From NCBI RefSeq assembly GCF_000143415.4, contig NW_003314294.1, positions 1,230,416 to 1,294,415 on the forward strand: DNA of 64,000 bases. Direction: 5' to 3'. This DNA is from Selaginella moellendorffii (Eukaryota > Plantae > Lycopodiophyta). The notes beneath the pieces are model-generated. The model did no database searches. It was not told the origin of the DNA and saw only the letters and a program-made list of their open reading frames with translations. The translations under genes and the position numbers were made by a program. Every line of letters starts with the position of its first letter. Position 1 is the first letter of the stretch. Shown here piece by piece: positions 1 to 64,000 of the stretch.

Positions 1-2019
1 CCCAACATCGTGCTCAGCCACATATGGATAATGAGAATTCTTCACACTTGGTGATGTCATCCATGACATGGTTGCTGGAGCAATATCATGAGAATGCAAC
101 TATGTGATTGTTCACCAAGATCCCAATGCCTAGCTCAAAGAGAGGCAGCTCCAACCCTTGCTACATAACATGGATGGTGCATGCAAGTGGCAATGGTGGT
201 GGCTGTGCCATTCCTTGTTGATTTTCTACTATTGATGGTGGTCTGGAACTCCTAGCAGGTCTTGATTGCTTCATGATGCAAACTCCTTGTTTCGGTATCT
301 GTGTTAGATGAGGAGGATTCACTTGCCATTGCAGTGTAGTAATCGAACTTGAGAAAACTTGCTATACATTATGAGGTCTGAAAACAACACTTTGTAAACA
401 TATGGGGTCCAAACTAGCATGCAAACATTGAATTGCTGCAAATGCCCAATGGTGGAACAAGTGAGAAGAACCATTCTTAGGATTCTGATGAAGACCTCCT
501 ACTGTGGATGTTGGTTTTGCCCTCAAATTGGCTCTATTAATGGCTAGGGCGATACTCTCCACTTTCAAGAAAAGAACATTGAAAGAAAATCTCTCTAACT
601 ATGTGAAAATGCCACTCAAACTTGTTGTCACATACAAGACAAAGACAATGGATTTGTATGGATGAAATTCACAACCAAATGGGCTTGGACTCAAAAAAAT
701 GTTCTCTATGCATAGATAAAGAAAATCTAAAAATGCATTGTGCTTTACTCTCAAAACAATGGGAAATACTCACTCACAACAAAGTAGGATGTTATTCTCA
801 CTAGAAACCTCACTGGAAACTAGAGGCAAAAATCTATCTAGTATGCATAACAAGGCTGCTCATACAGTTTTCAGACTTCATATAGATTTTAGTGTGTTAA
901 GCTCTGTATAATTTTCTTATCTAATTTCAGATAAATATTTATAGTTTTTTTAAAACTCTGGTGCAGCAATACATGTTTTCATATGGTTATTTTACATAAT
1001 TTTTTATAACTCATACAGTGTACAGTTTTTCATATAATATAGTTCAATAATATATTGTTCGATCCAGTTATCCAAATAGTTTTCTAAAGCTTATTCACTA
1101 TATGATTTTCAATATAGATTATAGTGTAATTAATCCATTGGAAAAGTAAACTAAGTTAGTAAAAGCCATAACATAAACTAGTAGTACACACCTCATAAAA
1201 TGCCTACACTCTAGCTGAAGTTATTAAACATATTAAATCTGAAAACTAAGTATTAAAACCAGTACAAAATCTATATAATTATACATATGTGTTAGTCACA
1301 AAAGAAATACTTACCTTTACCAGTCTATGAAGCAATGAAATCTTTTATGTTTGATAAGCTCTATTTGCAATACTATTTTCCTAATTTTTCTAAGTTTTAC
1401 TAACTTTTGGCTTCATATGTACCTCCACACTTCACTGATACTTCTTGTCCCCTAGTGGATATCTTGTATCCAACTACATCAACTTGAAAACTCATAGTGT
1501 GTGGTAGGTGGCATTATATTCAAACATGAAAAAGATTAAAACATCTTTATATTAGAAAGACTAAAACTTACTAAATCATTTCACTCTATAGTTTTGAACC
1601 AAAACTCATATCTATATGAGTTTTTGAAATTTTAATATTCACTTTCATAAAGTTTAATCTTAACCATTACTTAGAATTGTGGATCAATTTAAAACTTTTG
1701 TATAACATCATAAGTTAGCTATTTTTGTTGCATTTTTTTTAAGGATTTAGGGTTAAGATTTAAAGTGTTATATCTAGGAAGTAATTCCTTTCCAGCTTGT
1801 ATATGAAGACATTACTTATTAATGTTGCTCATGTAATCATGGAATGAGATTTAGATATACTATCATCATGGATCTTGGGGATAAACAGAGATAAAATAGT
1901 CATTAATAGTTTTTTCGTCAAGCAATTTCTCATTTTCCAATTGGCTTAAGGTGCTTCTTAGAAAGCTCTGCCATAGTGAATCCAATATCCCCTTTACTAT
2001 ATAACATTTCACCTCCTTT

Positions 2020-2510
2020 TACTATGCCATGTAGATTCCATTGCATTATGCCTAAGTGAGAATCTAGCAAGCTGCAAAAGAAGCAAGAAAAAATTACTTA
2101 ATAAAATTGCTTAGGGATGCCCTTTTGCCAATGGCTGACTGTGAGCTAGAAAGAAAGCTCTTCAAAACACTCTAAAGCTCATAAAAAACAAAATGCAATA
2201 TCACTAGCACTCACAATCTCTTTATTGTTCGTTAAAATAATTTTAAAAACACTTTTAAATGCCTTTAAACATTATTAAATGCTTCAAATAAAGCCTACCC
2301 TTCTTTATTGTCACCCTCCTTTTTATAGCCAACTCTCCCATAGATTTCCTCCAAATGTTTATTATCCTCTAGTGCAAATTCTCCTCCCATATCTCTTAGG
2401 GAATATCCACACATCATCCCACACCTTAGATGCCATGTTGATCAAACATGAATTTGATTGTTTCCAAGGTTTGGACAACATAGTTTTACTGCCCTACCAC
2501 CACCTCGGAT
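2020..2510. repeat. Degenerate LTR-like direct repeat, copy 1 (runs into the assembly gap)
   Basis: Colinear similarity to ~6105-6510, e.g. 'gagaatctagcaagctgcaaaagaagcaagaaaaaattactt' vs 'aagaatctagtgagttgcgagagaagcaagcaaaaattactt', and 'gtttccaaggtttggacaaca' vs 'gtttccaagatttggacaaca'. Boundaries are approximate. Confidence 0.7.
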
Positions 2511-2610
2511 NNNNNNNNNNNNNNNNNNNNNNNNNNNNNNNNNNNNNNNNNNNNNNNNNNNNNNNNNNNNNNNNNNNNNNNNNNNNNNNNNNNNNNNNNN
2601 NNNNNNNNNN
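2511..2610. other. Assembly gap (100 N)
   Basis: Run of exactly 100 n. Confidence 1.
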
Positions 2611-5600
2611 GATTTTTATACTTACTTCTTTTTGGGAATCTTTGGGCCCATTCAAGATTCCTTCTATTCCAACATCCTCCTAATATTGTTTCCCCTACCC
2701 TTATTTTGGCCATCTACTCAAAGATGACTCCATCTCCTACACTTGCTCCTTGGTTGTCTTCCTTAGCTCAAATAAAGCTTTTGCATCTTCTCAAATATCC
2801 TTAACCTTGCCTTTTAGCTTTTTGGTGGTGTCCTTTAAGTCATTTCTTAGGTCCAACTCCTCCCTAGAGAACTCTTCAAGCTCTTGCATAGACTCGTCTT
2901 CTTCTATTACTTCCCTTCATACCTCTTAGCAAGCCTTGTATTCTCTAGCACTAAAGAACATTCATACCTATTTTTTGAGCTCCAAGATCTTCATCTCCTG
3001 TGGTGAAGTCTTTTCCTATAGCTCATTCTTCAAGGATCTAACTAACTTAATTGCCTCAATTAGCTTTTTTATATTCATGGTTGTTCAAAGTTGCCATGCC
3101 ACCAACTCCTGCAATGCATGGCTCTCCTCCAGGATCTGATTATTCTTCTGAACATTTACTAGTGTGTTTTTAAATCAGGTGTTAAACTCCACAATATGCT
3201 ATTCCAATTCTGACTCTCATTGTCCATATGCCTTCACCAAATGTTGCACAACCTTTAATAGTTTTTGGTTCTCATCATGAAGTTGCTGCACATTAGTGAC
3301 TTGCTGTATGGTATTCCTAATGGCTAACTCTATTAACTCCTTTTGCATCTTTCAAATCATAGCAAAATACCTTTTGTCTCATAACCAGACCTAGATTGCC
3401 ATAAGTTGGGTTCTATACACCTAAGGCAATAGCATATCTTCCTAATATCTCTAGATCACCAACTAAGGATAGAATGCCTCCATCTCTAAGTATGCCTACA
3501 AAATTTTTGCAAATTAGCTATAGAAGAAACTTGTTGTTTTTATACATAAAAGGTCAAAGTCCAAATAACCTCTAGTAGCTCCTATTTCTCATTTTAGAAA
3601 TTGTCTTTAACACATTTAATGGTCAACTTTGCTAGTTCATTCTTTAGCAACCAACTCTTCTTATGGCCCAAGTAAGGAATTTTAAAGCCCTTTTTATGAA
3701 TTTTTTTTATTCCTCTTTTTAGAGACTTCTTAGTTTCATCATTCTTCACACTTGCTTCTAATTTACTTTTCTTTATAAGGAATGGTCCTTTTTTGCTACC
3801 TTGCTCATACTAAACAAAAATCCATCTACTAGGCTACCACTCTTTAGACTATGTATCCCTAAGTCTTCTAGAGGTTTGTGCCCTTACATTGATTTTTTCT
3901 TTCCATTATGCTTTTTTGAAGAAAATTTTAATAGAAAGGTGGAAAAGTTTTTTTGGATAGCATAAACGCATTGTTCTATTTTTGCCACCTTTAGGATGCA
4001 ATGCCAATTGCATCCTATATATCCACCTATTCCTCCTTGCATATTTGTTACAACTTTGCATTATTAATCATAAATTCCACCCATTTCCACTTGTAATGAA
4101 TTTTTATTCTTTACCACTCTTTGTGGCCATTTGAGACATATCCACCAAATTCTTAAGATGACCCTACCAATCTTTTCTAAACTACTCCAATGTCCCAAAA
4201 GGGAATTCCAAATGCCTTACCTTAGGAAACTATAAATCCCTAATCTAAGCATTCCTTGCCTCTTCCATAAATTAAATGTTAAATCAACCCACTTTTAGGC
4301 TAAAAGCTACATACTCCCTTCACTCAACTTTTTTGTAACAATTTCTTTTGCAATCTTTTTTTGGTCTACTGATTCTATTGCCTTGTTTGCCCTAGGAATC
4401 TCCATCTCATATAAACATTCTTAAAATTTGAACTCAACTACCTACCTGTGCATATGACTCTTGTAGAATATTCTTTATATGATCCCTTAATGGAGTCCTC
4501 AATCCCTCCATAAATACTCCTTGAGACACCAATCAATCATCATAAATGGCCCCAACTGCATTATAAGACAACTTAGGGCATCTGTAAAAGTTCAGACAGT
4601 TCCATTATTCTTCTAAGTCCTCATGGCAAGCTCATGTAAGAATCTTCAACTATTCAAATTGAGACAATGATCTCCAAACTTTCACTCAAACCAGTTGAGC
4701 CCAATCTTGCATCCTTTTGGATGCCCTAGGAATCTTCTTTTGAAGAATTCCACCAAACCCTAGTTAACCTAGTGGACATTGCACTTCAAGTCTATAGTAA
4801 AGTAGTGTAGGCTAACCAACTTTTCACTTATTTTGCTATAAAAAGGGTTTGCCAACCAGTCTTAATTCTCATCTAGTTTACCATCTCCTTTGAAGCTAGA
4901 CAATTTAAACTTGCTAGAGATAGTGGCATCTCATTCATATAGTATAACAAGACCTCATAATCCTGCAAATATCCTAGGAGGATGTATCAGTGGTCCTTTA
5001 TGTGTAGATGCTCCAAATATAGAGCTTAAGATAATTAGAACATGAAGATCTTCCTTTTGGTATTTACTCAATTTAATTCTTTTATGCCCTTACCAGAATA
5101 AAGGTTCCCTTATCAAAAGATCTAAAGGCATCCCTTAGGTCCCCTCAACCCCCTCAGTCACTAGCTGATTGGTCCCTAAAATGGATGTCTTGCCTCTTGG
5201 TCATGTTATCTTTGCATATGCCCTTGGGCTTTTAATATCCTCATTGCTAGAACTTTCTGAATGACTTGATGGTGGGGACTATGATTTTTGTCCCCTATGG
5301 TCATCACAACCAAATTTTCAAAGACATTCACAATTCCATCCACTTCTATTTGGAAGAACCTCTTATTGTGAAGCTATTCATCCTTTACCTCCTTTGCCAA
5401 ATTCTAGTTGAAATCCATGCCTTCTTCTTTTGTAAGGCTCTCTATCCCTATGGAAAGAAGTGAAATCATCACATAGCAACTCTCTTAGTCCGTTGCAAAT
5501 CCCCAATTTCAAAATTCTTCCTCATCAAAGAATCCAATGCTTGACCACCCTTTACAATCCTTTGAGGCCTTCTTGGCAGCTCTTGGAAAGCTCGAGAAGT

Positions 5601-5899
5601 CCCTAACATTTCTTCAAAGCCTCTTGATAATTGAGGTCTTGGTGTGGTTGTTATTGGTGACACCATTGTTTACAGATCTGTTGGAAGTTGGATAGAATCC
5701 TCTTGCCACTTCCTTCTTGGCCTGTTCTTCCTCACTGAGTATATTGCTCGAGTCTCCTCCAAGAATCTTTCGACCCTCTAGGAGTCGAGCTACCTTCTCC
5801 CATGTAGCAAAATACTCCTTCCTAAAAATCTTAGAGATTCTTTTACTGTTCCTGGAAAAAATAATAAATCTCTCTATCTAGTCACTCCCTACATGACAA
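2611..5899 (-). mobile_element. Heavily decayed LTR-retrotransposon internal region (gag-like)
   Basis: Lies between the two LTR-like copies and is CpG-depleted with many stops. The minus strand at ~4480-4530 reads VSQGVFMEGLRTPLRDHI, resembling the retrotransposon gag F-x-x-GL motif. No recognisable pol. Confidence 0.5.
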
Positions 5900-6510
5900 A
5901 TGTTAAGATATGTATTTTCTACTACCTTTTGATACTAAAGAGAAGGGAATAGTTGAACTCACCCTTATTGGCCCATGTCACTAATGGATATTCTCCTATA
6001 TGGCCAGTTGCAAGAATGCAAAAGCATTCATTTAGGTTTGCAATTATCCTTTAGCCACTTCAATCTAGTAGGGTCTCTGCTAGAATTCAGGCTAGGAGGC
6101 ATTGTGTTGCACAAATTCCACTGTGTTGTGCCTATGTAAGAATCTAGTGAGTTGCGAGAGAAGCAAGCAAAAATTACTTGATGAAATTACTAAAGGACAC
6201 CCTATTGCCAATGCTCAATTGTGAACTATAAAGAAAAGTCTCCAAAGCTCACAAAAAATAGAGTGCAATCTCACCACACTAACTTTAACTTTTAAACATT
6301 GTTAAATATTTTAGAAAAAGGGTCAGGCCCAGCTAACCTTTCTTTGTCATTGCCTTTGTAGATTTCCTTTAGATCTCTACTATCCTCTATTATAGATTTT
6401 CCTCCTAAACCTCCCAAGGAATATCCATACATCTCCACGTCACATCATGATTTCAACTGTTTCCAAGATTTGGACAACACAAATACAAACTACCTCCCCA
6501 CATGCACAAA
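5900..6510. repeat. Degenerate LTR-like direct repeat, copy 2
   Basis: 6105-6510 aligns to copy 1. Tentative TG...CA ends at 5900 (tgttaag) and ~6508 (tgcaca). Confidence 0.6.
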
Positions 6511-6639
6511 GACTTGGAATTGTTGGTTCAACCAAAACACGCACACTAAAACTTTCTGGAAACCAGAGAAGAAGAAAAAAATTTAGAAAAAGCTCCAAAA
6601 AAGGAGTACTCTCCCGGATATTTTTAATAGGGTTGCAGG

Positions 6640-9254
6640 ATGTGGAGGGCTGTCGGGATGCGCGGCCGATCGAAGGGAGTAGCACTGTCGTCGTTCCGGT
6701 ACTGGCTACGAGCTAATGAGCCGGTGGGAGCTGATTGGAGCGCCCATCCTCCAAAATGTGGCTACAGCACAGGCGCTCTGCCAGGTAATCAGACACAAAA
6801 TCGTCATGTTATAAGTTTCTCATATCAGATGCATATAGCAACAACTGGCGGCAGGAGGCGTCTTCAGAACTTCGCAATGTCCAGAAAGAATTTCAAGCGT
6901 TTCCTGAAAGCCAATTCGAGGTGGTGAAAGACGTCGATGGTGCAAGCTTCCTGAGGCTTCCCCAGTTTCTATGTGATGAGTGGGGCTACGGTACCGCAGA
7001 CTGCGAGCCTTTGCTGCTCAAGCGAGATTGCTACGACGTACTCTGCAGCAAAATCGATGGATTTTTCAAGACCCCGAGGGCCAAGTCTGTCGTTGTCCTT
7101 GGCAACCCTGGGATTGGTAAATCAGCCTACTGCGTTTACCTTCTATGGCACCTGGTCCAAGGTAATGCGGAGTGGAGCATGATCATCCTCAAGTACGCTG
7201 AAGGCTCAGGTCTCTTCTTTGTTTTCACAAAAGACGGGCAGGGAAATACTGTAGTCAACCTGAACCGTGACTCAGATGCTGTCCGTCGGCTGGTGAAGCA
7301 GCACAGGGGGAGAGTGTGGTATTTGGCGGACAAGCGTGTCCCAATGGTTCACTGGACCTTACCTGGTCACTGCCATTTCGTTCTGACCTGCTCTCCTGCC
7401 AAGGAGAACCATTTCCAGTTCAGCAAATATCCTGTCACGGCGACGTACTACCTTCCCGTATGGTCCAAGGAGGAGATCATGCAGCTGAACAAGGCCGTTT
7501 TCAAGCTGCCTGACCAAGACGTGCATGAAGCCTTCAAACTGTGGGGAGGGATTCCGAGACACGTCCTTGCAAATCGATCGAGATCGAGCGACATCCTTTT
7601 GTATTTTGCCATCAAGTCGGAAGCAAGACAAATGGTCGTAGACGTTCCTGGCAACAATGAGTCGATAGAGAAGGAAGAAGATTACCTCCAGGTCTACCAT
7701 TACGACGTGGACGTAACCAGCTGCGAGCTACATGATGTATTTGCACCGCTGAAGTTTGCATCTGACTTTGTGGCGGCAGGGGTGGCCAGACTGTTGCGGC
7801 CATCACTAATTGATAATATAGCTGGAGGACATGCTTCAGAAAAATTGCGAGCCTCTCTGTTTGATGCCTTCTTCCATTGTCTGCTGGAGCGGAATATTTC
7901 TGTGAGCAGCAAGGAAATGGATGAGCAAGGGAAATGGGGTCCTCTTCTCAACGAAGATCTTCCGTTGGTGCGGTTCGAGTTTGCACCGAAGTCGGTTGGA
8001 AACAATGCGGTCCTGCCATCGTTTATATTGGACTGCACTGTCGTCAGGCCCGAGTCCAGGAGCAACAGGAGCTGGGATCTTATATTAGGCCGAAGGGTTC
8101 TTCAAGCAACTGTGACAAGCCGTCGAGACGGCAAGAAGCTCGAGGTCACCGAAGGGCTTGTTGAAGCCTTGAGTTTCCTGAGGTGAGTCGGTCGCTTGTG
8201 TTTTTTCCTAGTGTCGATTCGGCTTCGTTTTTGCAGACGATGCTACGGTGATGGTACGAAGCTGGAGCTCATATACTTCGTTCCTAGGAAAATGTTCGAG
8301 TCGTTTACTCCCACGCTGCCTGGAGGCGTTAATGCCGTTTCGAGAGCCGAGGCTGTTAAAAGGTTCACGACCAAGCTGAACGTCAAAGTGAAAAAGATGT
8401 GCCTGCGTGTGGACCAGTCTCTTGCAGATGTTGCGACTTTGAAAGCTTTCAACTTACCCAACCTGTGAGTTGAGTAACAAGAGCATTGATCGATTGCTAA
8501 CTCGAGTTCATTTTCCAGAGCATCGCCCACTTGCCGTCTTGCACAGTTCACAGAGTCTAAGACGTTCGATGCAATGGGCCTTCGTGCCAGCTTGTTGCAA
8601 GGCATTTCGGACTGCGGTAAGCGTTTATTTTCTTCTCTTGTTCTCCAATCTAAACAGATTTGCATTTCTGTCTTAGGCTACAAGGTTCCGACTCCCCTCC
8701 AGCAAAGTGCCATTGCTGCTTTCTGCGCGGGCTTAAACGTCCTTAAGCAAGGCCCACGAAGAAGCGGTTGTACCACAGCACTTTGTGTCTCTGTACTTCA
8801 GAGAGTTGATTTGAGTCGGGGACCATTTCAGGCGGTGGTAGTCGCAACCAGTCGCAACGATGCGCTGCAGATCATGCGTCAGATGGTGGGATTGCGGTCG
8901 AAGGACGTGAATCTCAAGGTTCGTTGTTTCTCAAGTGATGGAGCTGAAGAGTGGCATGTTCTTGTTGGGACTCCGCCTGACGTTTATGAGGCGTGCAATC
9001 GTCTTCCTAAGGATTCTCTTGTCTCTCTCTCCGTACTGGGCATGGACGATGCTGACGAGATCTCAAAAACTTTTGGCCTGGAGGTAAGCTCGATTGCTAG
9101 TTGTGATGTTCAGTCTCACGATGCTTTGTTTCAGGAAGTGCGTCTCTTGGTCAGTTTGATGCCTGAGCAACGGCAGTTTGGCATCTTCGGGAGCACCATG
9201 CCTGCAGCTGTTCTGGATTTTGTTTCCCAGGAAACCAAGTGTTTCGTTAGCTGA
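6640..9254 (+). CDS. Crinkler/RHS-type P-loop NTPase + PD-(D/E)xK-like nuclease domain, fused to a degenerate eIF4A DEAD-box domain (spliced; may continue to ~10067)
   Basis: Predicted exons 6640-6784, 6829-8182, 8237-8464, 8519-8616, 8677-9083 and 9135-9254 all join in frame across GT-AG introns of 44-60 nt. NTPase motifs: VVVLGNPGIGKSAYCVYLL (Walker A), YYLPVWSKEEI, WGGIPRHVL. Nuclease motifs: LFDAFFH, PESRSNRSWD, LQATV, LIYFVP. These are followed by eIF4A-like TFDAMGLRASLLQGI..GYKVPTPLQQSAI..DDADEI..GIFGSTMP. Confidence 0.75.
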
Positions 9255-9293
9255 AATGATATTCTGGTAGCATGGAAATGTATCGGTCTCTTT

Positions 9294-10067
9294 ATGGACG
9301 AGGTGATAATATTCATAGTCTCAATTATAGACGATTCAAAGGCACATGACACTGCCCTCTCCCGCTGCTGGAACGTCGTCGACGATGCGAATGCAGCGCT
9401 TCCCTGGATCATGAGCAAGGATGGCAAGCACAGGATTCTGCTAGCTATGGACCTGGAAACCCGCGAGGGAGTCGCGCTCGTCATCGCCATGGCTGTGGAG
9501 CACTTTGAAGAGCAGTGTGATCCACAGGTGGAGGAGATTAGCGTCTGTGTCTTGAGCGTTTTTCACGTCATGACAATCGAGAAAGGCGATCTGAATCTCC
9601 TGGGCAGAAAGACGAAGACGAAGATCACGGCGACTCGCTCCACTGCGCTGCCGCTGGTTTCTCTTGGACGGCCATCTTTTTGTGCTCATTGCCAAGGAGA
9701 GGTGGAGGTGAAGCTCCAGGGATGGCTTCGATGGTCTAGTGAGCTACTTGAGGTGGGTTTCTTTGCGTTTATCCGATCTTTTGGTGTGACTCACAGGAGC
9801 AAAGAGGAAGATTTCATGGACATTAACATCTTAGGCCAGAGGTTTTGCAGCGCTCTTGAGACGACCGAGTGGTTTGAGGTGGCTCTGTCGCCTGGAACCA
9901 CAAAGCAGCGGCCAAGACAGGAAATCAAAGCCCAAATCTTTGGCAGTGGTAATTTGCCTCTCTGGTTTACGTGTTCAGAATTAGTCCTTTCTACAATCAA
10001 ACCACATTTTTTTACCAGTATGAAAACCCTAAATTTTAAATTTCCCGCTAAACCTAAGCTCCACTAA
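9294..10067 (+). CDS. Uncharacterised coding segment, possibly further exons of the upstream fusion gene
   Basis: 257-aa ORF in the same frame as the upstream exon, separated from it by a single stop at 9252. Coding-like composition with an intron-like stretch at ~9753-9797. Confidence 0.45.
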   Translation: MDEVIIFIVSIIDDSKAHDTALSRCWNVVDDANAALPWIMSKDGKHRILLAMDLETREGVALVIAMAVEHFEEQCDPQVEEISVCVLSVFHVMTIEKGDLNLLGRKTKTKITATRSTALPLVSLGRPSFCAHCQGEVEVKLQGWLRWSSELLEVGFFAFIRSFGVTHRSKEEDFMDINILGQRFCSALETTEWFEVALSPGTTKQRPRQEIKAQIFGSGNLPLWFTCSELVLSTIKPHFFTSMKTLNFKFPAKPKLH

Positions 10068-10096
10068 ACGCTCTTTAAACGTTTATTTGTTTTGGA

Positions 10097-11491
10097 TCAT
10101 AGCTCGATGTGGAAGCCTTCCACCTTGCGAGCTACATCCTCGGCACTGACAGTGATTTTCGGCGGTGCGCTCCCGCTTTCTTCAGCGCCACCAGCGCCGC
10201 CACCACCTCCACCGCCACCGCCGCTTTCACCAGTCTGCCATATGCGAATCGTCCCGTCCTCGGAGCCCGACGCAAACGATTCACCGCCCGGTGAGAATCG
10301 CACGCAATGGACCGGCCCGTGGTGACCCTTGCAGCATTCTGGAGAGAGAACAAACAATCCAGAGTTCCAGGCTGAGAGAGCAGTAAAGGATCACTTTGCT
10401 TACCAATCTCTTCCCCGGTGTAGAAATCGAACACTCGCACCCACATATCATCCCCTCCAGCCACGAACTTCCCCAGGGCCGGGTATAGCGACGCCGACTC
10501 CATTGGCCGAGCCATGGTAAACGACTTTACCATGCCAAAGCTTTTGACACACAACAAAAGAAAGAAAGAATGAATGAAGGAAACGCGAAGGATAGACTAG
10601 CTTACTGATTGGCATCCCAGAACTTGACGCTGTTGCCATCCGCGGTTGTGATGTATCGGCCGTCGCGGCTGACCTCGACACTCGTGCACGGGGACTTTGT
10701 CTCGAGCTGCCGGACTGTGGTTTTCGTTCTTACGTCCCACAACCTGGAAACAATTCTTCCCATCATCTAGAGACGAAACCGAGAAACTTGCTTACCGCAC
10801 GCTGCCAGTATCGTTACACGAGCTCAGAATGGTTTGGTCACTGTGGTGCCATACCGCTGATCTTATGGTGCTTGTCAAGCCTTCCATCTCTGTTGGAGCC
10901 GCATCTGGCCTCTCCAAATCATAGATCCTAAGGATCTTCTCTTGACCACCTGTGAGCAAGAGTGTCGTGCTCTGGTAATAAAAAGAACAAGGAAAAAGAA
11001 AAAAAAGAGAGAAAGAGAAGAGTTTTTGAGTGGTCTGTGAGAGCAGCATTTACCTCGGAGAAAGCACACGTTCGAACGATGTGCTTGTGCTCGAAAGAGT
11101 ACAATTCATCTCCCGTCAGAGCGTCCCACACTCTCCTGAGGATCTGGAGTGAGACACAAGAAAAGAGGGGGGAAAATCCGGCCACTTACGCACTAAAATC
11201 GGCAGAAGCGGTGGCTGCTCTCAATGCGGGTGTGTCGAGGCAGGCAGCCCACACAGCACCCTTGTGTCCCTCGAACGTTCCAATCCAATCGCCAGTGCCC
11301 CCATTTCTTAGCATTGGCTTTCCATCTGTGGCAGCCGCAATTGAAACCAAGAGATCGCGAGAGAAAGATCTACCTTTGCTGGCGCTGATGAGGAAGAATC
11401 CATCAGCGGTGACAGGGCTGTAAAAGAGATCGACGATCGGGCGGGAGTGGCCGTGGCAGACTAGCGGCACCTGTGCCTTGCGCTTCTCCAT
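10097..11491 (-). CDS. WD40 protein, STRAP/UNRIP (serine-threonine kinase receptor-associated protein) homolog
   Basis: [87 protein letters not shown]; multiple short introns. Confidence 0.93.
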
Positions 11492-11492
11492 G

Positions 11493-11506
11493 CCCTAAAC
11501 CCTAAA
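11493..11506 (-). promoter_or_regulatory. Telo-box/telomere-like repeat directly upstream of the STRAP start
   Basis: ccctaaaccctaaa sits next to the ATG at 11491. Confidence 0.6.
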
Positions 11507-11581
11507 TCGCAAAAAAGTTTTAAAGACAAAGAAGAAGCGAAGAACCCTTTGTGCTATTTACAAAAGCTTTGCGAGATTTTG

Positions 11582-14132
11582 TCATTTGGAGACATACGAG
11601 TCATAGCGAGCTTTCTTGGCGTCTCGCTCCATCCATGGCTCTCTCGGCGGCGGTGGCGGCGGTGGGCGATGGTGGTGGTGATGGTGCTGCTGCTGCTGGT
11701 GCTGCCACTCCATTTGTCTCGGCTGCTGCTGATAGTAGTGCTGCTGCTGCTGCTGGAACTGGTGAGGAGCGTAGTAATCGCGATGGTGTCGAAATCCAGC
11801 GTTGTGATGCTGCGGCTGATGCAGCGGCTGTCGATCGAAGAATGTCTCTCGTCGAGCGTACTGATGAAAGTCTCGTCGCCGATCGTATCGAGTGTCGAAA
11901 GGCAGGAATGCAGGTGGCCTCGGCCTCTCGTGAGGCGATACCATCCTTCGCTCGCGACTTGGCCGTGGTGGCGATCGAGGAGGAGGAAAGTCGTGGCCGG
12001 ATGACGGGAGCTCGCCTTCTTCCTCGTCCGGAGCTTCAACTTTCACTGCTGCCGCTGCTGCTGGTGGCTGGGAAGGGAGATCTTCGTCGTTTAATCTCTT
12101 CCTCTTGCTTACCGGTTCTTCTTCCTCTGGACGCTCCCTTTTCTCGTCGCTCTGAAGCTCCCTTTTCTCGTCGCTTTTGGCTGCCGTTACATCGGCCTCT
12201 GGACGCTCTTCCTTGATTGATATCTTCTTCTCCATCACCTCGTCTGAATTGTCCTCCTTCACTACCACCTCGTCACTCTTTGCCTCAACCTTCTCTATCA
12301 CCCCATCCGGAAGTTCCTTCTTGACTAGCGCCGGCACATTCTCGTCGATCTTCGTTGCCACCACTTTGTCTGGATGGTCTCGCTCTGCTACCACCTCCTC
12401 ATCTGAGCGCTCTATCTTTACTACCACCTCGTGGAGACGCTCTCTCTTGGCTACCATCTCGTCGGAACGTTCTTCCGAACGATCTTCCATGGCCGCAACT
12501 TGTGCTAGAACATCGTTGTGATGGTCCGTCTGGGACACCACCTCGTCGACACACTCTTTCTTGACTGTCACCTCGGCCGGACGCACACTCTTCGTGACAA
12601 CTTCGTCGATACGCTCTTTCACCTCGTCTGGCTTTGCTATCACCACCTCGTCGAGACACTCTTTCTTAACGGCCACCTCCCTCCTCACAAATTCCTCATC
12701 CGGGCGGTCCCTTTTCGCTGCTACTTCGTCGGGACGCTGCCTTTTTAAAGAAGCTGCCTGTTTACCAGTTTCTCGGTGCATATCCCCGTTTTCCATCTTC
12801 TTCGGCCTCGCAACTTCAATGCCATTCTCCAGCTCTCGTTCGAGTAGTTCTTCATCGGTAACCACATCTTGCTTCTGCGGAGCTGCCACCGCTTCCACTC
12901 GGGATTTCCTGCGTTTGAGAGCAGCTTTGAGCTTGGCCTCATCGATGCTTTCCACCTGTGTCTTCTCCTGCTGCGGCTCAACCACGTCGGGTTCCTTGCG
13001 TGATATGACTTCACCGGGAGAATTGCTAGCTCTTCTCGAGACATCGTCACGTACCTCCGTCTGAGTAGAGACTTGACCAGAAGGAGGACTATCAACTCTG
13101 GCACTTGGACGACTAGCGCGCGATGGATTGGAGCCTGCCTGCTCGTAGAGTTCCAGCATTTGATTGCTGACCTCTGCAAGAGACAGAAATTAAACGTTGA
13201 GACAAGTAGCAATCAGACAACCTTCTAGCTGCCTTGGAGTGACTCGAAAGTCTCGCCACCAAGCCTTCTCACCATCGCCCGGAAGTTTTAGCTTGAGAAA
13301 TTTAGCCCCGAGAAAGATGGCTCCAGCGGCAATGTGATGAGGCTTGAATTGCAAGAACAAGGTGGTTTTCAGCCTGAAAAATAGAAGCGTTAGTGACTCG
13401 CATCGACAAGAAACTTATTACCCGTCATTTATAAAGTTCCAAGCGACTTGTGCGATGGAAGATTGAAAAGCCGGGGCCAACTTCCTCACTGCCAGTACCA
13501 TTGGTCTGTATGGGTGAGAGACATTCAAATCAAAGCCCAGTGTTGACAGCAAAAGGTTCTCTCCTGTCAATAGCAGCCGGAGTTGTCGCTGGTAAACCTC
13601 CTTGGTGATGGGCTTCTTGTGACGAAGCGCATAGGATACCAAGACAACATCGTTTGCCGGTCTAGGAGTTTCCTCCACTTTGCCAGCGAGAAACATGCCT
13701 ATGGTCGCAACCATCTGCGAATAAAACCATCACCACCATTCTCGTTCTTCTCCACAGGAGAATGAAACTTACAAATCTATCGTTGCGAGCGTGCGACTGT
13801 CGCAGAAAGAATCGATGACAAAAAACAATCGCGGTTGCAATGGCGATTTGGGGCCTGGAATGAAAAGCCCGATAGCAAAAATGGGGGAAAAAAGAGAAAG
13901 GAAGAAACCAAAGAACTTACATCTTGAGCTTCATTCCCAGCTCCTGCAAGTAAGCGCAATACGACCTCCTGTACTGGGCCTCCTTCTTGCTGTCGATCCC
14001 ATCCTTCCGCGAGGGCGAAGATTTCTCGATCTCCTCTCTTGAGAAATACCACTTGGAGCTGGAAAAATCGGGCTCTTCCAGCCTCGTTGCCGCGGCCTGA
14101 GCTACAAAACCTTCAGTGGAAGGTCGACCCAT
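11582..14132 (-). CDS. CYCT1: Cyclin T (P-TEFb cyclin) with long repetitive C-terminus
   Basis: [89 protein letters not shown]; spliced, with a large last exon. Confidence 0.93.
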
Positions 14133-14290
14133 GGCGGCTGCTGCTACACAATCCCTATCATCGCCGCCTTCTCCACGCTACAAGCCTCGAGAAGCTCTCC
14201 GTCAAAACCCTAAAAGAGATCCCTCTCTCTCTTTTTCGATTTTAGGGCTCTAGCGAGCGAAAAAGGAAAGGCGCTCGATCGGCCACAGCG

Positions 14291-17200
14291 ATGAATCAAT
14301 GCGCCTCTCTTCCATCGCATTCTAGCTGCATTCGCGGTGGATTCTGGGCGCTCCACTCCGCGCCGGCGGCGCCAATGAGGTCAAATCTCTTCCTTGCTCT
14401 TTGCAACGATCACGCGAGATACTGAAGCAGCTCCATTGCGTTTCCGCGGCGAAGGCTGGCTGTTGCTAAAACGACAAGCCTGCCTCACCTTGTCACGCAT
14501 CCGGTGAGTAAAAATCTGGAATGTGGCTACAATCCTCTTTCTCATCGAACAAACTTTGTTTTGTTTTCGGTTTTAGGAGGGGTTTGGTCGCGCCAATTGG
14601 AGAGCGTGCCCAGCGTCGAGGCGATTGAATAGGATTTGTGCTGTAAGAGATACTCGCCAACATTGAAACTTTGTTCTTTACATTGTTGCGTTTCTGTCCA
14701 GATTAGAAGAACACGAATTTTTGCGAGCATGGATACGGTAAGGTGGGAGCTTTCTGAGTTTTGCGGCATTTTGATTGCGGTCCTGTTTTGCAGGCAGGCT
14801 TGGATCCTGCAGTGTCAAACGGGCAGGCTACTCCCCTCGGTGCATCTAAGCTGAGAGAGGGCGTCAATTTTGCGTTGTTTTCAGAGCATGGAACTTCTGT
14901 GACGCTATGCGTGTAAGCTAGCCTCTTTGCTTTTGTTTCGTCGCTTTACTGGTGTCTTTCTTCGTTCTCAATTACAGTCGCCTGGGAACAGAAGGTCCTG
15001 TTAAAGAGATTGTGCTCGATCCACAAAAGAACAGAACTGGAAACGTCTGGCACATATGTCTTGAGGTAATGTTTTTGTAGAAAAAGCTCTAGCCTTTTAC
15101 ATACTTTCTTGTTCTTTTTGTAGAACATCCCGCTAAGCGGTGTCTTGTATGGATATCATGTTGATGGACCTCGCGACAAGAATAGTCGATTTGACAAAAA
15201 CACGCTGCTGCTTGATCCGTATGCGAAGTATGTGGAAGGACGTAGAATTTTTGCAGATAAGACCCAGAAGCTGGCTCCGCACTGGGGAACTTTCGATTTT
15301 ACACTATCTGAATTTGACTGGGAGGGAGATGAAGCACGCACCAGGGTCCCGGAGGTGAGCTTCTGGTCTTTTATTTTCTTTTCATCCTTACAAGACTTTG
15401 CAGAAAGACCTGGTTATCTACGAGATGAGTGTGCGTGGTTTTACAAAGGACCAATCTTCTGGTGTTGCTGAAGAAGTTCGGGGAAGTTACCTTGGCTTTA
15501 TTGACAAGGTTTTTTTTTTCTCTTCTTAGGAATTTTGCAGGCTATATGTTCTTGCTTACAGATTCCGCATTTAGTCGAGCTTGGCGTGACAGCAGTTGAG
15601 CTTCTTCCAATATTTGAGTACGACGAGCTTGAGTTTCAAAGGAGACCAAACCCACGGGACCACATGGTTAGTCGATTAAATTCTTGCGATTTGTACAGAC
15701 TCATTCCTTTATTCAGGTAAACGCTTGGGGCTACTCAACCATAAACTTCTTTTCTCCGATGAGTCGGTTTGCCAGCAACGGAGGTGGACCTATAGCTGCA
15801 TCTCTGGAGCTAAAGCAAATGGTGAAAGCGCTTCATAAAGCGGGGATTGAGGTGCGTAGGCACTAAATTTTCAAGCATTATGTTTCTGGTTTTGGGATTT
15901 GAGCAGGTTCTCTTGGATGTGGTGTACAATCACACAAACGAAGGAGGCAATGCAGATCCTTATGTCACATGCTTCCGAGGTGTAGACAATGCGGTATAAT
16001 TTGTCTCAGTTTGAAAATCGATCTCCACGTTCAATTCTTTTTCAATGCAGGTGTATTACATGATGGATGCAAACGGCTACATGAACTATTCTGGATGCGG
16101 TAAATCTCATTGTTCTGTTTTGTCAGGAGCATTGCTGATGTGTTTTACGTGTAGGAAACACTCTGAATTGCAACCATCCGGTCGTTACTGAGTTTATTTT
16201 GGACAGCCTCAAGCACTGGTATGGACGTGTTTCAATCATAATGCGTTCAGCTTCTGGTTTCAGGGTCACGGAATATCATATTGATGGATTTAGATTCGAC
16301 CTTGCCAGTGTTCTTTGCCGGGGTACCAATGGCGCTCCATTGGCGAATCCTCCTCTTATTCGGGTTGGTTGGCTTTCATTTTTTTCATTCCCCATAAGAA
16401 CGCATCATATCCTTGCAGGCAATATGTAAGGATGAAGTGCTGTCCAAGTGCAAGCTTATTGCCGAACCTTGGGATTGTGGAGGCCTGTATTTAGTAGGCG
16501 CGTTTCCTAACTGGGACAGGTGCGCATTTCTATTTCTCAAGATTGGCTCGCTTTGTAAGCCTTCCACTTCCGACTTGATTTTTCAGGTGGGCAGAGTGGA
16601 ATGGTAAATATCGGGACGATCTGCGGCGGTTCGTCAAGGTACCTAGGATGAGCTATGCCAGTAAAAGTCACTGATATGCTGATTGTCTATACAGGGCGAT
16701 TGTGGAATGAAGAGGACACTGGCCACACGGCTATCTGGATCCGCAGATCTGTACAATGTTTGATGGCGGCATTTCGTTTTCTTTTGTTGATACTTTTCAT
16801 TTGTTTTGATTGGCAGAAAAACCAACGAAAGCCTTACCATGGTATCAACTTTATTGTTGCACATGATGGCTTCACTCTATATGACCTTGTGGCATACAAC
16901 ATGAAGGTAAGCAAATGGCTTACGTCCTTGTTTTGAAACGCAAGGGTGACAATGTTATGAATCCTTAGCACAACGACGCAAATGGGGAGCGTGGACAAGA
17001 TGGCAGCAATGATAATTTTAGCTGGAATTGTGGAGTAGAAGGTACTTCACTTCGCCCTGAGGTCGGCAAATTTTTCTAAAGAGCGCGCGTGTTTCTGTGC
17101 AGGTGAAACGGGTGATCAGGCTGTGAACGGTCTTCGAGCACGCCAGATGAAAAACCTACACGTAGCGTTAATGTTCTCTCAGGTTTGAGCTTGTTGTCTC

Positions 17201-17969
17201 TCTCATATTTTGACGCTCTTTGGTAAAAAATCTCAGGGAACGCCAATGATGATCATGGGTGATGAATACGCCCATACAAAATATGGTAACAACAACACGT
17301 ATGGTCATGACACCAGTCTAAACGATTTTTTATGGACCCAGGTACGCTGATTTGTGTTAGTTTTTACTATGAATTCTTACCTTGAGCAACATAATTCATT
17401 CCAGCTCCAAAAGAAGAAGGATCATTTTGCTTTTTTTTCCAAGGTTATAAAGTTTCGCTTGAAGCATCCTCTGCTTGCTCGTTCAGAGTTCCTCTCCAAC
17501 GTAAGCTCTATTCGAATCCTGACGATGCAAACCGTATTACTAAGCCGACGTTTGTGCAGTCCGATGTTACATGGCATGAAACCCAGTGGGACAATCCAGA
17601 TTCTCGGTTTCTAGCTTTCACGTAAGTGAAGATACTTTCGCCATTTAATTTTTCTCAATCGTCCTTGCTTGCAGGCTACACGAGGGCAAGCTTGGAGGTG
17701 GAGATCTCTACATGGCGTTCAACGCACACACTTACGCCGTGAATGCCGCACTCCCACGTCCGCCGGGTGGAAAACGCTGGCTTAGGCTGGTACGATTTCT
17801 ATTCTCTTGCGCACCAGTGTGTTTGTTTAATCTCACGAGCCATGGCTGCGAGCAGATTGACACCCATTTCGCTCACCCCGAAGATTTTTGCGAGGAAGGG
17901 GTCGGAGGCCTCCAGGAACGATACAGTGTTGTGCCTTTCAGCTGCATCGTACTCATTGCAAAGTCATAA
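14291..17969 (+). CDS. ISA3: Isoamylase 3 (GH13 starch debranching enzyme, plastid)
   Basis: [85 protein letters not shown]; more than 20 short exons. The start codon is the less certain part. Confidence 0.92.
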
Positions 17970-19749
17970 ACCTGAGAAGGGGCATATCTTTGGAGTTCTC
18001 AACTTAGGAGCTACGTGCTGTATGGGCCCAAGGGTGTTTGGAAGAAGTCCATCTTCAGAGCGCTCTTCGGAAGTACGACAATTGCGTGAAGAAGCGGCTA
18101 GTTGACGAGACGCTCTTGATCGATGAAACCGAAGCGCTTTGCTCTTTTCGTTTCTGGTGGAGGGTTTGGACACTGCTATTGCTTCTGTGGAAAACGTTAT
18201 TGATTGAAGGAGCAGCAGCAGGACGAGTTCCAGTTTTTCGGCCGAGAAGCTGGACCCTGTGGACAGACCAGCTTTTGTCAGAACTTAAGAGGGTATGGTA
18301 GAAATGCATTTTAAATTTGGAAACTATATATATGCATGATATGTTGCAAGGTATCTTGACTGTCTATATACAACTTTTGTTCACTAGGGTACATGGAGCT
18401 TCTGTATCTGTGGGAAATCTTCTTCCATCTCAATCTCCAAAGTCTTCTTTCTTATCTCTCCAGGTTTTATGGCAATCAGCCACAGAAATTAAATATCAGA
18501 TATGATGTCATATGGCGTTCATTGCCTGTTGTCGCATCAAATGGAATGATTGTCAGATGTCTGAATTCTGATCCATTTGTATTCGTTACTTAATTGGGAA
18601 GACTTTGCGCTAGTTAGTCAACCAGCGCAAAGTCTTCCCCAACAAAGAAAGTAACAAAGAAGAGTTTATATCACATGGAATTACATGCTCTGGGTTTATC
18701 AGTTTGAGGATGCCTTAGGTGAAGAAAAAGAATCTGGGGTGGAACTTGTTTATAAAACTACCAGCGCTAGACCTTCTGACATGCAAACCTATATATATGG
18801 GATGTCAAATGTGAACCTTGGAGACTAGTGGCAAAGTGATGAATGGGTTAGACATTTCAAAGCACTCTGATATTATATCCAAGCAATTGTGTGAGGGATA
18901 TTGTTCATTTCATTGGTATTAGAGCCATGTCATCCCACATGAAGTAGCCATTGATAGCAACTGCAAGAAGCTAAACAAACCTTATATGAAGGAAGTCCAA
19001 GGAAATATGGCCATGGAGAATCACAATAAATAGCCATGAAAGAAAGAAAACAATATAGCCTTATTGCATGATAATAAACAAGAGAATGAAAATAGAGGAA
19101 CAATTCAGGTATGGGAATGTTAATATTGTCAATTATAGAAACAAGAGAATGAAAATAGAGTAACAATTCAATTCAAATTATATGGACAACATAAGTCAGA
19201 ATTGAAAATTGGAAACATGGGCCTAGAAGTCAAAACTTAAATACAATGAAATTATAAATACAAAATACTGTTTATTTCATTAGTATTAGAGAGGTTCAAA
19301 TCTAGTTCTGAAATAATATCATAAAATCTTCTTATATTTAAAGATTTTCTAGGATGAAGGACCTCAACAGTTGGTTAGGATCATTACCAATTGTATTGGT
19401 ATAGTATTATGTATTTTACTTAAATATTACCTTTTTAAATGGCCTTGACTAATAGTTTATGATGTTTGACTGGAAAATCATCTACAGAAATTTATGGCAT
19501 GACTAAAGGACTTCTGTAATATGATATGTTTCTTATCCTCTGGGGTATAATGCCATGTTTCCTCCATTATATTAAAATCATTTTCTTCTAACCTGATATG
19601 GTTTAAGGGTTATAAAGAAGGCTTCATAAATTTCTTCATATTGGTATCAACCAAAATGCCACCTTCAAGTTTGATTGAACATTGAAGATCTATCCTATGA
19701 TAAGAGAACTGAATTCACTAGCTTGGGTGGCTAACCACAACAAGGAAGA

Positions 19750-21612
19750 TTAGGACCGCTTGGCACAGCGGTGAAAGAAGCCAGGCATGAAGGCCTCACA
19801 GCCGACACCATCTAGTACCAACACCTGCCGTCCTAGGAGCTGCTGCTCTTCGAAGAAAGCGTCCAGTAAATCCGCGTCAAAGCTATGGTATGGCACCAAA
19901 ATGATGTACACCTTTTCCCTGCCGGACACTTCCAGTGCCTCATCGAAAGCCTCGTCACACCACTTCTTCATCTCGGGTACTGTGACTTTCTGCTGACCCT
20001 TACATTGGATCCACAGCTCCAGTGTGCCAAATGCCTCGACTCCAACCTCTACATTCCTGCCTCGTAGGAAAAGCCTTCCGTCAACAACGGGGCCCGATCC
20101 CAAGGTCTTCATCACGATGCCATGAGCAGGAAGAAAGATTGTCCTCGGGGGACAGTGACTTCCGGCAGCTACAAGCCTTGTACTGGTGTCACCCTTTCTC
20201 GCAAAATGGCGTGCCGCCTGACCTGGTCTGAGAAACTGAAACACCTCATCCTCTCGCGATACCCTTTCGGGAACCCGAACCTCAAACGGGCTGGCACAGA
20301 TGCAGCCCGGAAACAGGTCGTCAAGCTTCACCGTCTTCCCTCTTGCAAGACACAGCCTCACGTAAAGCATCTCCAAGCACGCCCGCTCCAGCGTTTCACT
20401 TTGTAGCAGATCCGGCCGCAGCTCCACTAGAGGCTGGTGCAGCCTGAGACGGTGGCCAAGATGGTGCAGTAGCACGTTTGGAGCCTCAAAGACAATCTTC
20501 CCTGCGTCTTCCTTCCAGCAAAAGTACCCCCGAATACTTTCTTCCATGGCCAGCTCGGAGTCGTCAACACTCCCTTGTATAAGACAGTATCTAAAAGCGT
20601 CTTTCAGTTGCTCCAGGTTGGAGCCTCCAAATTCTATGGCATCTCCTGCCCAGCACTCCATGGACGTGATCATGCTCCTCCTGGCCACGTCGATCATTTG
20701 CAGGTCATCCAAGCCTATATCCCCACGTGTATTTCTCAGGCCCGCTGAAACCCATTCCAAAAACCTGGGAACTCCTAGACAGTCTTGAAGCAGCACCCCA
20801 AATTGTTCGTGCTCCATCAACTTGCTGGAACCTGCGCCCTGCTCGACCACCTCCCTAGAGTCTTGCAGAGATAAACCTGTCAAGCGGTGGGCGATCTTAG
20901 GCCATTTGCGCGCACCAAAAGTACCAACTTCTGGAACCCTGCACCCTGCTAAGCAAGGAATCAGGATAAGACCCCCTGCCTCCTGCTTGCATGTGTTCCT
21001 CATGAAACGGACAACTACATCGCACATCTCCTTGAGGAACACTTTCCCCCGTGTGCCCAGCTGCGCTGCTAGGAGCTGCATCTCGTCTAGAAGAAGATAC
21101 AAGAGCACCACTCCCGGCTTTCCCTGCTTAAGAAACTCGCATACCTTGCCCATGGCATTTGCAAAGGATGGGAAGCTGCTGATAGAGCCCTGCGTCTCTG
21201 CGTCGAGCTTGAAAAACGGCAGCCCGTGCAAAAGCTCCGAAAGGATTGTTACCTCGAGGAACTTGGAGCCATCCATTGCAATATCTGGGCGAGGCATGTG
21301 GGAATGCTCGGAGCCTCGGCCGTTGAATGTCACAGAAATCTGATGCACAGCACCCGCATCGTAGAGGCTTTTCAGCTGGAAATCCGCTGGCGTGCAGCAC
21401 AGGCGCACCTGTTCCCTGATTTCTTGCAAGCACCGTGTCTTGCCGATGCCTGATCCGCCCTCAAACGTGATGAAGCGAACAGAATTCTCGCCGTCCTCCT
21501 CACAGTAGGCCGCGACAAGAGCTTTCACTGTCGCTTTCACGTCCTTCATCAGCCCTCCTCGGCCGATCAGCGGAACAGGCCGCCTCCTCTTCCTCACGAC
21601 CTCTGCTGCCAT
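19750..21612 (-). CDS. Intronless Crinkler-type P-loop NTPase + restriction-endonuclease-fold protein (~620 aa)
   Basis: First in-frame ATG at 21612 (MAAEVVRKRRRP). Walker A FEGGSGIGKTR, Walker B LLYLLLDEMQ, GVPRFLEW; C-terminal E (ETLER)...D (VVDGRL)...QxK (LWIQCK). Telo-box aaaccctaa at 21622-21630. Confidence 0.75.
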   Translation of the reverse strand: MAAEVVRKRRRPVPLIGRGGLMKDVKATVKALVAAYCEEDGENSVRFITFEGGSGIGKTRCLQEIREQVRLCCTPADFQLKSLYDAGAVHQISVTFNGRGSEHSHMPRPDIAMDGSKFLEVTILSELLHGLPFFKLDAETQGSISSFPSFANAMGKVCEFLKQGKPGVVLLYLLLDEMQLLAAQLGTRGKVFLKEMCDVVVRFMRNTCKQEAGGLILIPCLAGCRVPEVGTFGARKWPKIAHRLTGLSLQDSREVVEQGAGSSKLMEHEQFGVLLQDCLGVPRFLEWVSAGLRNTRGDIGLDDLQMIDVARRSMITSMECWAGDAIEFGGSNLEQLKDAFRYCLIQGSVDDSELAMEESIRGYFCWKEDAGKIVFEAPNVLLHHLGHRLRLHQPLVELRPDLLQSETLERACLEMLYVRLCLARGKTVKLDDLFPGCICASPFEVRVPERVSREDEVFQFLRPGQAARHFARKGDTSTRLVAAGSHCPPRTIFLPAHGIVMKTLGSGPVVDGRLFLRGRNVEVGVEAFGTLELWIQCKGQQKVTVPEMKKWCDEAFDEALEVSGREKVYIILVPYHSFDADLLDAFFEEQQLLGRQVLVLDGVGCEAFMPGFFHRCAKRS

Positions 21613-22254
21613 TGCTTCTGAAAACCCTAATCTCAATTTGCTCTGATCCAATGGTCCAGATTTTTAAACAGCTAGATCGACGGACAGTCGTTAGTATCCT
21701 TAAGCTCTCTTATAAGTTGGCAAAAGGCACAATGAAAATTTTATTCTAAGTATATTCTTTAAGATGCCAGATAAAAGGTACCTTAAAAGCGCTAGCAATT
21801 CAGAACTCATGAGCAAAAAGTCAATTGGGTTGAGACAATGGATAGACTTACTTTTGCATAATTGAGAAGTCGTTAAAGGTGTTGTTTGCCAAATTTTCTA
21901 AATTAGTTAAGTCCCATTGTAGTGCATTTAAATTTGGAATTGAACTCTAAGTCTGTTGTGTTATGAAATGAAGTTTTGGTATGCACTTAATATCAAACTC
22001 TTACATGCAAAATGATATCAAATAATGTTTAACACAATTTTGGCATATCAATGCCTAAAGTGAGGGGAGCTACATACCATTTTGTTTGTAGCAAGGATAG
22101 AACGTGATTGAAAACATCAAGGCTTTAGTGGAGGCAAAATGCCTAAACACTGTCTCATCCACTGATATCATCGTGCTCGTCATTAGGTCACTAGAGAGTG
22201 CGTCACTGTGGTAATACCACTTAGTATGAACTAATTCTACATTGACCAGCTGAA

Positions 22255-22765
22255 TGGACCAACGTGGACCGTTACCTTTGGGCAGCGAGACAGCCTCACG
22301 GCAAACCAGACGGCTGCAAATGTAGAACTTCCACCTTTCTTCAATGTTTCCGTGCTCATCACCAGCTTTCAAAGCCATGGCCTATCCATCACACTGTCGG
22401 CCAAGGCCAATGTGGGAACTTTAAATCTCACCTCTATGGTACCAGATTATATGAACCCTTACTACAACCAATCGCTCAGGAGCCAGTGTCCCAGCAGTGG
22501 TACCTTTCTCCTCTAGATTTGCACTCTAGTGGTGTTTGACAACAAGTACTACAAGGACTTGATAAATTTCAGTAGATTGTTCCACTCTGACCAGACACTG
22601 TGGAGTGGTGGCGATTGGACAGTTGCGCAGCTGGTGCACACTTATGCCATGGATCAAGCGCGATTTTTCCAGGACTTTACGACTGGAATGATCAATATGG
22701 GGAACCTCAAGCCGCTCTTAGCTCCAAATGAACAGATTCGTAAATACTGTGGCAAAGTGAACTAG
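22255..22765 (+). pseudogene. Class III peroxidase pseudogene (3' half only)
   Basis: GPTWTVTFGQRDSLTANQTAANVELPP, HTVGQGQCGNF and FDNKYYKDL..LFHSDQTL..MINMGNL..QIRKYCGKVN fall in different frames with deletions; no 5' exons found. Confidence 0.85.
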
Positions 22766-22831
22766 ATTTTTTCAATATATAAAAATTATCCCTTGGTTCC
22801 AAGGTGTTTATCAAGTATACTTCTTCTCAAG

Positions 22832-23919
<1,088 letters not shown>

Positions 23920-24399
23920 TCACTCAAAAGGCCTGGCCTTTGAAACGTTTGGAAGGGTTGGATTTATAGATAGAGCCTTGCCGTATCTAGCACGGGTGCC
24001 ACGGTGGTGAATGATATTAAACACAACTCGAGCTGGTGTATTTTGACAAGCTTTTTGTTCTGTAATGGAATAAGTCGTATCCATTTCATGTGGTTTGTTT
24101 GTATGAAAGTCGGCAGTGGCACACAAGTTCAAACATTTCACCCTCGAAAGAACCATATCTCAAATCTCACAAGAGATGATCAAGTTTGTCATGAAGTCAA
24201 GTACCGCTCAAATGCATCCTGTGACTTTGGACAATTTTTCTTGGTGGAGTGTTTTAGTGGAATCACTCCCTTTCCACCACCAAAGCATCCTGCCTGTCAC
24301 ATTTGTCTTTGCTGACTAATTTCGTCTGTTGCAAATAAGACATTAGAACTTTCGAGGAGAAAGCCTCCTCCTCCTAAGTACATTCTGCAAGTAGTGTTT

Positions 24400-26617
24400 T
24401 CTCTCATCAAACGAGAAAGAGTTTGCCAGCAACTTAGATCCTCTTTAGGATCCTCACTTAAAGAGGAAGAACTTTTGAGACTAAAATTAATAGAAAAATA
24501 TAATATTTCATTTAGATATATTTTTATAATCTATTTCTACATCATTTAAAAATTCAAGAGAAAATTATTTTTTCATATTGAAGCTAGTAAACCCAACATA
24601 TAATAATAATTAATACTTAATACAGACTTGAAAAGTATTAATAAGTCTGCATTAGTCAACTATGGAATCTTGATGAACCAGTTGTAACTTCATATGCTAC
24701 TGCCAAATGCTTAAACCACCTTGAAGCCATAACTTTAAACAAAAGTAAGGGACCTCGAAAGCCACTATAGTCCATGAAATGTTATTACAACAAATAATAT
24801 ATCTTGCATTTAAGTTTGTTTGCTGATAATTCTCCAAGCACAACTATAAGTAGAATCAACCTCATCTTCTGACTCACAACTATAAATAGAATCTACTTCT
24901 TCATCTTTGTTTAACACTGCATATGGAAGATCGGACTCACTCTATTTGTCTTTCACATCCTCTTTATCCCTTCTTTGATGGAAAAAATGTTTTAAAACAA
25001 TAGCTTTATTTAAACTTGCTATACTTATCCTTACTTCATCATTTATGTTCAGCCTCACTCTATCTAGGTTGGATGTTCTATTTAAACTTGTTATGCTCAT
25101 CCTCACTCTATAATCTATATCATTTATCCTCACTCCACTACAATATTTGTTCATCCTCATTCCATTGTCAGAGTTGGACTCTCATCTGTCCCCTCTACCC
25201 CCTCTTTTTAAGAAATTTTTTTTGAAGTGTTAAGGCAAAAAGGAGAAAAGGAAAAAATGAGAAAAATTGAGGAAAAACAATTATAGAAGAAGAAAAAATG
25301 AATAAAGAAGTATTGGAATAGGAATTTGTAGTAGTTGGGAATGTAGAAATGGGGAAATTAAAAGGACATATGCTTAAAGTTTGGAAAATAGAAGACTTCT
25401 TATCATAAAATATTTTGGCCACCATAAGCAAAAGATTCACACCGCTCAACCTTTTTAACACATAACTCAACATTTAAAATGGGAAAATCAATAATAATGT
25501 CCACACTCTTAAAGCAATACATAAACTCATTAACAATAACGGTAAAGCAAAAGCTTTCAGTGGCACTCACAACTGGGGATATTTATTGAACTTAAAGCTC
25601 TGGCCAAAGTGAGTCAACCCTTGGAATAGGGAAATACTTAATATTAGAACTAATCAATGACTTTGTTAACGAAATAAAAGCAAGATTTTTAACTTCATGC
25701 ATATAATTAACATTCAAATTAATATGAGGAGGACAGAAAACACTCAACTCATCATTGAACTGAGAATGAAAATCATAAGAGTTAAAAATGAATAATGTGC
25801 TAGGAAAAGGAGATGTTGCAAATGAAGAAGGAACACTAACAACATGAAAAAATGGCCTAAGCTGAGAAATAAGAAAGGGTTGGGAAAGAGCAAAAGATAA
25901 GGGGAAAAGATCAGATGGCATTTTGAAGGATTGACACCTAGCTTGTGAGATCTTCATTTCATTTCCAAAGTTATTTTCATAATAATTAAGTTCCTCATCA
26001 TAATCTAAAATCCATTTAAGATCGTAAACATTGTTTTCCCATAAACTTGATCCTCAAATATTCTAAACTACATCATTTATAACTCACTAATTGGTGTCAT
26101 GATCATACTTCACATCAATGGGAGATGGCAAAACATCAAGAATAGGACAATCAATGTAATCACATCCTACAGATGGCAATACACCAAAGATGGGTGTAAC
26201 ACTAATATAATTATATCTCACAACACCAAAAGTTCAATTTAATAGAGTAACATTAGTAGCCTCAAATAACCTATTCCTTGATCGATGACGACATGGCATG
26301 GTAGGAGAAGAGAATGCAATGAAGATTAAAATAAAGAATAAATCTAAGCACAATAATAGGTAAAGTTTTAGATTTTAGAAAAAGCTAATATAGATCTAAA
26401 TCTAAAAAAGAATGAAGAAATAAGAACAAAAAGCATAATCCCAAATACTAAAGCAAAGTATTGTTAAAAAGCTTTGCTTTTTAGGGAAAAATTGTAGTAT
26501 CTCTCATTAGTGGGTTTAGACCTTTACTTATATACAAAAATGGATGGACCAGATTTAGTCTCAAATGATGGTCCATATGCTATAGTATTATAATTAATAT
26601 ATTACTTAGTCAGGGCA

Positions 26618-26678
<61 letters not shown>

Positions 26679-27980
26679 CACGTATTTATAAACCTTACAC
26701 TAATAAAAATAATCAAAGACAAACAACCATAGTTTAAAATCATATATTGTCAATTTTAGATTATTTTGTTATATGGTAACATCTAGATAATGCCAACCCC
26801 ACCTTGAGAAGGACTTCACACTCCCCTTCGACTTTGTCAACTTAGAAATTGAAAGCATTTGAGGGATTTTGATTATGCCAATGATATGATCATGGATGAC
26901 TTCTCATCATAGCAATTGTCAAGACTGTAGGCTAAGAATATGAATCTAAAATGCAAGACAAGAGAAAGTTAGCAAAAGAACACTAGGAGATCAGCCCAAA
27001 ACTGCAATTCAAGAGTTTGTATGAAGAGCTTAATTTTTATAGTAGGCTAGTCATGCTAACTCCATTTGTAAATATAGTGTATGCCATTTTTGGCTAGCAG
27101 ATGACTAAGTCCAGAAGTTTAGGCTATCACGAGTGTGGCTTGTTTCCTGAGCCCTTATTGTCCGTTTGTTATTCACAAACAAAAAGATTAGACTCAAATT
27201 CAAGTCACACTCTTGCTCCATCTGGTCAAAAGCTTGATGCTTTTGGTTGATCGTACAAAATATATTATGCTGCAACCAAAATAGATCAAATTAAATGTAG
27301 TAATCACCTTTCACAACATCAGTGAAAGATGACATTGGAAACTTCACCACAAAGCACTCTCAATTTTGCAAACTAGTGCAAATTGGATCTCTAATGCATC
27401 CTTGCCACTCTTGCTGGCTACAAATGTAACTTGTCAATGGGCTGCACAATCTTCACCTCAATTACCTCCAATTGTCACTTCCACTGGTTGTAAAGTAAGG
27501 CTAAAACTTTCCAAATGCTATTGCTCTCTGAGTAGAACCTAGTGCTGTCTATGTAGGGTCGTCCACTGCTGCTTTCCACATGCGGCATACACTTGAGAAT
27601 GGAAGCAGGCAAAAGACTTGTGCCACCAGCTCCAGCATCAATTCCAGTGTCTTGTAATTAATACTATTGTCAGGTAAAGGTAAAAGTATAGTACCTCCAA
27701 TCTCCATTGTTTGTTATTGCCTATAGATTCCACCACATTCATTTTAACATTTGTTGACTCCTTTTTGCTCTGATTGTTTAGCCTTTTGGCAATGAAAACA
27801 ATTGCCATCCATAATAATAAAAAAATTGGTGATACATTAAACTCAGTTCTACTTTCTAAGATCTTCAGGCTGTTTGTGCTGTGGGTTTTCTCAGGTTGCA
27901 GCAAATAGTTGTTGGCTTCTTTGCTCAGCATACTTTTTCTCACTAGGCTTTGCTTTGGTTGTTTTTCGTTTGCCACCAGG
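24400..27980. mobile_element. AT-rich decayed transposon-derived island (family unresolved)
   Basis: Sharp drop in GC, CpG depletion, only short broken ORFs, and internal degenerate repeats of 'atcctcactctat' type at ~24850-25200. Confidence 0.4.
26626..26681. repeat. Compound microsatellite, (TA)n followed by (CA)n
   Basis: Directly visible. Confidence 0.97.
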
Positions 27981-29269
27981 TGGGGATCGAGTATGCTGTA
28001 AAACTCTTTAGCTTCTTTTTCTCAACATCCAAACGACTCGTTGGCTCGAGCTTTGCTTTCCGGCACATTTGCTGCCGCTTCTACCGTTGAAGGTGTTTAG
28101 TCGAGAACCCCAGCCGCTTGAGAGACATGAGGCTTCCTCAAGGAACACTTGATCCCTGGAATCCAGTGACGAGCTCACGTTCCAGGCTCGAAACACAAAC
28201 ATCCGAAGTTTGGAGGAGCTTGAGAAAGCCCAGGGCGGTGTGTGATCTTGGCGATCTAGAGCGGCTGCTCCGGAGACTTGTCGAGACTTTGCGAGTTTGC
28301 TTGGATAAGAGGAAGACGATCAGTACACGGTGATGGTGAAGCATCTCATTGTTTTCTGCACCGGGAACTCGGAGTTTTTCCGCGGGTTTTTGGCTGATGC
28401 CATCAACTGGAGGCAAGTTTGCAAGGGTGGTGAAGGATGTTGTCGGCTGTCGCCCAGGAGGGAACGCCATCACCATCCTTGGGAGCCCAAACTTTCGATC
28501 CCAGCACCTTGTCCTGCAGCTTCCACGGGGAAAAGCTTGTAGAACTGCCCAGCTCTCGCGACCATCCGAGTCCAGCACGTCTGTGTTCGCGGTGCCCTTG
28601 AGCTGCGATGGGTCATAGCGTCCGGTCCAGTTCGTAGTTTGCATGCTGTGCGCCCGCAAGCTTTGCTCGCAGCCAATGTACTTGTAAAAGGTGGCGTTGG
28701 CCGTGACAAAGATGTGCCTCGCTCGTCTTTCGCACAAGAAACTGGAGAACGCATCTGGTCTACCTTCGAAATGGCTCCACCTTCGTCGTCTTCCAATGTG
28801 ATTCCACGGAAGCATGCTCTTAATCGGAGCCTTGGAGGCCTCGGAGTAGTACAAGAAACCTTTGGTGAGTAGCCTCTCTCCTACTAGGTCGCGCTTTCCC
28901 AGCGCATTGCGAACCCTGGCGACTGCAGATGGATCGCAGGGTTGCTACGAACAAAGACCACTCGACTCTAGCCCAGAGGCAGACTCACGGGACCGAGATA
29001 ATCCATGTTCACAACAACACCATGAGCTGCAGAGCTTTTCCACAAAAGCAGTAGCCAAAAATTTTATAACTGCAACTTCAACTCCACCTTTCCATCTAAG
29101 GCAGTAAGTATCAAGCACAGCATCAAGATTCAAGTTCTGGCCACTTCTGGAGCACTTAAACCAGAATCATGATTCTCTATAATGCAGGTTATTGACACAA
29201 AATTTTAGGATTTTCGCACCTAGCATTTGCCCACAGAATACCGAACAAGATATATTTACACCTCTTTAT

Positions 29270-29460
29270 ACCTTGGCAAACACCGGATTGCAGTGTTCCA
29301 CGAGATGAGATTGTGCTGCGGCATTCTCTGGAGCATTGGTCTCGCCTGGCTGGTCCACGAGAGTTTTGATCATCGTGTTCCTGGAACACGTCCTTGTGTG
29401 TGTGCCTCTTCAAATGCCCATTTTGGGCAAATGCCGTAAGCAAAGTGTTGCAACAAAACT
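29270..29460 (-). pseudogene. PPR (PLS-type) gene remnant
   Basis: Minus-strand fragments NTLLTAFAQNGHL and MLQRMPQHNLISWNTAI in different frames, matching the repeat style of the intact PPR at 34508. Confidence 0.6.
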
Positions 29461-30005
29461 AAATTGTGCTGTGGACACCCTCTTTGTGTGGATATTGTGG
29501 CGAATCCAATGATGAGATCCTCAATAGTTGTTCTTGAGCGGGTTTCTCTATCTCACTGTATGGTCTTCTTGCATCCATGTTTAAGAAGCATGCGCTTTAA
29601 CGAAACACGGTCCACACTTTTTCCAGTATCTCTTGTAGCACGCCTTGATGTAGTACTTTTGAGATGGTTTCGAGTCAACCAATACTTGATTTGATGTTTT
29701 ATTTTCAATACTAACAAATATTTTGTTTTAAAACATATTGTAATGATATGGAGAATTCTAGACATTTCTAAGTGGAATCACTCTCCAAATATTGAGGCTA
29801 CCAAACAATTTCTTCACCATAATCATCACTTATTAATTGCTTAAACTTGCTTCCCAAATAGAAATTAGTGTGCTTACATCCTAGACTCACCATGGACAGT
29901 ATCTCCTCTGCAGAGTTTTCCCATGCATGATCCTCCCTGTAAGAGCTGCCACAAACCAGGTTTACGCCTTGTCACAACAGTCATACACAATATACTACAA
30001 ATATT

Positions 30006-31769
<1,764 letters not shown>

Positions 31770-31903
31770 CGCGGACTAGTAGTGATCACTGGCGAGAGGA
31801 GGAAGATAAAGTATAACTTGTGTGATTGATTATATAAACAAGGAGAGAGGAGGGGGAGGAGGAGAGGGAACCACGCAAACACTAGCCTCTACCTTTGAGG
31901 GGA

Positions 31904-33579
31904 ATGGATAAGAGGGTGCTAGAGCTCCATGGGCTGTGGAGCTCCAGAGCTACCAGATGGGCTCCCAGGCGCCATGGAATGTTTGGGACGAAAGGGCAGC
32001 AATGCGGTGTAAGGTGGTTAGGGTCGTCATCCTCGTCCGCCATGAATTGCACTGGTAGGAAGCGAGCGAGCGAGCGATCTTTGTTTCCCTCTTGTTTGTG
32101 CTGATAGAAGAGATTCTTCTTGCAGCACCAGCAGCAGCAGTAGCAGCAGCGCCAGCAGCAGCCAAGGCGGCACCTTACCTCGACGACGCAGCACAACTCA
32201 TCAAGAGCGTCGAGACTTTCATTTTCGATTGTGATGGTCAGTGTGCTCTCGCTCGCTCTCTCCGAGTGTTCTGTAAGACCAACCGGTGATCGATCTTCCA
32301 GGTGTGATATGGAAAGGGGATAAGCTCATCGAGGGCGTGCCCGAGACCCTGGATATGCTCCGAAGAATGGTACTTTGTGACGAAGTTCTACCTATATTTT
32401 ACACCATCTTTGCAGGGAAAGCGCCTTGTTTTCGTCACGAACAACTCTACAAAGTCGAGGAAACAATACGGGAAGAAGTTTGAGACGCTGGGGCTCAACG
32501 TGAACGAGGTAAAGGCTTTCGATCACCGAGCGCTCTTGTAATCTTTGTGGAGATTGTGGCAGGAGGAGATCTTTGCTTCGTCTTTTGCCGCGGCCGCATA
32601 CTTGCAGTCTATAAACTTCCCTTCCAACAAGAAGGTGTGTGTTTCTCTCAGAAATCTGCGTGAGCTGTCACTTATCTCCGCTTTCCATAGGTCTACATTC
32701 TCGGTGAAGTTGGAATACAAAAGGAGATGGAGCAGGCAGGAATAAACTTCATCGGTGGCCCTGTGAGTGGTTTCTTCTTCCATCAAAACGCTTGTGTACC
32801 ATCGTCCTTACAGATTGGAGCCTCTGTTTGATGAATTAGGAAGACGCTGATAGGAAGATCAATCTAGAACCGGGGCAACTAATGGAACATGACAAAGACG
32901 TGGGTGCCGTCGTTGTGGGATTCGATCGCTACATCAACTACTACAAAATCCAGTGAGTGGCAACAACAGCATGCGCTTTGTGAATCTAACTTGCTGCCTT
33001 GAAGGTATGCCACCCTGTGCATTCGAGAGAACCCGGGGTGCCTCTTCATCGGTACAAACTGCGACGCTGTTACGCATCTTACAGATGCACAGGAGTGGGC
33101 TGGTAATGCACTTTCGTTGAGCTAAACTATAGAGTGACTAAAGTGCGCAAATCTTAGGAGGTGGAGCCATGGTTGGCTGCATCAAAGCTTCTACCAAGAG
33201 GGAGCCGCTCGTCGTTGGAAAGCCTTCGACTTTCATGATGGATTATCTGTCCAACAAGTAAGACGCGAGACTTTGAGCGAAGCACATAAAAGGCTGGCTT
33301 GCTTTGTGCAGGTTTGGCATCTCCAAAACGCAGATTTGCATGGTGGGAGATCGATTGGACACGGATATTTTGTTCGGCCAAAACGGTGGCTGCAAGACGC
33401 TTCTGGTCTTGTCAGGTAGCTACGTGTGCACTTCACTGATGTAGTGCTTATCTTCATGCTGGTCTTTCTCAGGTGTGACGACCTTGAAAACTTTGGAGAG
33501 CCCGGACAACACGATTCAGCCGGACTATTACGCGAACGGGCTTTCCGACTTGCTCAAGCTTGCGAAGCCTGTGGTCTAA
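31904..33579 (+). CDS. PGLP1: Phosphoglycolate phosphatase (HAD IIA, PGLP1-like)
   Basis: VETFIFDCDG/VIWKGDKLIEGVPETLDMLR, FVTNNSTKSR, EEIFASSFAAAAYL, VVGKPSTFMMDY, MVGDRLDTDILFGQNGG. Confidence 0.92.
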
Positions 33580-33622
33580 GACACATGCAAAAGCATGGAA
33601 ATATAATTCATTCACAGCGATT

Positions 33623-34358
33623 TTAGACAGACTTGGACGCGGCCGCAGACATGATTCGCACGAAGTCTGCCTCCGTCACCTCCCCGTCTCCTAGACAAGT
33701 TCGTGTAGCAACAAGAAATCGAAAACGTTTGTTACGCACCATCAGAGTCTGCAACGCGGATCATGTCCTCTACTTCTTTGTCACTGAATGGCAGCTCCAG
33801 CTCCACGGCCAAGCGCCTCAAATCTCTGAAGGACAGCATGCCCTGACCAGGCAACCATTCAGCGTGTAAGTTGAAGAACGCAACTCCACTCACCCGGCCT
33901 TGTTCATCCAGGATTGCAAATACCCGGACCAGCTCCTGCTTTGCCTCTCGTTCTCCCATCTTCTTGGTCATCATCTCCACAAACTCTTCGAAGTCGAGGG
34001 TGCCGCTCTGGTCAACGTCTACACTCGCCATCATGTCTCGTATCTCCTGCCACAGCTTTGAGTTCTATGCTCTAGAAAGTTATCGAAAGTTACCTGTGCG
34101 CTTGTTTCGAATCCCAGTGCTCTAGATCATGCCAGGGATCAAGGAAAACCAAACAGGATATCGACTTACTTCATTGCGACTCTGAGCTCCTTCGCATCAA
34201 TCGTTCCTGGGATGATAGATACATAGATCAAAAGAATTCAACTAAGAGATGTGAAGAAAACCTGATGAATCCGTGTCAAACATGTCGAAGGCCTCGCGAA
34301 GCTCGCTCCGCTGCTCGTCCGTGATCCCCTGCATCCATGGCTGCTGCTCCTTGCTCAT
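33623..34358 (-). CDS. Centrin/caltractin-like EF-hand protein
   Basis: ITDEQRSELREAFDMFDTDSSG/TIDAKELRVAM, VDVDQSGTLDFEEFVEMMTKKMGERE, DLRRLAVEL, DSDG..GEVTEADFVRIM. Confidence 0.85.
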
Positions 34359-34507
34359 GATCAGGTCGATGAGGACTAAGATTGCTACAATGATGATTTG
34401 GAAAAGTCCATGTTTCAAGCTGTAGGTAGTGTGACTTGGTGAAGCACCGAAGACTATGCGCGCGTGGTCCTCACGCGAGGCGAGGTATCAAAGGAGTGGG
34501 GAATCTT

Positions 34508-36256
34508 ATGCTCCGGGCGGGAGGAGGAGGAGGAGGAGGAGCAGCGCGTTTAGTCGAGGAAAGAGAACTTTTGGTAGCACTGATCAAGGAGTGTGGAGAT
34601 GCCCAAGACCTCAGCGAGGCTCGCCGCCTCCACTCCCACATCCTCAACACCGCCCACAACCGGAACCGCTTGGTGGCCAACTTCACCATCGAGATGTATG
34701 GCAACTGCGGCAGCGTGGAGGACGCACGTCGCGCGTTTGAGTCCATCACCCAGCCCAACCTCTTCTCCTGGAGCATCATCACCCAGGCGTATGCCCAGAA
34801 TGGGCATGTTGCCGAGGCCAAGAACCTGTTCGACAGGATGCCGCAGCGGAATCTCGTGTGCTGGAACACTCTCATGTCCGGGCTCGCGCAGGTCGGTCAG
34901 GCAAGCCAGGCTCGCTCCGTCCTACTCAAGATGCCGCAGCACGGCGTCGTCTCCCTCAACATCCTTCTCGGAGCGTATGCCCAACTCGGGCATGTGTCGG
35001 ATGCCAAGTCCGTGTTTGATGCGATTCGACAGCCCAATACGATCTCCACGAACCTCATCATCTCCGCTTACGCCCAGGCCGGCCACCTCCAAGCCGCCGA
35101 GGACGTCTTCTCGGCTGGCTGCTGTCCGGTGGACGAGATCTCCTGGAACACTCTGGCCATGGGCTACTGCCAGAGCAAGCAAATGGAGCGTGCCAAGGCT
35201 GTGTTTGATGCGACACCGCAGCCCAGCGTGTTCTCGTGGACCATTCTCCTGCAGGGCTATGCGCAAGCTGGGGAAGTTGGCAAGGCCAGGCTCGCTTTCG
35301 AGCGGATGCCCGCGTGGAACAAGGTGGCGTGGACGGCCATGGTGGCGAGCTACGGCGATCAGGGCTTGACGGGCGAGGCGTGGAGGGTGTTTGAGCAGGC
35401 CCCGCACAAAGACCTGGTGCTCTTCAACGCCATGGCCGCGGCGTATGCTCGAAACGGGCTTTGCGACGAAGCGGACGCGCTGCTGGGGAGAATGCCGGCG
35501 TGGAGCGTCATGACATGGAACACCGCCGTGTCCGTGCGCGCGCTCCACGGTCGCCTCGACTCCGCCAAGGCGCTGTTTGACGCCTCTCCGGCACCCGACA
35601 TCGTGACATGGAACTGCCTGGTGGCGGGGTACACGGGCAGCGGCCGGCTTGCGTCGGCCGTGGACATTCTGGCCAAGATGCCGGTGTGGAGCTCCATCGG
35701 CTGGAACGCACTGCTTCGCGCCTACTCGCTTGCCGGGGACGTTGGCAGCGCGAAGGCGCTGTTCGACGCAATGCCCGACCCGGACGTGGTGGCATGGACG
35801 GAGATGACGTCGGTGCTGGCCAGCGCGGGGCTGGGCGATGCCGCCATGACCAGCTTCCAGGAGATGCAGCTGTCGGGGCAGCAGCTGGACGACATGGTGA
35901 TGACAAGCATCCTGTCGGCGTGCAGCCATGCCGGGCTGGTCGTCGAGGGTGTCTTCCTGTTCGCCACAATGTGTAGCGACCATGGGATGGCGGCAGCGCG
36001 GGAGCATTGGTCGTGCATGGTGGACTTGCTCGGGCGGGCTGGCCGCGTGGGAGATGCGCACCATATCATGGCCGAGATGCCAATCGACCCGGATCCGGCC
36101 ACGTTCAAGTCGTTCCTCAGTGCCTGCCGCAACGCTCCCCCTATAGTTGAAGTCATGGCATCTGCGCGCGGGGCCGCCGAGGCCATCACCCACCTCGAGC
36201 CCGGCCGCTCCTACCCCTACGTGCTTCTCGCCAACCTCAGTCAACCCTGGTCATGA
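34508..36256 (+). CDS. PLS-class pentatricopeptide repeat protein with truncated E domain
   Basis: Single exon with tandem ~31-aa repeats (SW..LL.AYAQ.G...A...F..MP). Ends HWSCMVDLLGRAG...LEPGRSYPYVLLANL; no DYW domain. Confidence 0.93.
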   Translation: MLRAGGGGGGGAARLVEERELLVALIKECGDAQDLSEARRLHSHILNTAHNRNRLVANFTIEMYGNCGSVEDARRAFESITQPNLFSWSIITQAYAQNGHVAEAKNLFDRMPQRNLVCWNTLMSGLAQVGQASQARSVLLKMPQHGVVSLNILLGAYAQLGHVSDAKSVFDAIRQPNTISTNLIISAYAQAGHLQAAEDVFSAGCCPVDEISWNTLAMGYCQSKQMERAKAVFDATPQPSVFSWTILLQGYAQAGEVGKARLAFERMPAWNKVAWTAMVASYGDQGLTGEAWRVFEQAPHKDLVLFNAMAAAYARNGLCDEADALLGRMPAWSVMTWNTAVSVRALHGRLDSAKALFDASPAPDIVTWNCLVAGYTGSGRLASAVDILAKMPVWSSIGWNALLRAYSLAGDVGSAKALFDAMPDPDVVAWTEMTSVLASAGLGDAAMTSFQEMQLSGQQLDDMVMTSILSACSHAGLVVEGVFLFATMCSDHGMAAAREHWSCMVDLLGRAGRVGDAHHIMAEMPIDPDPATFKSFLSACRNAPPIVEVMASARGAAEAITHLEPGRSYPYVLLANLSQPWS

Positions 36257-36361
36257 CGGTCAAGTCAAGTCAGGTCATGACAGGTCAACGTAGGCGGACG
36301 ACTCAGGCAAGATGGACGCACAGGTGAGCTTGTAGCTAGGGCAAATTGGTGAGGAGGGAGG

Positions 36362-37274
36362 ATGGTCTCCATCGCCAGGGATGGCGAGTGGGGTAGCGAC
36401 ACATTGACCCGGGCGGTCGAGCAGCTTCGCTTGTACAAGGCGGCGGAGCTGTTGATCGACGACCAGATTGCTCCAAAGAGGGCGGCGGTGCTCATCTGCT
36501 TGTTCGAGGCCGCCGGAGAGATCCGCGTCATTCTGACCAAGAGGGCGATCTCGCTCTCCACCCATTCAGGTAAGCGTAGCGCCTACCTCCATTGCATGCA
36601 TGAGAGCTAGAATGCTACGCTTCACTCTTTCAGGAGAGGTGGCACTTCCCGGTGGCAAGAGGGACGAATCGGACGCGAATGATGCAGCCACCGCGGTTCG
36701 AGAGGCTTACGAGGAGATTGGTTTGGAGCCGGCATCCATCCAAGTTGTTGCCTCGCTAGAGCCCTTTCTATCCAAGGTACTCCATTCTTTGAAGCTTGGT
36801 TTGATTGATTCCACTGAGTTGGAGTGAGCACTGTCCAGCATTTCCTCCGGGTGACCCCAGTCGTGGCCATCCTTCCCGACGCACAGAGCTTCGTTCCTTG
36901 CTGCAATCAAGCGGAAGTGGAGTCCCTGTTCGATGCGCCGCTGGAAATGTTCCTCCGGGTACGTACTTGTCTCTCATATCGATCTCGACTTGGTCTATCA
37001 TCTCGATCGCGTGAACTAAAAGCGCTTGGAAAACAAACAGGACGAGAAGCATCGATCGGAGCAGCACAACCGGTGTGGAGGGAGCTACATGCTACACTAC
37101 TTCGAGCTCGAGTACCAGGGCAACAAGTACGTCATCTGGGGGCTCACCGCCGCCATCCTCATCCGCGCGGCGTCCATCGTCTTCCAAAGGCCTCCCGAAT
37201 TCGAGGAGTTCTGTCCAGACTTTAGATCGATCCATCGCTACCTTGTCAAACAGATCGCCATGAAATCCAGCTAG
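36362..37274 (+). CDS. Nudix hydrolase, CoA pyrophosphatase type (NUDX11/15/22-like)
   Basis: RAAVLICLFE..VILTKRAISLSTHSG/EVALPGGKRDESDANDAATAVREAYEEIGL, FDAPLEMFL, IWGLTAAILI. Confidence 0.93.
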
Positions 37275-37456
37275 ACATTTTCGAGAAGTTTTAGATCGGT
37301 CCAAACTAGTCAACGGTCCAGTCAACTGGCCAGTCAAAACTCGCGGCTGGCAGGAAGCTACCCGGGAGCTTCGACCGTGGTCTCTTCCCACCGAGGTAGG
37401 AATTAGGGTTCTTGGATGCCGTGGCGGTGTGAGGCGCGCTGTTCCAGAAGGCCGAG

Positions 37457-40400
37457 ATGGCGACTGGTGGAAGAGTCCGCGGAGTGCCGCAGCAAGGTGA
37501 GTGGAGAATTTGAAGATCGAAGAGATAACAAGGATCTGTGACCAAACAGACCTCGGCATCCGGCAGATCATCAGTGAAGCTTGCGTGCGATGGCTCAAAC
37601 CACCCGAAGTGTGCGAGATTCTTCGGCATTATCAGAGCTACGGCTTCAATCTCAACCCCGTTCCACCCAACAGGCCCGCCAGTGAGTGATCCTTTGCTCC
37701 TTCCTTGCCTGTGTCGCACTGACTTGTGACTTGCGGCTACTACTACTAGGTGGCTCCTTGTTCTTGTTTGATCGCAAGGCTTTGAGGTACTTCCGGAAGG
37801 ATGGACACAACTGGAGGAAGAAGAAAGACGGCAAGACTGTTCGCGAGGCTCACGAGAGGCTCAAGGTTTGATTTTTATTTCTAGAAACAACAAGGCCATC
37901 ACCATCGCGGTCTCTTGTATGCAGTCTGGGAGCATTGACGTGCTGCATTGTTACTATGCCCATGGAGAAGAGGATCCAAACTTTCAACGCCGGAGCTACT
38001 GGATGCTGGAAGGGTATACCAAAAGAACTTGAGATGGAAATATTTTTCTCACTTGTATTGTGACTTGCAGTGCTTACGAACACATTGTTCTTGTTCACTA
38101 CCTTCAAGTACACCAGGTCAGTGTTGCGGTGCTTGTGTCTCTCTTTCTTTTTCTAGCTTTGACTTCTTTTTCTTTTCCAGGGTCGTGCTTCTTCATACAG
38201 ACCTCCAGAGCATCCGGAAGCTTTCTCGCACGCAATGTCACCCTCAGTATCCTCGGAGCACGACGATGTGGATTCAAGTGACGATGTCGAACAGATAGAC
38301 CCGCCGCTGCCTCCACCAGAAGTTTCCAAGCCGCAGCCATCCCTGTTTCATCAACTCTCGTCAAAGGATTGGTCTGTGCTTCTGTCGGAAACTCAACAAG
38401 ATCCCGTCTATCAGCAGCAGCAGCAGCAGCAGCAGCCGCAGCAGCAGGGGGGTTTTTTTCAGTCCGGACAAGGTGGTGGTGTGTTGGGAGATGATATTGA
38501 TCTTAACGATCTCTTAGACAGTCCAGGTATGACTCGAGCGGACGTTGCTTTCTGACAGACAGCTCGTTTGAAAAACTCTGTGCAGACAAGTTCCTCGGCC
38601 AGAAGGGGCTCACTCCTGCCGTGAGCTTGGACACGAGCGGATGGAATGAAGTTCTGCGAAGCTATCGAGAAAATCCAACCAATGGCCCGGTCAAGCAAGA
38701 GGTGCAAGAGGTGTCATGGAAAGAGACTTTAGAGCAGTGTACTACCCCTGCTACCAGGGATGCATTGCTGGGACAAGTCTCGCCCATGAAATTTGAGGAT
38801 TGTATGTTCAAGTCGTCACCTAGAGCGGGTCTAAGTCCCAAAGCGATCATGGATGTTCTTTCTCCTCGGGGACTGGGTCGTCAACCACAGTCACTTCTCG
38901 AGGCTCAGCTCCGTGCTGCCACAGCCGAGAACGCCATGAAAACAGCACAAAGCATCTCTCCGGTGAGTGTATTATATTGTCACTTCTTACATGTAGTCTC
39001 TAACACGTCCATGCAGACAAAGCAACGCTGGCGAGAGAGCGTTCCCTCTCCTCCGCCAGCACAAAACGTCCTTGTGGATATGGGGCGTGCTTCTCAACAG
39101 GTAAAAGCTTCTCCTTCTCTCGCTGACCTGCTTTACTCAAGGACTTCATGTGTAGACAAATGCATATCAAAATACCTGGCAGCAGCAGCAGCAGCCGCAA
39201 GCTCATCAGCCTTGGCAGGCGCAGCAGTACGAGCTCGACACCGGGAGCGCACCGGTAAAAAACTCAAAGCCCGTCAAACAGGAAGAGAGCCCGGCCGACA
39301 ACCTCAAGAAACTGGATAGTTTCGGACGATGGGTGATGCAAGAGATGGGTGACGATAGTCCAGGGGCGCTACTCGCGCCCGCTCCTGGGGACTCGGGCTC
39401 CCTTTGGATCGACGATGATAATGACAGAGAAGAAACCTCCAACCTCTCTACGCAAATGCAGCTTGACATGAGTGTCTCCATCGCCCAGGTCCAACGGTTT
39501 AGCATTACAGACTTCTCTCCGGACTGGGCTCCTTCCAACGAAGAAACCAAGGTCTCGTCTCACATATACTTATGTCGCGTCTAAGTTTTGAATCACAGGT
39601 TCTCGTCTCCGGGAGGTTCTTGCCAACTGTTAGCAAACCGCTGGACGTGAAATGGTGCTGCATGTTTGGGGACGTTGAAGTTCCGGCGGACCTTATAGAC
39701 GTGGGCGTCCTCCGGTGCAAAGTCCCTCCGCGAGGCCCAGGAAGGAGAAGGATACCCTTCTATATAACATGTAGCGACCGGCTAGCATGCAGCGAGGTGC
39801 GAGAGTTTGAGATCCGTGACGTCCCCGAGCAGCAAAGTGGACAGCTTGAGAGGGAAGCGCTGCTTCAACTCAGATTCTCGAAGATGTTACTCTCGGCTCA
39901 TGAGGGCGATGATCCAAAGGCTACAGTCGAGTGGAAGCAGATGGAGGACGCTGTGAGAGCGCGCAGCCTGAGTGCTACGAGCGTCAAGGAGATGCTGCTG
40001 CAGGCCTACTTCAAGCTTGACTTAGAGCTGTGGCTGGGTTCCAAACGCAGTGCCTCCGTCCTCGACGAGCATGGCCAAGGCCTTGTACATATGGCCTCGG
40101 CACTTGGCTACGACTGGGCCTTGAAACCGATCCTGGACGCCGGTGTTGTTCCAAACTTTCGGGACGTCCGCGGCTGGACCGCTTTGCACTGGGCTGCGGC
40201 ATTTGGAAGGTCTGTCACCTTTTCTAGTTTGTCGTCCTCTTTCTTACACTCTTTCGTGCTATACTGCAGGGAGGAAACTGTTGTTGCGCTCATAGCAGCC
40301 GGCACGAATCCAAGCCTTGTGACCGATCCCACCTCCAAGCATCCAAACGGTCAGCTCCCTTCGGACTTGGCTTCGGCCGCTGGCCACAAGGGAATAGCCG

Positions 40401-41312
40401 GCTTTCTGGCGGAGAAGGCGCTCACTGGCCACCTCTCGTCGCTCACCATCGCGGACACTAGCTTGAACGAGATCAACAGCATGTCTGCGACGCTGGCCGG
40501 CGAGAGCGCCGTCCAGGAGATGAAACGCCCCGTGGACGAGGAGCACCAGTCGCTACTCAGGTCCTTCTCGGCCGTGAGGAACGCAACCAAGGCCGCCGCG
40601 CTCATACACTCGGCGTACCGCCTCGACTCTTTCCGCAGGAGGAGCGGGGGTGATGGCGGCGAGGAAAATCCCGATGACTTGGGCATGCAGCCGACCGAGC
40701 TCCATGCCATGGCACAGACGATTCGGAGGGCCCAGGGCCACCGTGATCATCACGGCAGGATGCAGTCGGTGGCCGCGTTGCAAATCCAGCGAAAGTTCCG
40801 CGGCTGGAAAGGCCGCAAGGATTTCCTGGCGCTGAGGAGGCACGTAGTCAGGATCCAAGTACGTGTAGCATGTTGCTGCGTCCGTCAACTTTTGTTCTAA
40901 CGTTGTTTTCAAACGCAGGCGCATGTCCGAGGCCACCAAGTTCGCAAGCAGCTCCGGAAGATCCTGCGGGTGGTGAGCGTGATCGAGAAAGCGGTGCTGC
41001 GATGGAGGCGGAAACGCGTGGGTCTGCGGGGATTCAAGCCGGACAACACGAATGGCGTGAGCAGCGACGACGACGATTATCTGCGGGAGGGGCGGAAGCA
41101 GAAGGAGATTGTGCTGGACAAGGCCGTGGCGCGCGTCCAGTCCATGGCGCGCTCCGAGCAAGGCCGCGATCAATACCGCAGGATGCTCGAAGGCTCGCAA
41201 TCGCAAGTAAGCTTTTCTACTTCTCTAAGACGGTGCCTCAAGTTGAAACTTACGTGGTTTTGGCTGCCAGGATCAGGATACTTTGGAAGATCAAGTCATG
41301 GTTACAGACTAG
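37457..41312 (+). CDS. CAMTA: Calmodulin-binding transcription activator (CG-1, TIG, ankyrin, IQ)
   Basis: SLFLFDRKALRYFRKDGHNWRKKKDGKTVREAHERLK, FSITDFSPDW, ACSEVREFE, GWTALHWAAAFGR, AALQIQRKFRGWKGRKDFL, VLRWRRKRVGLRGF. Confidence 0.95.
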
Positions 41313-42006
41313 CTGGTGGAATATGTGAATTGTTCGAATAGATTCGTTGCTCTGGATTGTTGAGGGAGAATGGACAAAGAACAAGTGAAGCAAAGGAAAA
41401 AGACCTGGATCATACCAGTGTGTCTCTGGACAAATCAATGTGGTGGTTTCAACAAGCGCTGGAGCAAAGCTTTTAACTCCAACTTCCAAAAAGAAAGAGA
41501 GAGAGGTGAGAAAGCGAGCCAATGCTCACACGAGGTGCCACGTCGTTTTTTCACCTTTTTTACCGCCAGCGGGAGCGGGCATCAGGTGCTGTGTCACATT
41601 CCACGGCAGGGGTAAAGAAAGAAAAGGGAGGGTGAAAACACTTTGAAAGATTAGGGCTAACGTATTAGCTGCTCCCATGGCGCCGAGGAGCCACAGATTT
41701 GTTTTGGGCAATGCCTCTTTTTGCGATGGCTGTGAGAGAGCAGCGTCCCTCGCTGCTGGGAGCTGGGAATCCATGGCGCTTTCTTGACCCCCATTTCCCT
41801 CGCGGCGCTAGGCTAGGCGACTAGAAAGCGCGCCAAGATTTCTTCCCCAGAGTGTGTGAGTGTGTGGATCTTGGTCTTGTCTTCTTGGAGGAGGAGGAAG
41901 GAGGATCCGAAAGGAATTGGCATGGATCCGGCAGGCAACAAGAATCTGATGGAGCAGCCACTCTGAATTCCAAGTAAGTTCTTGCCGGCCGGCACCGGCA
42001 GGGATT

Positions 42007-44384
42007 ATGATCTCCAAGGATGGGAAATTCCACCAGGAAACGATGATCACGGCGAGGCGGTGGAGATCACAGCCTGCCAGCCCAGCGCCAACGCCATTTC
42101 AAGATGACAAGTGGAGTGAGCAGGGAAGCAAATCCTTGCAAGACAAGCCGGCCATGGACGCTGCTCCGCGCGATGGCTGGGGGCTCAACATTCTCAAGCA
42201 GCAGCAAAAGGCGCGATTGCCCAAGGGGAGCTTTGTGGATTTGATTGGTGACGCCGACTTGGCCAAGCTCACTCTGAGAGATCATGACGAGGAGCTCCAG
42301 GAAGAGGCGTCCAGTACCAGCCGAGAATCCACCAGTGCCATCTCGGGGTCTTTGTCGAGCACGGAGCAACGCGGAGTCCCAGTGTCGTGTAGGACTCCTA
42401 GTGGCCGGGCCTCTTCACGGGCCTCCTCTAGCGTCGGCTCCTCTGGGGAGAGCTCGGACAACATAGATGGCTACTTCGATGTCGACGTAGATGACACAAG
42501 CGAGCGCCAGGCTTGTGGAGCCAGAGCGGCTGCTTACAAGCGGGGGTTGAGCCAGAGGAGAATAAGAGGGAGCAGCAGTAGTGAGCAGCAGCTATCAAGC
42601 TCGAGCGTCGTCGAAGACTCGAGCGAAAAGGAGGAGAAATGTTTGGAGAACGAGGGCAGGAAGAACTTCGAGGAGCTTCAACAACAACTACAACAAGAAC
42701 AAAGAGCACAAGAAGAACAAAAGGTGCAGCACCAACAAGTGGTACGTGAAATCTTTCCTTTTTTCTTTCTTTTCCAACAATTACCAAGGATTGGCATGCA
42801 GGATCCTTTACCAATTCAACATCCGGTGGAGGAACTCTTTTACGCTGTCAAGAACAAGGATGAAGCAAGAGTGAGGACGCTGCACAGTGCAAGAGTTGTT
42901 CCACTAGAGGTTGCTTCAGGTTTTCTTTTTCCTCGAGTCCTTGTGTTTTAATATTCAAGTGGTTTGTTTTTTCTTTTCCATGCAGTCAACCGACAAAAAC
43001 GGGATGACACCGCTCATCGTGTCTTGCCTCGATGGAACCTTGCTCCAAATGGCACGTCTTCTTATCAGCTTGGGTGCAAACGTCCACGCATATCGATCCG
43101 GTAAATGTATTCAGCGTTTTGTTCGGGAGTTAGAAAACTCATTTCCGTTTGCTTGAATCCTCAAGGTTTACATGCCGGATATCCGTTGCATCATGCTGCC
43201 AAAAGGGGTCACGACCAGATAGTAGCGCTGCTTCTTTCTCGTGGTGGTATGTATGGTAGCTGTTCTCTAGACATCTGTAACAGCACTATTTTGCAGCTTC
43301 TGCATTGGCTGTGAATGATGATGGTCAAACAGCTCTGGATATGGCAAGGATACGAGGCCATGCTTCTGTGGTACGCGTGATAGAGGTACACGCCCGCACT
43401 CTTGTTGTTTCAAGTTTCTCATTTCAATTTTGTGTTTTCCCAAGGACTGGATTTCTCTCTTCAGGGGGATATTGCGACAAGTTACAGACAATGCAGGCTC
43501 TCAGATCATGAAAAGAATGTAAGCTGCGCCTGAGCCAAAGAAATTTTTGTTAAAACGCTGTGCTCCTTTGCAGCTGGGCGGTGGTTTTACCATCTGAAGT
43601 AACTTCCAATGGCGTTCCGAGGCACGAACTCGTTGTTTATAATTCTCGCAAGGTGAAACACAAGATGGTTTTCCGTTTATTCTTTTCCTTACGCGAGTCT
43701 GTGTCAGCAGGTTCCAATGCCAGAATCAGTCATCCTTCTTGGAAGTGTTACTAGCGAGTTTGAGGAGCCAGACTACTTTCTATCAGATCCCTCAATGATC
43801 ATAACGGACAAAGTCACAAGTAAGCCTTCGTCTTTAAGCTAGCAATTGTATGCTTATTCATCCATCCCTGGCAGAGACGAAGTTCAAGTTCTACTCCCAG
43901 GAGCACGGAGACAAGCAACAGCTGTCGGAATTCTATAAAGCTTGCAAGGGAATTCCACAGGTGAGCAACTAGTTCTAGAGTGACACACCCATCGTCTAAA
44001 CTCGTGCGACTGTAGTGCAAGAAGCAGGCCTCCAAAGGCGAGAGGCTAGCCCGAACAAGGTCCGAGACTCTAGTTTCTCACGCCGGATCCATTCCTCCTC
44101 CATCAACACGCCGGAAGATGGACGACGTTGGGCCACGCCCTTCGCCTTCGGTGACTCGCTCCCGGTCGGAGAAGGTTTCAAGCTCCAGGAAGAACATGAT
44201 ATTTCCAGAAGAATCACTGAGGACGGACGAGCACTGGCAGTGTGTGATTTGCAAGCAGGCAGCAGCAGCAGCAGCGACGCCGAGGACGTGCGCACACGTC
44301 TGTTCGTCGCGCTCATGCTTGGCCAAGCTCAAGAATGGTTCGTGTCCACTCTGCCGAGCTCCGGGACGCGGTCACCTGGGATAA
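42007..44384 (+). CDS. XBAT34/35-like ankyrin + RING E3 ligase with long Ser-rich N-terminal extension
   Basis: EELFYAV, DKNGMTPLIVSC, GANVHAYRSG/LHAGYPLHHAAKRG, NDDGQTALDMARIRGH, WAVVLP, C-terminal CVIC...CAHVCSSRSC...CPLCR. Confidence 0.82.
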
Positions 44385-44577
44385 GTAGCTCGTTCATTCT
44401 TTGGGAAATAAGAATAAAAACCTTCTGGAAGTTTTCGTATATTTTTCTTGGGATCCAAGCATTGAGCAAATAGGTGGTGATACTATGTACAGGCGTGACA
44501 AACATGAAATCAAGAGACAGAAGATAATAAGTTGGCTGATCTTATAGGAGTGAAGGCTCTGTTTTACGAGGTGTCGT

Positions 44578-46037
44578 TCACCGCTTCCTGAAAGACTGCG
44601 CACGGAATCTTCCGGAGCCAAAGTTCTGAACGCGTCCAAACTCGCGCTGCTCTTTGATGCTCGCAAACAAGGAGTCGAGAGTGCGGTGCCTCTTGGGCAC
44701 ATCGGAGTAGTCATCCAACTGTGGCCACGAACAAAGCAACAAGTGTGTGAGCTCTTTCACCACGAGAAAAAAGAAAGCCGAGAAGCTATGCATATGCATA
44801 CCTTGTTGGATCCATATGGCATCCTCAGCTGGACCTGCATTGGACGGTCGTAGTCTTCAAAGTCGTCGTCCAGATCGTCACGAACTCGAAACTCGTTGTC
44901 CCAGTTCATTCTCGCACCGCCGCCGCCACCGCCGCCTCCCCCACGCCCTGGAGGAGGTGGCCTTTGCGTTGGTGCTGGCCTGGCAAAACCACGAAACCGT
45001 CATCAAAAGATCAGAGAGATATCCAGAGCGAGAGAGAGAGAGAGCATTCCATCCATCATCCATATCCAGCCAGCCAGCCAGCATACTACTATACACCGAC
45101 GACGATCGCTTGAATCGAAAGAACCAGCGCCTTGGCTTGACAGCCATTCCAGAGCAGCCACCAAAGACCAAAGTCGTTCGAGCGAGCGGGCGGGCGGTCC
45201 ACCATTCTGTCGACCACCCGCATTGCTGTTCTTGCCAGAGGCTCTTGCCATTTTCAGGATCCACCCCACACAGCAGCCACCAGTAGCAGCAGTCCAGGCA
45301 AGAGAGGAGAAAAAAAAGTGGTAATGCACCATCCAAGACTCACTTGCTGTTCTCATTCACCACCGAGATCTTGAGCTTCCCAGCGGCTCCCTCATAGATA
45401 TCCACTCTATCGCCGGGAGCCAAGTGCTTCCGGGGGAAGCCACTCCGCTTAAACATCTCGTTCCTGTAGCAAGCCAACCAAGTCTTTAGCCACCTCCGCT
45501 CCAAAACCATACAAACTACCTGTTGCCACCGCCACCGCCGCCGCCCCCGCCGCCAACACGGCTCTTGATGGGTGCGTGATACGGCCGAGATCCAGAGTAG
45601 AAAGTCTCGCTCCTTCGCTCGGGAATCCTTCCCTGGAGGAGAGAAACAACGCCCAAGTCACATCCATACTTGCACAAAAGCTTCCTTTTTTTTTCCATGC
45701 CTGGCGGATTGCGGCGGAGCGAGAGGCCGCGGAGCGACGAATTGCCTCTCGGGCGTCTCGCCGCGGCGGCGGAGGGCGCTCGCTGCTGCGCTGTGAATTG
45801 TTGCTTCTCACGGGGCTCTGCATCATGGTGTCGCGGTTGAGCTTGATGATCTCATCTACACAGGGAAGAAAGAGCGCGCATTTCATCCATCAGCGCCAGA
45901 GAATGCCAATGCCAATGCCAGTGCCAGTGCAGCGAAAATTTACCCAGAGACATGTCCATCTTCTCCTCCTCGCCCTCCTCCAGCTCATTGTTGAAATCCT
46001 CCTCGCGGGGCGGAGATACCATCTGGCTGCTGGACAT
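44578..46037 (-). CDS. UIEF-like UAP56-interacting mRNA export adaptor
   Basis: N-terminal EEKMDMSL/DEIIK (UAP56-binding motif), SRSAAIRQ/G, RG-rich middle, C-terminal RTLDSLFASIKEQR. Internal exon structure is uncertain. Confidence 0.72.
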
Positions 46038-46705
46038 GGCGGAGCGATCTCTCTCCCCCGCCCCGCGCGCCCCGCGTTAAACCCTAGTGTAAACCCTCGC
46101 CGCTCGTTCTCTCGCCCCACCCAGGATAGCAAGCCAAGCAAGAGATTGGGCTAGCAAGATATTTCCACAGCCGGGAGCACATCCTGGCCGTCCATATCCA
46201 ACGGCGTAGATGCAACCTTCACTAGCTATTAAAACCTTAATCTTTGATTAATGCCAAACCTTCGAAGTTGTGCTTTGTTCGAGGCGTGTGAAATGCACCT
46301 ATATTCCTTGTGAATGGTGGGAGGAGAATTTGCATTAGAAAACAGTAGAGATTTAGTGGAAATTGGCAAGGAGAGCTGATTATATAAATGAGGGTAAAAA
46401 TAAAGGATTAACAATGTTTTAAAATGTTTTTTAGTAAGCAATGAAGTGTTAATGAAATTGCACTCAGTTAACCATTAATAATAAAGCATCTTTAACATCT
46501 CTTGCAACTTTCTAAATTCTCAATTGGGCACAGTGTAGTGGAATTTGCAAGGTATAATGCCTTTTGATCTCAGTTCTAATAAAGACCATGTTAGATCTAA
46601 GTGGCAATTGCAAAATTAATTGGATCTTGCAAGTTAAATAACTGGGAATTACATGTGTGTCTGATTGAGGGGTCTATTAAGTCTTTAAATATTTGTTGGG
46701 AATTC

Positions 46706-47005
46706 TAGTACTCTCACCACATTCTTGGAAAGCTTGCTGTGCAACTGGTCATATAGCAAAATATCCATTAGTAATGTGTGAACAAGGGTTTAAGGGTTAT
46801 GGTTCTTGGAAGATAGTAAAGGATATAATATGTTTTTAAATATTTATTAAGAACTCTAGTACTCTCACCAACTTTGTGCTTTTGCATTCTTGAAAAAACT
46901 TGCCATACAGTTTGCCACATGGCAAAATATCCATTGGTGACATCCTGCACAAAGTTTTAAGGGTTAGGGCTTTTAATTGAAAAATTATAGTAAAGGATAT
47001 GATAA
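46706..47005. repeat. Diverged tandem duplication (~150-bp unit) in an AT-rich island
   Basis: ctagtactctcacca...gcaaaatatccatt...ttaagggtta...atagtaaaggatat occurs twice, starting near 46706 and 46857. Confidence 0.75.
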
Positions 47006-47168
47006 ATAACTTTCTGACCTGAAATTTATCGCAAGAGAAATTAATTTATTATGTCATCAGATTTGGAAACTTACAGGATTGAAACTAGATCCTATTTCAC
47101 AATTTTTCCATTTACAGATCACCTATGTTGGTATTTTCATAAAAAGAGACTATATCAAATGCCGGAAG

Positions 47169-49057
47169 TTAAAATCCGGGGCTGAAAGCATGGAACCTCC
47201 AGTAGACAAGGCGCGCCCTGGCACCTCTCAAGGAGCTCCACTGCTTGCAAGCGATGGCCTCGGTCGCACTCTCGACGCTGGTGAATTCCACCAGAGCTTC
47301 CCTCCGCTTCCTCCCCTCCCTCGCCTGCGACACCTCCACCTTGACGATCACACCATGCTCCGCGAAGTGCCTCACCACGTCCACCTCTTGGATGTCCGGC
47401 ACCAGGTTGGAGGCGTGGATCACCTTGGTCGGGGGGCAGCACTTCTTGGCATACGCGTACAGGAACCGGTTCCCAGTCCCCCAGCTGTAGAAATGCGTGT
47501 GAGGGTGCCGCAAGCATGAGTGATCTGATAGAGTGATCTCCATTTTCTTTCCAAACAGTGAAACTCCCTGCAACCACGCTTCAGCAGTGACAAGCACAAG
47601 CTAAACTCGACATGATACCTTGAGGCAGGCCATCGCAAGGTCCGCTTGGAAGCCGTCGCTCATCTGTACCAGTGCGAGCTCTGGTTTCACAAAGGAGCCT
47701 TTGATTCGCAGGACATTTCCGTAGACCGAGAAGAGGTTGTACAGCTTGTGCTCGTTTATCATCTGCAAGCCACAAGCCACAAGCCACGGCGTTCAAGCTG
47801 TTCAGTCCTACGTAGTTGAAGGACCGCTGAGACGACCTCATACCCGCGTGTTTAGATTCGAGAGGAGCAGCACGCAGCGCTGGTTCGTTGTTGGACCTGA
47901 AGGCAACAGCCCGGAATTCCCTGGCTTGTAGCACAGCAAGACAAAAACGTATCAAACTCTGTACCGACATCGGACACCGGGTTTCATCAGGTGAGCGTTT
48001 CCTGCGCCGAGAATGGACGGAAACCTTGCACTTGGCAAAGAACTGTTCGTGAAGTCTCTGCCAGAAAAGAACCACCAGATATACATGACTGGGAGAAAAG
48101 AAAACCGGAACGTAGTACCTGGAAAGATCGTTATTGCATGCCACACGAACTTCGTCGGTCCTGGAAACGGGAGAAAGTGGAAGGACGAGTGACTAGAAAG
48201 GTACAAACTCACCTTGAGTATTGGATTTCCATAGTGCACGACCCGTTCAAGATCTTGCTTTTGTGGAGACGATGCTTGGCTTCACGAGCATCTCGTGGAG
48301 AAGCGTACTGGATGAGTGCCTGCGCAAGCACTGTGGAAGAAAGACATGAAAAGCCGCTATGAAACGAGGCAGGCCTACCAGTTGACTGAGGAAAGATGGC
48401 AATCTTCTCGATGGGCCCGAAACTCTTGAAGGTCTGATGGAGGGCATCCACGGTAACGTGACACACCGAGTCTAGCATCGTCACTAGAAGGATTGGGCTG
48501 CATGTTTCCTGAGCTTGGCGCTCTTTAGCAAGAAAAAGAAAGCAAAGTGGTCGACTACCTCGGCCGGATAGAGCTCTTTACGAGCAGAGAACTGGATGGA
48601 AACGTCCCTCCCCCTGAGAAGAGATCTCAGTTACGAGCGAAAAGGAGAATGCGAGCACTCCAACCTTACGGTTGCCTGGCGCGAAGCAAAGTGCCGGATG
48701 ACTAGAAAGGCCTTGGCGATATCTTGCATTTGAACAAAAGCCTTTCACAGCGAGAGCAAGGCAACAGTGAGCAACAAAGAAGCTCTCACTCGCTTACTTG
48801 ATTCCATGTCCTCAAGAGAACAATGCCGCTGACTCTTCCAAATGGGCGAACAAGCTCCACAAGATCGTCCTAGGTAGGAAACACAAACGATTCTTCTTCT
48901 TGCGACAATCCGATCGATCTCTTCTACTCACCTCGGCCACATCCTGCGCCAGGTTGCGGAGATGGAGCACCTTGCAGGGGGCAGGATTTGGGAGCTCGGG
49001 CTCGCGAGGATACGCGCCGCAAGCAAAGCGATGGTAGCAGCGCCTGGGACGAAGCAT
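47169..49057 (-). CDS. PTB3/hnRNP-L-like four-RRM protein, paralog A
   Basis: CKVLHLRNL, VTVDALHQTFKSFGPIEKI, QALIQY, GSCTMEIQYS, INEHKLYNLFSVYGN, CCPPTKVIHASNL, EALVEF..ATEAIACK. Confidence 0.85.
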
Positions 49058-49146
49058 TCCCCCTTTAAAGCCTTTAAAACATACCTTTCGCTGTGATTTA
49101 GGGTTTATCGATTAGGGTTTAAGGGTTATGTAGAGAGGGGCGAAGA
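49058..49146. promoter_or_regulatory. 89-bp bidirectional intergenic region with two telo-boxes
   Basis: ttagggttt at 49098-49106 and 49112-49120, between divergent ATGs at 49057 and 49147. Confidence 0.7.
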
Positions 49147-51078
49147 ATGCACCAAGCTGCGCCGCGGCGCCTGCTCGTCAGGAGCGCAGATCTCTTCTTC
49201 TCCAGGCGCTACTGTGCTTCTCCTGCCGCTGGCGCTCTAGAATCCAAATCGCTCGACGAGAATGGATCAAAGCTCGAGCTGGAGCCGTCCAAGGTCTTAC
49301 ATTTTCGCAATCTCACGCCATACATAAGACGGATGAGCGGTCTAGATCGCAGAAAAGAAGATAACATAAGGATTTCGGATTTGTTTTGCCAGGGTGAGCT
49401 TGAGAAACTGGTTCGTCCTTTTGGAAGCGTGACGAGTTACCGATTGACGACAAGGACTCAGGTGTGTACTTGTCAACAGAGAAGCTCAAAGGATCATTTC
49501 GTGTCTTTCTTTCAGGCGCTCTTGGAGATGAAAAATGTGAAGCAGGCTAAGAAGGTCGTTGATCACTTTTCCTCGGAAAAGGCACGCGTGAAGTAAGTGA
49601 TTTTTGTCTCCTTTTCCGTTTGTTCCAATTGCGTGAAAACAGGAAAGCAGAAATCTATGTTGGATTCTCACGGTTTCAAGAGCTAGAAAAGGATGTGTCC
49701 CGTCTAGCTGATCCGGTTCGTGCTAGACGTATAGCGTAAAGCCATCTAAAATCCAAACATTCTTTTGCAGAAACAAGGCCCGAGCAGCAAAGTCCTTGCA
49801 GTGACTGTTACCAATCCAATTTATCCTATCGACGTGTATGTGCTGCACAGGGTGTTCAGCCCCCATGGCAGCGTTGAGAAGATAACCATATCCCGCAAGC
49901 TTGGTAAGTTTGTATCACACTTCCGCGTGATGTCTTATGGAATCTATTCGCGTGCAGGTATTTGCGGGTACATACAATTCGATTCCGTAAAAACTGCTGC
50001 TCACGTCAAAGATCTTCTCAATGATCGTCACATTTTCGATGGTTGCTGTAAGATGGAAATACAATATGCCAAGTGTGTGCCTTGTCTGTTTCTTCACTTC
50101 ATCCTTTCTAATCGATAATGTTTTTTAAGGTCCCAGGAACTTGGAGTGTATTTCAATGATGACAACAACAGGTAGAGAGCTCCATGCCAGGCCCAAGCTC
50201 TCAGGCTAATCGTTTCTGTGCAGGGACTTCAAGGACACTTCCATTCCTTCAAGAGTACGGAGCGATCCATCGATTCTGGGTGCTCCGCCCGTTGAAAGTG
50301 TACCGGCACTAACTGCAGAGGACGCGGCCGCTGGAGCACCAGCCGTTGTTCCCACGCCTTTCATCGGCCGGCGGAAGCGGGTTGTGCGCGTGTCCAACTT
50401 GAACGTCGAGGTAATCTTCTCCTTCTGGAAGTTCGGCTGATTCTTATGCTTGGACTTGCAGAAAGTTGATGAGGACAAGCTCTTCAATCTCTTTTCTCCA
50501 TATGGAAAGATAAGAAAGGTGCAGGTGATAAAAGTCACCGGTCAGGGCCTGATAGAGATGAGCGACGCGTTTCAAGCGGAACTGGCGTCGGCCTGTCTCA
50601 AGGTAACTTCCTCCCTTTATGGAGACATGTTCAAAACTAACGTCGGCTACCATGGCTACAGGGTGCGCGGGTTTTCGAGAAAGAACTGGACACTGTGGTT
50701 GTAGACAAGGAGCTTAATCTCAACCAGAGCCGGGACTACACAGACGCGCACGACAACATTTTCTTTCCCAGCTTTGTGAGAAACTGTCGCGGTCCCTCGC
50801 CAACAATTTACGTGTGGGGACTCCCTTCAGGTGTCACCGATGCAGAGCTCATCACTCACTTTTCCCCGCATGGCGAGATAGCTGCCACTGAGGTGTTTGC
50901 ATCCGAGGAAGGGAAGCCGCGAGCACGAGTTCGATTTGCTACCAAAGAACAAGCAACCGAAGCTGTCGCTTGCAAGCAGTACAGCGTTGTCAATGGCTCC
51001 ACGATCCGGCTCGCTTTTGCGATCAATGGGAAACCAAAGAAAACGTCTAGCAGTAACGCAGCGGAGGCTGGAGACTAG
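49147..51078 (+). CDS. PTB3/hnRNP-L-like four-RRM protein, paralog B
   Basis: EPSKVLHFRNL, QALLEM, YPIDVYVLHRVFSPHGSVEKI, IFDGCCKMEIQYA, VDEDKLFNLFSPYG, ATEAVACKQYSVVNGSTIRLAF. Confidence 0.88.
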
Positions 51079-51306
51079 CCGAAAGAGAAAGAGGTACTTC
51101 CAAGCTTTCATAAATTCAACGTGTGGACTAAACCATACCAATGACCATTTCTCCTTGGTTGCAGATGTCAACGTTTCTCTCTTGCCTTCGACAGAGAAGC
51201 TGCGAATTGGAACTTTCTACGATTATGCATCACTGTGATGTCCATTTTTGACTTCGCGCAGATTAAAAGGTGTATGTTTCGGCGCACAGCCATCTGAGAG
51301 TTTGCC

Positions 51307-51920
51307 ATGGAGGGACAATCATCAAAGTATCTGATGGCTTGGCTTTTGATAGTAACAATCGAGGTCCACTTCTTGGCAGCGGGGTGTCGGCTGCTAGAGC
51401 ACGAGATCACTTCTCGGGCAGTCGTGGAAGCTTCGGTCTATTGCGAGATTTGCCACGAAGGGCGCAGCATCAAGAACATAGCACTGCCTGGTCCGTACTA
51501 TCTCCATCTCTATAAGTTCCACCAGTTCTAGTGGAGTTTACATTCTCGGCATGGTTTGATCCAGGTGTTGTTGCGTTCCTGGAGTGCAATGGTGCTCGTG
51601 TCAGTGGCAGTAGCACCACGGACTCGTCCGGGAAATGGTCGGTGGATGTTCCCAGCGGCTACAACTTGGAGAGGGATTGCCGGGTGTCCGTGCTCGAGCG
51701 CCCAAGTGGCTGTGGCTTATCGCCGGCCTCCAGCTCCATGCCAGACGTGAGACCGATCATACGAACGAGCAGCGATGGCAGGAGATTTACCGCGGCCGAG
51801 CCTTTCGTTTACAACTCTCGCGATTGTGGCGAGAATGCGTATCGCCCAAGAAGCGCTCGCGCTCTTGCGGCCTCCACGAATGCACTCAGCCTTGGCCCCC
51901 CGGATCCACCGCAGCCTTAG
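51307..51920 (+). CDS. Pollen Ole e 1-like secreted protein
   Basis: Hydrophobic N-terminus, VVEASVYCEIC, one intron, then GVVAFLEC..TTDSSGKW..CRVSVL..C. Confidence 0.7.
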
Positions 51921-52102
51921 ACCTTCTCATGACAGCTCGATTCGATACTGTATATTTCTCGTGATTCTTTTTTGAGTAAAGCATATTGTTGTATTCAAAA
52001 AATATGCCGAGTGTACGGAAGGGATATACCGCGGTCCGAGCTTGAAATGCGGGCTTGTTTTTTATAGGGCGGCGGCGGCGGCGAGAAGAGGAAGAGGAGG
52101 CG

Positions 52103-54175
52103 ATGAGGTGGGAAGAGGTGGCCAAGGAGCGCGCAACGGGCAGAAGAATCCGTCCAGGCAAGCGATGGGGTCACACGCTCACTGCCGTCAACAATGGCAA
52201 GCGCCTCTTTCTCTTTGGCGGCTATGGCAAGATCGAGACGAGCCACGTCCATGTCTTCGATTCTGGTGAGTGGATCAGATGGAAAAATTCCTTCCTTCTT
52301 ACACTGTTTCTTCGTTGTTTTGGATTGAATTTGTTTCTGGCAGTGACAAAGTCGTGGAGCAAGCCTTTTCTGAAGGGCACGCTGCCAGCTCCCCGCGACA
52401 GCCATACATGCACAGCGGCGGGATCCAAGCTCTTTGTTTTCGGTGGCACCGATGGCACGACTCCGCTGAACGAGCTCTACGTTCTTGACACGAGTAACTT
52501 CTCGACCAACTCCTAGAGCTTCCTTTCATGCAATGCGCTCTAGTCTTATCTTCTAGAGTAACTCTGTCATGCAATGCAGCAACTTACACTTGGACAAAAC
52601 CCGACACCAGTGGCGACATACCAGCGGCGAGAGAAGGACACAGTGCTGCTCTGGTTGGCGACGACCTCTACGTGTTTGGCGGCTGCGGCAAGAAGAAACA
52701 AGGCCAGGCTCAAGAAGTCTACTATGACGATCTCTATGCGCTCAGCACGAGTAAGTCCTTAACTTTGTCCTTCTCACAGTGAAGATGAGCTTTTGTTTGT
52801 GTGCGTAGCTTCATGTGTGTGGAGGAAAGTTTTGACATCGGGCCCTCGGCCTTGCTCAAGAGACAGCCACTCTATGTCGTGCTTTGGAAACAAGCTCGTT
52901 CTTTTCGGAGGAGAGGATGTGCTCAACACGTACTTGGCGGACATCTACATTCTCGATGTAGGTAAGACGTGCCCGATGAATTTCTCTTGTGAAGATTAGA
53001 TTTGTCGACTGCAGGAAGCTTGGAGTGGTCGAGGCTGGAAACGCGTGGCGTGAAGCCGGCTCCGAGGGCCGGTCACGCGGCCGAGCGTATTGGCGACAAC
53101 TTGATCATCTTTGGTGGCTTTGCGGACAAACGAACGCTTTTCGACGATGTTTACGTTCTTGATCTACGTAAGTTGGAACCTTTTTCTTTGTCTGCCTTTC
53201 CGTTTCATAGCGTCATGTCTATCTAACCTGGTCTTAACACACCTAGTTTTCCAGTGAGTGGTGAGTGGCACAAGCCAGAAGTCACGGGAAACGGGCCCTC
53301 TCACCGCTTCTCTCTCGCAAGCGATCTGATCGATCCGGAAAGAGGTGTTGTCGCACTTTACGGTGGATGTAACGGGGAGCTTGAAGCACTTCCTGAGATG
53401 TTCTTCTTGCACACAGGTATCGCACTAAATTGTCATCACTTTTTTCTTTCTACAACATTTTTGCAGATCTTGTGACTTCTACTACTTCGAATCAGCAACA
53501 GGAATGTGATGGTTCACAGCAGCAACAACAAGTGCATGAACAGCCGGAGGTGTCGTTTAAGAGGGACTTGAGAGTCAGACGGAACACAAGGCAAGCTTCT
53601 TCGTCCACTTCCTCGTCCAGCTCGTCTGACAGCGAGCCAAGCTTGAAACGCCCAAAACTAAGCGGTGAGTTTTCAAGTTTCATATCTTTTCTGCCCGGGA
53701 AACTATGAGACCCTCTTGCAGACGGACCAGAAACAAAGACCACTGCTCGAGCGGTCCAGATCCCTTCTCCTTATAGCGTCAAGCCAGTGGCCGAGAAGAT
53801 CTTCCAAGGCAAGATCACAAGCGTTTTTCATTACGGATATACGCTCGAAACCAGAATAGATGGCAAGCCTTTCCGTGGCGTGCTCTTCTCGTACAAACCA
53901 GGATTCACAGAGGCCGTAGAGTCATACTTGGCAACAGCAAAAACGAGGCAAGTCTTTGTACAGTTTCCATGTCATCTCCTTTGCGAGTGTTTGCTTTGCT
54001 TGCCAGGCCAGAGACGAATGAAAGAGTGGAAGATTTCCACGAGAAGCCATCGCTACTAGGAGAGAGCGAATCAGTATTCTATCCTCCTCCTCCAATCTCT
54101 CCGCGTAAGTACAGGGATCTACTGGGGAGTAGCAGCAATCCTTTCTTGAATGACCTTGCATGGCACTCGACGTGA
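52103..54175 (+). CDS. Kelch-repeat protein (plant type with C-terminal GKPFRGVLF domain)
   Basis: PGKRWGHTL, PAPRDSHTC, PAAREGHSA, PCSRDSHS, PAPRAGHAA with LFGG motifs; C-terminal YGYTLETRIDGKPFRGVLFSYKP. Confidence 0.9.
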
Positions 54176-54273
54176 TTGAATGCGTAAAAATCAATGTGGA
54201 TAAGTACAGTTTCCTTCTTTCGCGTAGCAACATCGAAGGGCCAAAAAAATCACCCATCTAAGTTAAAGAAAAA

Positions 54274-54344
54274 TGCACTGCCCGGGAATCGAACCCGGGT
54301 CTGTACCGTGGCAGGGTACTATTCTACCACTAGACCAGCAGTGC
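54274..54344 (-). tRNA. tRNA-Gly(GCC)
   Basis: Reverse complement GCACTGCTGGTCTAGTGGTAGAATAGTACCCTGCCACGGTACAGACCCGGGTTCGATTCCCGGGCAGTGCA: 7-bp acceptor stem, A and B boxes, anticodon GCC, T5 terminator immediately downstream. Confidence 0.97.
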
Positions 54345-54607
54345 TCTGTGTTTATAGGAGCTTCTTAATTTACACCCTGTTGAAGAGGAAGATGAGGAGC
54401 TCACAAACTTTAAAAATCACCAAATCTTTTAAAAGGGAAAACACTCTTGGGATGTTGCATAGTTCTCTGCTGGGGTTCGTCACGCGGCAAACAAGATGCT
54501 GCCTCAAATGATCGTGGCAGTTGTGACTAATGTAAACTTTGATAGAATCAAAGCTAATTAAAGCGCTTACGCCCTTATTTTCGTTGTCTGGTGTTGTCAA
54601 AGTTTTG

Positions 54608-57600
54608 ATGGAGACGAGAGAAGAGAACGATCCAGAGCTGCGACAGCCACTGCTGTGGCAAGGGCAAGCGCAAGCAAGTGATGGCGACGAGCAGCAAGCT
54701 CCGTACACAAAGGCGGGGCTCCTCAGCTTGGCCACCTTCTCGTGGGTGGCGCCTCTGCTGAAAGTGGGATCAAAAAGGGCCCTGGAATCCAAAGACTTGC
54801 CCAAGCTCGCACCCAGCGAGAGTGCCGCGGCGGTGCACCAGCTGATGAGCAGGGCATGGCAGGCAAACGCAAGCTCATCCTACCGCCTCTCTAGGAGCTT
54901 GGTGAGCATTCTATGGAGGAACTTGGCGGTGGCATCGGCGCTACAGCTGGTGGCGATGGTGTGCTCCTACACTGGACCTTACCTCATGGACGACCTGGTG
55001 CAGAGCTTGGGCGGGGCTGAAGGCAAGTCCCTCGTCATGCTAGCGCTCATCCTGCTGCTATCGGGGCTTGTTGGGGGATGGGCACAGAGCCAGGGGCTCA
55101 TACAAGGCCAGATCATCGAGCTGAGGAGCAAGTCGGCACTCACGGGTTTGCTCTACCTCAAGGGCCTGCGTCTCTCCAGCACCTCGCGGCAGGCTCATGG
55201 CAGCGGTGACATCGTCAACTACATGGCCGTCGACACCGCTGGGGTGGCCAGCTGCTTGGAGTTCATCCACCATCTCTGGCGGCTGCCTCTCGAGGTGGTC
55301 CTGGCGCTGCTCATCCTCTACAAGAGCGTCGGTATCGCGGCGATCGCGACTCTGGTGGCGACCGTGGCCACCGTCGCCGTGAACCTGCCTTATACAAGCA
55401 TGCAGGATGGATACCAGGCACAGATCATGAAGGCCAAGGACGTGAGGATGCGAGCCACAGCCGAGTGCTTGCGGAGCATGAAGATCCTCAAGTTGCAAGC
55501 CTGGGAAGAGGGTTATCTCAACAAGCTGGAAGCTCTGAGGAGAACAGAGTATGACTGGCTCAGAAAGATCTCGTATAACCGGGCTGTCTCCATCTTCCTC
55601 TTCTACATCTCGCCGGCATTTGTTGGGATCATCACCTTCGGGACTTGCATACTTCTCAAGGTACCCCTCACGACAGGCAGGGTCCTCTCAGCATTGGCTA
55701 CGTTCAGAGTTCTCCAGGCGCCTCTGAGCAGCTTCCCCGACACTTTGTCCGTACTCGCACAGGCAAGGGTCTCTCTCCGCAGGCTGTCCAGTTTCTTGCT
55801 GGAAGAGGAACTCCAAGCTGATGCTGTTTCCCAACTGCCCAGGGCTGGTGCAGGCGAGTTTGCTGTCCAAGTTCAAGGGGGTGCCTTCAGCTGGGATGGC
55901 TCTCCAGAGAAGCTCTCGCTCTCTAACATCCACTTTCACGTGTGGGAGGGCGCTACTGTGGCAGTGTGCGGCATGGTGGGTTCTGGAAAGTCAACCTTAC
56001 TCTCCTGCTTGCTGGGACAAGTGCCAAAACTTGCGGGAAAGGTAAACGTTTATATAATTGGATGCCAACATTGACTCGACCTTGACTCGACTCGAAAATC
56101 TCATGTTTTTTCATGCACGCAGGTCGAGCTGCATGGGAAAGTTGCGTATGTTGGGCAAACTGCGTGGATACAGAGTGGGAAGGTTCAGGACAACGTGCTC
56201 TTTGGAAGTCCTTTGGATCAGTCCAGGTATGACAAAGTTCTGGAAATGTGCCAATTGAAAAAGGACTTGGAGGTACTTCCTTATGGTGACCAAACAGAGA
56301 TTGGTGAGAGAGGCATAAACCTCAGTGGTGGACAAAAGCAGAGGATTCAGATTGCTCGTGCTCTATACCAAGACGCTGATATCTACTTGCTTGACGATCC
56401 TTTCAGTGCTGTCGACATTGAGACTGGAACTCACATGTTCAAGGTTCGACGGAGCTAACTCTGTATTGCGTCTCTCCCTCCATATATGCGTATATACTCA
56501 TTTCAAACCTCACATGTACAGGAAATCATCCTTAAAGCGCTAGCGTCCAAGACAGTGGTGTTAGTAACTCATCAAGTGGAGTTCCTGGCTGTTGCTGACT
56601 CGATACTGGTAAGTGAAAGCGGTTCGCTCTTGCAGATTTGCTTGTCTTTTTCTGACGATCGAAAGTTCTCAGGTTCTCAAAGATGGCTGCATCACGCAGC
56701 AGGGGACATACCAAGAGTTGCTGAAGAGTCAAGCTGACTTCAACACGCTGGTGCATGCACATAACAAGGCGATGGAGTCTGTAGATCAGAGTTCAAAGTC
56801 TCAGCAAGTTCTGCCCGCCGCCGCTGACGACAACGCTGCTGCTGGTACCATGAGTCCGCAGCCAAAACAGGCGAACCAATTGCAACAGCTGGTTAAGGAA
56901 GAGGAGCGCGAGCAGGGCAGCACACACTTGGCACTGTACTGGAGTTACTGCACAGCTTACTACAAAGGTGCCCTGATTCCGCTGATAGCCATTGGGCCGC
57001 TAGCGTTCCAGGTGTTTCAGCTTGCTGGCAACTGGTGGATGGCAGCAACCTCACAGCTTTCGGTTGCCGCAGCCAAGCTTATCGGTGTCTATGTGGCGTT
57101 GACACTCGGGGGATCACTCTTATTTCTTGGAAGGATGGTACTGATAGCCATTATGGGCCTGGGAACATCACAGATTTTCTTCTTCAACATGCTCAACCAT
57201 ATTTTCCATGCACCCATGTCCTTCTTCGACTCCACTCCAGCCGGTCGCATTCTCAGCAGGGTAAGCACATTGTTTGTTTCTTCTTGTTCACATTGAGCTA
57301 TCACTTGTTTTTGACAGGCATCTTCTGATCAGAGCGCTCTAGACCTGGACGTACCATTTCGGATTGGTGGTCTTGCAAACTCAACCACGCATTTCATATT
57401 TGTGGTTGGAGTGCTGTCGCAATCTGTGTGGCAAGTTTCAGTCGTGTTTGTGCCTGTGGCGATCCTCTGCGTCAAGCTCCAGGTGCGTGATTGATGAACA
57501 CAAATGCTTGGTTATGATCTTTCTTATCACAGAGGTACTACATGGCATCAGCTAGAGAACTGGCAAGACTTCAAGGCACGCAGAAAGCTCCCATTATTCA

Positions 57601-59033
57601 CCACTTTTCCGAGTCACTAGCTGGGGTAGCCACCATCCGAGGATTCGATCAGGAAGAGCGCTTCGCGAAACGCAGCTTTGCACTCATAGACGACTTTTCT
57701 CGGCCGGATTTCTATTCCACCGGAGCCATGGCGTGGGCGACCCTGCGACTCGAGTTCTTAACCAACATCATGTTCGCCGTCTTTTTGTTCACGCTCGTCT
57801 ACTTGTCAGGCAGTGTCGATCCAAGTAAGTTTCTCCACTTTTGTGTTGTGACATCTTATTGCGAACGGACGGCATGCACAGGTTTAGCGGGGCTGGCAGT
57901 GACGTATGGGTTGAACATGGATCTCCCGTGGGTCCTCTGGTGTTTATGTACTGTGGAGAAGGTGATCATATCCGTGGAGAGAATTCAGCAGTACAGTTGC
58001 CTTCCGAGTGAGGCTTCATGGAAAGTCCAAGCAACGAAGCCTTCAGAGAGCTGGCCTTCAGATGGAACTGTGGAGCTCGTCGACTTGCAGGTTCGAAGCT
58101 GCTAGTTCACTGCTCAAATGATGACCAAAAACACTCGAACAGGTGCGCTATACAGATACCTCCCCACTTGTCTTGCACGGCATCACTTGCAAGTTTCCGG
58201 GAGGTAAGAAGACTGGAGTTGTGGGACGAACGGGTAGCGGCAAGTCGACGCTCATCCAGGCCATCTTCCGAGTGATTGAGCCAGCGGGAGGGAGGATCAT
58301 TATCGATGGTGTTGACATAAGTCGACTGGGGCTTCATGACCTGCGTTCAAGGCTGAGCATCATTCCTCAAGATCCCGTGCTCTTTGAAGGCACTGTTCGC
58401 TACAACTTGGATCCACTCGGTCGCCATAGTGATGCTGAGCTCTGGGAGGTGAGACAAATTTGTTTTGTTTGATCTGATCTTACTGTGCTGTCTTTTCTTT
58501 GCAAGGCACTGGACAAGTCTGAGCTTGGCGACTTGGTACGCAACAAGGAGGGCAAACTTGAGGCATCTGGTACAGTCTACACCCGAGTCTACGTTCGATC
58601 TCGTACATCGCTTTAAAACTCGTGCGTTTTTCCAGTCTCAGAGAATGGAGAGAACTGGAGTGTGGGGCAGCGCCAGCTCTTGTGCCTAGGGAGGGTGATG
58701 CTCAAGCGTGCCCGAGTTTTGGTGCTGGATGAAGCTACTGCTTCCGTGGATACTGCGACTGCTGCGGTCCTTCAGTCGACCATTTCGAAGGAGTTCACTG
58801 GCTGCACCGTCATTACCATCGCTCACAGGCTGCCTACAGTCATTGGCAGTGATCTCGTCCTCGTCCTAAGCGATGGTAAGCAACTCTGTTTCTCTCTTTC
58901 CAGGCCTAAGAGAGATAACTTTGTAGGACGAGTGGTGGAGTATGATGAACCCACGAAACTGCTTGACAAGGGCTCTTCACATTTTAGCAAGCTCGTCAGC
59001 GAGTACTCTGCGAGCAAGATTTGTAGCACTTAG
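54608..59033 (+). CDS. ABCC/MRP-type ABC transporter (no TMD0 visible)
   Basis: [18 protein letters not shown]1, NBD1 GMVGSGKST / [10 protein letters not shown] / [13 protein letters not shown]2 [16 protein letters not shown]2 GRTGSGKST / [14 protein letters not shown] / LDEATASVD. Confidence 0.95.
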
Positions 59034-59138
59034 CATTAAACCTGTCATGACCACATCACCGCATGAACTATCCGGCATCCGATGTGACAATATAGTTAAG
59101 AATCGCTATACATGATAACGTAAAGAAGATAACTTTGA

Positions 59139-60483
59139 TCAGCACACTCTGGAGGGCTGAACTCTTCGAGAGCGGAGCCTTGCGGCGATATGCTGCGTTT
59201 GCCGCTCTTGTTTCACCGCCACCACTGGCTGCTGCCTGTTGCATTCCTCGCCATCTTCTTCCGAGTCCGATATCACCAGAATCACCCGGTCCTCATCGCC
59301 ACCGTATCTAAGCTCCCGCTTCACAGGAGCCTCGTCCTCGGAAGATACCGTGTCCTTAGCAGCCACTTTCTTCTTTGCTCGAGCCCTGGCCTTCTGATTC
59401 TTCTTCTTCCCCTGGGTTGTCTTCTTGATGCTCTTGCTCTCATCCTTGATCACGTCTTCGTCCTCACTCTCGAGCTCTCCGTCCTTCACGACATCACCAG
59501 CAAGCTCAATTTCCTTCCCTTCCTCGCCACCACGCCGCGTGAGAATGAGAAAATGTGCTACAGACTTGTAGCCCATCCGCAAAGCCTGCACAAACAAGCA
59601 AAAAAGCTACGTTTGTTACGGCACAAAGCTCGTGTAGCTCTCTTTACCGTCCTGTAGAGATTCCCAGTGGGAGCCCAGCCTTTCCTGGTCCGGCAGATGC
59701 TACAGTTGCAGATGCCTCTACACACCGGGCACTTCCAACTCTTGTCCGCAAGAGCTTCCTTGACGTTCTCTCCATATCTATATGCAAAAGGAATCTAGAA
59801 AAGAGACACCTTGGAAAGCCTTACCTCATGAACAGGCAGTCGCCGCAAAACTGGCCGTGCAGCGACTCACACTCGTAGCAAAAGGTGCGAAGACCGACAG
59901 TCTTTTGCCTGTAGATCATCAACCAAGAAAGGAGAGATAGGCATTGGAGAGAAAGAAAGAATGGATGCTAACCTGCATTGGTGGCATGTTTTGCCGGAGA
60001 AGGCGTCGTAGATTCGCTCCCCTCCATTGTAGCCATCCACGAAGAGCTGCCACTCCTCCTTGGCGCAGCCCAGGAGCTTCTCGTGTTCTTGGGTGTACAC
60101 CTCCGGGATGGGGCCGCCGGTTCCTGCAAGGCGCCCACTACGACGAGAGCGGCGCTCGGATGGAGAGGAGCTTCGTTCTTGCACATCGCGATAGCAAGGA
60201 GCCGGACACGACTGGAGCCTGGACAAGGAAGATAAAGAAATGGAGAGCTATTGGAGGAGAAAAGAAAGAAAAGAGACAACCTTGCCGATCGCCTGGAGGG
60301 TCCAGAGGGTCGGACGACGGCGGGCGTGGGCGGCGGCCTCCTTTTCTTGGTGGCAATGTCCGCGGACATGGATTCTTTGAGGGCGCCCAGGCCCAGCTCC
60401 TGCATTCGCTTGCGATTCTCTTCGATCCTCGCCTGCCGGATGAGCTCGTACTCGCCCATCTCCTCTCTTTTCCTCTTGGGCAT
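59139..60483 (-). CDS. CDCA7-like zf-4CXXC_R1 zinc-finger protein
   Basis: YELIRQARIEENRKRMQELGL, GKTCHQCR/QKT..FCYEC..GQFCGDCLFMR/YGENV..WKCPVCRGICNCSICR..GWAPTG..GYKSVAHFL. Confidence 0.9.
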
Positions 60484-61027
60484 TCTCCTCCTTTGCGCCA
60501 GAGAGAGAGTGAGAGAGAGAGAGAGAGAGAGAAGGCCAAAAAGAAGAACGTTCGTTCCCTAGGGTTTTGAGGGGGGTTCTAGGCACCTACTTTTGCGCCA
60601 GTTGGACGACCACAATTCTGCCAGCTAGGCAAAGCCTGTTATTTACCATGTTGACCGAAGTTGACAAAAACCCATTTGATAGAAAAATAACAGAGCCTTG
60701 ATAAAGATCGTTACAGGCGCGTAGAAAGAAAATATTTGCAAGAAATTCTTCTTGATCTTCTGACAGGACCTTGATCTTCTGACGAACGAGTCTCTTCTAG
60801 TTTCTTTTGGACCCAAATCCAAAAGCGATCGATCGAGCTTGCATCAAAGATTGAGCAGCGCTCCCCCAAAGACGTTTCTCAAGATGCATAACTTTTACGT
60901 AGCCAAAGTTTCATAAACCTTTTGCTACTCTCATTTCTTCCCGAGAGGCTGGAAGAGATCCCTTGCAACTTGTCTACCAGGCCCTCAACTCCCTTGGGCT
61001 TAAAGGCCCATACCACAAAGCCACACT

Positions 61028-64000
61028 TTATAAGCCGGGATAAACAGTGGAGGCAATCTCTCTCACGCCCGCTAGCGATGGCTCCAAGCTCGCATGCCCG
61101 GCTGTGACTGCAGAGAAACGAAGAAACCAGGCCAGGCACGACCATGAGAGAAGAACTTACTCCAAAAACGGTAAAGCTATTACCTCGGAGTAGTGCCTTG
61201 AAATCTCTCGCAAAATCGTCTGCTCTCAGCGAGACTGGTGTGACGCCACACACCCGAAAAATGCACGCCTCCAGATACAAGGACTTCTCCAGGATACTCA
61301 GTAGCATGCAGCACGTATCCCCAGCTTCCTTCGAAAGTGAAGATCCTGCCTTGCTGGTAGCGATTTCGGACGCGACTAGCATAACTTGATCCTGGAAGAA
61401 ACAGTCATTCAGGAGTGTAAGCTCGTCAATCTGATTTACCTGCAATGCGTGGAGTATCTCGGGAGCCGGCAGCTCTGGAAAGCGGCCTTTCGTAGCCGAT
61501 GACCGGCCTTCTTCCATGTCCTGCAATGCTTGCCGGGCTTGGATGACGAGGAAGCGGAGCAGGAGGTTGGCAAGCCTGTACACCTGAATCGCGATCGACT
61601 CCGAGTACTCAGAGCCCGACGTAGAATCAAGCTCGTTCCCGGTCGCAGAATGCGGCTTCCTGTGAGAGCCCCTGGCGGTGAGAAGAAACCACGCTGAAGT
61701 GCCACCCAAGGTGGCAGCCTTTGCAAGAGCGACCGTCTCCTGCCTTTGAAGAGGAGGACACGATACTCCTTCGCCAGTGGCCGACCGAACTAATCCTTCG
61801 CGTGCAACATAGGCCAGCAGATGCACAGCCATCTCGCGGAAGTCGACGAGCTCGTCTCGGACGGTGTAAACGGCAGCAATAGGATGACGGATAATCTCAC
61901 ACAGAAAAGCCGTCACGTACTGGGCCTCTTGAAGCGCCGAGGAGCTCGTTTGAGCACGATGATATCTTGCCACCTTTCTGCCTTCTGAATCCACGCAGAC
62001 GTTGGGAGAGCATAACGCCAAGAGGATTTTATGCCTCTCAGCTTTGAAGTAGGAGATGGTGGTGTCCAGAACAGTTCCCCGGTATGCGTCGTTGTCCCCC
62101 AGAGCACGCAGCAAAGAAGCCACTGCGGCCACACCCAACGCCCACACTGCTTGCTGTGAGGACGTCTCGGTCATTGATATGGAAAACGGTCCTCCTCCAT
62201 AGTCTTCCTCCCCACGGTGACTAACCAATGATATAGAGTGCAAGAAGCCCGCAGTGAAAAGCATCTCCGCTCCACTCTTGAAGCAGGATAGATAGAGACA
62301 GAAGCTCATAACAGTGGCACGGGTGTTGTCATCGCCCCCTAGTGCCATGGACGATACGAGGGACTTGGTCGGAAAATGAGCCTGTAAGATAGGAATCCAC
62401 GTTGATGGAACCAGACAGAACCTGATGACCATGTTCATAGCAGCCAAGGCCAAGCACCTGTAGTCCTTGTTCTCAACCATGCCACACAGCATTGGAAGAA
62501 AGCTCAAGGTTTCGGCACCGAAGTCAGCCTCGCCTGTAAGTTCCACCTTTGCGGACATAACTTCAAGCGCCACCAGCAGGCACCCAAAGAGATCCTTGAG
62601 AGTCACGTCCTTGGCACGTTGAGAGTCCAATATAGACTTGATGCAGCTCAGAGATGTGGTGATAGCGGTCGCACAAATTCCACGTAGCTTGTGCTCTTCA
62701 GCATTGGTTTCTGGCGAAATCAATATCTGCCACATCATTGCCTCGAGAAGCTTTGATTGACATGCTACGAACTTCGGCACATAGATTGCTCGATCCATCT
62801 CTGCAGATGTAACGGTCCTCTCAAGTCGGACACAGACTCGTTCCACTAAACTTTTGAGAGTGTCGCAAGTCCAGACTTGACTCTGGAGACAACCCAAACG
62901 TAAGAAATTTGGAAGAACGAAGACGAAAATTACACTTACCTTCTTCTCCGCACCAGAAATCTTGACAACGTCCACAAGGCTAGTCACTGCCGAAATGTGA
63001 GCGGCTCCGTTGTGGATGATGTCATTGGCTTTTTCAAGACTGTAGAGCACGTTTTCTGCAACCTTGGTGGTCAATACATCGCCATCTCGATCCCAAAACT
63101 CCAATCCTAACGCAGATCTGAGTAAGTTGACGTCATAATGGCGGAAATCTTCATGAAGTGTAGGAGACGACGTAGGAGGAATCAAAGCCGTATCTAGTTC
63201 TATATCCGCCAGAAAGTTCGAGATGTCTTGGAAATGGCGATTAGAGATAGTTCTACCATGCAAATCTCCTTGAAGGTTATAATACAGGTCGCTCATAACC
63301 AGCAGTTCGATGCTTCCCGAATAACTGCAAAATTTCCGAAAAGCTAAAGAACCTTGTTATGAGAATGTGATGACAAACCTATAACCACGAGAACTGTATT
63401 GATTCACGAGCTCCTTGAAAGAAGGATGCGACAGTATCTATTAAAAACAGATTAGTCACACCGAGAAATAAATAGACACAACCTGAGAGGAGCGCTGAAG
63501 AAGACATTTGGTAAATGAAACATCCATCCCCTTGTTGTCACCTGACAAAAGCTTAACCAGCAAACCGATAACAAAGCACCTCGCTTCCCGCTGCAAGTCA
63601 GGCATTTAGATAGATGATGAACAAAGTCATGGTCGATCACCTTTGTTTGAAGTACGAATTCCTCTGAGTGATCATAGTCTACGTAGGAAGATAGAATCTC
63701 GCGAAGCTGAGTTGACGAAATCCAGTCAGATAATACAACATTCGATCTTCGCTTCAGATCGTTTGTCTTTGACTCAGCCGTTCTTGACACGGACTGAATA
63801 AACATATCGTAGATCATTATCTGAAAGATTGACGCCTGACAACGACGGCACAGAGCACGAATAACGTATTCTTCCTGGGATGAGATGTCGGGATGTAGAA
63901 GCTCAACAGCTCGATTGGACAGCGTCTCCCAAAAGGATTTCTTATTCCTCAGCACTGTGATCCCAGTGAGGCATTCGCTACCACCTTGCCATATTGAGAG
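61028..64000 (-). CDS. Large alpha-solenoid nucleoporin, NUP188-like (3' part; starts beyond the window)
   Basis: LMSDLYYNLQGDLHGR, LVPSTWIPILQAHFP, GAEMLFTAGF, FPELPAPEILHALQ/DQ, LEKSLYLE; spliced last exon ends VYPGL* at 61028. Confidence 0.75.

Follow-up and report, generated by a model that had tools for sequence, protein, structure and literature searches.

Animal PTBP1 autoregulates through skipping of its exon 11, which lies in the linker between RRM2 and RRM3, and plant PTB3 proteins are built without the N-terminal NLS region that is found in animal PTBP1. The Arabidopsis proteins PTB1-3 have been described as nuclear and P-body proteins (PMC4030149). Among organellar RRM proteins, ORRM genes have been reported across Archaeplastida, lycophytes included (PMC13386178), and the premise of the original prediction for the locus described here, that ORRM proteins are an angiosperm matter, is thus outdated.

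Here, we describe a head-to-head pair of PTB3 genes in Selaginella moellendorffii, termed A and B, located in a window of 64,000 nucleotides (the whole stretch of DNA that was analyzed). The two genes are lineage-specific, very fast-evolving, expressed, and constrained paralogs of PTB3. Both are already annotated and their family is already known, and the value of the present analysis is that of a lead. A literature search returned nothing on Selaginella PTBs, on these locus tags, or on PTBs in combination with transit peptides.

A head-to-head pair of expressed genes

Gene models were derived from the splice joints of transcript contigs (four runs from four studies) together with GT..AG reasoning. 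Gene A (47169..49057, minus strand) consists of 11 exons which encode a 434 aa protein (P0275, XP_024537922.1). Listed from first to last in plus-strand coordinates, the exons are 48932-49057, 48798-48869, 48665-48741, 48559-48613, 48379-48508, 48213-48330, 48119-48160, 47969-48057, 47844-47896, 47619-47762, and 47169-47567. At least five of its introns appear as transcript-contig joints among the joints listed, and the others were placed from GT..AG sites and the reading frame. Gene B (49147..51078, plus strand) has 10 coding exons and encodes either a 466 aa protein (P0271, XP_002977135.1), which results from a 99-nt first intron, or a 479 aa protein (P0269), which results from a 60-nt first intron. 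In the 466 aa form the exons are 49147-49293, 49393-49461, 49516-49592, 49643-49715, 49771-49903, 49958-50072, 50130-50171, 50224-50410, 50462-50602, and 50662-51078, and all nine introns (9/9) are supported by GT..AG joints in transcript contigs. The spliced translations are identical to the RefSeq proteins P0275, P0271, and P0269, which RefSeq names PTB homolog 3, and Pfam RRM stretches are found in them, in agreement with the original prediction of two four-RRM genes at these positions. The N-termini quoted in that prediction, MLRPRRCYHRFACG... and MHQAAPRRLLVRSADLFFSRRYCAS..., are likewise exact.

The start codons of A and B are 90 nt apart, leaving a spacer of 89 nt (49058..49146) that serves as a shared bidirectional promoter/leader region. 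The spacer contains two telobox motifs (AAACCCTAA, minus strand) at 49098-49106 and 49112-49120, and the window as a whole holds seven teloboxes as compared to 0.48 expected. A minimal ATG-TAG uORF (49128-49133) is present in the leader of gene B. Each start codon is the first ATG after an in-frame upstream stop, located 27 nt upstream in A and 57 nt upstream in B. The next in-frame Met of either gene falls within RRM1, and only these ATGs yield a whole RRM1. Since transcript contigs extend to 49082 for A (an X6 contig) and to 49114-49127 for B, both ATGs are transcribed; transcripts beginning downstream of them would have spoken against the proposed extensions, and both ATGs instead lie inside contigs. 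Contigs from A and from B were recovered in 4/4 runs, a result in line with the original prediction.

Gene B also has an intron in its 3' UTR (51094..51164, plus strand), 15 nt past the stop codon, the joint of which was seen in all four runs. Contigs carrying this joint extend past 51492 and thus take in the small ORF that follows (from 51307). A JGI model, P0268 (695 aa), fuses B with the downstream small gene.

Family membership and predicted structure

Pfam assigns four RRM_1 stretches together with RRM_5 and RRM_8 to both P0275 (A) and P0269 (B). The RRM_5 (PF13893) and RRM_8 (PF11835) scores are 117 and 37 bits for A and 80 and 46 bits for B, where the curated cut-offs are 27 and 26.2 bits, respectively. 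All top database matches of A and B are named PTB homolog 3, and plant PTB3 proteins are the nearest relatives at 35-45% identity. The AlphaFold2 model of P0269 contains four beta-alpha-beta-beta-alpha-beta RRM folds with pLDDT around 90. When the predicted structure was superimposed on the nPTB RRM3-4 crystal structure (4cq1), a TM score of 0.82 and an rmsd of 2.7 Å over 189 columns were obtained. The corresponding TM scores for RRM3-4 were 0.77 with hnRNP L RRM34 (3to8) and 0.74 with PTB1 RBD34 (2adc). In the model, RRM3 and RRM4 of B are predicted to be packed as a PTB-like didomain. When the RRM3-4 exon was used to search PDB sequences, PTB1 and PTB2 were matched and hnRNP L was not. Together with the PTB3/PTBP3 database matches and the lower TM score for hnRNP L, this search places A and B among PTB3 relatives rather than among those of hnRNP L.

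Splice variants and a polymorphic splice donor

Both genes show variation in splicing. In gene A, a 72-nt GT..AG intron (47897..47968, minus strand) in the RRM2-RRM3 linker contains an in-frame TGA at 47952-47954. Among the contigs listed, those from X6 and X10 retain this intron, being unbroken across 47844-48057, and the retained form would end after 241 aa with RRM1 and RRM2 only. The RefSeq protein P0275 splices the intron out, and a frameshifted RefSeq isoform (P0151) also exists. A 57-nt intron (47921-47977) was considered as the means by which the TGA is removed and was rejected, as RefSeq uses the 72-nt intron; neither is among the joints listed.

In gene B, the first intron of the window allele (49294..49392, plus strand) is 99 nt long and in frame, and its removal deletes 13 residues, VLHFRNLTPYIRR, which include β1 of RRM1. 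Contigs of X1 and X5 that carry the joint 49293/49393 show no mismatch to the window. The ancestral donor of this intron lies at 49333, a position occupied by A in the window and by G in the other haplotype (L002:6187). The substitution converts CGG/GTGAGC to CGG/ATGAGC (the slash marks the exon end), and the donor is retained in the other haplotype. Accordingly, Pfam finds four RRM_1 stretches in the 479 aa form and three in the 466 aa form. A β1-retaining transcript of B was found in run X10, with contig coordinates that are 3 nt off from those of the 479 aa model.

Divergence, phylogeny, and constraint

The proteins encoded by A and B share only 33% identity, consistent with the strong divergence that had been claimed for them, and each is 40-47% identical to the canonical PTB3 of the same genome. 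That a separate canonical copy exists was confirmed by P0303/P0307, which starts MTEPSKV. Phylogenetic analysis groups A, B, and a third diverged Selaginella copy, C (P0302 on GL377586.1, not in a head-to-head pair), in one clade (93/91), with A and C together (96/90*), and places this clade inside streptophyte PTB3, within Mesotaenium plus land-plant PTB3 (97/88*). None of three alternatives is rejected by AU tests, namely an origin in Selaginella alone (p 0.09), one in lycophytes (p 0.12), and a sister relationship of B and C (p 0.10). The three copies share derived residues in RRM1, where HF replaces YY. Their end branches are 1.4 (A), 2.47 (B), and 1.02 (C), as compared to ∼0.2 in canonical members, and are therefore 5-12 times longer. 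A and C each keep 103 of the 149 family-conserved columns and B keeps 86, such that 31-42% of the family-constant positions have changed. The canonical Selaginella protein keeps 148 of these columns, fish PTBP3 113, and the Acanthamoeba protein 114.

This pattern could reflect the decay of A and B as redundant duplicates which drift toward loss; relaxed constraint would then account for the N-terminal heads, the lost donor, and the intron with its stop codon. The very long branches, an odd amino-acid make-up, and the retention of just 58-69% of family-conserved positions are compatible with decay, as are the window allele of B, which has no intron-1 GT and drops β1 of RRM1, and the premature stop in contigs of A (among the contigs listed). 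However, comparison of the two haplotypes argues otherwise. Gene B has 9 N and 12 S differences (pN/pS 0.23), and gene A has 3 N and 5 S (pN/pS 0.18). Both genes are under purifying selection, and with a pN/pS of ∼0.2 and ATGs that lie inside transcript contigs they are not pseudogenes. Moreover, ∼440-480 codons remain open over 10-11 exons, all introns retain GT..AG except for the one polymorphic donor (itself intact in the other haplotype), expression was seen in four studies, and the predicted structure of B shows all four RRM folds at pLDDT around 90. We therefore regard decay as improbable.

The N-terminal heads of A, B, and C

Both proteins extend upstream of RRM1. The head of A (48974..49057, minus strand; P0275:1-28) consists of 28 codons before β1 and contains five Arg, no Lys, and no Ser/Thr, is rich in Pro and Cys, and has its first acidic residue at position 19. 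The head of B (49147..49290, plus strand; P0269:1-48) consists of 48 codons, has five Arg, no Lys, and a single Asp (D15) in its first 25 residues, and is acidic in its second half. The N-terminus lies exactly five residues before β1 in 100/168 full-length family members with a recognizable β1 motif and in the canonical Selaginella copy. Heads of 28 and 48 residues are absent from ∼100 plant PTB3s, and no other PTB3 aligns with the head of B, for which all non-Selaginella matches show 87% query coverage. Within the first 25 residues, five Arg occur only in Selaginella entries among 296 family members, and an extension with Arg but without Lys is confined to A, B, and C among ∼300 PTB3s sampled.

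These features raise the possibility that the head of B, and perhaps that of A, functions as a presequence, either mitochondrial or dual, in which case the four RRMs of the imported proteins would bind pyrimidine-rich organellar transcripts and aid their splicing, stabilization, or access to editing sites. We consider this reading of the sequence possible but doubtful. It is favored by the restriction of the extensions to the diverged clade, the canonical Selaginella copy having none, by five Arg, no Lys, and late first acidic residues (19 in A, 15 in B), and by the fact that both ATGs lie in transcribed sequence and no other start gives a whole RRM1. Fast divergence of genes that are nevertheless constrained also points in this direction. 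The best 11-residue hydrophobic moments, 0.63 in A and 0.66 in B, are close to or at the 95th percentile of the family (0.66; median 0.505). AlphaFold2 assigns no helix and no secondary structure to residues 1-41 of B (pLDDT 31-42); such disorder is as for presequences before import, and the missing helix counts against one. Residues 20-24 of B read RRY/CA, near which the head would be cut (the slash marks the putative cleavage site). The resemblance to the R-3 pattern that had been noted holds for the Arg at -3 and the aromatic Tyr at -1 but not for the +1 position, which is Cys rather than Ser or Ala.

Other properties of the heads weigh against import. Relative to the rest of the protein, Arg is enriched in the first 25 residues of A and B with binomial p values of 0.02-0.04. 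However, the DNA that encodes the heads is GC-rich (61-66%; 65.5% in A), and stop-free shuffles of it reach the same combination of high Arg and low acid content in 8% (A) and 12% (B) of cases, so that the Arg-richness is only weakly to modestly above chance for DNA of this composition. The Ser/Thr richness of plant presequences is not seen, with 0 in the 28 residues of A and 15% in the head of B, the same as in its remaining protein. In A, the only cleavage-like sites are RCY/H (6-9) and RF/A (10-12), which are R-2/R-3-like, would leave a presequence of 8-11 residues, and are probably not usable; in B, the Asp at 15 is unfavorable. Since 2.8% of bases in the head of B differ between haplotypes, near the 3.0% seen in introns, this head is weakly constrained. 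Finally, word searches yielded no ortholog of A, B, or C from any species other than S. moellendorffii, although such a blank is not proof of absence.

The head of copy C consists of 47 residues on a separate first exon, with 32% Ser/Thr, Arg but no Lys, a first acidic residue at position 30, and an RCF/AT site. This is a textbook presequence make-up and is, by sequence, much more presequence-like than the heads of A or B; a sister copy with a classic presequence on its own exon adds to the case for import. C adjoins two PPR genes, a position that carries no weight because 3,861 PPR genes are reported for S. moellendorffii (PMC13386178) and the window holds one too. Nearby PPR gene models, the N-termini of which were considered as same-species examples of transit peptides, proved uninformative. 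Synteny between B and C by way of a downstream ABC transporter was also rejected, as the ABC genes share only nucleotide-binding motifs and blastn gave no match.

Alternatively, the Arg-rich heads could be nuclear or nucleolar localization elements or RNA-contact elements, analogous to the N-terminal NLS region of animal PTBP1. The animal PTBs sampled do have extensions of 26-85 residues before RRM1, and PRR and RR clusters are present in both A and B. However, these basic clusters contain no Lys and form no classical K/R-rich mono- or bipartite pattern, and the Ser/Thr-rich head of C is not NLS-like at all. Of the explanations considered, this one is the most improbable, slightly more so than decay.

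Discussion

Our current hypothesis, which we hold tentatively and at a little short of an even chance, is that A and B are still PTB-type RNA-binding regulators of the nucleus and cytosol with changed targets or partners, and that their heads are not proven import signals. In the proposed scenario, A, B, and C would have split from canonical PTB3, which is still present in Selaginella. The ATG of each copy would lie upstream of the ancestral MTEPSKV start, whereby the former leader became translated; because of this shift, GC-rich leader sequence would now encode an Arg-rich disordered head, which may be a by-product of the moved start or a disordered tail. The output of both genes may be tuned by unproductive splicing, through the stop-bearing retained intron in A and the allele-dependent loss of RRM1 β1 in B. 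We infer RNA binding, the place of action, and the regulatory role of these splice variants. The hypothesis is favored because 8-12% of stop-free shuffles match the make-up of the heads, and the location of the Arabidopsis proteins also counts in its favor. It is weakened because Arg/no-Lys extensions are confined to A, B, and C, because C is presequence-like and B has a near R-3 site, and because relocalization would be expected to leave just this pattern, in which duplicates accelerate strongly while a canonical copy is kept.

With regard to organelle import, the components of the idea are not equally probable. Import of B alone is conceivable, though at less than an even chance, whereas import of A is unlikely. 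That both proteins are imported as a working pair is still less likely, and a role in editing in particular, which is pure inference, ranks below that. About as unlikely as import of A is a move of the whole A/B/C clade into mitochondria or plastids by new presequences, to act there on unusually GC-rich, massively edited transcripts. As ORRM proteins are already present in lycophytes (PMC13386178), there is no organellar gap for A and B to fill. Were import nonetheless to occur, a nuclear splicing regulator would have been drawn into the RNA metabolism of organelles. The clade would represent the first organellar PTB and a class of RRM cofactors that arose independently of ORRM and MORF, with A and B coexpressed from one bidirectional promoter in an organellar role. 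The copies would then be a candidate set for non-PPR cofactors in the plant lineage whose RNA editing is the most extreme and whose PPR family is the largest. Even without import, a housekeeping RNA-binding protein has given rise to paralogs that evolve fast under constraint while the canonical copy stayed untouched, and the locus bears a natural allele in which the loss of a splice donor costs RRM1 one strand.

Comparison with known systems

The closest described system is plant PTB3, as represented by Arabidopsis PTB3 and Selaginella P0303/P0307, which has four RRMs in the same order and with the same Pfam signatures as A and B. The canonical protein starts five residues before β1, whereas A and B carry extensions of 28 and 48 residues and are arranged head-to-head. 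Animal PTBP1, PTBP2, and PTBP3, and also hnRNP L, resemble A and B in fold, domain order, and the RRM3-4 didomain at an identity of ∼30%. Like the Selaginella pair, the animal PTBs form a paralog family, the members of which are tissue- or condition-specific. The stop-bearing intron of A can be likened to PTBP1 in that unproductive splicing affects the RRM2-RRM3 linker in both. The N-terminal region of animal PTBs differs in being an NLS/NES with Lys and acidic residues, whereas the basic residues in the heads of A and B are Arg only. ORRM editing cofactors and chloroplast cpRNPs are RRM proteins that are encoded in the nucleus, bear transit sequences at their N-termini, and work on organellar RNA, and they are the functional model behind the original prediction. 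However, one or two canonical RRMs are present in ORRMs and cpRNPs, in many cases together with RIP/MORF or Gly-rich parts, whereas A and B show no ORRM-type architecture or ancestry, having four PTB-type RRMs and relatives that are all PTB3.

Two diverged, living PTB3 paralogs

The two genes lie head to head, A on the minus strand (47169-49057) and B on the plus strand (49147-51078), and both have very short introns of 48-99 nt. Transcript contigs from four runs, belonging to four different studies, were aligned to 46700-51500. All nine coding introns of B appear in these contigs as GT..AG joints, as do five introns of A among the joints listed; the other A introns were placed by contig boundaries, GT..AG sites, and reading frame. 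The model translation of A (434 residues) is identical to RefSeq P0275 (XP_024537922.1), and the two translations of B are identical to P0271 (466 residues, XP_002977135.1) and P0269 (479 residues, XP_024537920.1). This letter-for-letter match shows that both genes, named by NCBI polypyrimidine tract-binding protein homolog 3, were already annotated; the PTB3 family is likewise known.

The N-termini quoted in the original prediction are exact. Each start codon is the first ATG after an in-frame stop, 57 nt upstream in A and 27 nt upstream in B, and the next in-frame Met of each protein falls within RRM1. The prediction had also raised the question of whether transcripts begin downstream of these ATGs. 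The contigs, which do not fix the true transcription starts, extend to 49082 for A and to 49114-49127 for B, and thus the ATGs at 49057 and 49147 are both transcribed.

A and B are constrained, living genes and not pseudogenes. The window represents the haplotype on a 1.85-Mb scaffold and was aligned with DNA of the other haplotype (L002) to estimate constraint. Between haplotypes, A carries 3 non-synonymous and 5 synonymous differences (pN/pS 0.18) and B carries 9 and 12 (pN/pS 0.23), while introns diverge by about 2-3%. The SNPs in the transcript contigs agree (7 synonymous, 4 non-synonymous), and the reading frames are open across 10-11 exons in spite of heavy divergence. The haplotypes differ by about 1-1.5% in the A and B genes themselves, unlike the stretch just past the 3' end of A (46930-47125, against L002 3700-3985), where indels of 68, 11, 11, and 6 nt were found.

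Splice variants and the shared spacer

The two haplotypes differ at position 49333: the G of the other haplotype is A in the window, and the ancestral donor of B intron 1 (CGG|GTGAGC) thereby loses its GT. Contigs of runs X1 and X5, with zero mismatches to the window allele, use a donor at 49294, 39 nt upstream of the ancestral one. This removes 99 nt in frame, and 13 residues are lost, including strand beta1 of RRM1. On the window allele, the 479-residue RefSeq form would require an AT..AG intron; in X10, a run from a different genotype, one contig retains beta1.

In A, the 72-nt intron of the linker exon (47897-47968, minus strand) contains an in-frame TGA and is retained in listed contigs of runs X6 and X10. 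Translation of the retained form would end after 241 residues. PTB genes are known for regulated unproductive splicing in their RRM2-RRM3 linker. For this region (47844-48057) RefSeq also lists frameshifted isoforms of A (P0151, 440 residues; P0152, 459 residues; P0272, 483 residues), the second halves of which are translated out of frame and lack both RRM3 and RRM4; the alternative frame happens to be open up to the gene end.

The B mRNA has a further intron in its 3' part (51094-51164), 15 nt past the stop codon. B contigs from all four runs extend further downstream, with a second intron at about 51493-51563, and take in a small ORF (51307-51920) whose start is hydrophobic and signal-peptide-like; an old JGI model (P0268, 695 residues) fuses B with this ORF. 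The cause may be read-through, dicistronic transcription, or overlapping UTRs that were joined in assembly.

The window contains seven copies of the telobox AAACCCTAA, where 0.48 would be expected. Two of them (49098-49106 and 49112-49120) fall within the 89-nt spacer that separates the start codons of A and B, and the others are at 10024, 11497, 14205, 21622, and 31640. Some 60 nt before the ATG of a third diverged PTB3 copy, gene C, the motif appears again as TTTAGGGTTTA (L001, about 9935-9955). It is probably a widespread element of promoters or leaders in the Selaginella genome.

A small, fast-evolving Selaginella clade

Pfam assigned four RRM_1 stretches plus RRM_5 and RRM_8 to A and B alike, which bears out the four-RRM architecture first proposed, and the strong divergence claimed for the pair is real (33% identity). 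An AlphaFold2 model of B, built from an input alignment of 54 members, has four RRM folds with pLDDT around 90, and its predicted RRM3-4 pair superposes on the nPTB didomain 4cq1 with a TM of 0.82.

Relatives were first sought with the last exon of A in a profile-free search, and then with full-length database entries in word searches. Outside Selaginella, the nearest proteins are plant PTB3s at a mere 35-42% identity. Within Selaginella, the search found gene C (P0302, 465 residues, on GL377586.1). A separate canonical PTB3 (P0303/P0307), the existence of which had been left to phylogeny, is present; it starts MTEPSKV, as do the PTB3s of Diphasiastrum, Sphagnum, Adiantum, Picea, Magnolia, and Mesotaenium. 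Plant PTB3 does begin almost at RRM1, as had been stated: 100 of the 168 full-length members with a locatable beta1 of RRM1 start exactly five residues before that strand.

A maximum-likelihood tree of 30 members groups A, B, and C as one clade (93/91), pairs A with C (96/90), and places the clade within streptophyte PTB3 (97/88). Their end branches are 1.4 (A), 2.47 (B), and 1.02 (C) changes per site, as compared to about 0.2 in canonical members. Long-branch attraction is a concern for this grouping, but a derived HF in RRM1, common to all three where all others have YY, would speak against it. By AU tests, an origin within Selaginella alone (p 0.09) could not be rejected, and the same held for other placements. 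Of 149 columns shared by 85% or more of 49 other members, A and C each keep 103 and B keeps 86; the canonical Selaginella PTB3 retains 148 of them, compared with 113-114 in the fish and Acanthamoeba PTBs.

Gene C lies directly 3' of two same-strand PPR genes (over 1758 and 691 residues, L001 1-9862), and an intronless 582-codon ORF of the window (about 34500-36300, plus strand) has many PPR-like matches to these genes. As thousands of PPR genes are reported in the Selaginella genome, the adjacency is probably chance.

The N-terminal heads and the site of action

The original prediction took the extensions before RRM1 as mitochondrial-presequence-like, with the pair retargeted to organellar RNA editing or splicing. 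Import of at least B is possible, though less likely than not, and the case rests mostly on C and the clade pattern, not on A. The head of C has 50 residues, 47 of them encoded by a separate first exon, with 32% Ser/Thr, the first acidic residue at 30, and a clean RCF|AT site. The first 25 of the 48 residues in the B head include five Arg and a single Asp (D15) but no Lys; RRY|CA lies at residues 20-24, and the second half of the head is acidic. The head of A (28 residues) is free of Lys, Ser, and Thr, contains five Arg along with several Pro and Cys, and shows no acidic residue before position 19. Among 296 family members, a count of five Arg in the first 25 residues is confined to the A and B entries of Selaginella. 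In word searches no other PTB3 aligned to the heads, query coverage being 87% throughout. A 12-nt A-B DNA match over the (P/S)RR(C)Y codons, which may be chance, hints that the two heads are homologous, A having lost its first ~17 residues.

Four observations count against a strong reading of the heads. The head-coding DNA is GC-rich (65.5% in A, 61.1% in B), and stop-free shuffling of this DNA gives as many Arg and equally few early acidic residues in 8% (A) and 12% (B) of cases. The B head also varies between haplotypes at about the intron rate, and AlphaFold2 predicts no helix in residues 1-41 of B, which are unstructured with pLDDT below 50. Taken singly, import falls somewhat short of an even bet for B and is unlikely for A; import of both as a working pair is more improbable still. 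As a lead, the organelle idea is reasonable yet unproven, and it is weaker for the A/B pair than for C. What probability remains falls to decay of A and B or to an NLS-like role of the heads.

Comparison with known PTB and ORRM proteins

Literature searches yielded nothing on Selaginella PTBs, the A/B locus tags, or PTBs with transit peptides. An RNA-editing role of A and B is speculative. The premise that ORRM cofactors are an angiosperm feature, leaving an RRM cofactor missing, is weak, since ORRM genes are reported throughout Archaeplastida, including lycophytes (PMC13386178). It is close to an even chance, and our favored reading, that A and B continue to act in the nucleus or cytosol with altered targets. 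The findings are consistent with a duplication of PTB3 and then fast functional change in a small Selaginella clade, start codons having shifted upstream into GC-rich leader sequence. The Arabidopsis proteins PTB1-3 are nuclear and P-body proteins (PMC4030149).
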